From contig NC_086097.1 in NCBI RefSeq assembly GCF_963921235.1, positions 69,378,001-69,442,000 on the forward strand: 64,000 bases of DNA, written 5' to 3'. A model generated the notes under the pieces. It did no database searches. It was given only the letters and a program-made list of their open reading frames with translations, and was not told the DNA's origin. Position numbers and translations under genes: made by a program. This stretch comes from Mobula hypostoma. Lineage: Eukaryota. Of this stretch, positions 1 to 64,000 are shown in pieces. Every line of letters starts with the position of its first letter. Position 1 is the stretch's first letter.

Positions 1-620
1 TCCGGAACCTCTCCCGTCCCCATTGATGTTTCCAAGATCATCGCCAGAGGCTCAGCAATCTCCTTCCTCGCCTCCCACAGTAGCCTGGGGTACATCTCAT
101 CCAGTCCCAGTGACTTATCTAACTTGATGCTTTCCAAAAACTCCAGCACATCCTCTTTCCTAATATCTACATTTAAAACTAGTTCTAATAGTTATAAAAT
201 AGAATGGTTCAGTTGTCTTATGAGGAAAGGTTAGACAACTGGGCTTGGACTATTTAGTAGATGTGACTGGATTGAAGCAGGTAAGACCATGAAGAAGTCT
301 TAACAGATTGGATATGGGGAGGGTGATTTTCTTTTTGGTAGAATTTAGAACTACAATTGGTCACTCAATCATGACAAAGATGAGGTAATAATTTTTCCTT
401 CGGAGGGCTATAACTCTTTTGAACTTTCTTCTTCATCAAAGAATGGAAAAATAAACTTGAATATTTGTAACAGAGTTAGATAAATTATTGATAAATGTGT
501 CTGTGGTGGGAGATGAGGTGAAGCAGCACTGGGGTAGGTTGGAAGGTACAGTTGAAGTTAAAATCGGATCATATTTGTTCTTCTTGAATTACAGAATGGG
601 TTTAAGTGCTTGTATTTCAT
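1..620. mobile_element. CR1 LINE fragments (ORF2 piece on - at ~1-170; decayed 3' end on + at ~200-620)
   Basis: Resembles the CR1 copies elsewhere in the window (e.g. tcttatgaggaaaggttagacaactgggctt, a YEERL-LGL-type C-terminus). Confidence 0.55.
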
Positions 621-1155
621 ATGTTAAAACAAAACACCTAGATGTACTGAAACCAGAACAGAATAAGCAAAACTTTCCCCACAGGACTGGCATTTCCATT
701 TAATGCACTGGGGTTGCTGTTGTCAGTAACTTCATCAGTGCTACTGTACTGAGCTCACTGGTGACTCCAGTGGAATATGCTGCATGCCCAAAGATGAGCA
801 TCTAACTACCACATTGTTTTGGACCAACTCATTCGTCTAAATTCATGCAATAATCTGAAGAGCCTCAGACAGCTGGCATTCAATGAAGCTCATGGCTTAG
901 CACGACATGGACAATGACGGGAACCAACCAAAGACAATCAACATTGAGCCAACTAGATCCCGAGATCATGGCGTGCCAATAAAATCTGTAATATTTTGAA
1001 GGCGTCATGCAGGCCGGTAGTAAATGCTGAAGCCATTCGGGCTTTGGCAAGGTCCAATAGTATTAGGATTGGAGATGCAATGGTGTGAGCATCGTCAAAA
1101 AATGTAGGCAAAGAGGAAGTGGCTGGACGAAGTAAGAGAACTTACTGGAGCTTAC

Positions 1156-1189
1156 CGCGCAAGTTAATAATCTGAGAGGTTCTTGCGAT
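1156..1189 (-). CDS. Putative 34-nt coding exon 2 of the divergent gene (probably NUBPL)
   Basis: On -: gtcggtttcag|ATCGCAAGAACC...TGCGCG|gtaagc. Canonical splice sites; continues the exon 1 frame as (P)SQEPLRLLTCA and ends in phase 0. Confidence 0.35.
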
Positions 1190-1339
1190 CTGAAACCGAC
1201 TACACAGAATCACACCAATTAAAATCCACAACCAACAGTCGAACAAAAGCATCCATTGAGGGAGCCCACCCAATCAATTAAAATTGTAACCGGGGTTGAG
1301 GCAGTCATATAACACAGGTGACTCAAAGCAAAGGGCAAG

Positions 1340-2360
1340 GGTTTCCCACTGAAATACAGCGGGTCGTTTACGGGGAACGGGGACGGGAGGAGACGAGACG
1401 GACACCCACCCAGAAGCGCGCCGCCCGGGCTGCCATGGCCACGCTTGGCCCGAGGTGACGCCACCCGGCTCCGCACAGCTGCGCCATCCAACCGCCGGCC
1501 ACCGACTGTCCCACGCGCACATCCGCCACTCCTTCTGCGTCACCACCAGGCGACCGTCCGAACAACAGAAGCTGCACCAGAGGCCTCAATATCTCGCTTT
1601 GGCCTTGACCGATAACGGAAGAGTCTAAACGCTGGCATCACATTTTAGCCTCACGAACCAGTCACCTATTCGTCCCCACAACATCAAGAGCGCGGCTGTT
1701 AAACCATCTAAACCCAGCGTTCGCTCAGGTGCTTGACAACGGCCGGAAGTCGGGATGACGCCAGCATCTACCCATGGTTCTCAGAGGGGGCAAATTTGAA
1801 GGGGCCTTTGGTGTGAACCGTTGCTCTGAACCTTTTTCTGGGGGAGGGATGGGAGAGAGTCGGTGGCGTTCCTCCCGGCTCTTTTGTTGATGGGGACCGG
1901 GCCCGCGCTGGAGCGGTCGGTTGGCTGCCGTGTTTGTGCTGCGGTGCAGGAGGTGTCCGGGCGCCGGGCGATTGGTTTCCAATGATGTCAGAAGTGAGGT
2001 CGGAGCGCGGTGCCCTGTGGTCGGACGCGGAGACCCTGGCGCTGATCGCCGTCTGGAGCGAGGAGAATGTACAGACGGCGCTGGACGAGCAGCTCAGGAA
2101 CAGCCATGTTTTTAAGTTCATCTCGTCGCAGTTGCTGGACCAGGGTTACATCCGCACCCCGGAGCAGTGCCGCATCCGCATCAAGGGGCTGAAGAGGAAG
2201 TACACGCTGGCCAAGGACAGCATCAGGCGGGGCTGCAGCGCCAGTGGCAGGAAGATTTGCCGCTTCTACGAACAGCTGGACGCGGTGCTCGGCACCCGGG
2301 TTGGCAATGAACGACCCGTAGTCATTGACGCGATCGCGACACCCGGCGAGTCGCAGGATA
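1340..2360. promoter_or_regulatory. CpG island / probable bidirectional promoter
   Basis: High GC and CpG; ETS/GABP motif CCGGAAGT at 1743-1750; CRE half-sites TGACG near 1456 and 1757; two start codons diverge ~545 bp apart. Confidence 0.75.
1372..1436 (-). CDS. Putative first coding exon of a divergent mitochondrial-protein gene (probably NUBPL by synteny)
   Basis: Strong Kozak gccATGg in a CpG island; MAARAARFWVGVRLVSSRPRS is Arg/Ser-rich with no acidic residues; donor CC|gtaaac; human order is NUBPL divergent from DTD2-HEATR5A. No conserved NUBPL domain lies in the window. Confidence 0.4.
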
Positions 2361-2510
2361 TTAAAGAGGAGCAAAACAGTCCGCATTCTGATATAAGTCA
2401 AAGAGTGGAATGCCACAATGGCCATTGTTCCTCGGAGGAGCCCGATCATTCGATGGGAGAGACCAGTAACCGGCAATTTGAGCCTCAGCCCTCTACCAGC
2501 GCTTTCTGTA
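1982..2510 (+). CDS. Exon 1 of Myb/SANT-like DNA-binding domain protein (MSANTD / ZSCAN29-like SANT domain, trihelix type)
   Basis: WSDAETLALIAVW...RNSHVFKFISSQLLDQGYIRTPEQCRIRIKGLKRKY...CRFYEQLDAVLG matches the Myb_DNA-bind_4 signature; donor TGTA|gtaagt at 2510/2511, phase 1. Confidence 0.88.
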
Positions 2511-4794
2511 GTAAGTGTAATTTCCTCTTCCTTTTAGAAAGTGCAAATGTTAGTTTAAAACTGGTGCAGCGTGTGGAAGTAGAAATGTCCTAATCGTTAC
2601 CTGTCGAATAAGTCACAGTTCAGTAACTATTTAGAAAGCGGAGGAAGATTTCTAACGATAATGGAGGTTGTAATAAACTTGATCCCCCAACACATGCTTT
2701 TATCTGAGTCACTAAATTAACTTGAGCTGGTTATGTTAACTACGCCTCAATCCCCAATTTCTCAATTTTTAAAATTTATGAACTCTCGACGCACAAATTA
2801 AAGTTTGCAAATACAACTTGATGTCCGTAATTCTTCGCCAAACAGTACTTTTGACGGGTTCTTTTGTCTGCATGTATTCTAATTCATTAGTCACACGTTC
2901 GTTTTCATTCTTGGTAGACTTTTTAGTGTGCCTGTGCCTATGACAACAAGATGATTTTGAGGCATATTTAACTATGAATTGTTTTTCAGGAGTAAATAAC
3001 GTTTAGCTTAATTAATCACTTGTGTTGAGTCCAATCAAATGTTAAGCGCTTCTCAGAAACCGCTCCAATCAAGTTTAAATTTCAAATTATGGACCATGTT
3101 CCATGGTTTAAAAAAATAAAGGTCTCTTTTAGTACAGGAGTCCCCCTATCTAGTGTGCTGAATTCTGGCATATTATTCACGTGTGCAGGCAAGACAAGTA
3201 CACATTTGTTTTCCTCTTGTTCTTGATGGGGCGGGGAACCTCTGCAATCGCTTCCACAAACTTGTTAGGTAAGAATTTTCCATTCCTGAATTATTGGCTA
3301 TGAACAAATAACTGTTTCTTAACTAAATATTTGTGATTTGTAGGATAACTGTGGTGTTAATTTTCCGTGCGTTTTTTATTTGGGCAGAGATAACGTGGTT
3401 GGGCAGTGTTGACAAACATAATCCAGAATAATTACGTTGCACCTTTTGGATTGATTGTACGTATTGGCGCCGGAGTGCACGGATATTTTTGGAACGGGTG
3501 CCATTCACTGGCATTTCATTTTTACTTGGATGATATTTTACATTTTCTGGAGTTTTAACTCGTAATGAAGAATATCATGATACAAGCTTGTCTTGGATCT
3601 TGTTTATGTTGGAAAGATTTTGGTGAGCGAGGCTGTGTCTTTGTGGGTTAATTAATTAAGCGGTAGTCCAAGTTTCTCGTCAATGCACTGTATGTAAGAA
3701 TATTGATGAAGTTGTAATATTAGTGATGTTGCTGAATGACAAGGTTTGTGGTTGGATTTATTCTTTTGTTAGGAATAGCCGTTGCGTGGTATGTTGGTAG
3801 TATAAGTGTTCCCGCTACTTATCGCCCCAAACTGAATATTGAACATATTTCATTGCATACAGATATGCTTCATTATTGAAGAGTTCTGTGTGAAACATTT
3901 GCTGCAGCCATCTAAACACATCCCAGCCAATGACTTGCCAGTGGAGGCATTCAAGCACTCCAGAGTAGAGAAAAGCCTGTTCCTAGTGGATCAGGGATCT
4001 GAGGTATGAGAAACAATTACATTCTGAGTTTGAGCCCATTAAGAAAGTAGCTGAAAGGATAATCTGAGGTAAATAAGTAAGAATCTTCCTTGAAATCATT
4101 GTTTATCTCAGTTTGTTTAAAGGTAACGGAATTTTTAGTAACGTTATTCAGTTATAGAAGTGCAGAATAGAATCCTGACTGGTGTTGGCAAAACTCCCTG
4201 CAATCATTAGAAAAAAGTATTATGATGTTGCAGTGGGGTCACTACTGTGAAAAAGAAAACGGTCTGAAACTCTGCTGGCATCTCATTTCGGAAATGGCTG
4301 AGTGTTTCCAGCATTTTCTTCTTTTATATATCAGATTTCTAACACCTTCTAAACAAAAAGCTGGTAGCATGTCAAAAAATTCTTATCCCATTGTCCTTTG
4401 ATTCCAATACCGGAACCCATTTTATTTTTCTTCCCCTCAACTATTTGAAGCAACTGAGGGGCCTGTGCAGTTTTCATTGTTGGAAGCTCTGGTAATCTTA
4501 GCTGGTAACTCCTATTCTTGATAGTTCCACTGCATAAAGCTGCCAACAACACAAGAATCAAAAAAATCATTCAAAGTTAATTTGTTCAGCAAGGACAACT
4601 AGATTACATAAAATACTTGCAATAATTCAGAACATTTTAGTCTTTTCATCATATTACCATAGTATATTTTGTGAAGATTACCACTGTATTTTTACACTCC
4701 AGGATCAACTGGTGAACTGATACTAGTGATGTAATTCTGATAAATTTTATTTCTGATGTTTCACACCTATATCTCCTGGAGGTAAGTGAATATA

Positions 4795-5275
4795 AAGTTC
4801 AATTAAATTTATTATCCAAGTACATATGTCACCATATACAACCCAAGATTCATTTTCTTGTCAGTATACTCAATAAATCCATAATAAAATAATAACCATA
4901 ATAGAATCAATGAAAGATTGAACCAATTTGGGTGTTCAACCAGTGTACAAAATACAACAAACTATAAATACAAAAAGAAGGAAATAATAAATGCATAACC
5001 AATAAATATCGACAACATGAGATGAAGAGTCCTTGAAAGTGAGTCCATAAGTTGTGGATACATTTCAATGATGGGGCAAGTGAAGCGATCCCCTTTGGTT
5101 CAAGATCCAATGATTGAGAGTCAATAACTGTTCCTGAACCTGGTGGTGTGAATCCTAAGGATCCTGTACCACCTTTCTGATGGCAGCAGTGAGAAGAGAG
5201 CATGTCCAGTGTGGTGGGTGCCCCTGATGATGGATGCTGCTTTCCTGCGACAGTGCTTGTGTCTGTACTGTTGAC
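4795..5275 (-). mobile_element. Rex1/Babar-type LINE 3' fragment
   Basis: CRRKAASIIRGTHHTGHALFSLLPSERWYR...TTRFRNSY C-terminal motif; tail matches that of the copy at 61240-61980. Confidence 0.75.
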
Positions 5276-5689
5276 TGCTGGAACTGTATTTATGGGGGTA
5301 TGTAGTAAACATGTAAAGTTGCAGTAAGGTAACCAATTTGCGTGATAAGTTGTTATTACAATTACAGCATAAGAAAAAAAATACAATGAGCTAAGTGACT
5401 GCTCTTAACTTATTTGTAGAAATAATCTTGGATCAAAAGTAAGGATGTTAACTGATATTACTCAGTGTACCACTAGCAATTCATCACAAAAATGGAGACA
5501 TGAGCCTTTCCAACATCTGTAAGGCACAAGTCAAGAATGCAATGGGGGTAACTCTTTGTTAACCTACTGGGTGCAGCTCCTATAAATCTTGAAGTATTTT
5601 CAGAACTGGTATAACTGCTGCGAGCTTGCTGCCTACTTTTTGATATTCCATTCAACAGTTTGAGCATGATTAATACTTTTATTCTTAGG

Positions 5690-7540
5690 CAGTCCCTCAA
5701 GATTAAAAATGATTCCAGTTATTTATGGCCATTTAAGACCTTGAGATTCTGCCACAAATGGAGAGGGTGGTAGTTGGTGAACCAGAGTGCTGCTCCTGCT
5801 GTTTTTGATAGGCTCCCATTGTATTGGTGAGGTTCTAACAGATATCCTGAATACTTCACCTCTCGTAGTTGTGTGTCAGGGATTCTCAGGAATTTGTTCA
5901 GATTTTGTATTTGAATAAGAATGTTGGGAATATTTTTGAATCTATTACTTTGTGTGTCTAATAATCTCCTTGACAGCCCATAGTAGAATATTTGTTTTGG
6001 AATCTGGTATTGGCCATGCAAACAATGTGCCTTATCAAACAGAACAGACTTAGTTCTCAGTGTTGTAGATGTTGCTCTGAGGAAGGATACTGATCATGCT
6101 AGATTTAGTGAAGGATACTGATCATGGAGGATTTAGTGAAGACCATGTTGGTTAAGTCTTTTCAATGCTTTGAGGTGCTGTATATCAAACATAGGAGGAT
6201 AGAGATCACTGCTGGTAGACCATGGTTTTGTGTTGATTATAAGGTCTTGATCTTCAGATATGATTTTTGTTAGACAGCTGAAGTTATTGTGGACAATGGA
6301 AGTCATGGTGAGTTTCATCGTTGATGTTTGACTTCATTGAGAGGTGCTACCACATTTTTCATTGTTTTGTCATTGGTTTTTTTTGGTCTGGAAGGTGCTG
6401 TTGTGTAGTGTTGGCAGTTTGGTAGAATATGCCTGTATCATGGATCTTGATGTATGGCCAACCTCTTGGCTTCATTGAACTAGTCAATAATGTCTTGGGG
6501 ATTAATCTTCCAGTGTGCATAGACCCAAGCTGCAACTACAGTACTGATGGTGGGGTGACTGGGGAGTGACACAGGTTAAATATCCTATTGCAGTGTTGAA
6601 TAGTTGCATTCCAGCTGAAAGCATGTTGATGATAACATACAGCATTACAGGGAAAAAACATTTGGGGTGGGGGGAGTGACAGTAGTGAGGTGATCTTATA
6701 AGAGTGGTGATGCTGAGATTGGGCCTGTTTTAGCATTATTGGTTGAGATCAAGACATTTATACCGCCATGAAGAAAAGTTGGAGATAAATTTCTGTGGGA
6801 AGCCAAATTTGAGGGTGCTTCATAGTCTTCTATTTACTGTATTGGAAGGTTTTAGTGAGGTTCAGAAAGGTCACATCATTGGCACTTCTTCCTATATATC
6901 TTGAAGTTGTTGTGCAGCAAAAGTCATGTTTTGGTGTACCTCTGGAAGCACAGAATCCAATAGGTTATTGAACAGCTCTCCTGCCAGTGGTCATCACAGT
7001 GAGATTTGACTCCTCTCTTGAGGATGGTTGTGATTGTAGCGTCTGTGTTCCCCTGACATGTTCACCTCCTCTCAGATGTAGTGACTGTACTTTCTAACAG
7101 TAAGCTTTATCACTTCTGCTGGAACACCTTTTGTTTCTGAGGCTTCACCTTTTAGTTGAAAAATCACCTCACTCATTTATTTCTAGTCAGACATTTCTAG
7201 TTGACAGTGTTCTTTTCTTAATTTAAGGGGTCTGGCTGCTCTGTTAGGCAATAAATAATTAGCTCTAAGAATTCAGTGAGGAGTGGAAGTAGGAGTAAGC
7301 CAGAAGGAAATGCTACATTCATGAAGTGGGCTTCACCATCAATAAAGAGCTTCTTTGCTGAATTAACAACTCCTGTTGAAGAACTGAATGTCTTTTGATT
7401 CTCCAACCTGCATTCCCAGTGGAAACAGCATGTGACAGTGATCAGAGTTTATGCCACTAACCTGCAAGCTTGGGTGTTTGGTGTGACAAAGGAGGACCTC
7501 CATTCACCCGACACAGATCCCAGACAAAAACAAACTAATC
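5690..7540 (-). mobile_element. Decayed RTE-clade LINE (RT on -, inverted endonuclease piece at ~7270-7540 on +)
   Basis: - strand ~6790-6870 reads FLNLTKTF..TVNR..KFGFPQKF (RTE FIDLTKAFDTVNR..KFGCP); + strand ~7290-7470 gives KPEG..HEVGFTI..KQHVTVIRVYA, APE-like. Confidence 0.6.
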
Positions 7541-7859
7541 TTATGTGTCACGATGGGGAGAAAATTTAAGTGAGGAGTGTTCAGTAAGGAAGGAATAGAG
7601 AAGCTTATTTGCAATGGGGTCTTAATTCCAGACCAAATGCTTACAGCACGGTCTTGTCAAACTTACTTTATCAGAAACTAAGAGATTCAGACACTGGTAC
7701 CCACAATGACACTCGAGTAGGAATAAACCTGGAATCCTCTCTTTTGAAGTTTTTGTTTCTCTTGCCTTCTTCAAAATTGGTGTAATTCTTAATTTTTGAA
7801 CTGCGAAGTATCTTGTTGACAGCTAACTTGAGTACAGAAATTTCATTATAAAACTTCAC

Positions 7860-7990
7860 CGCCAGAATGCCTGGTGACACTTGTGAGCTGCCCCAGCACA
7901 TCCTTGGATTCTGTTGGTTATTAATGCAAAGGATGTATTTCACCATATGTTTCAATGTACTTGTGATAAATAAATGAACTTGAATCTCAG
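7860..7990 (+). mobile_element. SINE-type 3' fragment
   Basis: gacacttgtgagctgccccagcacatcc...gtacttgtgataaataaatgaacttgaatc recurs at ~19920, 27350, 40790 and 45020(-). Confidence 0.6.
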
Positions 7991-9000
7991 GTGCTTTGAT
8001 GTTGCTGTAATCAAATAAGAAATAAGAGCACGTGTTGATCTTATTGTCACTAGCTCCAATGAAATTTAGAGCAAAAATATTGGTTAAAGGAGTAGCATTT
8101 GTAGAGCATTTTGAAGAATATAAGCATTGCATGAATGTTGGAGCAATTAAATTCAGGTATAATGAAAAGCCCAGAAAAAGACATCTTGAAATTACTAAAT
8201 GAAGGATATCAGAGTTGGAAAGTAGTAAAACATGGCAGAGTTTGAAAATGAGTGTAAGCGTAGACTGTGGGAGACTAGCATGCCACCACATTGTAATTTT
8301 CAAGACTAGGGTCTATAGATGAATGATTCCATGGCAGATGTACTGAGGCTGGATACAACTGTGTGATTTCCTGAATATTTGTTCTAAAAGTGAGAAGGGC
8401 CTGTTCCTGTGCTGCACTCTCATCTTCGTTCTAAGCTGACTTTAAGCAATGAATGAGTTGAGTTGGTTAGTGAAGAGAAAGATTGAAATTTGCTGGTTCG
8501 TGACAGTGATTAGAGTGAATATGTCTTCTTGCTAATAGGCTGGTTCATGCTTAATCAGGCATTTTCCCATGGTGTTTTGATTGCACAAGCCCACTTGCCT
8601 TCAGGGAAGATTAACCTGAATGTTAAGTCTTTACAGCCCTGTGGTGAAGTGGAGCCTTTGAATAGCAGACCCTTAGGACCTGCTTCTTGATATCAGAGAC
8701 CTTTAAATTATTTTTGTGTATCTGATAATCAAAGCTTATGAGAACTGTTTAGTAATGTAAAAATGAAAAATATAAATAAATCAACAAGACTTAATTTTGA
8801 CTGCATTATTAAAATATTGTTTTGATAGTTCACACCAACAGAGCTATGGATAAGAACTACATAATATTTGGTGGATGTGTCCACCACTACTATTATGTCT
8901 GGAAATCCGTGGTTTCCTATGATTTAATTATTTTTCAGTTTGCCATCATTCTTTTGCTTAGGTAAGGCACGTTTCAAATATGTTGTGCTTTTGTTTTCAG

Positions 9001-9347
9001 CTCCCCGTGTTCGGCGTATGCATTCATCTCTACCATTTGCACCTCAGCCGAAGAAAGCCAAGAAGCATTCACTGGAGGACATAATGGATGGGATGATGGA
9101 GAAGTTCATTCGCTACAGTGAAGCTGCAGATGAAAAATTTCTCCGTTACATGGAGGCATCAGAGGAACGCTTTGCTCGTCTTGAGCAGCTCCGCATGGAA
9201 ATGGAGGAGAGGATGAGGCAAAGTGATAGAGAGCATGAAGCTCGCGTTCTATTCATGCTAGGACAGATGATGGGCCATAATATAGCGGACTTTCCTTCCA
9301 CATCTACAGCTACTGAAAGTGAAATAACTGAAAGGAAAGTATTTTAG
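9001..9347 (+). CDS. Exon 2 of the Myb/SANT-like protein (basic NLS-like motif plus coiled coil)
   Basis: Acceptor ttgttttcag|CT is phase-compatible with exon 1, giving 876 nt = 291 aa + TAG; PKKAKK then an E/R/M-rich coiled coil typical of MSANTD/Harbinger Myb proteins. Confidence 0.82.
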
Positions 9348-11360
9348 GCTACCCTTCAATGTTTTTTTTTAAGCAAAGTTGTGTCTTTGTTACATATTCT
9401 TATTTTGTATACAGTATGTTTTCCAATGTGACTGAATACAGGTTCACAACAATATTTTTTAATTCTTCAGAGTTTGCATGTTGAATAACAAATCCATTTC
9501 TTTGGAAAAGTTATTGATAGCTCAACTTTGAACCATTCTTTCAAGGGGTTTAAATTCAGTGCAAGGATTGAATTCACATTTCAACCAATATAACGTCAGG
9601 AGAAAATAATTCTAGCAGGCAGAGTCATCACGTTTCATGTTAAGGTTTGCATAGGACTTAAATAGGCACACTATTTAGGTACTTTTAACTATTGTTCTAA
9701 GTGATGGCAATACAGTGAACATCAAATTAACGCAATGTGATCTTTCAAACTATATGTAGAAGAATATTTTGCATCATCCACTATCCTGTTCTCATTTTGT
9801 TCCCTTTTATTCCAAAGCACTAATAGGTTTGCTGTTGCATTACAGATCTTTCATTCAGTTGTTTTTGAGTAATGATTATTTCACCACATGTGCAGTTAGC
9901 AATGCTTCAGTAAATGGAAATCCTACAGTGCTATATTAAAGGGCAGTACTCCATATTGAGAGATATATTGTTCCTTGGCAGAACTTAGTCCTAATAGCAT
10001 GAACTGCAAGTGAGTGTGTTTTTTTTCCTCATTTATTCAAATATTGTCTGATTTGCTGACATTCCAGTAAGGCTTATACGGCTTTAAGGAGACCTTTCCC
10101 CTTCCCTTTTCTGTGCTGAGGCAGGTGCTCAACTACGGTGTTTACTATTGTCATCTCAATGAAGAAGTCAATCTTCTGTTCCCAACAGGACAATAAGTAT
10201 TTGCTTCTATTTCTTTAAAAAGTGATTTTTAAATTTTTAAACATTGAAGTCAACTTTTTTAGGTGATGTAGGAAATTGAGTACTACTAACATTGCGGTAT
10301 TTGCTTTTGGTGTGTATTTGATTTATGATGTATTTATTTCCACATTGACCATGATGAAATTAAATCAAGCTAATGTTGCTCTTGGCAAGGAGTTCATAAC
10401 TCCCAAGAATTTTGGGTAAGGTATTTAAACCATTTACCCAAATAAGTGAATACAATTGCTTGGAATGCACACTGGACATACATGCATTTCTTTTCAACAA
10501 CTTTGTTCCTTGCTTTTGTTTTGAGTTTTACAGCTAAGCTGTTCTTTCCAAATTAAGTTATTCATAATTAGAATCCTATGAGCCTTTAAATGTGATTGGC
10601 AAATGGTGACTTTGCATACAGTTATTGTAAAATGGCTCAGTTAATCTTCAGTTGTCAACAAAGGTGTTAGTTAATTATCTTTTAACTTGCAATGAATGTA
10701 ACTAGATAAAGATGCTGAAAAATGGTAAGTTAATTGGTTATTGGTGTTGGTTGAAATGACAGTGTTTCTGCTTGCGTACTGAACCTTAGTTGTCATTGTG
10801 TGCTTTCTCTTGGCAGACACATATTAATGTTTAATACTGGTAGGTACTAAAAAGCATATGTTAATAGAAGTTCAATTTAAAGTTGTGTGACATCACTTTT
10901 TAGTTACTGAATTTCATATTTGGTACTTTTAGTTGGTCTCCTTTTTATAACTTGGAAGAACTGTTAAATTACAGAAAATGTAAACTGAAGAAAGATCTGT
11001 TTAGCCATAGAAATGGAGGATTAACTGTTTGCCACTGAAGAATTTTAATTTTTAGTGGAAACTTGCAGCTACTATTGTGTCCACTTAAGATAAAGATTAA
11101 TGGAAGGGATCTGGAGTATGAATTTTCACTGCTAGCCAGTTGTAATTTGGGAGGGGGGTGTCTTTGAATAGGTTGGGGTACAAAGTGCATTTGTGTTTTA
11201 AACAACTAAATTGGATGATTTATCCATGAATTGTAAATAGATCTATTTCCAATGGGAAAAGAATCCATTCTCTTTCACCTTCAAGTATTTTTATAATTTT
11301 ATATTGTAGAATTAACTGTTACTTAAGTAAAATAAAATATTAATATTGAGATTTGGTTTC
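9348..11360 (+). other. Probable ~2-kb 3' UTR of the SANT gene
   Basis: AT-rich with no recognisable repeats; Pumilio-type TGTAAATA at 11232-11239; AATAAA at 11331-11336 followed by GT-rich sequence. Confidence 0.5.
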
Positions 11361-14300
11361 ACAGTGTGAACTCTGTCAATATTCAGAATGTAGGGACCAT
11401 GGAAAAAAAAGTCAAAGGTTCACTTGCTGGTTTAAAAAAAAATGGAAGAAAAAGATATTTTTTGGTAGTATTTGATCTTGACCTTAGTAGAGGCAAAGAA
11501 TGCCTTGTAAACTTTTTGTTGCAGAGAAAAATCAGACTCAAAATGCAAATGTTAAGATCTCCTGTTAATTATAACTAGTAATGTTCCTTTGTGGTGGTGT
11601 TTCTTTACTTCTGTCTTCCTTTTGCATAATTTATTCTGACTGGTTTCACTGGAGCATAGAAAATGCTTGCCACATTGTGAGACCATAAAATATAGGAACA
11701 GAATTAGGCCATTTTGGCCCATCGTGTCTGCTCTGCCATTCAATTATGGCTGATTTTAATATTCCTCAACCCCATTTTCCTGCTTTCTCTCTGGAATCTT
11801 TGACACCCTGACTAACTAAGAACTTATCAAGCTCTGCTTTAACTATACTCAATGAGTTGGCATTTATAGCCATCTGTGGCAATGAATTCCACAGATTCAC
11901 CACCCCCTGGCAAAGAAATTCCTCCTCATTTCTGTTCTAAATGGACATCCTTCTATTCTGAAGCTGTGCCATCTGATCTTGGACTCCCCCAGCATAGGAA
12001 AACTCTTCTCCACATCCACTCTATCTCGGCCTTTAAATATTCAATAGGTTTCAATGAGAACTTCCCCTCATTTTTCTAAACTCCATTGAGTACAGGCCCA
12101 AAGCCACCAAATTGACCTCATACATGAACCCTTTCATTCCTGGAATCGTTCTTATGAACCTCTCCTGCAAAGCCAGCACATCTTTTCTTGGAGAAAAGGC
12201 CTAACGCTCCTCAAAATATTCCACATGCTACCTGATCAATACCTTATAAAGCTTCAGCATCATATCCTATTTTTTAATATTCTAGTCCTCTCAAAATGAA
12301 TGCTAACATTGCATTTGCCTTAACTTACCACCAAGCCAACCTGCAAGTTAACTTTTAGGGAATTCTGCACGAGGGCCCCCAAGTCTCTTTGCATCTCTGA
12401 TTTTTTTTCCCCATTTGGTTTACACCTTTATTCCTTTGACTGAAGCACGTGACCATACACTCCCTGACACTGTATTCTTTGCACATTCTCCTAATCTAAG
12501 TCCTGCAGACTCCCTGTTTTCTCAACATTATCAGCTCCTCCACCTATCTTCATCATCTGCAGACTTGGGCGTAAAGCCATCAATTCTGTCATCCAAATCA
12601 TTGAGATAGAATGTGAAAAGGAGTGGTCCCAAATTCAGCCTTTGCGGAATTCTACTTGTCACCAGCAGCCAACTATAATAGGCCCCCTTTATTCCCACTC
12701 TTTGCCTCTTGCCAGTCAGCCAATCTTCTATCCATACTAGCATCTTTACTGTAATACCATGGGTTCTTATCCTGTTAAGCAGCCTTGTGTGTGGAACCTT
12801 GAAAATCCAATTAAACTACATCCATTGACTCTCCTTTGTCACTCCTGCCTGTTATTTCATCAAAGAGTTCCAACGGATTTGTCTGGCAAGATTTCCCCTA
12901 GAGAAAACCATGCTGACCGGCTTATTTTCTCATGTGCCTCCAAGTATCCTGAAACCTCATCTTTACTAATGGACTCAAATATCTTCCCAACCATTTAAGT
13001 TGGATTATCTGGCCTCCAATTTCCTTTCTTCTGCTTCCCTCCCTTCTTAATGTGTGGAGTGACATTTGCAATTTTCCAGTCCTCTGGAACCATTCCAGAA
13101 TCTAGTGTGATTTGTGAAAGATCATTACTAATGCCTCGACAATCAATTTAGCTGCCATTTTCAGAACTCAGGGTACCTTTAGACCTTTCAGCTTCTCCTT
13201 AATAATAGCAACTACTCTCACTTCTGGCCCTGGCACTCTCAGATTTCTGGCATGCTGCTTCTGTGAAGAATGATGCAAAATACTTACTAAGTTTGTCTGC
13301 CATTTCTTTGTCCTCCAATACTACCACCACATCATTTTCCAACTGATGACTATCCACTCTTGCCTCTTTATACAGTATATCTGAGAAAACTTTAGGTATC
13401 TTTGATACTATCAGATAGCTTACCTTCATATTTCATTATTTCTTTCTTTATGACTATTCGTTGCCTTCTGTTGGTTTTTAAAAAGCTTCCCGTTCCTCCA
13501 ACTTCCCACTAATTTTTGCTATATTATATGCCCTCACGTTTGCTTTTATGCTGTCTTTGACTTGCCTTGTCAGCCACGTTTGCCTCATCCTCTCTTTAGA
13601 ATACTACTACATCTTTGAGATTCATTTGTCCTACGCCTTCAGAATTGCTCCCAGAAACTCCAGCCTTTCCTGTTCTGCTGCCATCCCCGCTGTTGTCCGC
13701 CTCCAATCAACTTTAGCCAGCTCCTCTATCATGCCTCTACAATTCCCTCTACTCCACTGTAATACTGTTACCTATGACTTTATCTTCTTCCTCTTAAATT
13801 GCAGGGTGAATTTGATCATGTTATGATCACCTCCTCCTAAGGTTTCCTTTACCTTGAGATCCCTAATCAAATCCAGTTCATCATACATAACCCAATCCAG
13901 AATAGCCTTTCCCCTAGTCGGCTCAACCATAAGCCATCTTGTAGGCATTCTACAAATTTCCTCTCATGTTCCAGCACCAATCTACCTGCATGTTGAAATC
14001 CCTATGACTATTGTAACATTGCCCCTTTTGCATGCCTTTTCTATCTCCTGCTGTAATTTGTATCAGAGGTCTGTATATAACTTTCATCAGGGGCTTTTTA
14101 CCCTTGCAGTCTCTTAACTCTATCCACAAAGATTTTACATCTTCCCATTCTATGGCACCTCTTTCTAATGATTTGATTTCATTTTTGAGCAACAGAGTCA
14201 CCTACCCCCTCCACCTGCCTGTACTTTTAATATATTATGTACACTTGGATGTTAAGCTCCCAACTATGATCTTCTTTCAGCCAGAACTCAGTGATGCCCA

Positions 14301-14724
14301 CAATGCCATACCTGACAACCTTTAACTATCCTACAAGATCATCTACCTTATTCCATATACTGTGTGCATTCAAATATAACACATTTCAGTCCTGTACCCA
14401 TCACCCTTTCTGATTTTTGCCACCATATTTCATTTCAACTCATCCCACTGATTGCAATTTTGCCCTGTTATCTCTACACACCGCATTGACTTGTATAGCA
14501 ACTGCCCCATCTTCAACCTAGCAGTCCGGTTCCCAAACCCTCTCCAACAGTTATAGCAAACCTGCCTGCGAGAATGTTGGTCCCCTTGGGTTCAGGTGTA
14601 ACCTGCCCTTCTTGTACCTGTCATATCTTCCGAATCGATCCCTGCCCCCCACCCCCGCACCAGTTTCTCAGCCACTCATTCATCTATACTATCATCCTGT
14701 TCCTGCCCTGACTAGCACATGGTA

Positions 14725-15530
14725 CAGGTCCACAATTCCTTGTCCGAAATCCTTGGGGCCAGTTGCATTTCGGAATTTAGAATTTTTCTAATTTCTGAAT
14801 CTCTCCCTATTGGTTCCAAAAAACAAACAAAAAACACGCATGCTCAAGTCCCTTATGCACCTGTATCAGTGCGGTGGACTTTAGGACCCAGCGGANNNNN
14901 NNNNNNNNNNNNNNNNNNNNNNNNNNNNNNNNNNNNNNNNNNNNNNNNNNNNNNNNNNNNNNNNNNNNNNNNNNNNNNNNNNNNNNNNNNNNNNNNNNNN
15001 NNNNNNNNNNNNNNNNNNNNNNNNNNNNNNNNNNNNNNNNNNNTAAAAATATACAGCTTCAAACGAACCGAATCAAACACATGGTAAATGATTTATTGGA
15101 ATAAATGTAGAACGTCACTGTCACTATAAAACTTCAGTAACTTGTCTTTCTGTTTCTTTAAATCATATACAGTGGTAGTTCCGACACCATATTCTTCAGT
15201 AAGATGCCGCACAGACACACCAGGATCAAGCTTTTGCAATAACTCCACTTTCTGTGTTATTGGTAATGATAGATGCTTCCTTCTCTTTTTCTCATTGTTA
15301 CCTATAGGGGTATCTGCAGCTCTTTTTGACATTTTTAAAGTGAAATTAAACACAAAGTCAACAGTGAACACAAAATATCAGTGAACAGCAAATGCACGTG
15401 CAACCAGTACAAGCACTGAGCCACAACTGACGTCTGGCAGCCTCTGCTTGTGCTGCCACGTCACACCTGAGTGACGTCAGCTGTTGGTGAAAAGAAAACT
15501 TCAGTTTTCGGAGCTTTTTGGATTTCAGAA
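14725..15530 (-). mobile_element. Internally deleted Tigger/pogo DNA transposon, Tigger4(Zombi)-like; transposase 5' fragment starts at 15332
   Basis: TA then CAGGTCCACAATTCCTTGTCCGAAAT terminus; MSKRAADTPIGNNEKKRRKHLSLPITQKVELLQKLD..LTEEYGVGTTTVYDLKKQK is a CENP-B-type HTH; the CR1 sequence rejoins across it (ctagcacatggta|ctgggaataatccagag). Confidence 0.85.
14896..15043. other. Assembly gap (148 N)
   Basis: Run of N. Confidence 1.
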
Positions 15531-17354
15531 CTGGGAATAATCCAGAGATGACTAACTTGGAGGTCCTGCTCCTCAGTCTCTTCTCTGACTCCCTATACTC
15601 ACTGTGTAGGACTTCTTTTCCCCATTTCTACCTATGTCATTAGTGCCAATGTGCACCACAACATCTGATTGCTCACCCTCCCTCTGGAGAATCTTCTGCA
15701 GGCATCTTCTGAGACATCCTGAACCCTAGCACCTGAGAGGCAACACATGATCCTAGCGTCTCTTTTGCAGCCACAGAATCTCCTGTCCGTCCCCCTAACT
15801 ATTGAGTCTCCTATCACTATCGCCTTTCTGCTGAGCCTCAGAGCTGGGCACAGTGTCACTAGCCTGGCTGCTGCTACTGTGTCCTGATGGATCATCCCAC
15901 CTTCTCCCCCCACCCCCCAAAGTATCCAAAGGGGTTTACATGTTGCTGAGGTGAATGGCCACAAGGGAGCCTTGCACTGACTGAATACTATCATTACTTG
16001 TGGTTACCCATCTGCTACCTGAAGGCTGCACTCTGTGAGCACTTCAGTAAAATCTCATCTGAGGTTTTCAGCCTCCTGCATGATACTGAGTATATCCAGA
16101 TCTAGCTCCAATTCCTTGACTTTATCCGTCAGGAGCTGAAGTTGAATGCACATTCTGCAGATGCAGTCAGCAGGGAGACAGACAGTTGGATACCCTGCAA
16201 TCCCATATCTCACAGGAGGAGCCTGTGCCTTAACTACCGTCCTGCCTATGCTGTTATACCTCTAACTTCTCAGGCTTAAGTTGTAGCTTGACACTGGCTC
16301 ACTCACACAATGGCTGTTGTGCTTACACCTCACTTGTTCATATTGTCCCTATGAAGTGCTTAAGAGCTTGTTATGATCAAAGCTTGCCAAAAAGGTCTGA
16401 AAGGCCCTGAGCTCTTTTCAAAATTCACACTGCCTCACCAGCAAACAATTGCTTACGATGATTGAAGTGTACCAAAAGGTTCAGAAAGGGCCCCAACTCT
16501 TTTTAAACCGTGTACTGGAATTGGGAGGTGGCCTGATTCCAACATCCTACATTTACAAGATAGAAAGATTTGTAGAAAATTGGCACAAGTTTACAAAACC
16601 TGCTTATTTACCTGGCAAAGAGGGTTAGTCTTAGTCATTTATAAAACACAGGACATAATATGTCCAACTGAAGTGTTCCACTAAACAGCACTTGTTCCAT
16701 CTTTCATTTATATTTGCTTTATGTTTTCTTCTTCTGGTTTTGTTCAATTGCTTCATTTAAATTATCCGACATCAATAGCTTCAAAAAAAAAATCTTGTGT
16801 GCCTAATAAAAAGCAAGTTGCCCACAGATGGCAGTATGATCAATAATTTATGCTGAGTTGGAGATGTAATGTGTATCGGTTTCTCTTTCACTGTAAATTT
16901 CATGGAAAATTCTGATCAATGTTGAACATAATGCTGACCAGAATGTAATGGAGAATATAATTCAACTGCAAGAAATGCAATGTAGATTAAATATAATGCA
17001 ACATTTTACTCATAAAATTGACCCCTTGTGTGGGTTAATAACATACATCTATTCAAGTTGATTTTTATAAATTGTGCTTTGCCCTTTGCTACCTTTCTCT
17101 AATACATTTGTCATAATTACTAAAGCATTCAATTCCTATGTTTGCATTTCTAAGATTACCTCAGAACCAGTTCATTTCTGTGTTACTCAATGCCTTCAAC
17201 ACCAAACTTAGTTCATGCAACAGGATTTTCTCTGGGTAAGGATATTTTATGGAGGATTTTCATTTTCTGTATCCTCAATTGAGTGTGCACAATAATACAA
17301 AAATATTCTAAATCTTTGTTAATTGCCTGTTCATTCAATCAGAATATTGTGTGT

Positions 17355-18470
17355 GCCTTCAGGCTTCAGTACCTCCTTCCTGGCAGTAACAATGAGAAAA
17401 GGACATGTCCTGAGTAATGTGGGTCCTTAATAACAGATGGCTTCTTTCTGAGGCACCGCTCCTTGAAGATGTCTTAGATATGATAGAGACCTCTACCCAC
17501 GATGGAGCTGATTGTTTACAACTTCCTGTAGCTTTCACCCCTGTGCGGTAGCCCCCCCCCCCACACACCATACCAGACAGTGATGAAGTCTGTCCGAATG
17601 CTCTCCATGGAACATCTGTATAAATTTTCAAGTGTTTTATGTGACTAACCAAATCTCAAGTTCCTAATGAAATACAGCCACTGTTCTAATCTGGTCCCAA
17701 CCAGGCTAGATCCTCCAAGGTATATTCACTCAGGAACTTGACATTTTTCACATTCTCCACCTGATCCCTCTGAGGTTTGGTTTGTGTTCCCTCGTTTTAC
17801 CTTTCCTGAAGTCCACAATCAGCAAGGTTATTGCTGTGGTACCACTTACTGGTATATCTTGCTCCTGTCACCTCATTTCCATTTGAGATTCTATCAACAA
17901 TGACAGTACCATCATCAAATTTATAGATGGCATTTGAACTATGCCTGGTCACATAGTCATGGGTATAGAGAGAGTACAGCAGTGGGCACACATTTCTGAG
18001 ATATGCCCAGGGTTGACAGGAGTGATATTATTACCAGTCTGCACAGATTGTGGTCTTCTGATTAGGAAGTCAAGGATCCAGTTGCAGAGGAAGGTACAGA
18101 GGCCCAGGTTCCGTAGCTTTTCAATCAGGGCAGTAGGAATTATGGTGTTAAATGCTGAGCAGTCAACGAACAGCATTCTGACATGGGTGTTTGTATTGTC
18201 CTGGTGATCTACGGCCGTGTGAAGAGCCATTGAGATTGCATCTGCCGTAGACGTATTGTGGCGATAGGCAAATTGTAGTGGGTCCAGGTCCATGCTGAGG
18301 CAGGAGTTGATTCTAGCGATGAACAACTCCCCAAAGCATTTCATCACTGTTGATGTGAGTGCTACTGGACAATAGTTGTTAAGGCAGCTCACACTACTAC
18401 ACTGCTCTTCTTGGGCACGACTATAATTGTTGCCCCTTTGAGGCAGGTGGGAACTTTCAACTGCAGCACT
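17355..18470 (-). mobile_element. Rex1/Babar-type LINE RT fragment
   Basis: [51 protein letters not shown]. Confidence 0.85.
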
Positions 18471-18559
18471 GACAGTGAAAATTATTTTGTCAGGTATTTT
18501 AATGGAAAGCATTGCTTCTATGATTTAAAAAAAAAATCCTTACATTCAACTGCATTAGT

Positions 18560-18790
18560 TTTCTCTCTTCATAATTACCTCCTTTCCAAATGTGCTCCAT
18601 CTGCCCATCATCTCCCTCCTTAGTTGGTTCTACATATTGCCCACCGGCCCCTGCTTCACCCCTCCCTCTCAGCCCTTTATATTGGTTATTTCCCCTTACG
18701 CTCCTTTTGAATGATCTCATACTGAAACATCAGCCATCCCTCTGCCTCTACACATGCTGCTCGATCTGCTGTATTTCTTTCGCTTTTTTT
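18560..18790 (+). mobile_element. Decayed Penelope-like 3' end
   Basis: Pyrimidine-rich tract then ctgaaacatc...catgctgctcgatctgctg, resembling the terminal repeat of the 28-30 kb element. Confidence 0.45.
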
Positions 18791-19699
18791 TTGCAAAATA
18801 CATTTTAAAATTTGGCACCTTACCAATACATCCAAATTTACAAATTCAGGAATGTAGCAGTTCTTATCTCAACAAATGAGAATGGAATGATATGTCTGGA
18901 AGGGGTGCAGATTAAAGCTTTTCACTGTATTGGCACATGTGCCAATAGCAAACTAATTACCATTGTGACACAAGTACTAAGTGGTAAAGCAATTAGCTGT
19001 TCTTGTTTGGACTGGAGAATGTAAGATCATGAGAAACGTAAGCCTTTAGTCCCTCGTGAATTTAGTAAGATTTTTTAAATCTTTTACTTCAGTACTAAAT
19101 GCAATAATCTCCCCATATCCCTTGATTCACTAAGTATTTCTGTCCAGAATATACTGACTGAATAGGCTAATTGGTCATTGTAAATTGTCCCGTGATCAGG
19201 TGATGGTTAAGCGAGGTCACTGGGGCAGCATGGCTCAAAGGGCTGGAAGAGTCCATTCCACCCTGTTATTGCTGAATAAATAAAAAATAAATAACTGATC
19301 CTTCACATCCCCTTGAGCAGAGAATTCCACTGTCTACTTCTACCTGATGAAGGAATGAAAGAAGTTGAAAATTGCTGGTTCTGTAGCTGAAGGCATTGTT
19401 AATTTCCTTCCTTTTATGAAATTTAATTGATGAAGCCTCTTAAGCAAGCATCACGGGCCAAATTAAAAATACTACCAATGCTGTCAGTGCCAGTTAATGA
19501 ACCAAAATCACCGCCGTCTCTGAGGTCAACATCCCCAATATCGATGAGCTGGTTGCACAAAGTTTGTAGTTTTGGGCAGACCACATTTTTTACTTACATT
19601 TAGCAGCAGGCTCCTGGAACAGATATTCTATTCCTAATTCTGTCAGTGGGAAGAGACTACCAAGTTAGCCAGAGTCCCAGGTCTGCCAATCTCTACGAT

Positions 19700-20032
19700 T
19701 GCTCTGGAGTAGTCAAAGGTCCAAATATTTGCGTGTCTGCTTCGGAATCCAAGACCACTGGAGGTTGAAGAGCACAGACTATCTTGGGGTTAGATGATTG
19801 TGTATGTACTTGGATGGGAGGGAGGAACAGGGGCTTATTTTGCTGCTTGTTATGTTCCGTTTTGTTGTGCTTTGTGTTGTTCTGCTGAGCATCGTGGCAT
19901 TCTGTGTTAGCACTGGAATGCTGGCAACACTTGTGGGATGCCCCCAGCACACCTTTGAGTGTGTTGGTTATTCATGCAAATAACACATTTCAATGCAAAT
20001 AAACTTCAATCTTGAATAAACGTGAATCTTGA
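19700..20032 (+). mobile_element. Non-autonomous retroelement (same family as 40480-40882)
   Basis: Shared gggaggaacaggggctt..ttttgctg..gttctgctga body and common tail ending (a)atcttga repeats. Confidence 0.55.
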
Positions 20033-21319
20033 AGTAGATGAAGAAAAAGACACTGGGCTGCACTTAAAGTTTCCATGAAGACATGCTTCATCCCCAATGA
20101 CTGACGCAGTCTCTGACGCAGGGCCCTTCAAAGTGAAAAGGGAACATTTGGGATGGTATTCAGAACCTCTGCCTGTGTAAATGACGGAATAACCAGCCGA
20201 CTATCAAACTACTCCATTGGCCATAACAAGTCCATTTTGGCCTCATTTATCATTGTAGAACCAAGAACACCAGAGAAAAGGATGTTATCTTAACTCCCAA
20301 GTGATTTAACAAGAAGAAAACAAGAAAAAAACACTTTTTAAAATGATCTAACCTAACTGCTATATTCTTCAGGTCAAAATTGGTCTGAAGGCTACTGAGA
20401 CCATTCTTTACAGGTGATTCTTGCTCAGAGTGAAAATTGTCTCTTCAAGAAGTAAAATGCTTCTGTAGTCTATTCAGGCACAAACCAGTGCTGATGACAA
20501 CACTTCTGAGAGGAGAGCATCAGCCATTCCCAAATTAATACTAAAAGGTTCTAAACTGGTTCAACTTCATTTTAGGAGAAGGTTACATGAAACAGATAAA
20601 TATTTGAAACAAATAATGGGATGGAGGGTAAAGAGAGAAACATTAAGTGATACCTCACAGAAAATCATTTGAGCCACTGGTACTGTGCTGACTCACTACT
20701 TAACATAATCTTCCTTTATTTTACAAGTATTTATCTGTTTGAAAGCTAATATACAGTCTGTTTCCATATTTTTTCCATATATTATGGCAAGGTATTCCAT
20801 AACCATAAAATTTTACACACTACATAATCTGAATGCTGTAATTAATCACAAGGCACTACTCTCAATTGTCTCACAACCTTGTTTATTTTTTTCCTTTGAA
20901 CGTAATTGCATGAATTGACTTCGTAGAATTTAATGCCAAATAATTTCCGCAGGTGGTGACCCACCAAACCATTTGTATCTATTTTAAAGTTTTAAAAAAA
21001 ACTTCATAATGCTGATTTTCCAATGGAAGGAATACTTCAGTCTGATTTTAATTCATCAAGGCCCCACTTTTAATTTTAAAAAAAGATTATTCCCACAGTT
21101 CTTCAATACAGTAGAAATACTGTACCTTAACTTGATCAATTCTTGATTCTTCAACTTCAATCACAAACTTAAATACAAAATTAATGATTAATTTATTCTC
21201 TTAAATTATGTTCTGTTAAATATACATTGACTTTTTCCATACTGTATATTTGCTAAGTTGCCATAACTTTTTATAGCCAGGATTTTGTATAATTATCACC
21301 CAATTTCTTTCCCTTTTAG

Positions 21320-21780
21320 ATCATAAGGCATAGGAGCAGAATTAGACCGTTTGATCATGGCTGATTTATTATCCCACTCAACCCCTTTCTCGTGCATTCT
21401 ACCCATAACCTTTGACACCCTTACTAATCAAGAAGGTATCAACCTACACTTTAAATATACTCAATAACCTGGCCTCTATAATTGTCTGTAGCAATGAATT
21501 CCACAGGGAAAAAAAAATTCCTCCTTATCTCTTTCTAAAGAGATGAATTTGCTCTCCATTTAGAAAAAAGTCTACAACTTCATTCCTTGTACCAAAGTGC
21601 ATTACCACACATTTCCCTACCTTATACTGTATTCCATCAGCCACTTCTTTACCCATTCTCATAATCTGTCCAAGTATTTCTGCTTCCTCAGCACTGCCTG
21701 CCCACCATTATTATTGTATCATTTGCAAACTTGGCCACAAAGCCAACAATTCTGTCATCCAGGTTCATTATATATAAGGT
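21320..21780 (-). mobile_element. CR1 3' fragment
   Basis: cataggagcagaattagacc terminus similar to 11682 onward. Confidence 0.7.
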
Positions 21781-21839
21781 TAAAAAAGAGCTCTCATACT
21801 TTCAGCTCTTTTCAACAGGCTGCAATGAGCACAGGGCCA

Positions 21840-22905
21840 ATAAAAAGAAGGGAGGTGTAAGTGGAGTAGCCACTGTGAGTGAACAATGTCAGAGTGTCCA
21901 GGCTTAGGCAAGAACAAGCTTGGGCAAGTACAAGTGGAGGTTCTAAATAACTAAGTTTCTAGTATATTTTTTCTGTGCTGGTTAGCTAGCGTGCTGAGTA
22001 TGTGAACTGTTCCTTGTGTGAGATGTGGGAACTCTGGGAGATCTCCAATCCTCCTGATAACTATATCTGCATGAAGTGCATTGAGTTGCAACTCTTGAAG
22101 AGACCATGTTAAGGAACTGGAGCTGCAGATGGATGTTCTTTGCCTTATACAGGAAAATGAGGAGTTGATAGATAGGAGCTGCAGGGGCAAATATCAAGGT
22201 GACTGACAAGGGAGGAGAAGTGAATAGGCAGTCAGTCCAGAGTATCCCTGTGGCTGTTCCACTCATTAAGTATACCACATTGGATACTGTGGGGAGGGCC
22301 TACCAGGGGGAAGCCACAGCAACCAGGTTTCTCTGGTTCGGGGGTTGGGGGAGAAGAGGAGTGCAGTACAGTACTGATAGGGGATTGCATAATTAGAGGA
22401 GCAGAAAGCTGATTCTGTGGACATAAAGGAGACACCTGGATGGTATGTGCCTCCCAGGTGCTACGTCAGGGTTGCCTCGGATCGGATACACAGCATTTTA
22501 AAGGCAGAGGGTGAAAAATGGAGGTCCTCATAGGGAATGAGGCTGAAACGCAAAACCTCCAGGGTCGTAATCTCTGAGGGTAAGAACAGGATAATTTGGC
22601 AAATGAAGGCATGGCTGAGGAATTGGTGCAGGGAGTAGGGTTTCCAGTTTCTGGATCATTGGGATCTCTTCTGAGGAAATTATAACCCGTACAAAAAGGA
22701 TGGGTTACACCTGAACCCAAGGGGTACCATTATCCTTGCGGGCAGGTTTGCTACAGTTATGGGGGAGGATTTAAACTAATTTGGCAGGGGGTGGCAAACA
22801 GAGTGATAGGGCTGAGGATGGGGTAGTTGGTAGACAAGTAGATGCAGTGTGTAGTGAGACCAAGGAAGGACGGGCAGATGAATGAGCAAAATTGCAGTCA
22901 GTAAA
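21840..22905 (+). mobile_element. CR1 5' region / ORF1
   Basis: C-xx-C zinc finger region (tgtgtgagatgtggga), GD.IIRGAES.FCG and DGLHLN..GT esterase motifs. Confidence 0.75.
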
Positions 22906-23581
22906 TCACCGTACATCATGCTCTATGAATGCTTCACTGCAGCAAGCCCTGGAAGGCTTGTGAAGATAGAGGGTAAAATGAATGCAGCAGAATACAGGAA
23001 AATCCTGGAGGAGAACCTGATGCAGTCTGCAAGAAAACTGTGACTTGGGAGAAGATTTGGTTGCCAGCAAGACAATGATGACAAGCATAAAGACAAAGCC
23101 AGACAGGAGTAGTTTTAAAACAACAAAGTTAATGTCCTGGAGTGACCAGGTCAGGGTCCAGACCTCAATCCAATTGAGAATTTGTGGCTGGACTTGAAAA
23201 GGGCTGTTCACTCACAATCCCCGTGTAATCTGATAGAGCTTGAGCAGTTTTATAAGGAAGAATGGGGGAAAATTGCATCGTCCAGATGTGCAAAACTGAT
23301 AGAGACCTATCCACACAAACCGAAGGTTGTAATTGCCATCAAAGGTGCATCTACTAAATACTGACTTGAAAGGGATGAATACTTATTCAATTATTTTGTG
23401 TTTTATATTTGTAATTAATTTACATCACTTTGTACAGATATGTTTTCACTTTGACATGAAAGAGTCTATTTACTGTAGGTCAGTGTCAAAAAAAGCCTAA
23501 TTAAATCCACTGTGGTTCAATGTTGTAAAACAATAAAATATGAAAACTTCCAAGTGGAGTGAATACACGTTATAGGCACTG
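22906..23581 (+). mobile_element. Tc1 transposon 3' half (pseudogenised DD34E transposase)
   Basis: QQDNDDKH, PDLNPIENLWLDLKRAVH..NLIELEQFYKEEW..KGASTKY; terminus ..tataggcactg. Confidence 0.85.
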
Positions 23582-24329
23582 TGTACAGAATAATGCAGGA
23601 AAAAGGCCAGCGACAGCACAAAAGATCCTGCCCACTCTCTTTTTGGACCGTTTGCCCTACTCCCATCAGGGAGGAGGGTGTGTAGCATTCACACCAGTCC
23701 ACCAGACTTTCTCCAAGGCTATTTAACACCTCCACCCACTAACCCACCCCACCGAACCCCAAAACCTCTACTTTATCATTTCCTGTCAAGAGTCACCTTA
23801 TGTTCACAAAACAACCTTCAAATTGTCTTGATGTTTATATTTATTGTGTTTACAATTAGTGTGTTCTTTATCTTATTATTTTTGTGCTGCATTTGATCCG
23901 GAGTAACAATTATTATATCGTTCTGTTTTACACGTGTGTACTGTTAATTACATTAAACAATCTTTAATTCTGAACAATGTAGTTACTTTAAATGCTAAAC
24001 TTCCAGGCTAGATTGTAAAATTGCGCACTTGTTTTCCAACAAAGTAGGGAAACTGAGAAATGACTGACTTAATATAATATCTTATGTGGAAGTGCATTAT
24101 TAAAGACAATGTCACCGGACACTGCCTCCACCCAGAAAAAAAACTATCGTGGATATGTAAATGTGAGTTTTTGCCTAATAATCCCAACCGATTTTTCCCA
24201 TCGTAGGTCAATTGACATGCCCGTTAGCTTCCAAAAAGAGTTTGTAAAACTCTGATAATGAACCAATGATCTTTGAAGAAACCCGTAACTGTCATTTTTC
24301 ACCAACCATGTGGATAGCCTGACCTATTA

Positions 24330-24700
24330 GATTCCCGATTTTTCCCGGGAGATTGCTTAATTTTGCTTGCTGTGTAAATATGTCGATGTAAGAAAACCTC
24401 CCACGGTACTTGGCACGTAATTTAATTTCTCCTGTAAAAAATCCAACATCTCGTCATAGCTTGTTTCTGATCGCTAGCTTCCGGCGGAAGATGTATCCGG
24501 TTCTTTCGAGTGCCATGGCGGCTCGTGTGGTGCTGCAGCAGTGTCTCTCGGCTCGGCTGCTGGTGAAACCGGCAGCAAACGATGCAGCCGCCGAATACGT
24601 TCAGGTCCTGAGCGGCGGTCCTGGTGATTGCCTTTCCGTTCGGCAAGCAGTTCAGAGTTTCTAATAGAGTGGGGAAGGGTGGGAACTGAGGCACTGTTTC
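24330..24700 (+). promoter_or_regulatory. DTD2 promoter / small CpG island
   Basis: CpG-rich; palindromic double ETS core CTTCCGGCGGAAG at 24478-24490 immediately before the first ATG. Confidence 0.6.
24491..24604 (+). CDS. DTD2: D-aminoacyl-tRNA deacylase 2, exon 1 (ATG at 24491, or better-Kozak ATG at 24515)
   Basis: ARVVLQQCLSARLLVKPA..AAAEYVQ matches human ARALLQQCLHARLQIRPA..AAQWVE; donor CAG|gtcctg. Confidence 0.92.
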
Positions 24701-24806
24701 AAATTAGTCTCCCTCCTCTCTATTTCGGATGTTGTCACATGCGATGAATATAATTTGCGAAGAAGAATGTTTATTATGTTCTTATAGTTATTTCTGTATT
24801 TTATAG

Positions 24807-24876
24807 ATACAAAGAGGGACATTGATCTACATTTGCTTTTTTAAAGGTGCTAGCTTAGAGCTGATTCCCAGAATGA
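24807..24876 (+). CDS. DTD2: DTD2 exon 2
   Basis: ttatag|IQRGTLIYICFFKGASLELIPRM|gtaagt; 70 nt. Confidence 0.95.
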
Positions 24877-25680
24877 GTAAGTATACGTTTACATAGTTGC
24901 AGTTGTTATTACTTCGTGAAGTCATAGAAACTTGAATACGACCATTTATCACAATTTCAAACATCTGTAGGAAAGCACCCCAAGGTTAAGTTAAAAGGGA
25001 GGGTCAGGAAGGAAGAGATTTCTAAAGCAAAAGTGAAAATAGAGAACAAGGTCTCGCGGGGATTCAAAATGAAGTTGCATAGTTTGTATAGGTAGTTGCA
25101 GACATTACTGTTATGATTGGGTGCAAGGCATGGGAGATAACTAGTCTTTGGGAAACGTGAAAGTTAATCCATATTTCTCTAGCTTGCAAGGAAATTAAAT
25201 TGTAAAAAAAATACAAAGTGATTAAATACGAATCAGATCGCTTAATTCATTTTAATGTATGGATGACTTGAATTTTTTTTATCTTTCAGTTTGGAGCACT
25301 TTTGTGTTATCTATTATTATTCCTCTGATGCGATATACCTGATTATGGAGGGGGTGAGGAGAATTAATTTAGTTTGAGTGATATCAATATCAATCTCAAA
25401 ATACCAATTTCAAAAGTGTAGCTACTTTTAAATTAGAAGTGACGTCAGCCCATGTACCCCGCTATCTACCAGGTCATTGTAACCAAACAACTAACCACCA
25501 CATCCCATAGGCAAGTGTAAATATTTAAGTCACTGCATGCTACATGAATGCAGTATACTTCAAGTCAAATGATTGGAGGTGTAAATTCTATAAATTGTTA
25601 TTTATTGTTGGGACAGGGCTTCAATGACAAAAAGTAAACTTTTTTTTCCCAAACCAATTTCACTGGAACAAAAAACAGTA

Positions 25681-25878
25681 GGATTAAACTCTTCTCGGGG
25701 GTTCCAGCCAGGTACAGGTGTCAATTATAACCCATGTTTCGATGACAAACTCTGCCATCTTTATGAAGATGACAGTTTGTTATTGAAACATCAATTATAA
25801 TTGATACCTGTACCTGCCTGGAAGCCCAATAAGAGGTTATTCACCATGTATGCCAGGAAAGCACTGGATCCTTTTTTT
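25681..25878. mobile_element. Fold-back mini-element, probably Penelope-derived, in DTD2 intron 2
   Basis: ~70-bp imperfect inverted arms 25687-25838; 10-bp direct flanks AAAAACAGTA at 25671-25680 and 25879-25888; related copy at ~47400-47510. Confidence 0.75.
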
Positions 25879-26018
25879 AAAAACAGTATACATTAATTAG
25901 GTTTTGATTTTGTTCTTGTGGTTTTCATAACCTCTATTACTGTTATGAAGTTTATTTGGAATATGAAACATGACCGAATGTTCTTAGATTTGATGTCCAA
26001 TTTTTTTTCCTGTTGCAG

Positions 26019-26344
26019 TTAAAACACTGTTGAATGTGAAACTCTGTGAGGATAATGAAGGCAACCATTTGTCCGTGTTGGATCTACCTGCAAATGTTCT
26101 TATCATACCCCAGGCTACTTTGGGTGGTAAAGTGAAGGGACGGGCCATGCAATATCATGACAATATTGGAAAAGAGGAAGGCAAAGAGCTTTATGCACAC
26201 TTTGTAGCTCTCTGTGAAAAAGAGTTGGCCTCGAACAGTAAATGTGCTGACTCTGGAGTTGTAGTCAAGCATGGAACATATGGAAACAGACAAGTATTGC
26301 AAGTGGACACCAATGGCCCATATACACACTTGATTGAATTTTAA
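26019..26344 (+). CDS. DTD2: DTD2 exon 3
   Basis: ttgcag|[50 protein letters not shown]; PQATL and Gly-Pro motifs intact. Confidence 0.97.
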
Positions 26345-27227
26345 ATAAACTCAGTACCAACTAAACATCACTATTTAAAATGCTCTTTTTAATGTTCCAA
26401 TTTTATCTCAACAGCACATTTTCTTTTCGAGAGTAGCTACACAGTGATACTTGATTACCATTAGAAATGTGGACTGGTAAACAGGATGTTATTAAAGACA
26501 GTCTTGGTTGATGTTTAGACTTGTTATGTTGAATTTTGCTTTGGCAATTTGTGAAAGATGATTGAAATGCTAACTGGAAGATCCAATTGCACTCCCACAT
26601 GACGAGTTTCCTTTTATGACGGGTATGGGAAAGATGATAAGTATATTATTTTCTACACAATTTCACGTAAATAAAATAAAGTATTTGTTTCTTCATTGTA
26701 TCAAAGAGGCTCCTGGAAGCATATTTTGCTCTGTTTTTCTGGAAACTCCTATTTATGATTATCCGCCCTGGCACTTAATCTGTTTGGAACAACCATTTTA
26801 CTGGTTTAAATATAATCCCGTTCTTCTCAGATCTGTGAATATGCAACTTACATGTAAGCCAAAATGTTTACTAGATCGGAAAACTTGAACATTCAATTGC
26901 AATTAAAATTGTATTATGATGTAGAAAATAATCAGCAAGTCAAGGTGACAGCGTGTGATTAACTAAAAAGGAAAAAAAATCCATTTATGGAAGCTGTGTA
27001 AATACGATACCCTTCATAGTATCCCCAACTTTACAGCATGGTATCAACTGAAGACTTTTTCATACTCATTTAGCTTTAGGTTGAGGCGTCTTTGCCTTAG
27101 ATTCATCTGGGGTATTTGTTGGAAATTGAAGTACATGGTTTGGCATCTTTTCTGCCCCACAGTTCAAGAATCCACCATTCAGGTGAGATTTTAAACCCCA
27201 GCTAAAGTTTTATGAATAGAGCAGATA

Positions 27228-27460
27228 CCATGTTTCTCCCTGTGACCATATGGGTTTCCTCTGGGTGTTCGGGCTTTCTCCCACATTCTGAAGATGTGCA
27301 GATTACAGTTAGTAACTTGTGGGAATGCTACAGTGGCGCTGCAAGAATGGCGACACTTGCTGCCTGCCCCCAGCTCATTCTCGAACTGTGTTGGTCATTT
27401 GATGAAAAGCAATGCATTTCTCTGTATGTTTTGATGTGCATGTGACAAGTAAAGCGAACC
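27228..27460 (+). mobile_element. V-domain SINE (HE1/HER1-like), 5' truncated
   Basis: ttctccctgtgaccatatgggtttcctctgggtgttcgggctttctcccaca is the V-SINE core. Confidence 0.75.
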
Positions 27461-28131
27461 ATTAAAGATGTGTCTTGAAAGAAAGGCGGTGATTCCTTTC
27501 ATTTTCCCACAAGAGCAATCTTTCAAGAAGCTCGTAATTTCTGTTTTCTTTTTGATGACATCTGTGCCAATATTTCTTGTTCTGCTACCATAGCTGTCCC
27601 AAAGCCTATGTGTTCTGAGAAAAATGGCAATTAAATTTTTACCCATATCTTTCTTTGTTACTGTCTAAGACCTGACTGTCTAAGACCTAGTGCTGACTTC
27701 GGGTCCTTGATGGCTATGAGCATTTCTTCAAAGCCTGCGTCATTTTGTGTTCAAATATGCTCGACTTCAAGCAACATCAAACATTCCAGTCGGCTGTTCT
27801 TCACATGTGACACTTGCTAGCTTAGCTACACAAAGACTGTCTTGCACAGAAGTACAGCTCTAATTTGCTTTGTGTTTTTACAGAAATTGCTGGATATACC
27901 CAGCTTCTGTAGAGAGAAATGGTTAAAATTTCGGACTGATGACTTAACTGTTCAGTTGACTTTCTAATTTGAAATCAATTAGATGCATTCAGTTGATGCT
28001 ATGGTTGGTAAAAGTTTGTGTGAAATGAAAAATTGTAAACGAATAATGAAAAAGGTGTATAGAATTGATATCTACAGTATGTGATTCAGTTCTGATGTCA
28101 ATATAATGAAAAATGAGGACTGTATTTAATA

Positions 28132-30156
28132 CAAGCAACACACATCAAAGGTGCTGGTGAATGCAGCACGCCAGGCAGCATCTCTAGGAAGAGGTACAGT
28201 CGACGTTTCAGGCCGAGACCCTTGGTCAGGACTAACTGAAGGAAGAGTGAGTAAGAGATTTGAAAGGGGGAGGGGGAGATCCAAAATGATAGGAGAAGAC
28301 AAGGGAGGGGGAGGAACCTAGAGGATGGGCAAGGGATATATTCAGAGGGAGAAAAAGGAGAGTGAGAGAAAGAATGTGTGTATAAAAATAAATAACAGAT
28401 AGGGTACGAGGGGGAGGTGGGGCATTTGCGGAAGTTAGAGAAGTCGATGTTCATGCCATCAGGTTGGAGGCTACCCAGACGGAATATAAGGTGTTGTTCC
28501 TTCAACCTGAGTGTGGCTTCATCTTTACAGTAGAGGAGGCCGTGGATAGACATGTCAGAATGGGAATGGGATGTGGAATTAAAATGTGTGGCCACTGGGA
28601 GATCCTGCTTTCTCTGGCGGACAGAGCGTAGGCATTCAGCAAAGCCGTCTCCCAGTCTGCGTCGGGTCTCGCCAATATATAAAAGGCCGCATCGGGAGCA
28701 CCGGACGCACTATATCGCCCCAGCCGACTCGCAGGTGAAGTGTCGCCTCTCCTGGAAGGACTGTTTGGGGCCCTGAATGGTGGTAAGGGAGGAAGTGTAA
28801 GGGCATGTGTAGTACTTGTTCCGCTTACACGGATAAGTACCAGGAGGGAGATCAGTGGGGAGGGATGGGGGGGACGAATGGACAAGGGAGTTGTGTAGGG
28901 ACCGATCCCTGCGGAATGCAGAGAGAGGGGGGGAGGGAAAGATGTGCTTAGTGGTGGGATCCCGTTGGAGGTGGCGGAAGTTACAGAGAATAATTATGTT
29001 GGACCCGGAGGCTGGTGGGGTGGTAGGTGAGGACCAGGGGAACCCTATTCCTAGTGGGGTGGCGGGAGGATGGAGTGAGAGTAGATGTACGTGAAATGAG
29101 GGAGTTGCGTTTAAGAGCAGAGTTGATAGTGGAGGAAGGGAAGCCCCTTTCTTTGAAAAAGGAGGACATCTCCCTCGTCCTAGAATGAAAAGCCTCATCC
29201 TGAGAGCAGATGCGGCGGAGACGGAGGAATTGCGAGAAGGGGATGGCGTTTTTGCAAGAGACAGGGTGAGAAGAGGAATAGTCCAGATAGCTGTGAGAGT
29301 CAGTAGGCTTATAGTAGACATCAGTGGATAAGCTGTCTCCAGAGACAGAGACAGAAAGATCTAGAAAGGGGAGGGAGGTGTCGGAAATGGACCAGGTAAA
29401 CTTGACGGCAGGGTGAAAGTTGGAGGCAAAGTTAATAAAGTCAACGAGCTCTGCATGCGTGCAGGAAGCAGCGCCAATGCAGTCGTTGATGTAGCGAAGG
29501 AAAAGTGGGGGACTGATACCAGAATAGGTACGGAACATAGATTGTTCCACAAAGCCAACAAAAAGGCAGGCATAGCTAGGACCCATACGGGTGCCGATAG
29601 CTACACCTTTAGTTTGCAGGAAGTGGGAGGAGCTAAAGGAGAAATTATTAAGAGTAAGGACTAATTTCGCTGGACGGAGCAGAGTGGTGGTAGAGGGGAA
29701 CTGATTAGGTCTGGAATCCAAAAAGAAGCGGAGAGCTTTGAGACCTTCCTGATGGGGGATGGAAGTATATAGGGACTGGACATCTATGGTGAAAATAAAG
29801 CGGTGGGGGCCAGGGAACTTAAAATCATCGAAAAGTTTAAGAGCGTGAGAAGTGTCACGAACATAGGTAGGAAGGGATTGAACAAGGGGGGATAAAACGT
29901 GTCGAGGTATGCAGAAACGAGTTCGGTGGGGCAGGAGCAAGCTGAGACAATAGGTCGGTCAGGACAGGCAGGTTTGTGGATCTTGGGTAGGCGGTAGAAA
30001 CGGGAAGTGCGAGGTGTGGGAACTATAAGGTTGGTAGCAGTGGATGGGAGATCCCCTGAGCGGATAAAGTCGGTGATGGTGTGGGAATCTTGGGTTCACC
30101 AGCAACTTTGATGTGTGTTGCTTGAATTTCCAGCATCTGCAGAATTCCTGTTGTGT
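28132..30156 (-). mobile_element. Penelope-like retroelement, 5' truncated (RT + GIY-YIG endonuclease), with inverted terminal piece
   Basis: RT: FTIDVQSLYTSIPHQEG..QTKGVAIGTRMGPSYACLF..FLRYIND..LPFLDL..VYYKPTDSHSYLDYSSSHP; GIY-YIG region CSRCGLLYIGETRRRL; 14-bp TSD GACTGTATTTAATA at 28118-28131 and 30157-30170; frameshifted. Confidence 0.92.
28197..28233 (-). ncRNA. Minimal hammerhead ribozyme motif in the Penelope terminal repeat (core mutated)
   Basis: - strand AGTC-CTGACcA-AGG-gtctcgg-CCT-GAAA-C-GTC-GACT; G8 of CUGANGA is C. Confidence 0.65.
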
Positions 30157-30349
30157 GACTGTATTTAATAGTTGGGGTTTTGGGAGCAGTACTTAAAGCC
30201 CCTATTTGAAATAAAGTAACATATGAGATTTTTTTTGTGTACAATTAGTCCTTTAAGCAGTCCAAGTGATTTTTATGCTGACAGAGATCATCGGATTGAT
30301 ATGTTCTGTCTATACTTAAGTGATACACAAAGGAATCTGAAATAACCTA

Positions 30350-31900
30350 GAATCATAGAGCACTATGGCACAGAAACAGATGGTTCATTACAGCCAGTGC
30401 ATCCCAAACTTATTCTGCCTAGTTCCATTGACCTGCGCCTGGACCATAGCCCTCCTTAACCCTCCCTCCCATCCATGTACTTACACAAATTTTTCTTGGA
30501 TGTTGAAATTGAACTTGCATCCACCACTTCTGGTGGCTACTCGTGCCATGCATGCATCATCATCTGAATGAAGAAGTTTCCTTTAATATTTCACCTTTCA
30601 CTCTTAAGGTATGGCCTCCAGTTTTAGTCTCACCCACCCTCAGTGGAAAAAGCCTGCTTGCATTAACCCCATCTATACCCCTCAGAATTTTCTGTACCAC
30701 TATAAAGTCTCTCATTCCCTTATACTCCAGGGAATAAAATCTTAACCTGTTCAACTTTTCCTGTAACTCATGGACTGGCAACATCCTTGAGAAGTTATCT
30801 TTACTTTTTTAATCTTATTGATATCTTTCCAGTAGGTAGGTGACCAGAACCACACATACTTCAGATCTGGCCTCACAAATGTCTTCAACTTAAACATAAC
30901 ATTCAAACTCCTGTACACAATATATTATGAAGGCCAATGTGCCAGAAGTTTTCTTTTCAATCCTTTCTACCTATGACACTACTTTCATCAAATTATAGAT
31001 CTGTATTCTGAAACGCCTCTGTTCTAACACATTCCTCAGTGCCCTGTCATTCATTTTGCAAGCCCTGCCCTGGTTTGTTCTACTGTGGTTTGTCTTCCCA
31101 AAGTGCAATATCTCACACTTATCTGCATCAAATTCCATCTGCCACCTTACCAGCTGTTTCAGATACCGCTGCAAGCTTTGTTAGCCTTTCTTGCTGTTGA
31201 TTATGCCCCTGATCTTGGTGTTATCTGCAAATTTGCTGATCCAGTTTAGCACATTATCATCCAAATCATTGATGTAGGTGATAGCCAACAACAGGCCGAG
31301 CACTGATTGCTGTGGCACACCACTAGTCACAGGTGTTAAGTCAGAAAGGCAACCATGTGCAAGCAGTCTCTGGCTTCTCCCAAAAAGCCAATGTTGAATC
31401 CAATTTTCTATGCTGAATGCCAAGCGACTGCAGCCTCTTGACCAGCCTCCTATGTGGTACTTTGTCAAAAGCCTTGCTAAAGTTTACTGCCTTTCCTTCA
31501 TCAACTTTCCTGATAACCTCCCCAAAAAAATCTAAGATTGGTTAGACATAACCTACCACACACAAAACCATGTTGACTATCCTTATTAATAAGGACCTGC
31601 TATCCAAACACTTATATATTCAGTCCCTTAGAATACGTACAATAATATACCCACTACTGACATCAGGCCCACCAGCCATGAACTCTGCTATTTTGCCTCA
31701 GTTCTGTAGATTCTGTGTCCATCTCCTGAGTAAATACAGATGCAAAAAGTCCATTTAAGATCTCCATTTGTTTTGTGTCTGTACATAGATGACCATGCCG
31801 TTCTCAAGTGGACCAATTTTGTCCCTTGCTATGCTTTTGCTCTTAATATATCTGCAGGAGCTGTTGGGATTCTCCTTCACCTTCTCTGTCATCTGAGTCA
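30350..31900 (-). mobile_element. CR1 LINE 3' portion
   Basis: VTSGVPQQSVLGLLL..YINDLDDNV..ISKFADNTKI; WQMEFDADKCEILHFG; tail agaatcatagag. Confidence 0.85.
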
Positions 31901-32269
31901 CTATTCTCTGCAGCATTTTCGTAAGTCTCATTCAATGATTATAGCTCTTTCTCTTGATTTCCACTTTTCATCCTATTCTGGAATTTCTGTGAATACAGAT
32001 CTACACACTTATCAACTGTGAGTGTGTTGGATATTTAATCATGCTTCTGCTAGGCAAGGACAGATTCTGCAGGTGCTTGTCAATATTTATCCCTCAAATC
32101 ACCTTTGCGACAGTTATCATGTTACTGGTTACGGGATCTTGCAGTGCACACAAATTAGCTGTCATAGTTACTGGAGACTCTATTTTGTAGATGCAATATA
32201 GTTGTAACATAGCTCATAAGACCCATGTCTTTGTAATACATTCTATAAATACAACTCTTTAACTGGATT

Positions 32270-35160
32270 AATCTCTGTGCCACGGGCTAATACAAGTAGG
32301 AATGGGGTGATGGCACAGATGAATGAGGGACTGGTGAGATGGAGCAGGGGACAGGGTTTCAGGTTCTTAGATCATTGGAACCTGTACAAGCGGGACGGGT
32401 TGCACCTGAACTGGAGGGGAACCAATATCCTGGGTGGGAGGTTTGCTGATCCTATCAGGAGAGTTTAAACTAGTTTTGCAGGAGGCTGAGAACTGGAGCC
32501 ACAGGTCAGTAAGGGAAGGATCAAACCAGAAGGTAGGTAAGTATTGAAAGGCAAAATAGAAATAACAGGAATGTTGGGTCGGATGGTTTGAAGTCTATAT
32601 TTTAATACCAGGAGTATTATGGATAAGGGTGATGGAACTATGATGATGTAGCCATCACTGAAACCTGGTTGAGAGAGAGGCAGGAAGTCATAGAAAAGAT
32701 GGCGGGGGTAGCAGTTGCACTACTAACCAGGAACAGTATCACAGCTGCACTCCAGGGACAGAAAACAGAAGGGTCAGACACTGAGTCCATTTGGGTAGAA
32801 CTTGGGAATAGGAAGGGTGCAATCACACAGATGTGATTGTACTATAGACCCCCAAATAGCCACCGGGACATTGTGGAACAGATATGTAAGCAGATAAGGA
32901 AATATGTAAAAATAATAGGGTTGTTGTCATGGGGAATTTCAACTTCCCTAATATAAACTGGGACCACCTTAGTGCAAGAGGTTTAGATGGGGCTGAATTT
33001 GTTGAGTGTATCCAGGAAGGTTTCTTAAATCAATATGTGGACGGTCCAATGAGAGGAGGGGCTGTACTGGACCTGGTGTTGGGTAATGAGCCTTTCAGTG
33101 GGTGAACAGATAGGGAACAGTAATTACAACTTCTTATCTTTCGGGTTAGCTATAGATGTGGATAGGTATGGTCCTTGTGGGAGAGTCTTAGAGTAGGACA
33201 AATTATGAAGGCATTTGGCAGAAACTACTAAGTGTTAATTAGGAACACATTTTCTCTTGTAAGTCTACATCATACGTGTGGAGAGTGTTTAAAGATCAAT
33301 TGCACAGAGTACAGGAAAGGTATGTCCTTGTTAGAAGGAAGGATGGGGACGGAATGATAAAGAACCTTGGATGTCCAGACAGGAGATGAATTTAGTCAAG
33401 AAGAAAAAGGAAAGATATCTAAAGCTTTGGAAGTCAGGATCAAATGAAGCACATGAGGAGGCCAGAAAAGAATTAAAGAGAGAATTGGGAAACCCAAGAG
33501 GGGCCATGAAAAGTTCTTAGGATTAAGGTGAATCGCAAGGCATTCTACTGTATACATTCATCATGAGCAGGAACATAACTAGGGAGAGGGTGGGACCACT
33601 CAAGGATAAAGGAGGGAACATTTGCTTGGATATGGAGAATGTCAGTGAGGCATTTAAAGAGTACTTTGCTTCATTATTTACGATGGAAAAGCATATGGAG
33701 GACCAGGAGATCAGTGCTGAGTGTATAAATATGTTAGGGCATTTAGAGGTCAAGGAGGAAGAAGTGTTGTGCCTCTGAATGAGTATTAAGGTGGATAAGT
33801 CCCCAGGGCCTGATGGGATTTGCCCCAGGATATTGAAGGAAGCAAGAGATTACTGGGCCCTTGACCAGTTTCCACATGTCCTTAGAGATAAGATTTAAGC
33901 ATTTTTAGTTAACCTAGTTAGAGAGAGCCAGCATGGCTTTGTGTGGGGCAGGTCCTGTCTTACCAACTTTTTTGACAAGGTGATAGATTGATGAGGGGAG
34001 GGCGGTGGATGTTGTCTACATGGATTTTAGTAAGGTGTTTGATAAAGTCCCTCATGGGAGGCTAATCCAGAAGATAAGATGTATGTGGTCCACAGCAAAT
34101 TAGCTGTTTGGATTCAAAACTGACTTGCACAAAGAAGTCAAAGGGTAGTGGCTGAAACAACATTTGAGCTGGAGGTCTGTAATTTGTGGTGTACCACAGG
34201 GATCTGCTGGAACCTCTGCTGTTTGTAATGTATATAAATGACCTAGATGAAATTGTAGATGGGTAGGTTAGTAAGTTTGCAGATGATCCGAAGATTGGTG
34301 GAGTTGCGGCTGGTGTAGAAGACTGGCGAAGAATACAGCGCAATATAGGTAAGTTGCAGATATAGGCAGAGAAATGGCAGATGGAGTTTAACTCAGATAA
34401 ATGTGAAATGTAGGGAAAATGCAAAGAGACAGTACACTGTTAAGGGCAAGATCCTTAACAGTCTTGTTGAACAGAGAGATCTTGCGATCCAAGTTCATAG
34501 CTCCTTGAACGTGGCTACACAGGTCAATAAGGTGGTTAAGAAGGCTTATGGAATACTTGCTTTTATTAGTTGAGGCATTGAGTTCAAAAGTCAAGAGATT
34601 ATGTTGCAACTTTATATAACTCTCGTTAGCCCACATCTGGAGTATTGCATACAGTTCTGGTCGCCCCTTTAGGAAGGATATTGAGGCTCTGGAGAGGGTG
34701 CAGAAGAGGTTTACCAGGATACTGCCTGGTTTAGAGGGCATGTGCTATCATGAGAGGCTGGGTAAACTTGGGTTGTTTTTTCTGGAACACTGGAGGCTGA
34801 GGACAGATCTGATAGAACTTTATAAGATTATGCAAGGATTCGATAGAGTGGACAGATAGTATCTGTTTTCAAGGATTAAAATATCTAATACCAGAGGGCA
34901 TGCTTTGAAGGTGAGAGGGTGTAGGCTCAAGGGAGATGTGAGGGGTAATAGATGCCTGGAATATGCCGCCTAGTATGGTGGTGAAGGCAAATACTTTAGA
35001 GGCTTTTAAGAGACATTAGGATGGGCACATGGGGGAAGATGGAAGGATATGGACATGGTGTATAGGAGGGATTCATGTTTGGACATTTTTGACTTGCATT
35101 TTAGCTGGTTCAGTACAACATTGTGGGCTGAACAGCCTGTTCCTGTGCTGTACTGTTCTA
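32270..35160 (+). mobile_element. CR1 LINE (end of ORF1 through 3' end)
   Basis: LYKRDGLHLNWRGTNIL; VAITETWL; TRERVGPLKDKGGN; RT motifs; tail gtgctgtactgttcta. Confidence 0.88.
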
Positions 35161-36429
35161 TCAAAATGGATTTGAAAAGAGTTTTTCCTGCTGTTTGGTT
35201 GCTTACAATGGTCTTGGTATTCTCACTTAGAAGGGAATAAATCAACAGACTGTAGGTTCTAGCTTGTAACTGTTGTCTGGTGACATGAGGGAATGTACTC
35301 CTCTGTTGATATAACATGGGAAGAGAATTAATTTTCTTTTTGACAAATTGTTAATTTATTCATAAAAAAGTTTCTGTTTAGCTAAAATACATGAGGACTT
35401 TGCTTGGGGAAATCATACCTCACTAGCTGGTATGAGTGGAAGAACTGACAAAAGTAAACCAAAATGAATTGACACCAGCTTCATGTGTGTCTTGCAACAC
35501 AGAATACTTAATGGTCATTTGTGGAACTGAAGATGAATGATGCTACTTAGAATGACAGAGCAGTTCTGAAATGTGACATTGATGCAGGTTTTTCACTACA
35601 GTACATTGATTCTGGACTAGTGATATTTCTTGTGCATTTAGATGTAAGAATCATTTCTGTCCAGGAGGCAAGTTGCCCTTGTATATGTTTCCCAGTTTTA
35701 CTACAAATGCACTTCTGTTGGTGTGCGGAGCGGAGAAAATGCCTCCAGTGTAATGCTATCCAATTTAGAAATGGACAGAATGAGTAAATTAAGTAAACAG
35801 AGGAAATCTTCTGTCTGGCCAGGGATATTATGGCAAAAAAAATCTTGATATATAAAAAAATGCTTTTCCTTCACCAGGCTTTGATTTTTCAGGAAATGTC
35901 AGAATTTTATATTTTATAAAATTAGAACATACAAAATTAAAGTCAAGTTTGTCATATGCATGTGGATATGGACTTCTTAAAAAGCAGGATTAAAGGTCAT
36001 AATTTTACAATATGAATGTCAATGCTTGAGTAAAAGCTCCTTGATGGCTTTATCAGACCACAATAGGTTTTAGTGCTAGCCTGTACTGAGTAACGTATTA
36101 AAACATAGAAATAATAAGTGGGGGAGGGAGACTCAGGAATTTGGGTAAAGGATATTCTGCAAACAGAAATAAATTCACCAGTCTTCGATTCAGTGTTACT
36201 CCGAGGATGCATTCAGTCCTCAGGGCAAAATCCTTTAATGAGTAGAAGTAAGTGAAGTTGACAGGTTAAATCCTTTGCTGAAGCTCCACCACTTCTGACT
36301 GAAGAATATTTCAAGGGCTTCTCTTCTGTTGATGTAGCATTTGTAAAAAAGATGAGTTGACAGCACAAATTGATATTGACATGAGTATGATCTTGTAGCT
36401 CCTACAGAGATTTGATTACAGAATGACAA

Positions 36430-37770
36430 GGACTGGGAATTCTGTATTTCAGATTATTCAAATGTCCAAAATAAGTAGGCAAACATGGAAAGGAGGAGGG
36501 TTGGCATTGCTGATTAAGGAAGACATCATTGTAATGGTGAATAGTAATATGGATAATATTGTGGAATGCAATTGAATGGAAATACGAGTGGGAATCGTCT
36601 GTGGTCCCACAGAGTGTTGTTTCTCAGAAGTCAAAACATAAACAGGGAGATATTAAAGGCAAAATGAAGAGAAATGCAGTTAGAATGGGTGATTTTACTT
36701 TGCATATTGTTAGAGCTAATTAAAGTGTAAAGGGTACCACAGAAGAGTATTGTGTAATTATGTCAGGTATAGTCTCTCAGAGCAATATGTTACTGAACCT
36801 ACCTTGAGGGATTCTGTAAGAACAATGATCTATCTGCTGTTAACAAATTAGATCAAAAATAATGTTAAATTGAAAACTAAAACACACAAACTTCAAGACA
36901 AATTTGTCATATGCATAGGTGCAATGAAAAACCTGTAGTAGCAGCATCATAGGCACATAGCATATTTGGCATCAACAGGAAAGGCATAAATTAATGACAT
37001 AAATCATACAAAACTATATAAGAAAATACAATCAGAATAAAAAAAACGAAGTCCATTGTAGAACAAAGTGATCAATGTTGTTATACTGAGGTAGTGATTA
37101 GAGTTGTGTAGTTTGTTTCAGGGACGGATTGGTGGAACAGAAAAGGCAAGGGCTGGAAATGTTTCAAGATCCAGCAGTGAAAGATTTTTTTAAAAGGTAA
37201 CAGGGAAGACAATTGATGATGAGCAAAAGCTTTCTAGTTTCAAACCAAACAGCAAGCATTTCCGTGCATTTTTTTAAAAAGAGGGTAGTGAATGTAATTT
37301 TGGAATCCCCAGAGGATGAGACTAGAAAAGAAGTAATAAAAAGAAATTTATTGGTGGGGGGGGGATCAAAAAGTAGGAAATAGATGGTTTAACAGTTATT
37401 TTTGGTAAAATGCTAGAGTCTAGGAAGACCACATTGCTGATAATTTTAAAATATATGATCAAACCATGTCAATATTGTTTTATGAAAGGTAAATCAAGTT
37501 GACAACTTTGCTGGAGTTGTTTAATGTTGTTGGAGTTGTTCCATATTCCAACATATCTTATTGAGGGAAGTTTCTCATGCAATGCATGTTTGAAAAGGTG
37601 GTAGAGGGGAAAACTGGTGCAAAAGAACTCATAATTGTATGGTGGCATGGAGCAAATTATTCTTCTTTAGGCTTGGATTGCATCTAGGGGAGTGAGTTCA
37701 GGACTTGGCGCTCTATTATCTATATTAATGACTTGGAAGAGGGACAGAATATAAGGTATCCAATGTTATC
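36430..37770 (+). mobile_element. Highly decayed CR1 ORF2
   Basis: ggaggagggttggcattgctgattaagga (GGGVALLIK) and ..tatattaatgacttggaaga (YINDLE) remnants. Confidence 0.55.
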
Positions 37771-37799
37771 TCATATTCTACACAGCAGTAGAAGTTCAA

Positions 37800-38490
37800 C
37801 ATTACAAATGATTGGCGCCATTGAAACCTCCCTTGCATTTCAATCCGTGTAATATTCACCACTTTGAGACCCCCGTGGAAAGATAGGATGAGTTCTCCGA
37901 TCGAAGCTCAGGGTGTACTGACTGACGCGCAGTCGTGAGCTTTGGAGCCGTTCGGTTGCTCGGAGTTAGCTCGCTGGCCTGGCCCCTCCGTCGATCACTC
38001 GCACACTCGGGCTTGGGCTCGCTGGCTCGGCCTGGTCCTCGGCTCCACGCCGTCGCTTGGTCACGGCACCTGTAGCCGGGGAGAGGCAGCCGCTCCGTGC
38101 TGCGAGCCTTTAGCCGTGCAGATCAGTCGACGGGGCAGGAACGAGTCCCCATGACGGTGAGTGAGTGCTGAACCGGAGGCGGGCCCGGGGCCTGATGTTT
38201 GGAGTTGGACGGGTAGGCTGGGAAGGAGCGCTCGACTCCGTACTCCCAACAACCTCCCTACTCGGTTTTCGGGGTGACCCCTCACACGGGGTCATCACCC
38301 AGCCAACGCCTGAAGTTGTGCCGAAAGGTAGAGGTGCTCAACTTCTGTTTCTGGGAACTCGCTGATTAAATCGTTCAGGAGGGAGGGTCGGACCGAGGAG
38401 GCGAACGGTCGAGGGAAGGCTTTCCCTTCGCTTTCGATGGGGCTGCCTAGCGTGAGGCTCTGAAGTGGATCTGATCGGCAAGCCCGCAGA
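37800..38490 (+). promoter_or_regulatory. HEATR5A: HEATR5A CpG-island promoter with probable non-coding exon 1 (donor after 38156)
   Basis: Only CpG island between DTD2 and the HEATR5A ATG; strong donor ACG|gtgagt at 38156/38157; ATTGG and TTGGCGCC motifs near 37812. Confidence 0.7.
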
Positions 38491-39752
38491 TGTGGTGAAT
38501 GTCTCCATCAATTGTTACCATGGGGGTTGTAGGGTGTTGCCTTAGTCTGAGAAACATTGTAACTTGGATATTTTACAGCAATGCAGCAGGAAGTATTCCA
38601 TCCAATACTTTTTCCCCACAAGGAGATAGAAAGTATTGCATATTTATGGTGTAAGTGGTATATGTGTGGATTCAGTTAGATTTTAAATTCAAGAACGTGA
38701 CCTTTCATGTACAATTTGTGATACTTTGAGGATTTGGAGCTGAATGTTGTATTTTGGGTGTGGTAGTTTGAGCGGGGGAGTATTTATTGACAAGTAGAAA
38801 GGTGAAGGTTAAATAAACAACTGGGTATTTTCAGGTTCTGAATATTTGTAACTTATATTTCAAAATATATGGCGATCCATAGTTGAGGCCCTTTAAAGTG
38901 TGAATTGAAACATAGTCGCCAATTTAAGCAAAAAAAAGTCGGTTTTAATATTTATCAATAAAGAGCTAAATGAATTTCGGTAGGATTTGCTTTTGGACTT
39001 GATTTGTGACATGCAAAATTCCCATGGGAATTGCTTAGTTTAATTTATTTGGAATGTCCTTTCAATGTTAATATATTTAACTTGATTTTGCATGTAAAGG
39101 CTAAAACTTCAATAACAGTAGGTTTCTTGGAGCAGAAATAATCCAGTCATATTCTGATCTATTTAAAGCATAAGGAGCCATTAAAACAATCCCATTAGAA
39201 TTCAACTTTAACTGTTTTACTTTCAATTTTTATAATTTCTACTTTCAATGAAATACTTATTTGTGAGAAATGCATTTCATTATCACTTTGATCTTTTTTG
39301 TCCAAAATTAAGTGACAGTTTCCCTTCCAATTGACATTTATTGATTTTTAATTTTAAAAAAATATCCTGCAGCAAACTGAACCATAGCCTCCAGTGCACC
39401 ATTTTGAGATTTATCTCAAGTTCATTACAAGCAATGTGCTTTGAATGATTTTTTTCTGATAATGTTTTCAGATACTGTAATTTTATTGTCATGTGTCATA
39501 TACTGTCATTACATTTGTTGAGGATGTTCAGATTTGAAGTTTAAAGCAATACTATAAAATGTTGCATGAAATAAATTTATGTAAAGCCTGTAAGTTAATT
39601 TTTGCCAAGAATATGAATAACCTTTGTGCAAGCCTTTTCCAAAACACCTTCTGTCAGCATTCACATTATCTTTGTACAAAGTATTAATTACTTATGGTAC
39701 TGGTCAACTGCAAACATTCCTTCCACGTTCAAAGAATATGTAAAAATTATTT

Positions 39753-39771
39753 TGGCCACCAGATGTCAGCA
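39753..39771 (+). promoter_or_regulatory. Candidate CTCF site
   Basis: TGGCCACCAGATGTCAGCA closely matches the CTCF core consensus, in non-repetitive intron 1 sequence. Confidence 0.45.
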
Positions 39772-40479
39772 GTGTATTTGTGCAAGCTGTAAGTGGCAGA
39801 AATCTCATTTGAGATGTGTTTCTTTTGTGCATTACCAATGGAGTTGGCAGATCCTGGACACGACATTATACCATGGTTTATCATAAATAATTAATAATTC
39901 CAGTTGTGTAGTGCTGCAACTGCAAAATTCGAAGTAAATGAGCCACTTTTTGAAAAATAAATTGACCTGCAATCGAGAGGCAAGCTGTTACAATTTCAAT
40001 ATGTGATGTTCCCATCAGGAAGATAAATTAGTTTGGGGAAAAAACATTCTTATTATGGCTGAAGAAAAAGAACTGCTTTCCACAGAATTTGACTTAATCC
40101 TATTGAAATAAGCACCTATAGCATACGTGCTATACGTGTAAACACCATCCTGACAGCTAAACTATGTTTCAGTGAAACCAATACTTGTATCGTTATTCAA
40201 TAAGCACTTTTTCTGCATTCTCTGTGACACTGCAATTTAAGTATCTTAATTAAAATACATAGCATTACATAGCAATATATTCAAGAATGTTTCAGCAGAT
40301 TTTCATCAGTGACATAAATGCAAATTAATTGAAGCCTTTACATGAGAATGATAAAACATGTCATTTATTAGAGTATAGTAAATAATGTAAAAATGTGAAA
40401 TTTGAAAGAATCAGTCTTCATATAAATCATATTTAAGTTATGAAAACAATTTTGAGCTGGAGTCATTGTGGGATTTATG

Positions 40480-40882
40480 GAACAAGTGTGGATTTTAAGG
40501 CCTGGAGTTTGGGATCCCGTCATTGGCAAGTCCTGGTGTTGGTACAGAAGATCAAAGCCCAAAGGTCGATCCAAAATCTGGAATTTGAGGCCCAATGTCT
40601 GAAGCCCTAGGTTTGTGAGTTTACGAATCCACTGAGGAAGTTGGAGGCCTTTAGTCTGTGATTCTGCAGGAGGCTCAGAGGGGCCTGTCCTGGGATGGGG
40701 GACTGTCCATGTGAATGGATGGGAGTGAGGAAAGGGGTTAGTTTTGCTGTTGCTTCTGTTGTTCTGCTGAACATTGTGGGCATGCTTTGTTGGTGCTGCA
40801 AAGTCTGCAGATATTGTTGGTTGTTAATGTATTTTACTGTAGATTTCAATGTACATGTGATAAATAAATGAATTTGAATCAA
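40480..40882 (+). mobile_element. Non-autonomous retroelement (family of 19700-20032)
   Basis: Shared body and tail gtacatgtgataaataaatgaatttgaatc. Confidence 0.55.
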
Positions 40883-41059
40883 GTGAATGGTCCAATATGT
40901 TATGACAGTTACTATTCACAGTGGTTGTTCTTTCATCTCTTAACCTTTTTTCTCTTCAGCTGCATCACTGAGCATGTACCTCTAGAAATGATACTGTGGA
41001 GTGAATACAGAGAGCTCACTTTATACTGATTTTAATGTTGGAATTTTTTGAATATGTTT

Positions 41060-44000
41060 AATCATAGCATGCAGAGCAGTACATTCTACATTGTTATGCC
41101 ATTCTAATTATATTAGTAATCACATGGCCAACTAAACTAATCCCTTCTGCCTGCACAATGTCCATACCTTCCATATCCTGAATATTCATGTGTATCTAAG
41201 AGTTCTTGAACGTACTTAATGTATTTGCCTCCATTACCACCATGACAGTGCATTCTAGGCATCTACTACTCACTGAAAAAAATGCTTTGCCCTCTTCTAT
41301 GAAATAGCTCAACCCTTGGGGAAAAAGATACTGGCTGCATACAATTTCTATGCTTCTCATATTCTTAGAGAGCTGTCAGCCTCTGCCACTCCAGAGAGGA
41401 CAGCCCAAGTTTGTGCAACCTCTCCTTGTACCATGTGCCCTCTTAACCAGGCAGCATTCTGATATACCTCTTCTGCACCCTCACCAAAGCCTCCATGTCC
41501 TTTCAGTAATGGGGTGACCAGAGATGAATGCAGTACTCCAGACGTGGCCTAACTAGAGTTTTGTAATGCTGGTACGTAACTTCCCAATCTAACTCAATTC
41601 CTCAAGTAATAAAGGCAAGCATGCCATATGCCTTCCTTTAGCACCCTTTCACTATCAAAGAGCTATGGAATCGGACCCTGAGATCACCCTGCATGTCACT
41701 ATTGAGGGTCTTGCCATTAACAATGTACTGTCTGTATGCATTTGACTTTCCAATGTGCAACACGATCACATTTAGCCGTGTTGTACTCTAGTGACATCTT
41801 TGCCCACATCTGCAACTGATCTATGTCCTGCTGTATCCTTTATCAGTTGTCTGCACTATCCACAACACATCAGTGTTCATAACATCTGCAAACTTTGTAA
41901 CCCACCCATCTACATTTTCATTCATCAACCACTGCTGTCAGTCTTGTCTATATCCTTCCAATACAAATGGCCAATTCTACGTGAATCCCATGCATCTTAA
42001 TCTTCTGAATGAGCCTCCCGAGGGACCTTGTCAAACGCCTTAGCAAAATCCACGTAGACATCATCCACAGCTGTGAATTTCCAGCCACTCGTAAATACTA
42101 TCCTTGAGAATTCTCCAGTAATTTACCTGCCACTGATGTGATACCTTCCGGTCTATAATTTCACAAGATTACACTTCTCTTGAATGTGGAATAACATTAG
42201 CTTCTCTGGGACTTCACCTGTGGCTAGAGAGGCCGCAAGGATGTCTTGCCTCTCTCAAATGGAGACTGACTTACCTTAACATTCTTTAAGAGACGCAACA
42301 CTTCATCCTTCTTAATTTTGGAATGTCCTTGTATATTCGCGCACTCCACAGTGATGTCTCTATCCTCCATGCCCTTCCCCTTTGTAAATACTGATGCAAA
42401 GTACTCACTTAGGATCTCACCGACATCCTCTGCCTTCTAACGCTCCCTCTTTTATCCTTAAATGTTCCTACCTGCTCCCTAGTTGTTCTCTTGCCTCTGA
42501 TGTATATGGAGAATGCCTTGGGATTCTCTTTAATCCTACTTGCAACAAACTTTTCATGGACCCCTCCTGGGTTTCCTAATACCCCTCCTTGGATTCTTTT
42601 CTGGTTCTTTATAATCCTCGAGAGCTCTGTTAGATTTTACCTTCCTAAACATTACATATGCTTCAGTTTTCTTCTTCACGAAATTCACCATCGCTCTGCA
42701 CATCCAAGATTTCCTACCCTTGCCATCCTTGTCCTTTTCTACTGTAATATATCTGTCCTGTACTCTGTGCAGCTGGTCTTCAATCAGTCTCCACATGTCA
42801 AATGTGTTGTCCAGAAACACCTGTTCCTAATTAACTCTCCTTATTTCCTGCCTAATACATAATTTAGCCTATTCCAATTTAGAACTATTCTGTAAGGTCC
42901 TTTCTTATCCTCATCTGTAACTATTTTAAAACATAAAGAGTTGTGATCACTGTTCTCAACTGTTCTCCCTCTGAAAGGCCAGTCACCTGGACAGGATCAT
43001 TACCCAACACCAGGTTCTGTGTGGCTACTCCTCTAGCTGGACCATCTACATTGGTTTTTTGGAAAAAAAAACCCTCCTGGATGCATCTAACAAATTCTGT
43101 TCCATCTCAGGAGATCCAATCTGTATGAGAGAAGTTAAAATCACCCACTACAACAGCCTTATTTTTTAGACCTTTCCCTAAACTGCCTGCATATCTGTTT
43201 CTCAAAATCTCGATGGCTGTTGGGTTTTATAGTGTAATCCAATTGGTGCGACTGCACCTTTCTTATTTTTGAGCTCTACCCATATGGACTCAGTGGGTGA
43301 GCACTCTTTGATGTTCCCTCTGAGCGCAGCTGTGATACTGACTGAGTAATAGTACAATTCCCCCCATGCTCCTTTACTGTTTTTTCTAAATCATCAAAAC
43401 CCGAGAGCATTCAGCACCCATTCACATTTCAATTTCGACAAAGCTTCTATTAAAACCACAGCATCATAGTTCCATATGCTGATCCATGCACTTACCCTTG
43501 ATACACACACTTAAATCCATCCTTCCCATTATGTCTCTTGCCTTGATCTTACATGTTTTTGCTGGTCAGGACGTCTACCTTCTCATTCACTCCACTTTCT
43601 GAGCCATTGCTCTGGTTCCCATCTCCCTCCTAACTATTTTAAAGTCCATGAGTAGCACCAGCGAATCTCCTAGCCAGGATATTGGTTCACCTAGTTCTGA
43701 TTCAAGTGCAATTGATTCCTCTTGTAAAGGTTGCTGCTGCCCCAGAAGAGGTTCGGGTGATAAAAGCATGTGAAAGCCTGTGTCAGTTCCTCAGCCACAT
43801 GTTCATTTGTTCTCTCTGTCTATTCTTGACATGCCATTCGGAATAATCCAAAGATTACCGCCTTTGAGGTCCTGCGTTTCAGCCTGTTTTCATAAGTCCC
43901 TATACCTATATCACTGATGCCAGTGTGTGCCATGGCCTCCGGCTGCTCGCCATCCACCTTCAAAATGTTCTGCAGCCACTCTGAGGATTCCTTGAATCTG

Positions 44001-44620
44001 GCACCTGGGAGGCAACAAATCATCCTGGCATTTCTTTCACAGCCACAGAATCTCCTTTATGAGCTCCTAACTACTGAGTCTCCTGTCACTATTTCTCTGT
44101 TTGTTTTGCCCTTCTCTGCTGAGCCTCAGAACTGGCCACAGTGCCACTGACCTTGCTGATATTGCTGTGCCTTCATAGTTCATTTCCTCCTCCCTCAAAC
44201 CCCCAGCAGTATCCATAGGGGTGTACCTGTTGCTCTGAGGAATGGTCGCAGAGGGATCCTGCACTGTTTGCCTCTCCTGGTGGCCACCCAACTACGTAGC
44301 CTGTGATCACCTCAGTAAAACTCTGTAATGCTCGCTGTCAGCATCCTAGATGATCTTAAGTACATTAAGCTCTATTTTCTTCCTACAGTCAGTCAGGAGC
44401 TGCACCTGGGTGCAATTCCTACAGATGAAGTCATCAGGAATGCCAGCAGTCTCCCTAATCTCCCACATCCTGCAAGGAAGTGTACCACTGCCCAAACTGA
44501 CATCCCAGCTGTTATAATAGGAACAATAATTCTAAGGAAAACTTTACCTGCACCTACCTGCTCAGCCTCCTCCCACTGAACAAAGCTTCCTAAACTAAAG
44601 CCTTCAGCTCTTGCTCTCGA
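41060..44620 (-). mobile_element. Near full-length decayed CR1 LINE
   Basis: ORF1 ICCLPGARFKESSEWLQNILK..GISDIG; ORF2 remnants similar to 32270-35160. Confidence 0.82.
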
Positions 44621-45004
44621 CCATGGCCATTCCACGAAAGTCTGCTTCCATTTTGTACCTACAAAAAGAAGAGCTGAACAAACTGAAAAATAACTTTTGA
44701 AAAAAGCTGCTGGCTTCTCCCTTCTGCTCCTCTGACTGCTGCAAATAAACAAATGAACTTAACTGAAGTACAATCCTTCAGCAAACATAAAATTTTCTTG
44801 ATTCCTTTTGTCTTTATATAGTCATCACATTCTTCATTGAGGGAAAATACTTATGGTATAGTGACTTGAGTCAGGGATTACAATTTGAATAGCATGGATT
44901 TTGTTTTAATATGCAGACTGTTTATAGCAAGTAATGATACATGTGTGAGCTTTTAAAGGAGAGGTGGTTAGGATTGAAAGCATGACATCAGTTTCTGTGG
45001 TCAC

Positions 45005-45330
45005 TTTGAAGAGAGATTGGAAATTAACTTTATTAGCCACATGTGCATTGAAATATTGAAGCATGCAGTGAAATGCATTGTTTTGCCACAGCAACCAACA
45101 CAGTCTGAGGATTGAGTTGGAGCAGCCCACAAGTGTCACCGTGCTTCTGGCATTGACGTAGCATGCTCACAACTCATGAAGCCTAACCATATGCTGTTGG
45201 AATGGAGGAGGAAGCCCACGTGGTCAAGGAGTGGGTGTACAAACTCTTTACAGGAAGTGGTGGGAATCGAACTTTAATTAGTGGTCACTGGTCCTGTAAA
45301 ACAACAGTGCTAATTGCCACCATGCCATTC
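45005..45330 (-). mobile_element. tRNA-derived V-SINE, near full length
   Basis: - strand 5' ggcatggtggcaattagc (A-box-like), GTTCGATTCC B-box, decayed V core, common 3' tail. Confidence 0.7.
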
Positions 45331-45519
45331 ATGGGAGTAAATCCTCTGACAGCACCAGTTAAATTTCTCTATGCAGTTAACAGACATGTCAGTCGATACT
45401 GAAAATATTTATTCTAGGACTACATCAAAACAATGAAATGCTTACTCTGTGCTTTTTGTAGTTCGCTATTATGAGCAATATTTGGGTTATTTATTGGAGG
45501 ATTCAATATTTTTGTAAAA

Positions 45520-45876
45520 AAGGTGTATAAAATGATGAGAGGCATTGATCGGGTGGATAGTCAGAGGCTTTTTCCCAGGGCTGAAATGGCTAACACGAGA
45601 GGGCACGGTTTTAAGGTGCTTGGAAATAGGTACAGAGGAGATGTCAGGGGTAAGTTTTTTATGCAGACAGTGGTGAGTGCATGGAATGGGCTGCCAGTGA
45701 CAGTGGTGGAGGCGGATATGATAGGGTCTTTAAAGAGACTCCTGGATAGGCTCATGGAGCTTAGAAAAATAGAGGCCTCTGGGTAAACCTAGGTAATTTC
45801 TAAAGTAAGTACATGTTTGGCATAGCATTGTGGGCTGAAGGACCTGTATTTTGCTGTAGTTTTTCTATGTTTCTAA
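45520..45876 (+). mobile_element. CR1 3' end (young)
   Basis: VYKMMRGIDRVDSQRLFPRAEMANTRGHGFKV..VVSAWNGLP; tail tttctatgtttcta. Confidence 0.88.
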
Positions 45877-46107
45877 AGCTGCCTGGTTTCAAACAATAGG
45901 ATCTTAACAGTTTTCAGGTAATTTGTCATTTTAAGCAGGTGAATGAATTTGTGGGTAAATCCTGAGTTGCTGTTGGCAAAAATTCTTTTAATTTTATATA
46001 AATATAAATATCTTGGGTTATATTTATATTTAGAACAATTTAATGTTAATGAAATTGCAATGCTTTATAGAACATTGTTATCCTTAAAATTAATTATAAC
46101 TGAAATG

Positions 46108-47582
46108 CAGTGATTCCGGTTAATTTGGCCATTGGTTAATCAGCGCAGCTGCTAATAATAGAGAAAATAACTAAGATTCCCTTAATTTATTTGGGACACT
46201 ATGCTGCTTATTTGGGGCACAAGACTGTTGTCAAACAGGTTCCAATTAGCATCAGTTATACGCACTTGTGTGGTCATTAGATGCTATAGTGAGCTTAAAG
46301 AGAACAGTTTTTAAATAGTGTCAGTTATGTGTGTGTTCAAAAAGCAATGATTTTTGACGCTAATAGTTGGCGAGAAATAAGCAGCAAGACAATTCAGAAC
46401 TGTTTCACTCACTGTGGTTTCAAGCATTCAAGCTTGAAGATACCAGAAATGGCCAGGAGTGAAAATGAAATGATTTCACTACTTCAACGAGGTAAGAACT
46501 ACAAGAAATTTGAAGGTATCAACAATGATCTTTAATGTTGCAACAAAAATGAATATTTGGAGGATGCAATCATCGTTGGCATTGTATGAAGGCAGTCCAT
46601 TACCTGCACGAGGTGTCTGTGCTGATTTTGTTCATTGTGTTCAGTGGATGAAATCTTCTGTCGATAACTATTAAAAACTAATACAGTTTTATAGTACTGT
46701 GGTGCTATTGGTAGTGTTCTAATTTGTCCTGTTTTAATTTAATCCAATTCAATTGAAGTTTAATTGTCATCCAACCAGGCATGAGTACTCATGAATGCAG
46801 CCAAATGAGGCAGCGTTACAATGGGGTCAAGGTGCTTAAACAGTCACACACAGAACACATTCACAGAATAAGAGTCCTGATATAGCACCCCCCCCAATCC
46901 AACCTTCACCTCACCCCACAACCCAATGGCTTGATGCCCAGTCCTCACACATACAAACCCATATAGAATATCAGTAAAGTCCAATGAAGCAGTGTATGTG
47001 TGTATATAATCTAGGCCCCCCAGCCCTCCGATATCATCACTCAACTGGCCCCGACACCTGCTAGGTGATACTGTAGCTTAGAGACCCAGTCTTTGCATAT
47101 ACAGGCACATATAGAATATTAATTAAAAGCGCAACCTCACAAAATATACACGTATGTAGTCCAGACCCCTCTAATTAAAATCTTCAGTCGACCACAACTG
47201 CGCTGCGCTGCCCCAGGTAGAGCGCGATAGCTTGGACGCCTCTCCCCGGAGCCTGAAGAGCAAGTGACCCCACAGCTTGAGGCCCGAGTCCATTGAGAGC
47301 CACCAAAGATTCTGCAGTCGACCACAACGTGGCTTGTCTTCTGCCAAGCAAAACCCATATGAGGGCACATAAGTAAATACATAATTTTTTATGTATTTAT
47401 GTACAGGTATCGATTATAACCAACGTTATAATGACAAACTCTGTCATCTTCTTAAGGGATGATGCCTAGGTATGTCATATACGCCGAGAAAGTACTACGT
47501 CCTTTTTCATGTCCAGGAAACTTTGGCTAATTGGGCCAAAGTATACTGATCCCAATGTGTCCCAATTAGCTGGAATCCACTG
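46108..47582 (+). mobile_element. Tigger/pogo-like deleted DNA transposon with nested insertions (46741-47385 retroelement on -, 47400-47510 Penelope-like piece)
   Basis: Inverted termini cagtgattccggttaatt / aattagctggaatccactg; NSWREISSKTIQNCFTHCGF resembles the pogo DDE C-terminus. Confidence 0.7.
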
Positions 47583-47669
47583 TTAGATTTTTGTTGCCAC
47601 AACTAAATTTCTTGGCACAATTTGAATAGCTTCCAAACAAATTTGTGGTGTGTTCTAGTTTTAGTTTTG

Positions 47670-48250
47670 ATGGGAAGGTCAGGAGGTTACATTACAATTT
47701 TATAAAACTGGTTAGGCCACATCTGGAGTATTGTGTACAGTTCTGGTTGCTCTGCTATAGGAAGGATGTTGAGGCTTTGGAGAGTGTGCAGAAGAGGTTC
47801 ACCAGATGCTCCCTGGTTTAGAGGGCATGTTCTATTAACTGGATAAACTTGGATTGTGTTCTCTGGAGTGCCAGAACCTGCTAGAGGTTTACAAGATTAT
47901 GAGAGGCATAGATAGAATAGACAGAGAATATCTGTTTCCCAGGGCTGAAATATCTAATACCAGAGGGCGTGCATTGAAGGTGAGAGGCAGTAGGTTCAAA
48001 GGGGATGTGAGGGGTAAGTTTTCTTACTCAGGGTGGTGGATGCCTGGAATGCGCTGCCTGGTATGGTGGTAGAGGCAAGCACATCAGAGGCTTTTAAGAG
48101 ACGCTTGGATAGGCACGTGGATGTAAGGAAGATGGAGGGATATGGACATAGTGTAGCTGGGAAGGATTAGTGTTGGAGCATTTTTAATTTGCTCATTAGC
48201 TAGATTGGCACAATGTTGTGGGCTGAATGGCCTCTTCCTGTGCTGTACTC
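47670..48250 (+). mobile_element. CR1 3' end (same subfamily as 34600-35160)
   Basis: VYKIMRGIDRIDREYLFPRAEISNTRGRALKV; long near-identical stretches shared with 34600-35160. Confidence 0.85.
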
Positions 48251-48799
48251 TTCTTGTGTTCCAGGAACAGCTTAACATGGGCCTCTTGAACAAAGAAACT
48301 TAGTTTGGTGGGTTGTTGATTTTTGAACTGCATTCCTGAAATAAGGTTAAATGAATGAATAATGTCCATTTTTCAATGGCACTTTGATTTCCTGTGTTGC
48401 TAAGGAAATTTTTTGCAGCCTAATTATTAACGTCTACTTTGACCCCAGTCTTTAAAAGGCTCGTTTGGAGTTGATAGAGAAACATCCCCTCCAAGAAAAA
48501 AAATGGATTAATATATTTCATAAATGTTTGTATAATGGTATCTTAAACAGCATTAACAATAATAGTCCAGAGGAAAAGCAGAGAGAAAAATCAATAGTTT
48601 AATGCAGGATTCAGTCTTGTAATCCACTGAACAATTGATCTCAGACTTGCAAATGTTCCTCAATTAACCGCGCATCTCTGAGATGAAATTATTTTGTTAA
48701 CAATTATACTTTGTGGTCTTAAATAAAATTACAACTTCAAATAACACAATGTATTTCATTGCAGTAGCGCACAGGTGGTTAAGGTGACACATGGGATGC

Positions 48800-49335
48800 C
48801 TTTGAGCAAGGAAATGATGATTAAACCATGCAAAACATGATTTAAACTACAGCTGGAATACTGGTCACTACACAAAAGGAAGGATGTAATTGCATAAGAA
48901 AGAGAACACAGGAGATTCACCTGGGATACTGCCCAGGATGGGAGATTTCAGCTATAAAATGAGACTGCATAGCTGGGTTTGTTTTGTTGCCATCAGAGTG
49001 GAGAAGGCTGAGTGAGGAACTTTAGAACTATACAATATTGCAGGGGTAAAGATAGTGTGCATTGTGATAAACTTTTGCCTTTGAGTAGATGTGCCATAAC
49101 AAGGAGGCACAGTAGTAGATTTAGAGAGTAGGATTTGGGGAAGGATATTTTTCTACCAGTTGAAATCTGGAACACAGTGTCTGAGGTGGAAACAAGTACT
49201 GTAACAACATTTAAGAAGTATTTATGAATGCTTTAAAAGTGGCGTAGTAAGCTACAGCTGAGTGCTGGAAAATGATGCTAGTTCTGAGGGATAGTTGATA
49301 TCTGACATGTCTGTTTGAGCCTGTTTCTATGTTAA
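48800..49335 (+). mobile_element. Decayed CR1 3' end
   Basis: ggagattcacc..ggagaaggctgag..atttaagaagtattt motifs. Confidence 0.55.
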
Positions 49336-49765
49336 TGACTAGCTTTTAGTATTTGTTTTTAAAATAGCACTGTAATTCAATTTTGGCCTTGAGAAATGGT
49401 GTTATATGAAAAACTAGTACAAAAATGTTCCTCCCATTTGAACATTGGGGAAATTGCTAAAATCTGAATTTGATTCTCCTATACAACAAACTCATTCAAG
49501 CTTTGTTCAATCTCAGAGATGTAGTCCCTATTCAATATAACTTTGTTGTTGCATGCTTTTGTTACTTTCCATTTCAAGATTAATTAACTAACTTTATCTG
49601 TCGAAGTGTCTTCTTATTGATTTACTGTTGAACCAGAAAATATGGTAGTCCCAGACGATTAATGAATTGTTTTCTTGTGTTTGTGTTGCAGCAATTGAAA
49701 GAATGCTGATGTTTTCAATTCTCCTTCTGCACTTTATAAAGTTTCAGTGAGCACTTGAAGAATAG

Positions 49766-49930
<165 letters not shown>

Positions 49931-50304
49931 TAAACACGTCCTTGTTTGTGTAATGCCATTTTCTGAATATTTTGGTAAAAGTGTTTTATGGAAAGAGAAA
50001 ATTTTGGTTATCCAAAAACTTTGAGATCATGAGAATATTCCAAAACATAGGAACTAATTTGCAACCTCTAATCTGAAGGGTGTTAAGATTTTGCTGTAAT
50101 CAGTTTTTATAGAAGTTAGTTAAGAGTGGAATGTTGATTATTGCACTAGGAATTCTGGATGGGTGCAAGTAAGGTGTCTTGAGGAAAATGGGGTTATTAA
50201 ACAGTGAGTAAGTCTAGAAAGGTCTGTGTTAAAATAGTTTAAGCCCAGCAATGTGCCTATCAAATCTCTCCTGTCCCTGTAACTGTCAAAATGCTTTTTT
50301 CAAC

Positions 50305-50890
50305 AATACAAGAGATTCTGCAGTTGCTGGAAATCCAGATGAACAAGCACAACATGCTGGAGGAACTTAGCAGGTTAGGCAGCATTTATGAAGAGGAATG
50401 AACTGTCAATGTTTTGGACCAACGCCTTCATCAGGACTGGAAGGAAGCCAAAATAAGAAGATGGTCTGGGGCGGGGGGGAAGGTGTGCAAGCTGGAAAGT
50501 GGTAAGGAAAGCTAGATGAGGTGATAGGTGGAAAAGGTAATGGGCTGAAAAAGAAAGAATCTGTTCAGAGAGGAGATTGGATCGTGGGAGAAAGGGAAGG
50601 AGGTAGGACACCAGAGGGAGGTGATAGGCAAGTGAGGAGAAGAAAATGGGTAAGAAGGGAGCCAGAATGGGGAATAAAAGAAAGGAGGAGGGGCGGGGTG
50701 GAATTACCAGAAGTTAGAGTGATTGATGTTTATGCCATCAGGTTGGAAGCTACCAGATGGAACTTGAGTACAGCTCATCATGATAGTAGAGGAGGCCATG
50801 GACTGACATGCTAGAATAGGAATGGGACATGGCATTAAAACAGGTGGCCACTGGGAAATCCCGCCTTTTGTGGAGCAAAGGTGCTTTTTC
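50305..50890 (-). mobile_element. Penelope-like 3' fragment with decayed hammerhead motif (~50405-50440)
   Basis: Homologous to 28132-28620; - strand AGTC-CTGATGA-AGG..CC-aAAA-C. Confidence 0.75.
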
Positions 50891-50949
50891 AACACCTTGA
50901 TTGTACCACCTCATCTGGCAGTTTGTTCTATACATCAGTCAGTTCTGTA

Positions 50950-52520
50950 GGAAAATCTTATCACTCAGATTTCCTTTAAGTATTTCCTCTCTCACCTTAA
51001 ACCAATATCTTCTATTTGGGAAAAGACTGTGACTATCTACCCTATATATGCCCTATAAACCTTTCCAAGATCACTTCTCAGATTCCTTTGTACAACTGCA
51101 ACATATTGTCTCAACTTGGGTATTCATTGCATTTGCCTATAAAGGCAAACATACCAAATGCTTTTTTCACTACCCCATCCACCTATGCTTCACTTTCAGA
51201 GAGCTGTGGACTTGGACCCAATGAGTGCCCGAAGGTCTATTTGTATATCCTTCTGTTATTGTATATCCTTCCAGAATTTAACTTCCTAAACAATCGTACT
51301 TTTTTGCTGTTATCTACAATCCTTATCAATTACTGTGTTGTGTGCAGACTTACTCCTACATTACAAAGAACTAAGTTTCCAGCATTGATCCCTGTAGTGC
51401 ACCACTTGTTACAGATTGCCATTTTGAGAAGCACCCATCCACCACAGCCATTTGCCTCCTTTCACCCAGCCAATTTTGGATCCAGTTCTTTAACACACCT
51501 CAGATCCCTTGTGCCTTGTCAACATCCATATAGACAAAGGCTGTGGGCCTGCAGTCATTAATTTTCTTGTTTATCTTTTCAAAATATCCAGTTAGATTTG
51601 TGAGAGATGATCTGCACAAAATCATGCAGACTTCTAATCAGTCTTTGTCTTTGCAAGTGAACATAAATCCCATCCATGAGAATTTTCATCAACAGTAACT
51701 GATTTAAGGCTCACGTATCGTGACTGCCCTTTTTGAACAAAGACACAACCTCTCAGTTTCTGGGACCTCATTAGTGAAGGTATAATAATCTCCGTCAGAG
51801 CCACATCAATCTCCTTCCTCACTTCCCTTGGCATTCTAGGATGTTTCCTGTCTGGACCTGGGAAGTTATTCACTGCAATGTGCTCCAATGCCACTAGCAC
51901 ATTCCTGATTTACAGTACTATACAAAAGCCTTAGGCACATATACTGTATATGTCTAGGCTGCCTAAGACATTTGCACAGTACCAAATAATACTTAATACT
52001 ACTGAGCTAACACAAAGTACTCTTAGCTCTGTTTCCCAACCACCTTCCTATTTCAACCAACATATATTATTGTGTAAGTCTTGGGCACAGTAATGTACAC
52101 ATGCTCTGGAATATCATCACATCCCTCCCATAACATTACAGCTTCGCTACCCTTCTTCCTGGTGAATACTAACTTAGGATCGCACTTTATCTTTAAAGAT
52201 CAGTGTGGTAATCATTAAGGAAAAGAACATGTAAGGTGGTGAGTTCAGGAAAGAGAACTGTGATATCTTGAAGCATATCAACTTGACAAATGTTGTCTTG
52301 AAGTAAATCAAAGTAAATCGATCCCTGGGTCTTACCGGAGGTATTCTAGTACATTGTGGGAAGAAAAGGAGATTACTGGGGCCCTGGCAGAGATTTCTGT
52401 TTCTTCATTAGCTGCAGGTAATGTACTAGAAGATGATTGATGTTGGTCCGTTATTTAAGAATGATTGCATGAACACGTCGGGGACTGACAAGCCAGTGAG
52501 CCTTTCAACATTGGTGGAAG
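50950..52520. mobile_element. Decayed CR1 fragments in both orientations
   Basis: PGPDRKHPRMPRE (KSPGPDGIHPR-like) on -; similar motif on + near 52320. Confidence 0.5.
51913..51982. mobile_element. ~70-bp Tc1-type MITE remnant
   Basis: Inverted termini gtactatacaaaagccttaggca / tgcctaagacatttgcacagtac, preceded by TA. Confidence 0.6.
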
Positions 52521-53656
52521 TTTGATTCCATGCAGTGCTAGTTCCTATGAAAATTCTAAAGAATGTATTCAAAATGGTAGTAAAATGCTGAAGTGGAGAT
52601 GTGAAGGGCTTTAGAAATGTTGTATTCAATTACGTTTTCCTACCATTTCAATATATGATTTAAATCGAAGCTGAAATGAAAAGGTAATGAAATTATGTGC
52701 TGTACCATCAGTGATTTCACAGAGCTTCCTTTTCTCAACATAAGAAACAACAGTTCACATATGATGTTTTGAATACCTTTCCACTTTTATGATATTTTAA
52801 TTCGATCTCTCATAGGAGTGTTTTTAATCAGAAAGTGTTTAAAGGATTGGCATAGATCTTCTAGAAGTTTTCTGCACTCTTTCATGTGATGCTGGCAGTA
52901 TTGGGCATATTAGTATTTATTCTTCATCCTTGATGGGTTGTTCAGTCAGTGGAGGACAATCAAATGTAAATATCATTGCAGAGAGTCTGGAAGGACAGAC
53001 TAACCAGCATCCGCAAGATCAGCAGGTTTCCTGTCAGACCAAAGATCAGTGAATCAAATCAGAATTGATGATGATCTAGTAGCTTTATGGTTGACATAAG
53101 GGGGTCCTCACTTTATTGAGGAGTTTATTAATTGATTTCAAATTCTGTAGTGACATACTTCAAGATGATCTTCCAGGCTTCTGGATTATTAAATAGCTTG
53201 TCTGTTTTGTGGAAGGCAATGTGCTTTCTTTGGATAAATGCTTGCAGTTGAAGCTTTTGGCTTCAGTTGGCTGTTCATGAATAGTTGCTATTTTCGTTTA
53301 CTCCCACGCACCAAGGCACCACAGTGTTTCTGATGGTGTTGCAGTTGAAGAAGTGCATTATCTTTCTAAGAATCGAACAGTTAATTGAGATGGTCTAAGG
53401 TCAGAATTTGAGCACATTGGAGCTGTTGTGATTTGCAAAAAGAAACAATTATATTTGAGTCTCTAATCATATAGTTGGGAAATAATATTCTAGATACTTT
53501 GCGGGCACTGAAAACTCTGGATTCTCATTGGATTCTGGCTCCGTCGTTAGATGGTCATTGCTATTTGCCAATTCTTTTGTAAATGCAGAACTGCAGTTTG
53601 GCTTGGTTGTGCAACAATGTTGCATTCGAAGAAATTAATTTGGAGTAACACGCTAA

Positions 53657-53950
<294 letters not shown>

Positions 53951-55079
53951 TAAGTAATTTTTTTTTTGTGTAGATAGCATGAAGATTATGGTGATTTCAC
54001 AGTTGTGAGTAACATTGTAATAACACAATTTAAATAGCAATGACTGAAATGGAAAAACCACTAATTAAGTGAATTGGTGAATGTACTATATTCTGGTGAC
54101 AGGATACTGAACCTGAGACTGTTTTCGATATATTTTCCCCTGAAATTTCACATCCTTTATCCAGATGTTTTAATGCATACGAGAAGAGATCCTTTGCTCA
54201 GACGTTCTCTCTGGTGTAAACATATGCTTTTGTGATGGTGGGAAGTCTTGGTTACAGGTAAACTCCCTACATTTTGATTGCAAAGCAGGTGTGTGTATCC
54301 ACAAAAGTAGATTCTTTCCAAGTTTCCTGGTCTGTTCCATCTGTCAGCTCGACTTTACCCAGTACGGTAAAACCTTGTTCTACTGTTGCAATTTTCAGCC
54401 ATCTTGTTGGTTAAGTGTTTTGGCTCACAAAGTACTGGTGGTTGCAATCTTCACCATCTTACACCATCAAAGTTCCAAAATGGTGGATTGACAAAGTTTA
54501 CTGTACCATGCACCCTTGGCTAATGCAAACCTCCCAATTCTAAGTAAAGCACATTTCCAGTAGCAAACTTAGTGATCCATAAGAGGTAGCCACTTGGCCA
54601 TTAAGTTGGCCTGAAAGTAACCATCATTGGCCATTGTAAAACCTGGAAAGTGGACTTCAGTGGTTATGGAGATGACGTGTATTGCACAGCGAAGTTTTTG
54701 ACCTCAGGCCTGAATTCATCAATGTTTGGATCTGAACAGAAGCATTCTGAGCTGCATGCTATTGATAAGTGGTAGGTAACCATTCCCAGCACATGTGAGA
54801 TGCATATACTTCTCTCTTGAATTTAAATTTTTCTTATGGTTTACATATATTAAATTGACATCTGACGTACCACCTCAGAGGTGAGGCCAAAAACTCCAGT
54901 TAGATATCTGACTGGCTGAAAAGGAAATGAAACATTTTAAATATTTGGGTATTGTAAGTTTTGCATGAATTTGTAAAGGAAGTATTTGTGGATTTTCTGT
55001 GAATGGCTTGGAGTATTGCCCGTATAATTTCCCATTTTCTCGGCCATTAAGGACTATAGTCATGCTTGCTGTCTTTTGA

Positions 55080-55420
55080 TTGAGTTACATAGCACAGAAA
55101 TTGGTGCTTTGGCCAAAATTGTCCATTCCAAACATTGCACATACCTGAGCTTGTCCTGATTTCCTGCATTTGGTCCATATCCCTGTAAACCAGTCCTATC
55201 CATGAACTTGTCCAAATCCCTTTTGAATGTTGTTAATGTATCCACCTCTCCAGCTTCCTCTGGCAGCTAATTCCCTCTGTTGGAAAAACCTGTCCCTCAA
55301 GTCTCCTTAAAATCTTCTCCTCTCACTTTAAACCTGTGCCTCTCATTTTAGACAGCCCTGTACTGGGAAAAGATGGTAACCATCCACCTTATCAAAACTC
55401 CTCATGAGTTTTTATAAATT
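55080..55420 (-). mobile_element. CR1 3' end
   Basis: TLTTFKRDLDKFMDRTGLQGYGPNAG. Confidence 0.75.
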
Positions 55421-55829
55421 TCTAAAAGATTTAATTAAAAAAATTCAGAGGGAGGCTCACTTGAAAATTATAATAGGAGATGATGAAATGTCTGCAGATC
55501 CTGAAAATCTAAAATAATATATAAATCACTGAAAATATGTAGTTGTTTGGACAATGTTTGCACAAATACCAACAGAGTCAACATTGCAGGTCAATATTCA
55601 CTCATCAGTTTGGATGCAAGATGGAGAAGTTGAAACGGTAAATCTGTTTTTAAATTCTCTATGGCTGGCTGACATGCTGAATTTTTCTAGAACTTTCAGT
55701 TTCATTTATGATGTTGAGGTTGTTAGGAGAAAGTAGTAAGGAAGAGTTGGAACAGTGAGGAGTTGGGTGGGGAAGTTTGGTCAGTGCTACTTTCCTCCAA
55801 GGCAGGAAAGTACCACTGACTAAACTTGA

Positions 55830-56192
55830 CAGGAAAGAACAAGTGGAATCACAAAGAAGGCACACGTGCCTGTATTTCATTATGTACATGTGGAGATTTG
55901 GGATGTCACTAAAGACCTTTGCAAATTTCTATAGATGTTCAGTGGAGAGCATCCTCACTAGTTGCATCATAGCCTGGTATGGAGCCTCCAGTACACAGGA
56001 TCTCACGAAGTTGTGGAGGGTTATAAACTCCATCATGGATGTACCTCTACCATCAGATTTCTGATCAATCCATAAACACTACCTTACTATTTTTGCACTT
56101 TAAAAAAATTATATATAGTAATTTTGTCTTTGCATTGTACTGCTGCAAAACAACAAATTTCATGTATATTGTCAGTGATAAATCTGATTCTG
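55830..56192 (+). mobile_element. Rex1/Babar-type LINE 3' fragment
   Basis: RFGMSLKTFANFYRCSVESILTSCIIAWYG; tail tctgattctg. Confidence 0.75.
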
Positions 56193-56464
56193 CAGTGAAG
56201 ACTTTGGTATTTAAAACTAAACATTGCGAGACAGCAGTATTTTTGTGTAATGCATAATCAAAGTGAAACTTAAGTAAAACATAGCCGAGAAAGAGGGTAG
56301 ATTTCCAGCTTATTTATTGAAATAGGGGTACTCTGCATATATGCTGAATATGAAAAAATGGTTCTTGCTAATATCTGTATTTCAGACCCTATGTTATGGC
56401 TTTGTATCAGACATTTTCATGCACAGTTCCATTTGGTAGGTCAATTGAATAATTTCATTGAGTA

Positions 56465-56830
56465 GTCATAGAAAAAGGCCTTCAGCCCAAGCTGTCCATA
56501 CTCACCAAGAAGCTCATCTGCTCCAGTCACATTTGCCTGTGTTTTGCCTATATCCCTCTAAACTTACTTTTCTATGTAGCTCTCCAAGTATTACTTAAAT
56601 GTTGTTATTGTACTTGACTCAGCTATTTGTTCAGTCAGTTTGTTCCATGTTGGCATCATTCTCCATGTGAAGAAATTGCACCTTGGATCCCTTTGAAATC
56701 CTTCTCCTTTCACCGTAAACCTGTGCCCTAGGTTTGGACTTCCGTACTCTTGGGCAGAAGACTGCATGCATTCACCTTATTTTTGCCTCTATAATGTCAC
56801 CATCGATCTCCTGCACTCTAAGGAATAAAG
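56465..56830 (-). mobile_element. CR1 3' end
   Basis: Similar to 55080-55420; continues at 58850-59650. Confidence 0.65.
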
Positions 56831-56912
56831 GAAATTAATTTATTATCATCATGTGTACTGAGGTATAGTGAATAACTTTGATTTGTATGCTATCCATACT
56901 GATTATTTCATC

Positions 56913-57102
56913 AACACAGACAAAATGCTGGAGGAACTTAGCAGGCCAGGCAGCATCTATGGAAAAGAGTACAGTCAACTGTCCTGCCGAAGGTTTCGGC
57001 CTGAAACGTCAACTGTACTCTTTTCCTAGATGCTGTCCGGCCTACTGGATGTCTCCAGCATTTTGAGTGTGTTGCTTGGATGTCCAGCGTCTGCAGATTT
57101 TT
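56913..57102 (+). mobile_element. Fold-back Penelope terminal-repeat mini-element with a hammerhead motif in the loop
   Basis: ~60-bp inverted arms (56913-56975 / 57012-57073) around GTC-CTGcCGA-AGG-tttcgg-CCT-GAAA-C-GTC. Confidence 0.8.
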
Positions 57103-57119
57103 ATCACATTAATACATTA

Positions 57120-58749
57120 GAAGTGTGCTGAGCAGTTGTGTGGAGTTCTCCAGTGTGGAGTTTTCAATCTGAGTCTTAGCCTGAAAAGGACCCCAGTTGT
57201 GTGGAAAACATCATGTGTGGTCCCAGTACTCAAGAAGGGCTGACCAAAAGTCTTGAATGACGACCTTCCAGTGGCCCTAGCTCACACATCATGGAGACCC
57301 TAGAGAGGCTGGTCCTGGCTCACCTCCGGCCCTTGGTCAGATCAGCCCTTGATCCCCTGCAGTTTGCCTACCAGGAGCACATTGGAGTTGATGATGCTGT
57401 CACCTACCTGCTGAACAGAGCCTACTCCCATTTGGATAAGCAGGGCAACACTGTGAGGATCATGTTCTTTCAATACCATACAGCCCTCATTGCTGGGGGA
57501 AAAGCTCTGTTCAATGGAGGATGGCACTTCCGTTGTGTCCTGGATAATGGACTACCTGACTGGCAGAACACAGTTTGTGCGGCTTCAGAGCTGTGTGTCA
57601 AGCATGGCAATAAGCAGCACTGGAGCCCCACAGTGGACTGTATTGGCTCCCTTACTGTTTAACCTGTATACCTCAGGCTTTAGATATAACACTGAGTCAT
57701 GTCATCTGCAGCAATTCTCTGCTGACTCAGTAATAGTTGGATGTATAAAAGGAGGATGGGAGGATGAATACAGAGCCCTAGAGGAGGACTTTGTCAAATG
57801 GTGCAAGCTGAATCATCTGCAGCTTAACATCAGTAAGACAAAGAAGATGGTGATGGACTTCCGGAACACCAAGCCTGTACTGCTCCCTGTTACTATTGGT
57901 GGTGAAGATGTAGATGTGGTGAGGACCTGCAAGTACCTGGGCTGTGCACCTGGATGACAGACTTGAGTAGAGCACCGACACAGAGGCTGTGTACCAGAAG
58001 GGCCAGAGTTGTCTCTGCTTCCTGAAGACACTGAGGTCCTTTGTAGTATGCAGGCCTCTCCTTCATATATTCTACCTGTCTGTTGTCGCCAGTACGATCT
58101 TCTGTGTGGCGGTGTGCTGGGGCAATGGCATCAACACAGGTGATGCCTACCTCCTCAACAAACTAATTAGAAAAGCTGGCTCTGTTATAGGAGTCAAACT
58201 GGACATATTGGAAGCTGTGGTCGAACAAAGGACTGTTCGGAAAATCCTGACAATTCTGGACAATGTTTCTCACCCTCTGTATGCCACCTTGGCTGAACAG
58301 AGGAGCACTTTCAGTAATAGGCTAAGGCAACTGTGCTGCTCCAAAGAGCACTGTATGAAGTCATCCTGACTCTCAGCTGTAGGCTCTATAATGAATCAAT
58401 AGCCTGGGAAGTGATGACCTGCCTCCTGTTAGACTTTTATTAATCTCTGTTTACCAGAGCTCTGTTTAAGCTCTGTTCACCACACCCTGCTATCACAGAC
58501 ACCCTGTGCAATACTATCATCACTTCCTATCTGGACCTGTGTGAATGTGCACTATTACTGTATAATATTACGGTAATTCTTGCACTGCCATGTTATCAGT
58601 GTGAACTTGTAAATCTTGGACTTGTAATTCTTGTACATCTTACTTCTAAGGTAACATTTTTTATTCTTATTTCTAATATCTGTATGTCCGTGCACTTGTA
58701 ATGCAATTGTGACACTGTAATTTCCTTTTTGGGATCAATAAAGTATATG

Positions 58750-58781
<32 letters not shown>
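57120..58781 (+). mobile_element. Rex1-type LINE, 5' truncated, with (TATC)n tail
   Basis: [77 protein letters not shown]; gggatcaataaag then (tatc)n at 58749-58782. Confidence 0.9.
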
Positions 58782-58849
58782 AAGGTATTACAAATCAAAA
58801 GGAATAACAATACAGAATTAAATGTTACAGAATACAGTCTTTGCTAGCC

Positions 58850-59660
58850 AAACATCTATAACTCAGGCCCTCGAGTCCTAGCAGCATTCTTGTTGAGCTT
58901 CCTTGCACTCATTCCCATTTCATGATATCTTTCCTACAACAGGGTAACCAAAACTGCACACAATTCTCCAGGTACAGCCTCACCAACATCTTGTACAACT
59001 GCAACATAATGTTCCAGCTCCTATAGTCATTGCCCTGGCTGATAAAGGGCAGCAAGCTAAATGCCTTTTTCATTACATTGTCTACCTGTGATGCCACTTC
59101 TCGTGCTCTAAATTGGTAAATTGTTTTATTATTGTCTCATGTACCAAGGAACAGTGAAAAACTTGACTTGTACTGAAGGGATCTGTAGCTCCATACAACA
59201 GTGTATTGAGGTAGTACAAGGTAAAACAATAACGGAGTACAAAATTAAGTGCTGAAATAGAGAGATTGTCATACAAGTAGACAATAAGGTGCAAGGTCAC
59301 AGATGAAGTAGATTGTGTGGTCAAGGATACTATCTTCTTATATTTCAAGGTCCCTCTGTTCTACAACATTCCACAGGGCCTGACTATTGACAGTGAGAAT
59401 CGTGGTTTGACCTTCCAAAATGCAACACCTTACAATTAATTGAATTGAATGTTATCTCACATTCCTCAGTCCATTTAAATTGCTGATGAAGATCCTCCTG
59501 TAATTTTTGAAAAGCTTCATTATCAACAATGCTAAATTTATTATATCAGCAAACTCACTAACCATACTTTGTACATTCTCATCCAAATCCTTTACATGTA
59601 TAAATGCTGAACAGCAGAAGTCCCAGCACTGAAACTGGTGGTGCACCATTAATCACATGC
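58850..59660 (-). mobile_element. CR1 RT fragment with a nested insertion at ~59110-59340
   Basis: MLQLYKMLVRLYLENCVQFWLP; DLDENVQSMVSEFAD. Confidence 0.75.
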
Positions 59661-59837
59661 CTGCGGTACTTGAGCTTCTGCATAATATTCAATCATCTAT
59701 TGTGGCATTGCATGTAATGATGTCAGTTACTCATCGACTTTCCCTTCTCCTAAGGTGTTTTGCTGATTCAGATTGTCCAAGTAATTTACCTTTTGAATCT
59801 TCCTATTTTGTAGAAATATTATTTGTTGAAAGATTAA

Positions 59838-60119
<282 letters not shown>

Positions 60120-60319
60120 TAATTTTGCATTTGGGAAATTTTACTTCTTTTGATGAATTGACAATCCTTGATGTATAATTTTGACTTTCTAATATTGACT
60201 AATTTGCTCAGAGTTCCAAGAATGCTGAGTCTCCATTAAGTTGAGGAAGCTTACTGTTTTTGTTAGCTTTGACACTGTATGATCTTTAACATCTGGCTCT
60301 GGCATGATTTGTGATCTAG

Positions 60320-60544
<225 letters not shown>

Positions 60545-60681
60545 TAAAACTGTGGAGGTTTGTTCAAGAGATTTCTTCACACAATCTATTTCTCTATTTT
60601 AAAAAGTTGGTTGTATATCTCTGTTTTTTATCCAAGATGTATGAAATCCAGGAATTAACCAGTAAGGGAAGCCTGAGGAAA

Positions 60682-61240
60682 TTCAGAGTACATTTATTAT
60701 CAAAGTATGTATACTAAAACAGCCTTGAGGTTCGTCTCCTTGCAGCCACAAAACAAAGAAACCCAAAACAACCCACTTTAAAAAAAAAATTGTCAAACAC
60801 CCAATGTACAAAGAGGGAAAAAAACAAATCATGCAAACAATATAAGTAAGCAAATAGCATTTAGAACAAAAGTGAGTCCATAAACATGGAGCCCAGAGCA
60901 GCTGGAGCAGACCACAGCCTAGCCACAGTTCAGCATAGAGCTGAGTAAATGTTGCAGAGTAACATGCACAACTGGCCCAACCCTCGCCTCTTGTCCTGAC
61001 ATCATACCTTTCCAATCAATCTGGTCCAACATTTAAATTATCCAAACATTGGGTCATTCCTCACAGTAGGACCCAAGCCCTGTCGCATCGATACACCCTG
61101 AGCCTGGACGCAGTTGCAATGCTCCAGCCTGTACTCAACCTTTCCAAATCAGCCTGGCACTTAGATCGATCAAACCTTGCTCTCACTTTAAGTGGACATT
61201 CCTCGAATCTGCCTCTCCTCCTCTTGCCCTGACTTTGCCT
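60682..61240 (-). mobile_element. Non-autonomous element with a Rex1-like 3' tail
   Basis: - strand end gaacctcaaggctg..catactttgataataaatgtactctgaa resembles the tail at 61920-61980. Confidence 0.55.
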
Positions 61241-61980
61241 GAAATCCTTTGGTGTTATCATTTCAGAGGACCTGTTCTGGGCCCAGCACTTAAGTTCAAT
61301 TATGAAGAAAGCACGGAAGTGCCTCTACTTCCTCAGAAGTTGGAAAAGGCTGGGCATGATGTATGGTGGAGAGTATATTGACTGGCTGCATCAGAGCCTG
61401 GTATGGAAACACCAATGCCCTTAAATGGAAAATCCTACAAAAAGTAGTGGATACAGCCCAGTCCGACACGGGTAAAGCTGTCCCCACCATTAAGCTGATA
61501 TACAGGGAGCATTATTGCAGGCAAACAGCGTCTATCGTCAGAAACCCCCACCACCCAGGACATGCTCTCTTTTTACTGTTGCCATCAGCAAGAAGGTACA
61601 GGAGCCTCAGGACTCACCACCAGGTTCAGGAACAGTTATTCCTGCTAAATCATCAGGTTCTTGAACCGAAGGGGATAGCTTCACTCAACCTCACTTTTCT
61701 CATCACTAAACTGTTCACACAACCTATGGACTCAATTTCAGGGAATCTTCATCTCATTGTTCTTGTTATTTATTGCTCACCGGTTTGTTTATCTGCTTAT
61801 TTCCTTTTTTTCTTCTGCATTTGCACATTTTGTTGTCTTTTGCACACTGGTTGTCTGCTGTGTTGGTGCAGTTCCATTATAGTTACTGGATTTTCTGAGT
61901 ATGTCTACAAGAAAATGAAACTCAGGGTTTTATATGGTGGCACATATGTACTTCGGTAATAAATTTACTTTGAACTTTGA
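61241..61980 (+). mobile_element. Rex1/Babar-type LINE 3' fragment
   Basis: VESILTGCIRAWYGN..LQKVVDTAQ..RNPHHPGHALFLLLPSARRYRSLRT; tail actttgaactttga. Confidence 0.85.
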
Positions 61981-62601
61981 AATTAGTCAACCTAACTGAG
62001 TATGGAGTCAGGCAATGCCTAGAGCTGACACTTTGCAGTTGTGCTTTGCCTTGTCTCTCCATTTATCCTCGGCCCAACATGATCAATGTAATTATGAAGC
62101 TAGCAAATTTCCACAGTTATACTGTGGATATTTTAGTGAGCTAGATGCTTTTTGTTGATTTGGCAGTTTTGTGGTTTCCACTGTCAGTCCATGCTTCTCA
62201 CAAACTGGTGTATTTGATTATTTTTCTTTACCCCTTAGTGCCCTACCATTTATTGTACAAGTCCCACGCTTGATTGACTTTCCAAAATCCATTACTTCAC
62301 ACTTATCTGTATTGAATTCTGTCTCTTTATTGCTTTGTTCCAATTCTTCATGAAAATTTTTGCTTGAGTTGCTGATTTTCTGAGCAACACCATTTCAACT
62401 GAACTTGTATGATGATTGCTTCATTTCTAAAAGGTAGTTCTTGATCAGCAATTCATTTCTAAATTCGTACAGAATGCTAATTATTTGGTTTGAAGTGTAA
62501 ACATTGAGCTCTTTATCAAAAGAATTTGCTGGTAGCATATGTTTGTTCCAGATATTTTTTACATGTTCTCATCGACGTTTACCGTAATTGTTCCAATAGA
62601 T

Positions 62602-63169
<568 letters not shown>

Positions 63170-63559
63170 TGATTCTGAATTACCATTCTTAACACCAAAC
63201 TAACAACTAAAATCAGCTTTATTTCTAGTTTGATATATCTGATAAAATTGATGATTCTTGAACTTGTACTAACAGTGATTTTGGTAAAGATGGGAACATG
63301 TTTTTCTAAACTTTGAAAAGAACAGCTAAAGAACTTTATAATGTTAGTGAATCAATTTGTTCAGCTTGCCACATATTGTGCATCTCTTCTATACAAGATG
63401 TGATTTTTTTAAAAAAAGAGACATTTAACATGGTAATGTGTGAAGCTTTGTAGTTGGTAGACATATTAATCTCTACTAATCTGTGTGGCTATTTTTTTAC
63501 ATGATGCAATCTGGATTCTGTAATGTGCTGGATATTCCAGCACAGTGACATATTCCAGC

Positions 63560-63830
63560 AACTTTGGTTCAGTACTGACCTTGAGTACAGTTTGCTTGGT
63601 GTTTACACCTTCTTCCTGTAATTGTAGTTGGTTTCCTCTAGGAAGTCCTGTTTCCTCCTGCATCCAAAAGACTTCAAAAATAATTGGTTAGTTGTTAGCT
63701 ATAGATTACCCAAGCCTATATGTGGATGGTAGGTTTGGTGGGAATGTGGGGAGAAATTAATGGAGATATGTGGTTGTTTTGTGAGCTGGCATAGATTTTA
63801 TGGGCTGACTTGCATTCTATATTGCAGAGA
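63560..63830 (+). mobile_element. Decayed V-domain SINE
   Basis: ttggtttcctctaggaagtcctgtttcctcctgcatccaaaagac V-core remnant. Confidence 0.55.
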
Positions 63831-64000
63831 AATAAGAAAATATGTTTTGAGCCACCTCAAGACTTTTTGTCAGGGTAATTGTAGCTTTCCATCTTCCACC
63901 TGTGCTAAATTTAACTATTTCAATATTGTCCTGGCTGATAACCTTCAACGCATCTAGATCTTGTTTTTGTTCTATCCACTGCAAAGTCCCACTCACTATT

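What the first reader, a model, noticed from the sequence alone, without database searches (positions are those of the whole stretch)
1982..9347. Intact host-like Myb/SANT + coiled-coil gene in the NUBPL-DTD2 interval: candidate lineage-specific domesticated Harbinger DNA-binding gene
Seen: an unbroken 291-aa two-exon ORF starting in a CpG island, a 6.5-kb intron that has accumulated old retroelements, and a ~2-kb repeat-free putative 3' UTR. I see no TIRs and no DDE nuclease ORF nearby. Known: PIF/Harbinger transposons encode a Myb/SANT protein of this layout and have been domesticated repeatedly (NAIF1, MSANTD genes); in human this interval holds GPR33, not a SANT gene. Inference: an old, possibly chondrichthyan-restricted domestication that uses the reverse side of a housekeeping promoter. 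This is the best candidate for an undescribed gene here.
Basis: partly seen in the sequence, partly recalled or inferred. Interest (0 to 1): 0.7.

Follow-up and report, generated by a model that had tools for sequence, protein, structure and literature searches.

The report
Shark-and-ray gene tamed from Harbinger transposon
This is a real, expressed and very strongly conserved two-exon gene of cartilaginous fishes, which encodes a DNA-binding protein derived from the Myb-like gene of a Harbinger transposon; it sits between NUBPL and DTD2, which are direct neighbours in ray-finned fishes, and public annotation predicts it under wrong or vague names.

Summary
Exon 1 (1982-2510) and exon 2 (9001-9347) join in phase 1 to give a 291-aa protein. 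It has a Myb_DNA-bind_4 domain, a disordered linker, a basic patch and one long C-terminal helix. RNA-run contigs start exactly at the acceptor (9001) and end about 15 nt after an AATAAA at 11331-11336. That gives a 3' UTR of about 2.0 kb.

The protein is identical to a Mobula RefSeq model. It is at least 90% identical in rays, skates, sharks and Callorhinchus. It always lies head-to-head with NUBPL, and in Callorhinchus DTD2 lies downstream. dN/dS between ray and chimaera is 0.06.

No protein outside cartilaginous fishes exceeds about 50% identity. In Scleropages and Chanos, NUBPL and DTD2 abut with no Myb remnant. In Polypterus nothing is annotated between them.

The nearest full-length relatives (30-37% identity; hhalign probability 99.9% over residues 7-267) are ORF1 proteins beside DDE_Tnp_4 transposase genes. 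Two of these lie inside elements bounded by perfect terminal inverted repeats.

The gene is a new member of the known kind of Harbinger Myb-derived host genes (MSANTD1-4, NAIF1). It is not MSANTD2. Whether the helix forms a coiled coil, and what the gene does, remain untested. The scan noted a similar candidate elsewhere in this genome (s1-142663); I did not test it.

The parts
1000..2750 (.). CpG island shared by the NUBPL start and exon 1 of the Myb gene
   Evidence: GC 54-62% and CpG o/e 0.84-1.02 in 500-nt windows
1371..1487 (-). NUBPL first coding exon. The ATG at 1487 is inferred; the exon's downstream end was not determined.
   Evidence: A minus-strand ORF has an in-frame ATG at 1487. 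In stingray assemblies and Callorhinchus, a ParA/CbiA/MipZ gene starts 336-495 bp upstream of the Myb ATG on the opposite strand.
1741..1752 (.). Conserved GGCCGGAAGTCG block containing an ETS/GABP-type CCGGAAGT core, in the shared promoter
   Evidence: Invariant between ray and Callorhinchus. The reading as a factor-binding site is from general knowledge and was not tested.
1763..1825 (.). Conserved promoter or 5'-UTR block, 91% identical between ray and chimaera; it contains the palindrome CAAATTTG
   Evidence: blastn, 64 nt at 90.6% identity; alignment. A 1-nt indel breaks any common reading frame, so it is not a conserved uORF peptide.
1982..2510 (+). Exon 1 coding part (aa 1-176 plus the first base of codon 177)
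   Evidence: The protein is identical to P0021.
2018..2284 (+). Myb/SANT-like (trihelix) DNA-binding domain, aa 13-101
   Evidence: Pfam PF13837, E 2.4e-19. AF2 helices at 15-103 with pLDDT >90. PDB sequence match to the GT-1 trihelix domain.
2511..9000 (+). Intron, phase 1, GT..AG, with old repeat fragments at 4794-5257 and 7853-7986
   Evidence: It is almost empty in the RNA-type runs.
9001..9347 (+). Exon 2 coding part (aa 177-291 and the stop)
   Evidence: Contigs of four runs begin exactly at 9001. Translation.
9051..9065 (+). Basic patch KKAKK (aa 194-198), a likely nuclear localisation signal
   Evidence: Invariant in 12 orthologues. A basic cluster sits at the same place in Harbinger ORF1 relatives. 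The NLS function is inferred.
9072..9287 (+). Long C-terminal helix, aa 201-272
   Evidence: AF2 predicts a single helix with pLDDT 93-97. dN/dS is 0.028. It aligns with the C-terminal module of Harbinger ORF1 proteins.
9348..11350 (+). 3' UTR, about 2.0 kb, with AATAAA at 11331-11336
   Evidence: Contigs run 9001-11350 in X2 and X5, to 11235 in X1 and to 11139 in X19. Sequence. The blocks 9348-9462 and 11271-11396 are conserved with Callorhinchus.
24515..26344 (+). DTD2, the downstream neighbour, with three coding exons at 24515-24616, 24807-24881 and 26003-26344
   Evidence: tblastn of P0194; homologues named DTD2

Best explanation
This is a host gene that arose by domestication of the Myb-like ORF1 of a PIF/Harbinger DNA transposon. 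The element inserted between NUBPL and DTD2 before holocephalans and elasmobranchs split. It lost its ends and its transposase, acquired or kept one phase-1 intron, and is transcribed divergently from the NUBPL CpG-island promoter. The 291-aa product most likely works as a nuclear, sequence-specific DNA-binding regulator. In this model the N-terminal trihelix domain binds DNA, the KKAKK patch imports the protein, and the conserved 72-residue C-terminal helix mediates self-association or recruitment of a partner, as ORF1 does for the transposase in Harbinger elements. Shown here: the gene model, splicing, polyadenylation, fixed position, purifying selection, whole-length homology to Harbinger ORF1, and absence from the same interval in three ray-finned fishes. 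Inferred: DNA binding, nuclear import, the role of the helix and the direction of the evolutionary event.
For: Gene model and domain. Expression: contigs of four runs from three coded organisms start at 9001 and end at 11139-11350, with the intron nearly empty. The same runs hold only 0.28-0.56 of window 20-2510, as RNA would and genomic DNA would not. Conservation: a 90%-identity cluster holds 21 proteins from rays, skates, sharks and Callorhinchus, and 12 orthologues have mean column identity of 95%. dN/dS between ray and Callorhinchus is 0.063 overall, 0.036 for the Myb domain and 0.028 for the C-terminal part, with dS 0.87. Fixed position: the gene is head-to-head with a ParA/CbiA gene in three stingray assemblies and in Callorhinchus, where Tyr_Deacylase lies downstream. 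Not mobile: no TIRs, no DDE ORF and no second copy in the window. Harbinger kinship: the best full-length relatives (30-37% identity) lie beside DDE_Tnp_4/Plant_tran genes in all 3 loci examined. Two of them are enclosed by perfect 20- and 24-bp inverted repeats. Profile-profile probability is 99.94%, E 3.5e-37, over residues 7-267, which covers the Myb domain, linker, basic patch and helix. Lineage restriction: nothing between 50% and 88% identity exists outside cartilaginous fishes among 5.8 billion proteins. NUBPL and DTD2 abut in Scleropages and Chanos with no tblastn trace of the gene, and nothing is annotated in the 8-kb gap in Polypterus. Precedent: MSANTD1-4 and NAIF1 are Harbinger Myb-derived (PMC9392472), and no Harbinger transposons were found in elephant shark (PMC9179366).
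Against: No outgroup (lamprey, hagfish) or sarcopterygian locus was examined, so insertion in the chondrichthyan stem cannot be told from an older gene lost in bony vertebrates. A gar protein (P0097/P0181) is a weakly supported sister (UFboot 91, SH-aLRT 76, on a very long branch). It shares a phase-1 intron at a similar place in the linker. No MSANTD1, MSANTD2 or ZSCAN20/29 sequences could be placed in the tree, so an origin by duplication of an older domesticated gene is excluded only indirectly. The helix has no clear heptad register, and the homodimer prediction gave no verdict. DNA binding, targets and tissue of expression are unknown. The runs are only guessed to be RNA by their record, although their behaviour fits RNA.
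Confidence: 0.8

Rival explanations
1. The gene has the same Harbinger origin but is older. Domestication happened in a jawed-vertebrate ancestor, and the gene was then lost or moved in bony vertebrates. The gar gene next to a RasGEF gene would be its diverged, relocated counterpart.
For: Gar P0097/P0181 groups with the chondrichthyan clade (91/76). It has a phase-1 intron at aa 174, against aa 176 here. It is conserved between two gar genera. MSANTD1, MSANTD2, MSANTD4 and NAIF1 all date to the base of jawed vertebrates (PMC9392472).
Against: The gar branch is very long (2.74) and support is below the tool's thresholds. Identity is only 32%, while the chondrichthyan gene changes by about 10% over the holocephalan-elasmobranch split. 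The gar locus shows no NUBPL or DTD2 within 10 kb. A Harbinger ORF1 in Diadema also has linker introns, so the intron may come from the transposon. Teleost loci show NUBPL and DTD2 sharing one short divergent interval, which looks like an undisturbed state.
Confidence: 0.17
2. It is a duplicate (paralogue) of an already domesticated host gene such as MSANTD1, MSANTD2 or a ZSCAN20/29-type Myb domain, not a separate capture from a transposon.
For: RefSeq names some orthologues MSANTD2, ZSCAN29-like or ZKSCAN2-like. MSANTD1 (278 aa) has the same Myb-plus-C-terminal-helix layout and aligns over residues 1-271 of the model.
Against: Identity to MSANTD1 is 18-20% and to MSANTD2 25-29% over the Myb domain only, which is lower than to transposon ORF1 proteins (33-34% over about 265 residues). 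No SCAN domain or zinc finger is present. MSANTD2 is 556-559 aa. The published study found no co-duplicated flanks among MSANTD genes (PMC9392472).
Confidence: 0.03

Closest known systems
MSANTD1 (Harbinger Myb-like-derived host gene of jawed vertebrates; PMC9392472)
   Same: It is of similar size (278 against 291 aa). It has the same Pfam domain type (Myb_DNA-bind_4 group) and the same layout: an N-terminal trihelix domain, a disordered linker and a C-terminal long helix. Foldseek aligns residues 1-271. It has the same kind of origin.
   Different: Identity in the structural alignment is only 18-20%. The paper places it at a different locus (human chromosome 4) and reports it present from cartilaginous fishes to mammals. 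The gene here is found only in cartilaginous fishes, at the NUBPL-DTD2 site.
MSANTD2 (the name RefSeq gives several orthologues)
   Same: It has a Myb_DNA-bind_4 domain with a similar GY.RTP.QCR.RIK.L+R.Y stretch and a Harbinger Myb-like origin (PMC9392472).
   Different: MSANTD2 is 556-559 aa with a large extra C-terminal region. Only the Myb domain aligns, at 25-29% identity. The locus is different, so the RefSeq name is a misnomer.
ORF1 (Myb-like protein) of PIF/Harbinger transposons, e.g. the elements in L003 (Diadema), L004 and L002 (Haliotis)
   Same: Homology runs the whole length: Myb domain, LG.RPA motif, acidic/Ser linker, basic patch and C-terminal helix with the EER.R.E.REH...ML motif.
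   Different: The transposon ORF1 lies inside TIR-bounded elements with a convergent DDE_Tnp_4 gene. The gene here has no TIRs and no transposase. It has a fixed position, a 6.5-kb intron, a CpG-island promoter, and dN/dS of 0.06.
NAIF1 / HARBI1 pair and Arabidopsis ALP2/ALP1 and HDP2/HDP1
   Same: These are domesticated Harbinger Myb-like proteins that kept DNA binding and binding of a transposase-derived partner (PMC9392472, section 14). They are a model for what the C-terminal helix may do.
   Different: By my own knowledge of the family, NAIF1 belongs to the other Myb subgroup (Myb_DNA-bind_5). No partner gene was found or tested here.
Plant trihelix factors GT-3a/GT-3b
   Same: They are the best Foldseek matches (E 4e-6 to 9e-6) and align over both the trihelix domain and the C-terminal helix. 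The GT-1 domain is the only PDB sequence match.
   Different: Identity is 18-21%. They are plant host transcription factors, so the resemblance is of fold and layout, not close kinship.

Membership tests
Harbinger Myb-like-derived host genes (MSANTD/NAIF1 kind, sensu PMC9392472) | Myb/SANT trihelix domain homologous to Harbinger ORF1 | tested here: met
   PF13837, E 2.4e-19. hhalign probability 99.94% against ORF1 proteins that lie next to DDE_Tnp_4 genes.
Harbinger Myb-like-derived host genes (MSANTD/NAIF1 kind, sensu PMC9392472) | Closest relatives outside the orthologue group are transposon-borne | tested here: met
   All 3 loci of best full-length relatives carry a DDE_Tnp_4 ORF 1.8-5 kb away on the opposite strand. 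Two are enclosed by perfect TIRs. Only three loci were sampled.
Harbinger Myb-like-derived host genes (MSANTD/NAIF1 kind, sensu PMC9392472) | Same genomic position in divergent species; no TIRs or transposase of its own | tested here: met
   (three stingray assemblies and Callorhinchus).
Harbinger Myb-like-derived host genes (MSANTD/NAIF1 kind, sensu PMC9392472) | Purifying selection and expression | tested here: met
   dN/dS 0.063. Spliced, polyadenylated transcript contigs.
MSANTD2 orthologue | Protein of about 559 aa with a conserved region after the Myb domain; high identity across vertebrates | tested here: not met
   The protein is 291 aa. Foldseek aligns only residues 9-204 to MSANTD2, at 25-29% identity. 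No non-chondrichthyan protein exceeds 50% identity.
MSANTD2 orthologue | Synteny with the MSANTD2 locus | not tested
   The neighbours here are NUBPL and DTD2. The flanks of shark MSANTD2 could not be fetched. The paper reports MSANTD2 in cartilaginous fishes at its own conserved locus.
MSANTD1 orthologue | One-to-one sequence relationship and shared locus | tested here: inconclusive
   The layout is the same, but identity is 18-20%. The MSANTD1 sequence could not be put in a tree. The locus differs according to the paper.
ZSCAN20/ZSCAN29/ZKSCAN2 | SCAN (and KRAB) domain plus C2H2 zinc fingers | tested here: not met
   Pfam finds only Myb_DNA-bind_4 in exon 1 and nothing in exon 2.
Autonomous PIF/Harbinger transposon | TIRs, 3-bp target duplication, DDE_Tnp_4 transposase, multiple copies | tested here: not met
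   No flanking inverted repeats. No DDE hit and a single copy in 64 kb. Genome-wide copy number was not testable.
Coiled-coil dimerising protein | Heptad repeat with hydrophobic a/d positions; self-association | tested here: inconclusive
   A long helix is predicted. The best heptad register has 41% core residues against a 34% background. The complex prediction gave no verdict.

The most novel reading that the evidence does not exclude
The transposon landed inside an ancestral NUBPL/DTD2 bidirectional promoter, the state still seen in teleosts, where the two start codons are 330-460 bp apart. The captured Myb gene took over the DTD2 side of that CpG island, and DTD2 was pushed 22 kb away onto a promoter of its own. 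The result is a cartilaginous-fish-only transcription factor that has been almost frozen for more than 400 million years (divergence date from general knowledge). If so, this would be a clean, datable example of promoter capture creating a lineage-specific regulator, possibly one that still works with a HARBI1-type partner.
Probability: 0.3. Interest if true: 0.6.

Novelty: new member of a known kind. Interest (0 to 1): 0.45.

Why it matters
Harbinger Myb-like genes have been tamed repeatedly in vertebrates (MSANTD1-4, NAIF1), but the published survey started from human proteins and could not see lineage-specific cases. This gene adds one that is confined, at least at this locus, to cartilaginous fishes. 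It is more conserved than its housekeeping neighbour DTD2: about 90% against 79% identity between ray and chimaera. That level of constraint points to an essential and still unknown regulatory role. It also corrects misleading database names (MSANTD2, ZSCAN29-like, ZKSCAN2-like, trihelix GT-3a-like). Finally, it offers a simple before-and-after locus comparison for how a transposon gene acquires a host promoter.

Tried and rejected
1. Homodimer prediction of the exon-2 product (two copies) gave no verdict (score 0.01). This is not evidence either way.

2. Heptad analysis found no clear register, so I do not call the helix a coiled coil.

3. I considered a conserved upstream ORF starting at 1774 (MVLRGGKFEG...). 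I rejected it because a 1-nt indel in Callorhinchus shifts the frame after 10 codons.

4. I considered the conserved promoter block as a relic Harbinger TIR, because it shares GCCCCTT with the L004 TIR. I rejected this as a 7-mer chance match in the wrong orientation.

5. The sturgeon locus L006 was uninformative: 8,373 of the 10,000 upstream bases are N, and I left them as they are.

6. The look-ups for Latimeria DTD2 and salmon P0088 found no record.

8. The first look-up of sequencing runs attempt failed because the machine was busy.

9. MSANTD1, MSANTD2 and ZSCAN20/29 sequences could not be obtained as tool references, so they are missing from the tree.

10. The ESM Atlas search gave only generic Myb_DNA-bind_4 clusters.

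11. Read laying could not span both splice sites within 6,000 letters, so the exon 1-exon 2 joint itself was not seen. Only the exact acceptor boundary was seen, together with the 658-2,492 extra 5' letters of the contigs.

Full report
**1. The observation**

The window holds an ATG at 1982, inside a CpG island that spans about 1000-2750 (GC 54-62%, CpG o/e 0.84-1.02). The reading frame stays open to a GTAAGT donor after 2510. A polypyrimidine tract and an AG end at 9000, and the frame continues from 9001 to a stop at 9345-9347. Joining 1982-2510 to 9001-9347 gives 876 nt and 291 codons, with the intron in phase 1.

Exon 1 carries a Myb_DNA-bind_4 domain (PF13837, residues 13-101, E 2.4e-19). 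Exon 2 matches no Pfam family. The only PDB sequence matches of note are the GT-1 trihelix domain structures.

The 6,490-nt intron holds at least two diverged dispersed-repeat fragments. The exons and the 3' UTR match nothing else in the window. No inverted repeats flank the gene. No DDE transposase and no second copy lie in the 64 kb.

**2. It is transcribed, spliced and polyadenylated**

Four public runs from three coded organisms were laid on 6500-12400. Each has one long contig that begins exactly at 9001. The contigs end at 11350 (X2, X5), 11235 (X1) or 11139 (X19), and the intron upstream is almost empty. An AATAAA lies at 11331-11336, 14 nt before the common contig end. The 130 nt around it are 84% identical to Callorhinchus.

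The records only guess that these runs are RNA. Their behaviour fits RNA, because they hold all sampled words of 9001-10800 but only 0.28-0.56 of 20-2510. Genomic DNA would hold all of both.

The X1 and X2 contigs carry 2,491-2,492 more letters 5' of 9001, and the X19 contig carries 658. The 0.46 share in X1 equals what exon 1, the 494-bp intergenic stretch and NUBPL exon 1 would give together. The long contigs may therefore be the Myb and NUBPL mRNAs joined head-to-head by the assembler. This is inference, because the single read-laying run could not also cover the 5' side. The 2510-9001 joint itself was not seen directly.

**3. Conservation and position**

The protein is identical to a RefSeq model of Mobula hypostoma (P0021). 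It differs at 2 residues from stingray P0001. A 90%-identity cluster of 21 proteins covers stingrays, sawfish, skates, many sharks and the chimaera Callorhinchus. Its names are as varied as MSANTD2, ZKSCAN2-like, ZSCAN29-like, trihelix GT-3a-like and 'uncharacterized'.

Twelve 290/291-aa orthologues have a mean column identity of 95%. The Myb domain and the segment 191-270 are almost invariant.

I recovered the Callorhinchus CDS from L001. It has the same two exons, the same phase and GT..AG boundaries. Nei-Gojobori estimates against the window are as follows:

| Region | dN/dS |
|---|---|
| Whole CDS (dS 0.87, dN 0.054) | 0.063 |
| Myb domain | 0.036 |
| Linker | 0.098 |
| C-terminal part | 0.028 |

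For comparison, the last exon of the neighbouring DTD2 is 79% identical between the same two lineages, against about 90% for this protein.

In three stingray assemblies and in Callorhinchus, the gene lies head-to-head with a ParA/CbiA/MipZ gene (NUBPL) whose coding start is 336-495 bp away. In Callorhinchus a Tyr_Deacylase gene (DTD2) follows on the same strand. In the window the NUBPL ATG is inferred at 1487 on the minus strand, and the DTD2 exons lie at 24515-26344.

**4. Absence elsewhere**

Word-indexed searches of 5.8 billion proteins were run with exon 1 and with the full protein. Outside cartilaginous fishes they found nothing above 50% local identity.

DTD2 proteins were used as anchors for the locus in ray-finned fishes:
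- In Scleropages (L007, L008) and Chanos (L009), NUBPL and DTD2 lie head-to-head. In L007 and L009 their coding starts are only 330-460 bp apart.
- In Polypterus they are 8 kb apart with no gene called between them.
- tblastn of the protein against the teleost loci found nothing.
- The sturgeon locus is masked and was left so.

Sarcopterygian and jawless-fish loci could not be examined.

**5. What it is related to**

An exhaustive HMMER search of 1.84 billion representatives gave 2,035 hits. Apart from the gene's own isoforms, the best are multi-Myb proteins that match only the domain. The best whole-length matches have 30-37% identity. They come from sea urchins, abalones, an unnamed ENA assembly, killifish and gar.

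I fetched three whole-length relatives with their DNA:
- **Diadema, L003.** A DDE_Tnp_4/Plant_tran gene lies 5 kb downstream on the opposite strand. Both genes sit between perfect 24-bp inverted repeats.
- **ENA contig, L004.** The same arrangement lies between perfect 20-bp inverted repeats at 7712-7731 and 12699-12718, with AAT on both outer sides.
- **Haliotis, L002.** An uncalled 363-aa ORF 1.8 kb downstream is DDE_Tnp_4 (E 1e-28).

The relatives are therefore Harbinger ORF1 proteins.

A profile of the 12 orthologues against a profile of seven such ORF1 proteins gives probability 99.94% and E 3.5e-37 over residues 7-267. That span covers the Myb domain, the LG.RPA motif, the linker, the basic patch and the C-terminal helix. 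So the whole ORF1 was inherited, not only a domain.

**6. Comparison with named genes**

The AlphaFold model was built from a 39-row alignment and has a mean pLDDT of 69. It has a confident helical domain at 8-105, a disordered stretch at 107-193 and one helix at 201-272. Foldseek against Swiss-Prot models gives the matches below.

| Match | Length | Identity | Extent of match |
|---|---|---|---|
| Plant GT-3b / GT-3a | 289 / 323 aa | 18-21% | Trihelix domain and C-terminal helix |
| Human MSANTD7 | 361 aa | 20% | Residues 2-273 |
| MSANTD1 | 278 aa | 18-20% | Same layout, residues 1-271 |
| MSANTD2 | 556-559 aa | 25-29% | Myb domain only |
| ZSCAN20 | 1,030-1,043 aa | 23-25% | Human: 10-210; mouse: 1-287 |

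Etchegaray et al. (PMC9392472) showed that MSANTD1-4 and NAIF1 derive from Harbinger Myb-like genes by three to five captures. They found MSANTD1, MSANTD2, MSANTD4, NAIF1 and HARBI1 from cartilaginous fishes to mammals, at their own conserved loci. Their screen started from human proteins, and the paper mentions neither this gene nor NUBPL. A companion paper found no Harbinger transposons in the elephant shark genome (PMC9179366). That fits an old, immobile gene.

The gene is thus another member of this kind and not an orthologue of a named one. The RefSeq label MSANTD2 is a best-hit artefact.

**7. Tree and a caveat**

In a maximum-likelihood tree of 43 proteins, the chondrichthyan sequences form a very tight clade on a 0.75 stem. 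Their nearest neighbour is the gar protein P0097, with support 91/76 and a 2.74-long branch. The next groups are a clade of NAXD-adjacent teleost proteins with an elephant protein, and the abalone ORF1 clade.

The gar gene sits beside a RasGEF gene, not beside NUBPL or DTD2. However, it has a phase-1 intron at residue 174, against 176 here. The Diadema ORF1 also has linker introns, so the intron may be a legacy of the transposon. An older origin with relocation in gar and loss elsewhere remains possible, and I give it about 0.17.

**8. Mechanism**

By homology with trihelix factors and Harbinger ORF1, the N-terminal domain should bind DNA sequence-specifically. The invariant KKAKK patch should act in nuclear import. 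The invariant helix should bind protein, either itself or a partner. In Harbinger elements, ORF1 binds the transposon ends and the transposase. NAIF1 does the same with HARBI1 (as summarised in PMC9392472, section 14).

None of this was tested. The helix lacks a clear heptad register, and the homodimer prediction gave no verdict.

The promoter holds three blocks conserved with Callorhinchus:
- a CCGGAAGT core at 1741-1752;
- a 64-bp block at 1763-1825;
- the start-codon context.

**9. Verdict**

It is a new member of a known kind and is already predicted, under wrong names, in public annotation. No paper describing it was found in the library searches made here. Another first-stage note (s1-142663) reports a similar candidate elsewhere in this genome; I did not test it.

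Noticed in passing
window 1763-1825 (core about 1768-1812): A promoter or 5'-UTR block that is about 91% identical between ray and Callorhinchus. It contains the perfect palindrome CAAATTTG flanked by G-runs. No factor could be assigned, and it might be a binding site for the gene's own product.
   Followed up: partly
window 11680-12400: A dispersed repeat just past the gene's poly(A) site. It has enormous depth in all RNA-type runs (thousands to tens of thousands) and hundreds of heterogeneous joints, so it is a highly transcribed SINE-like family.
   Followed up: no
P0065 (Nothobranchius, 624 aa) and P0088 (Oncorhynchus nerka, 438 aa): In killifishes and a salmonid, a Myb-plus-helix protein of this family (37-42% identity) is predicted as the N-terminal part of NAXD (NAD(P)HX dehydratase) isoforms. 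This suggests a separate, teleost-wide domesticated Myb gene just upstream of naxd, or a read-through fusion.
   Followed up: partly
L005 10001-13066 (spotted gar): A three-exon Myb-plus-helix gene (305 aa), conserved in Atractosteus, lies next to a RasGEF gene. Its last intron is phase 1 at residue 174, close to the intron position of the chondrichthyan gene.
   Followed up: partly
L004 7712-12718 and L003 7504-18435: Two apparently intact Harbinger elements with perfect 20- and 24-bp terminal inverted repeats. Both termini share the motif G(C/G)C(C/T)TTTTACAC, although they come from different organisms. L003 also has subterminal copies of the motif.
   Followed up: partly
window 15093-15371 (-): An ORF whose translation (…KRRKHLSLPITQKVELLQKLD…GVGTTTVYDLKKQKDKL…) looks like the N-terminal helix-turn-helix of a pogo/Tigger-type transposase. 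It lies next to a run of N at about 14.9-15.05 kb, which was left untouched.
   Followed up: no
P0002-P0005, P0008 (sharks): RefSeq predicts shark isoforms that replace exon 2 with alternative intronic exons and so lack the helix. One Cetorhinus isoform skips the linker (residues 122-176). X5 record 27 spans 8916-9028 at low depth, which may be unspliced or alternative RNA.
   Followed up: no
window 59850-60122 (+) and L007 19685-22086: A HEATR5A-type exon lies downstream of DTD2 in the window, and HEATR5A follows DTD2 in Scleropages. The wider NUBPL-DTD2-HEATR5A order is therefore conserved between rays and teleosts.
   Followed up: partly
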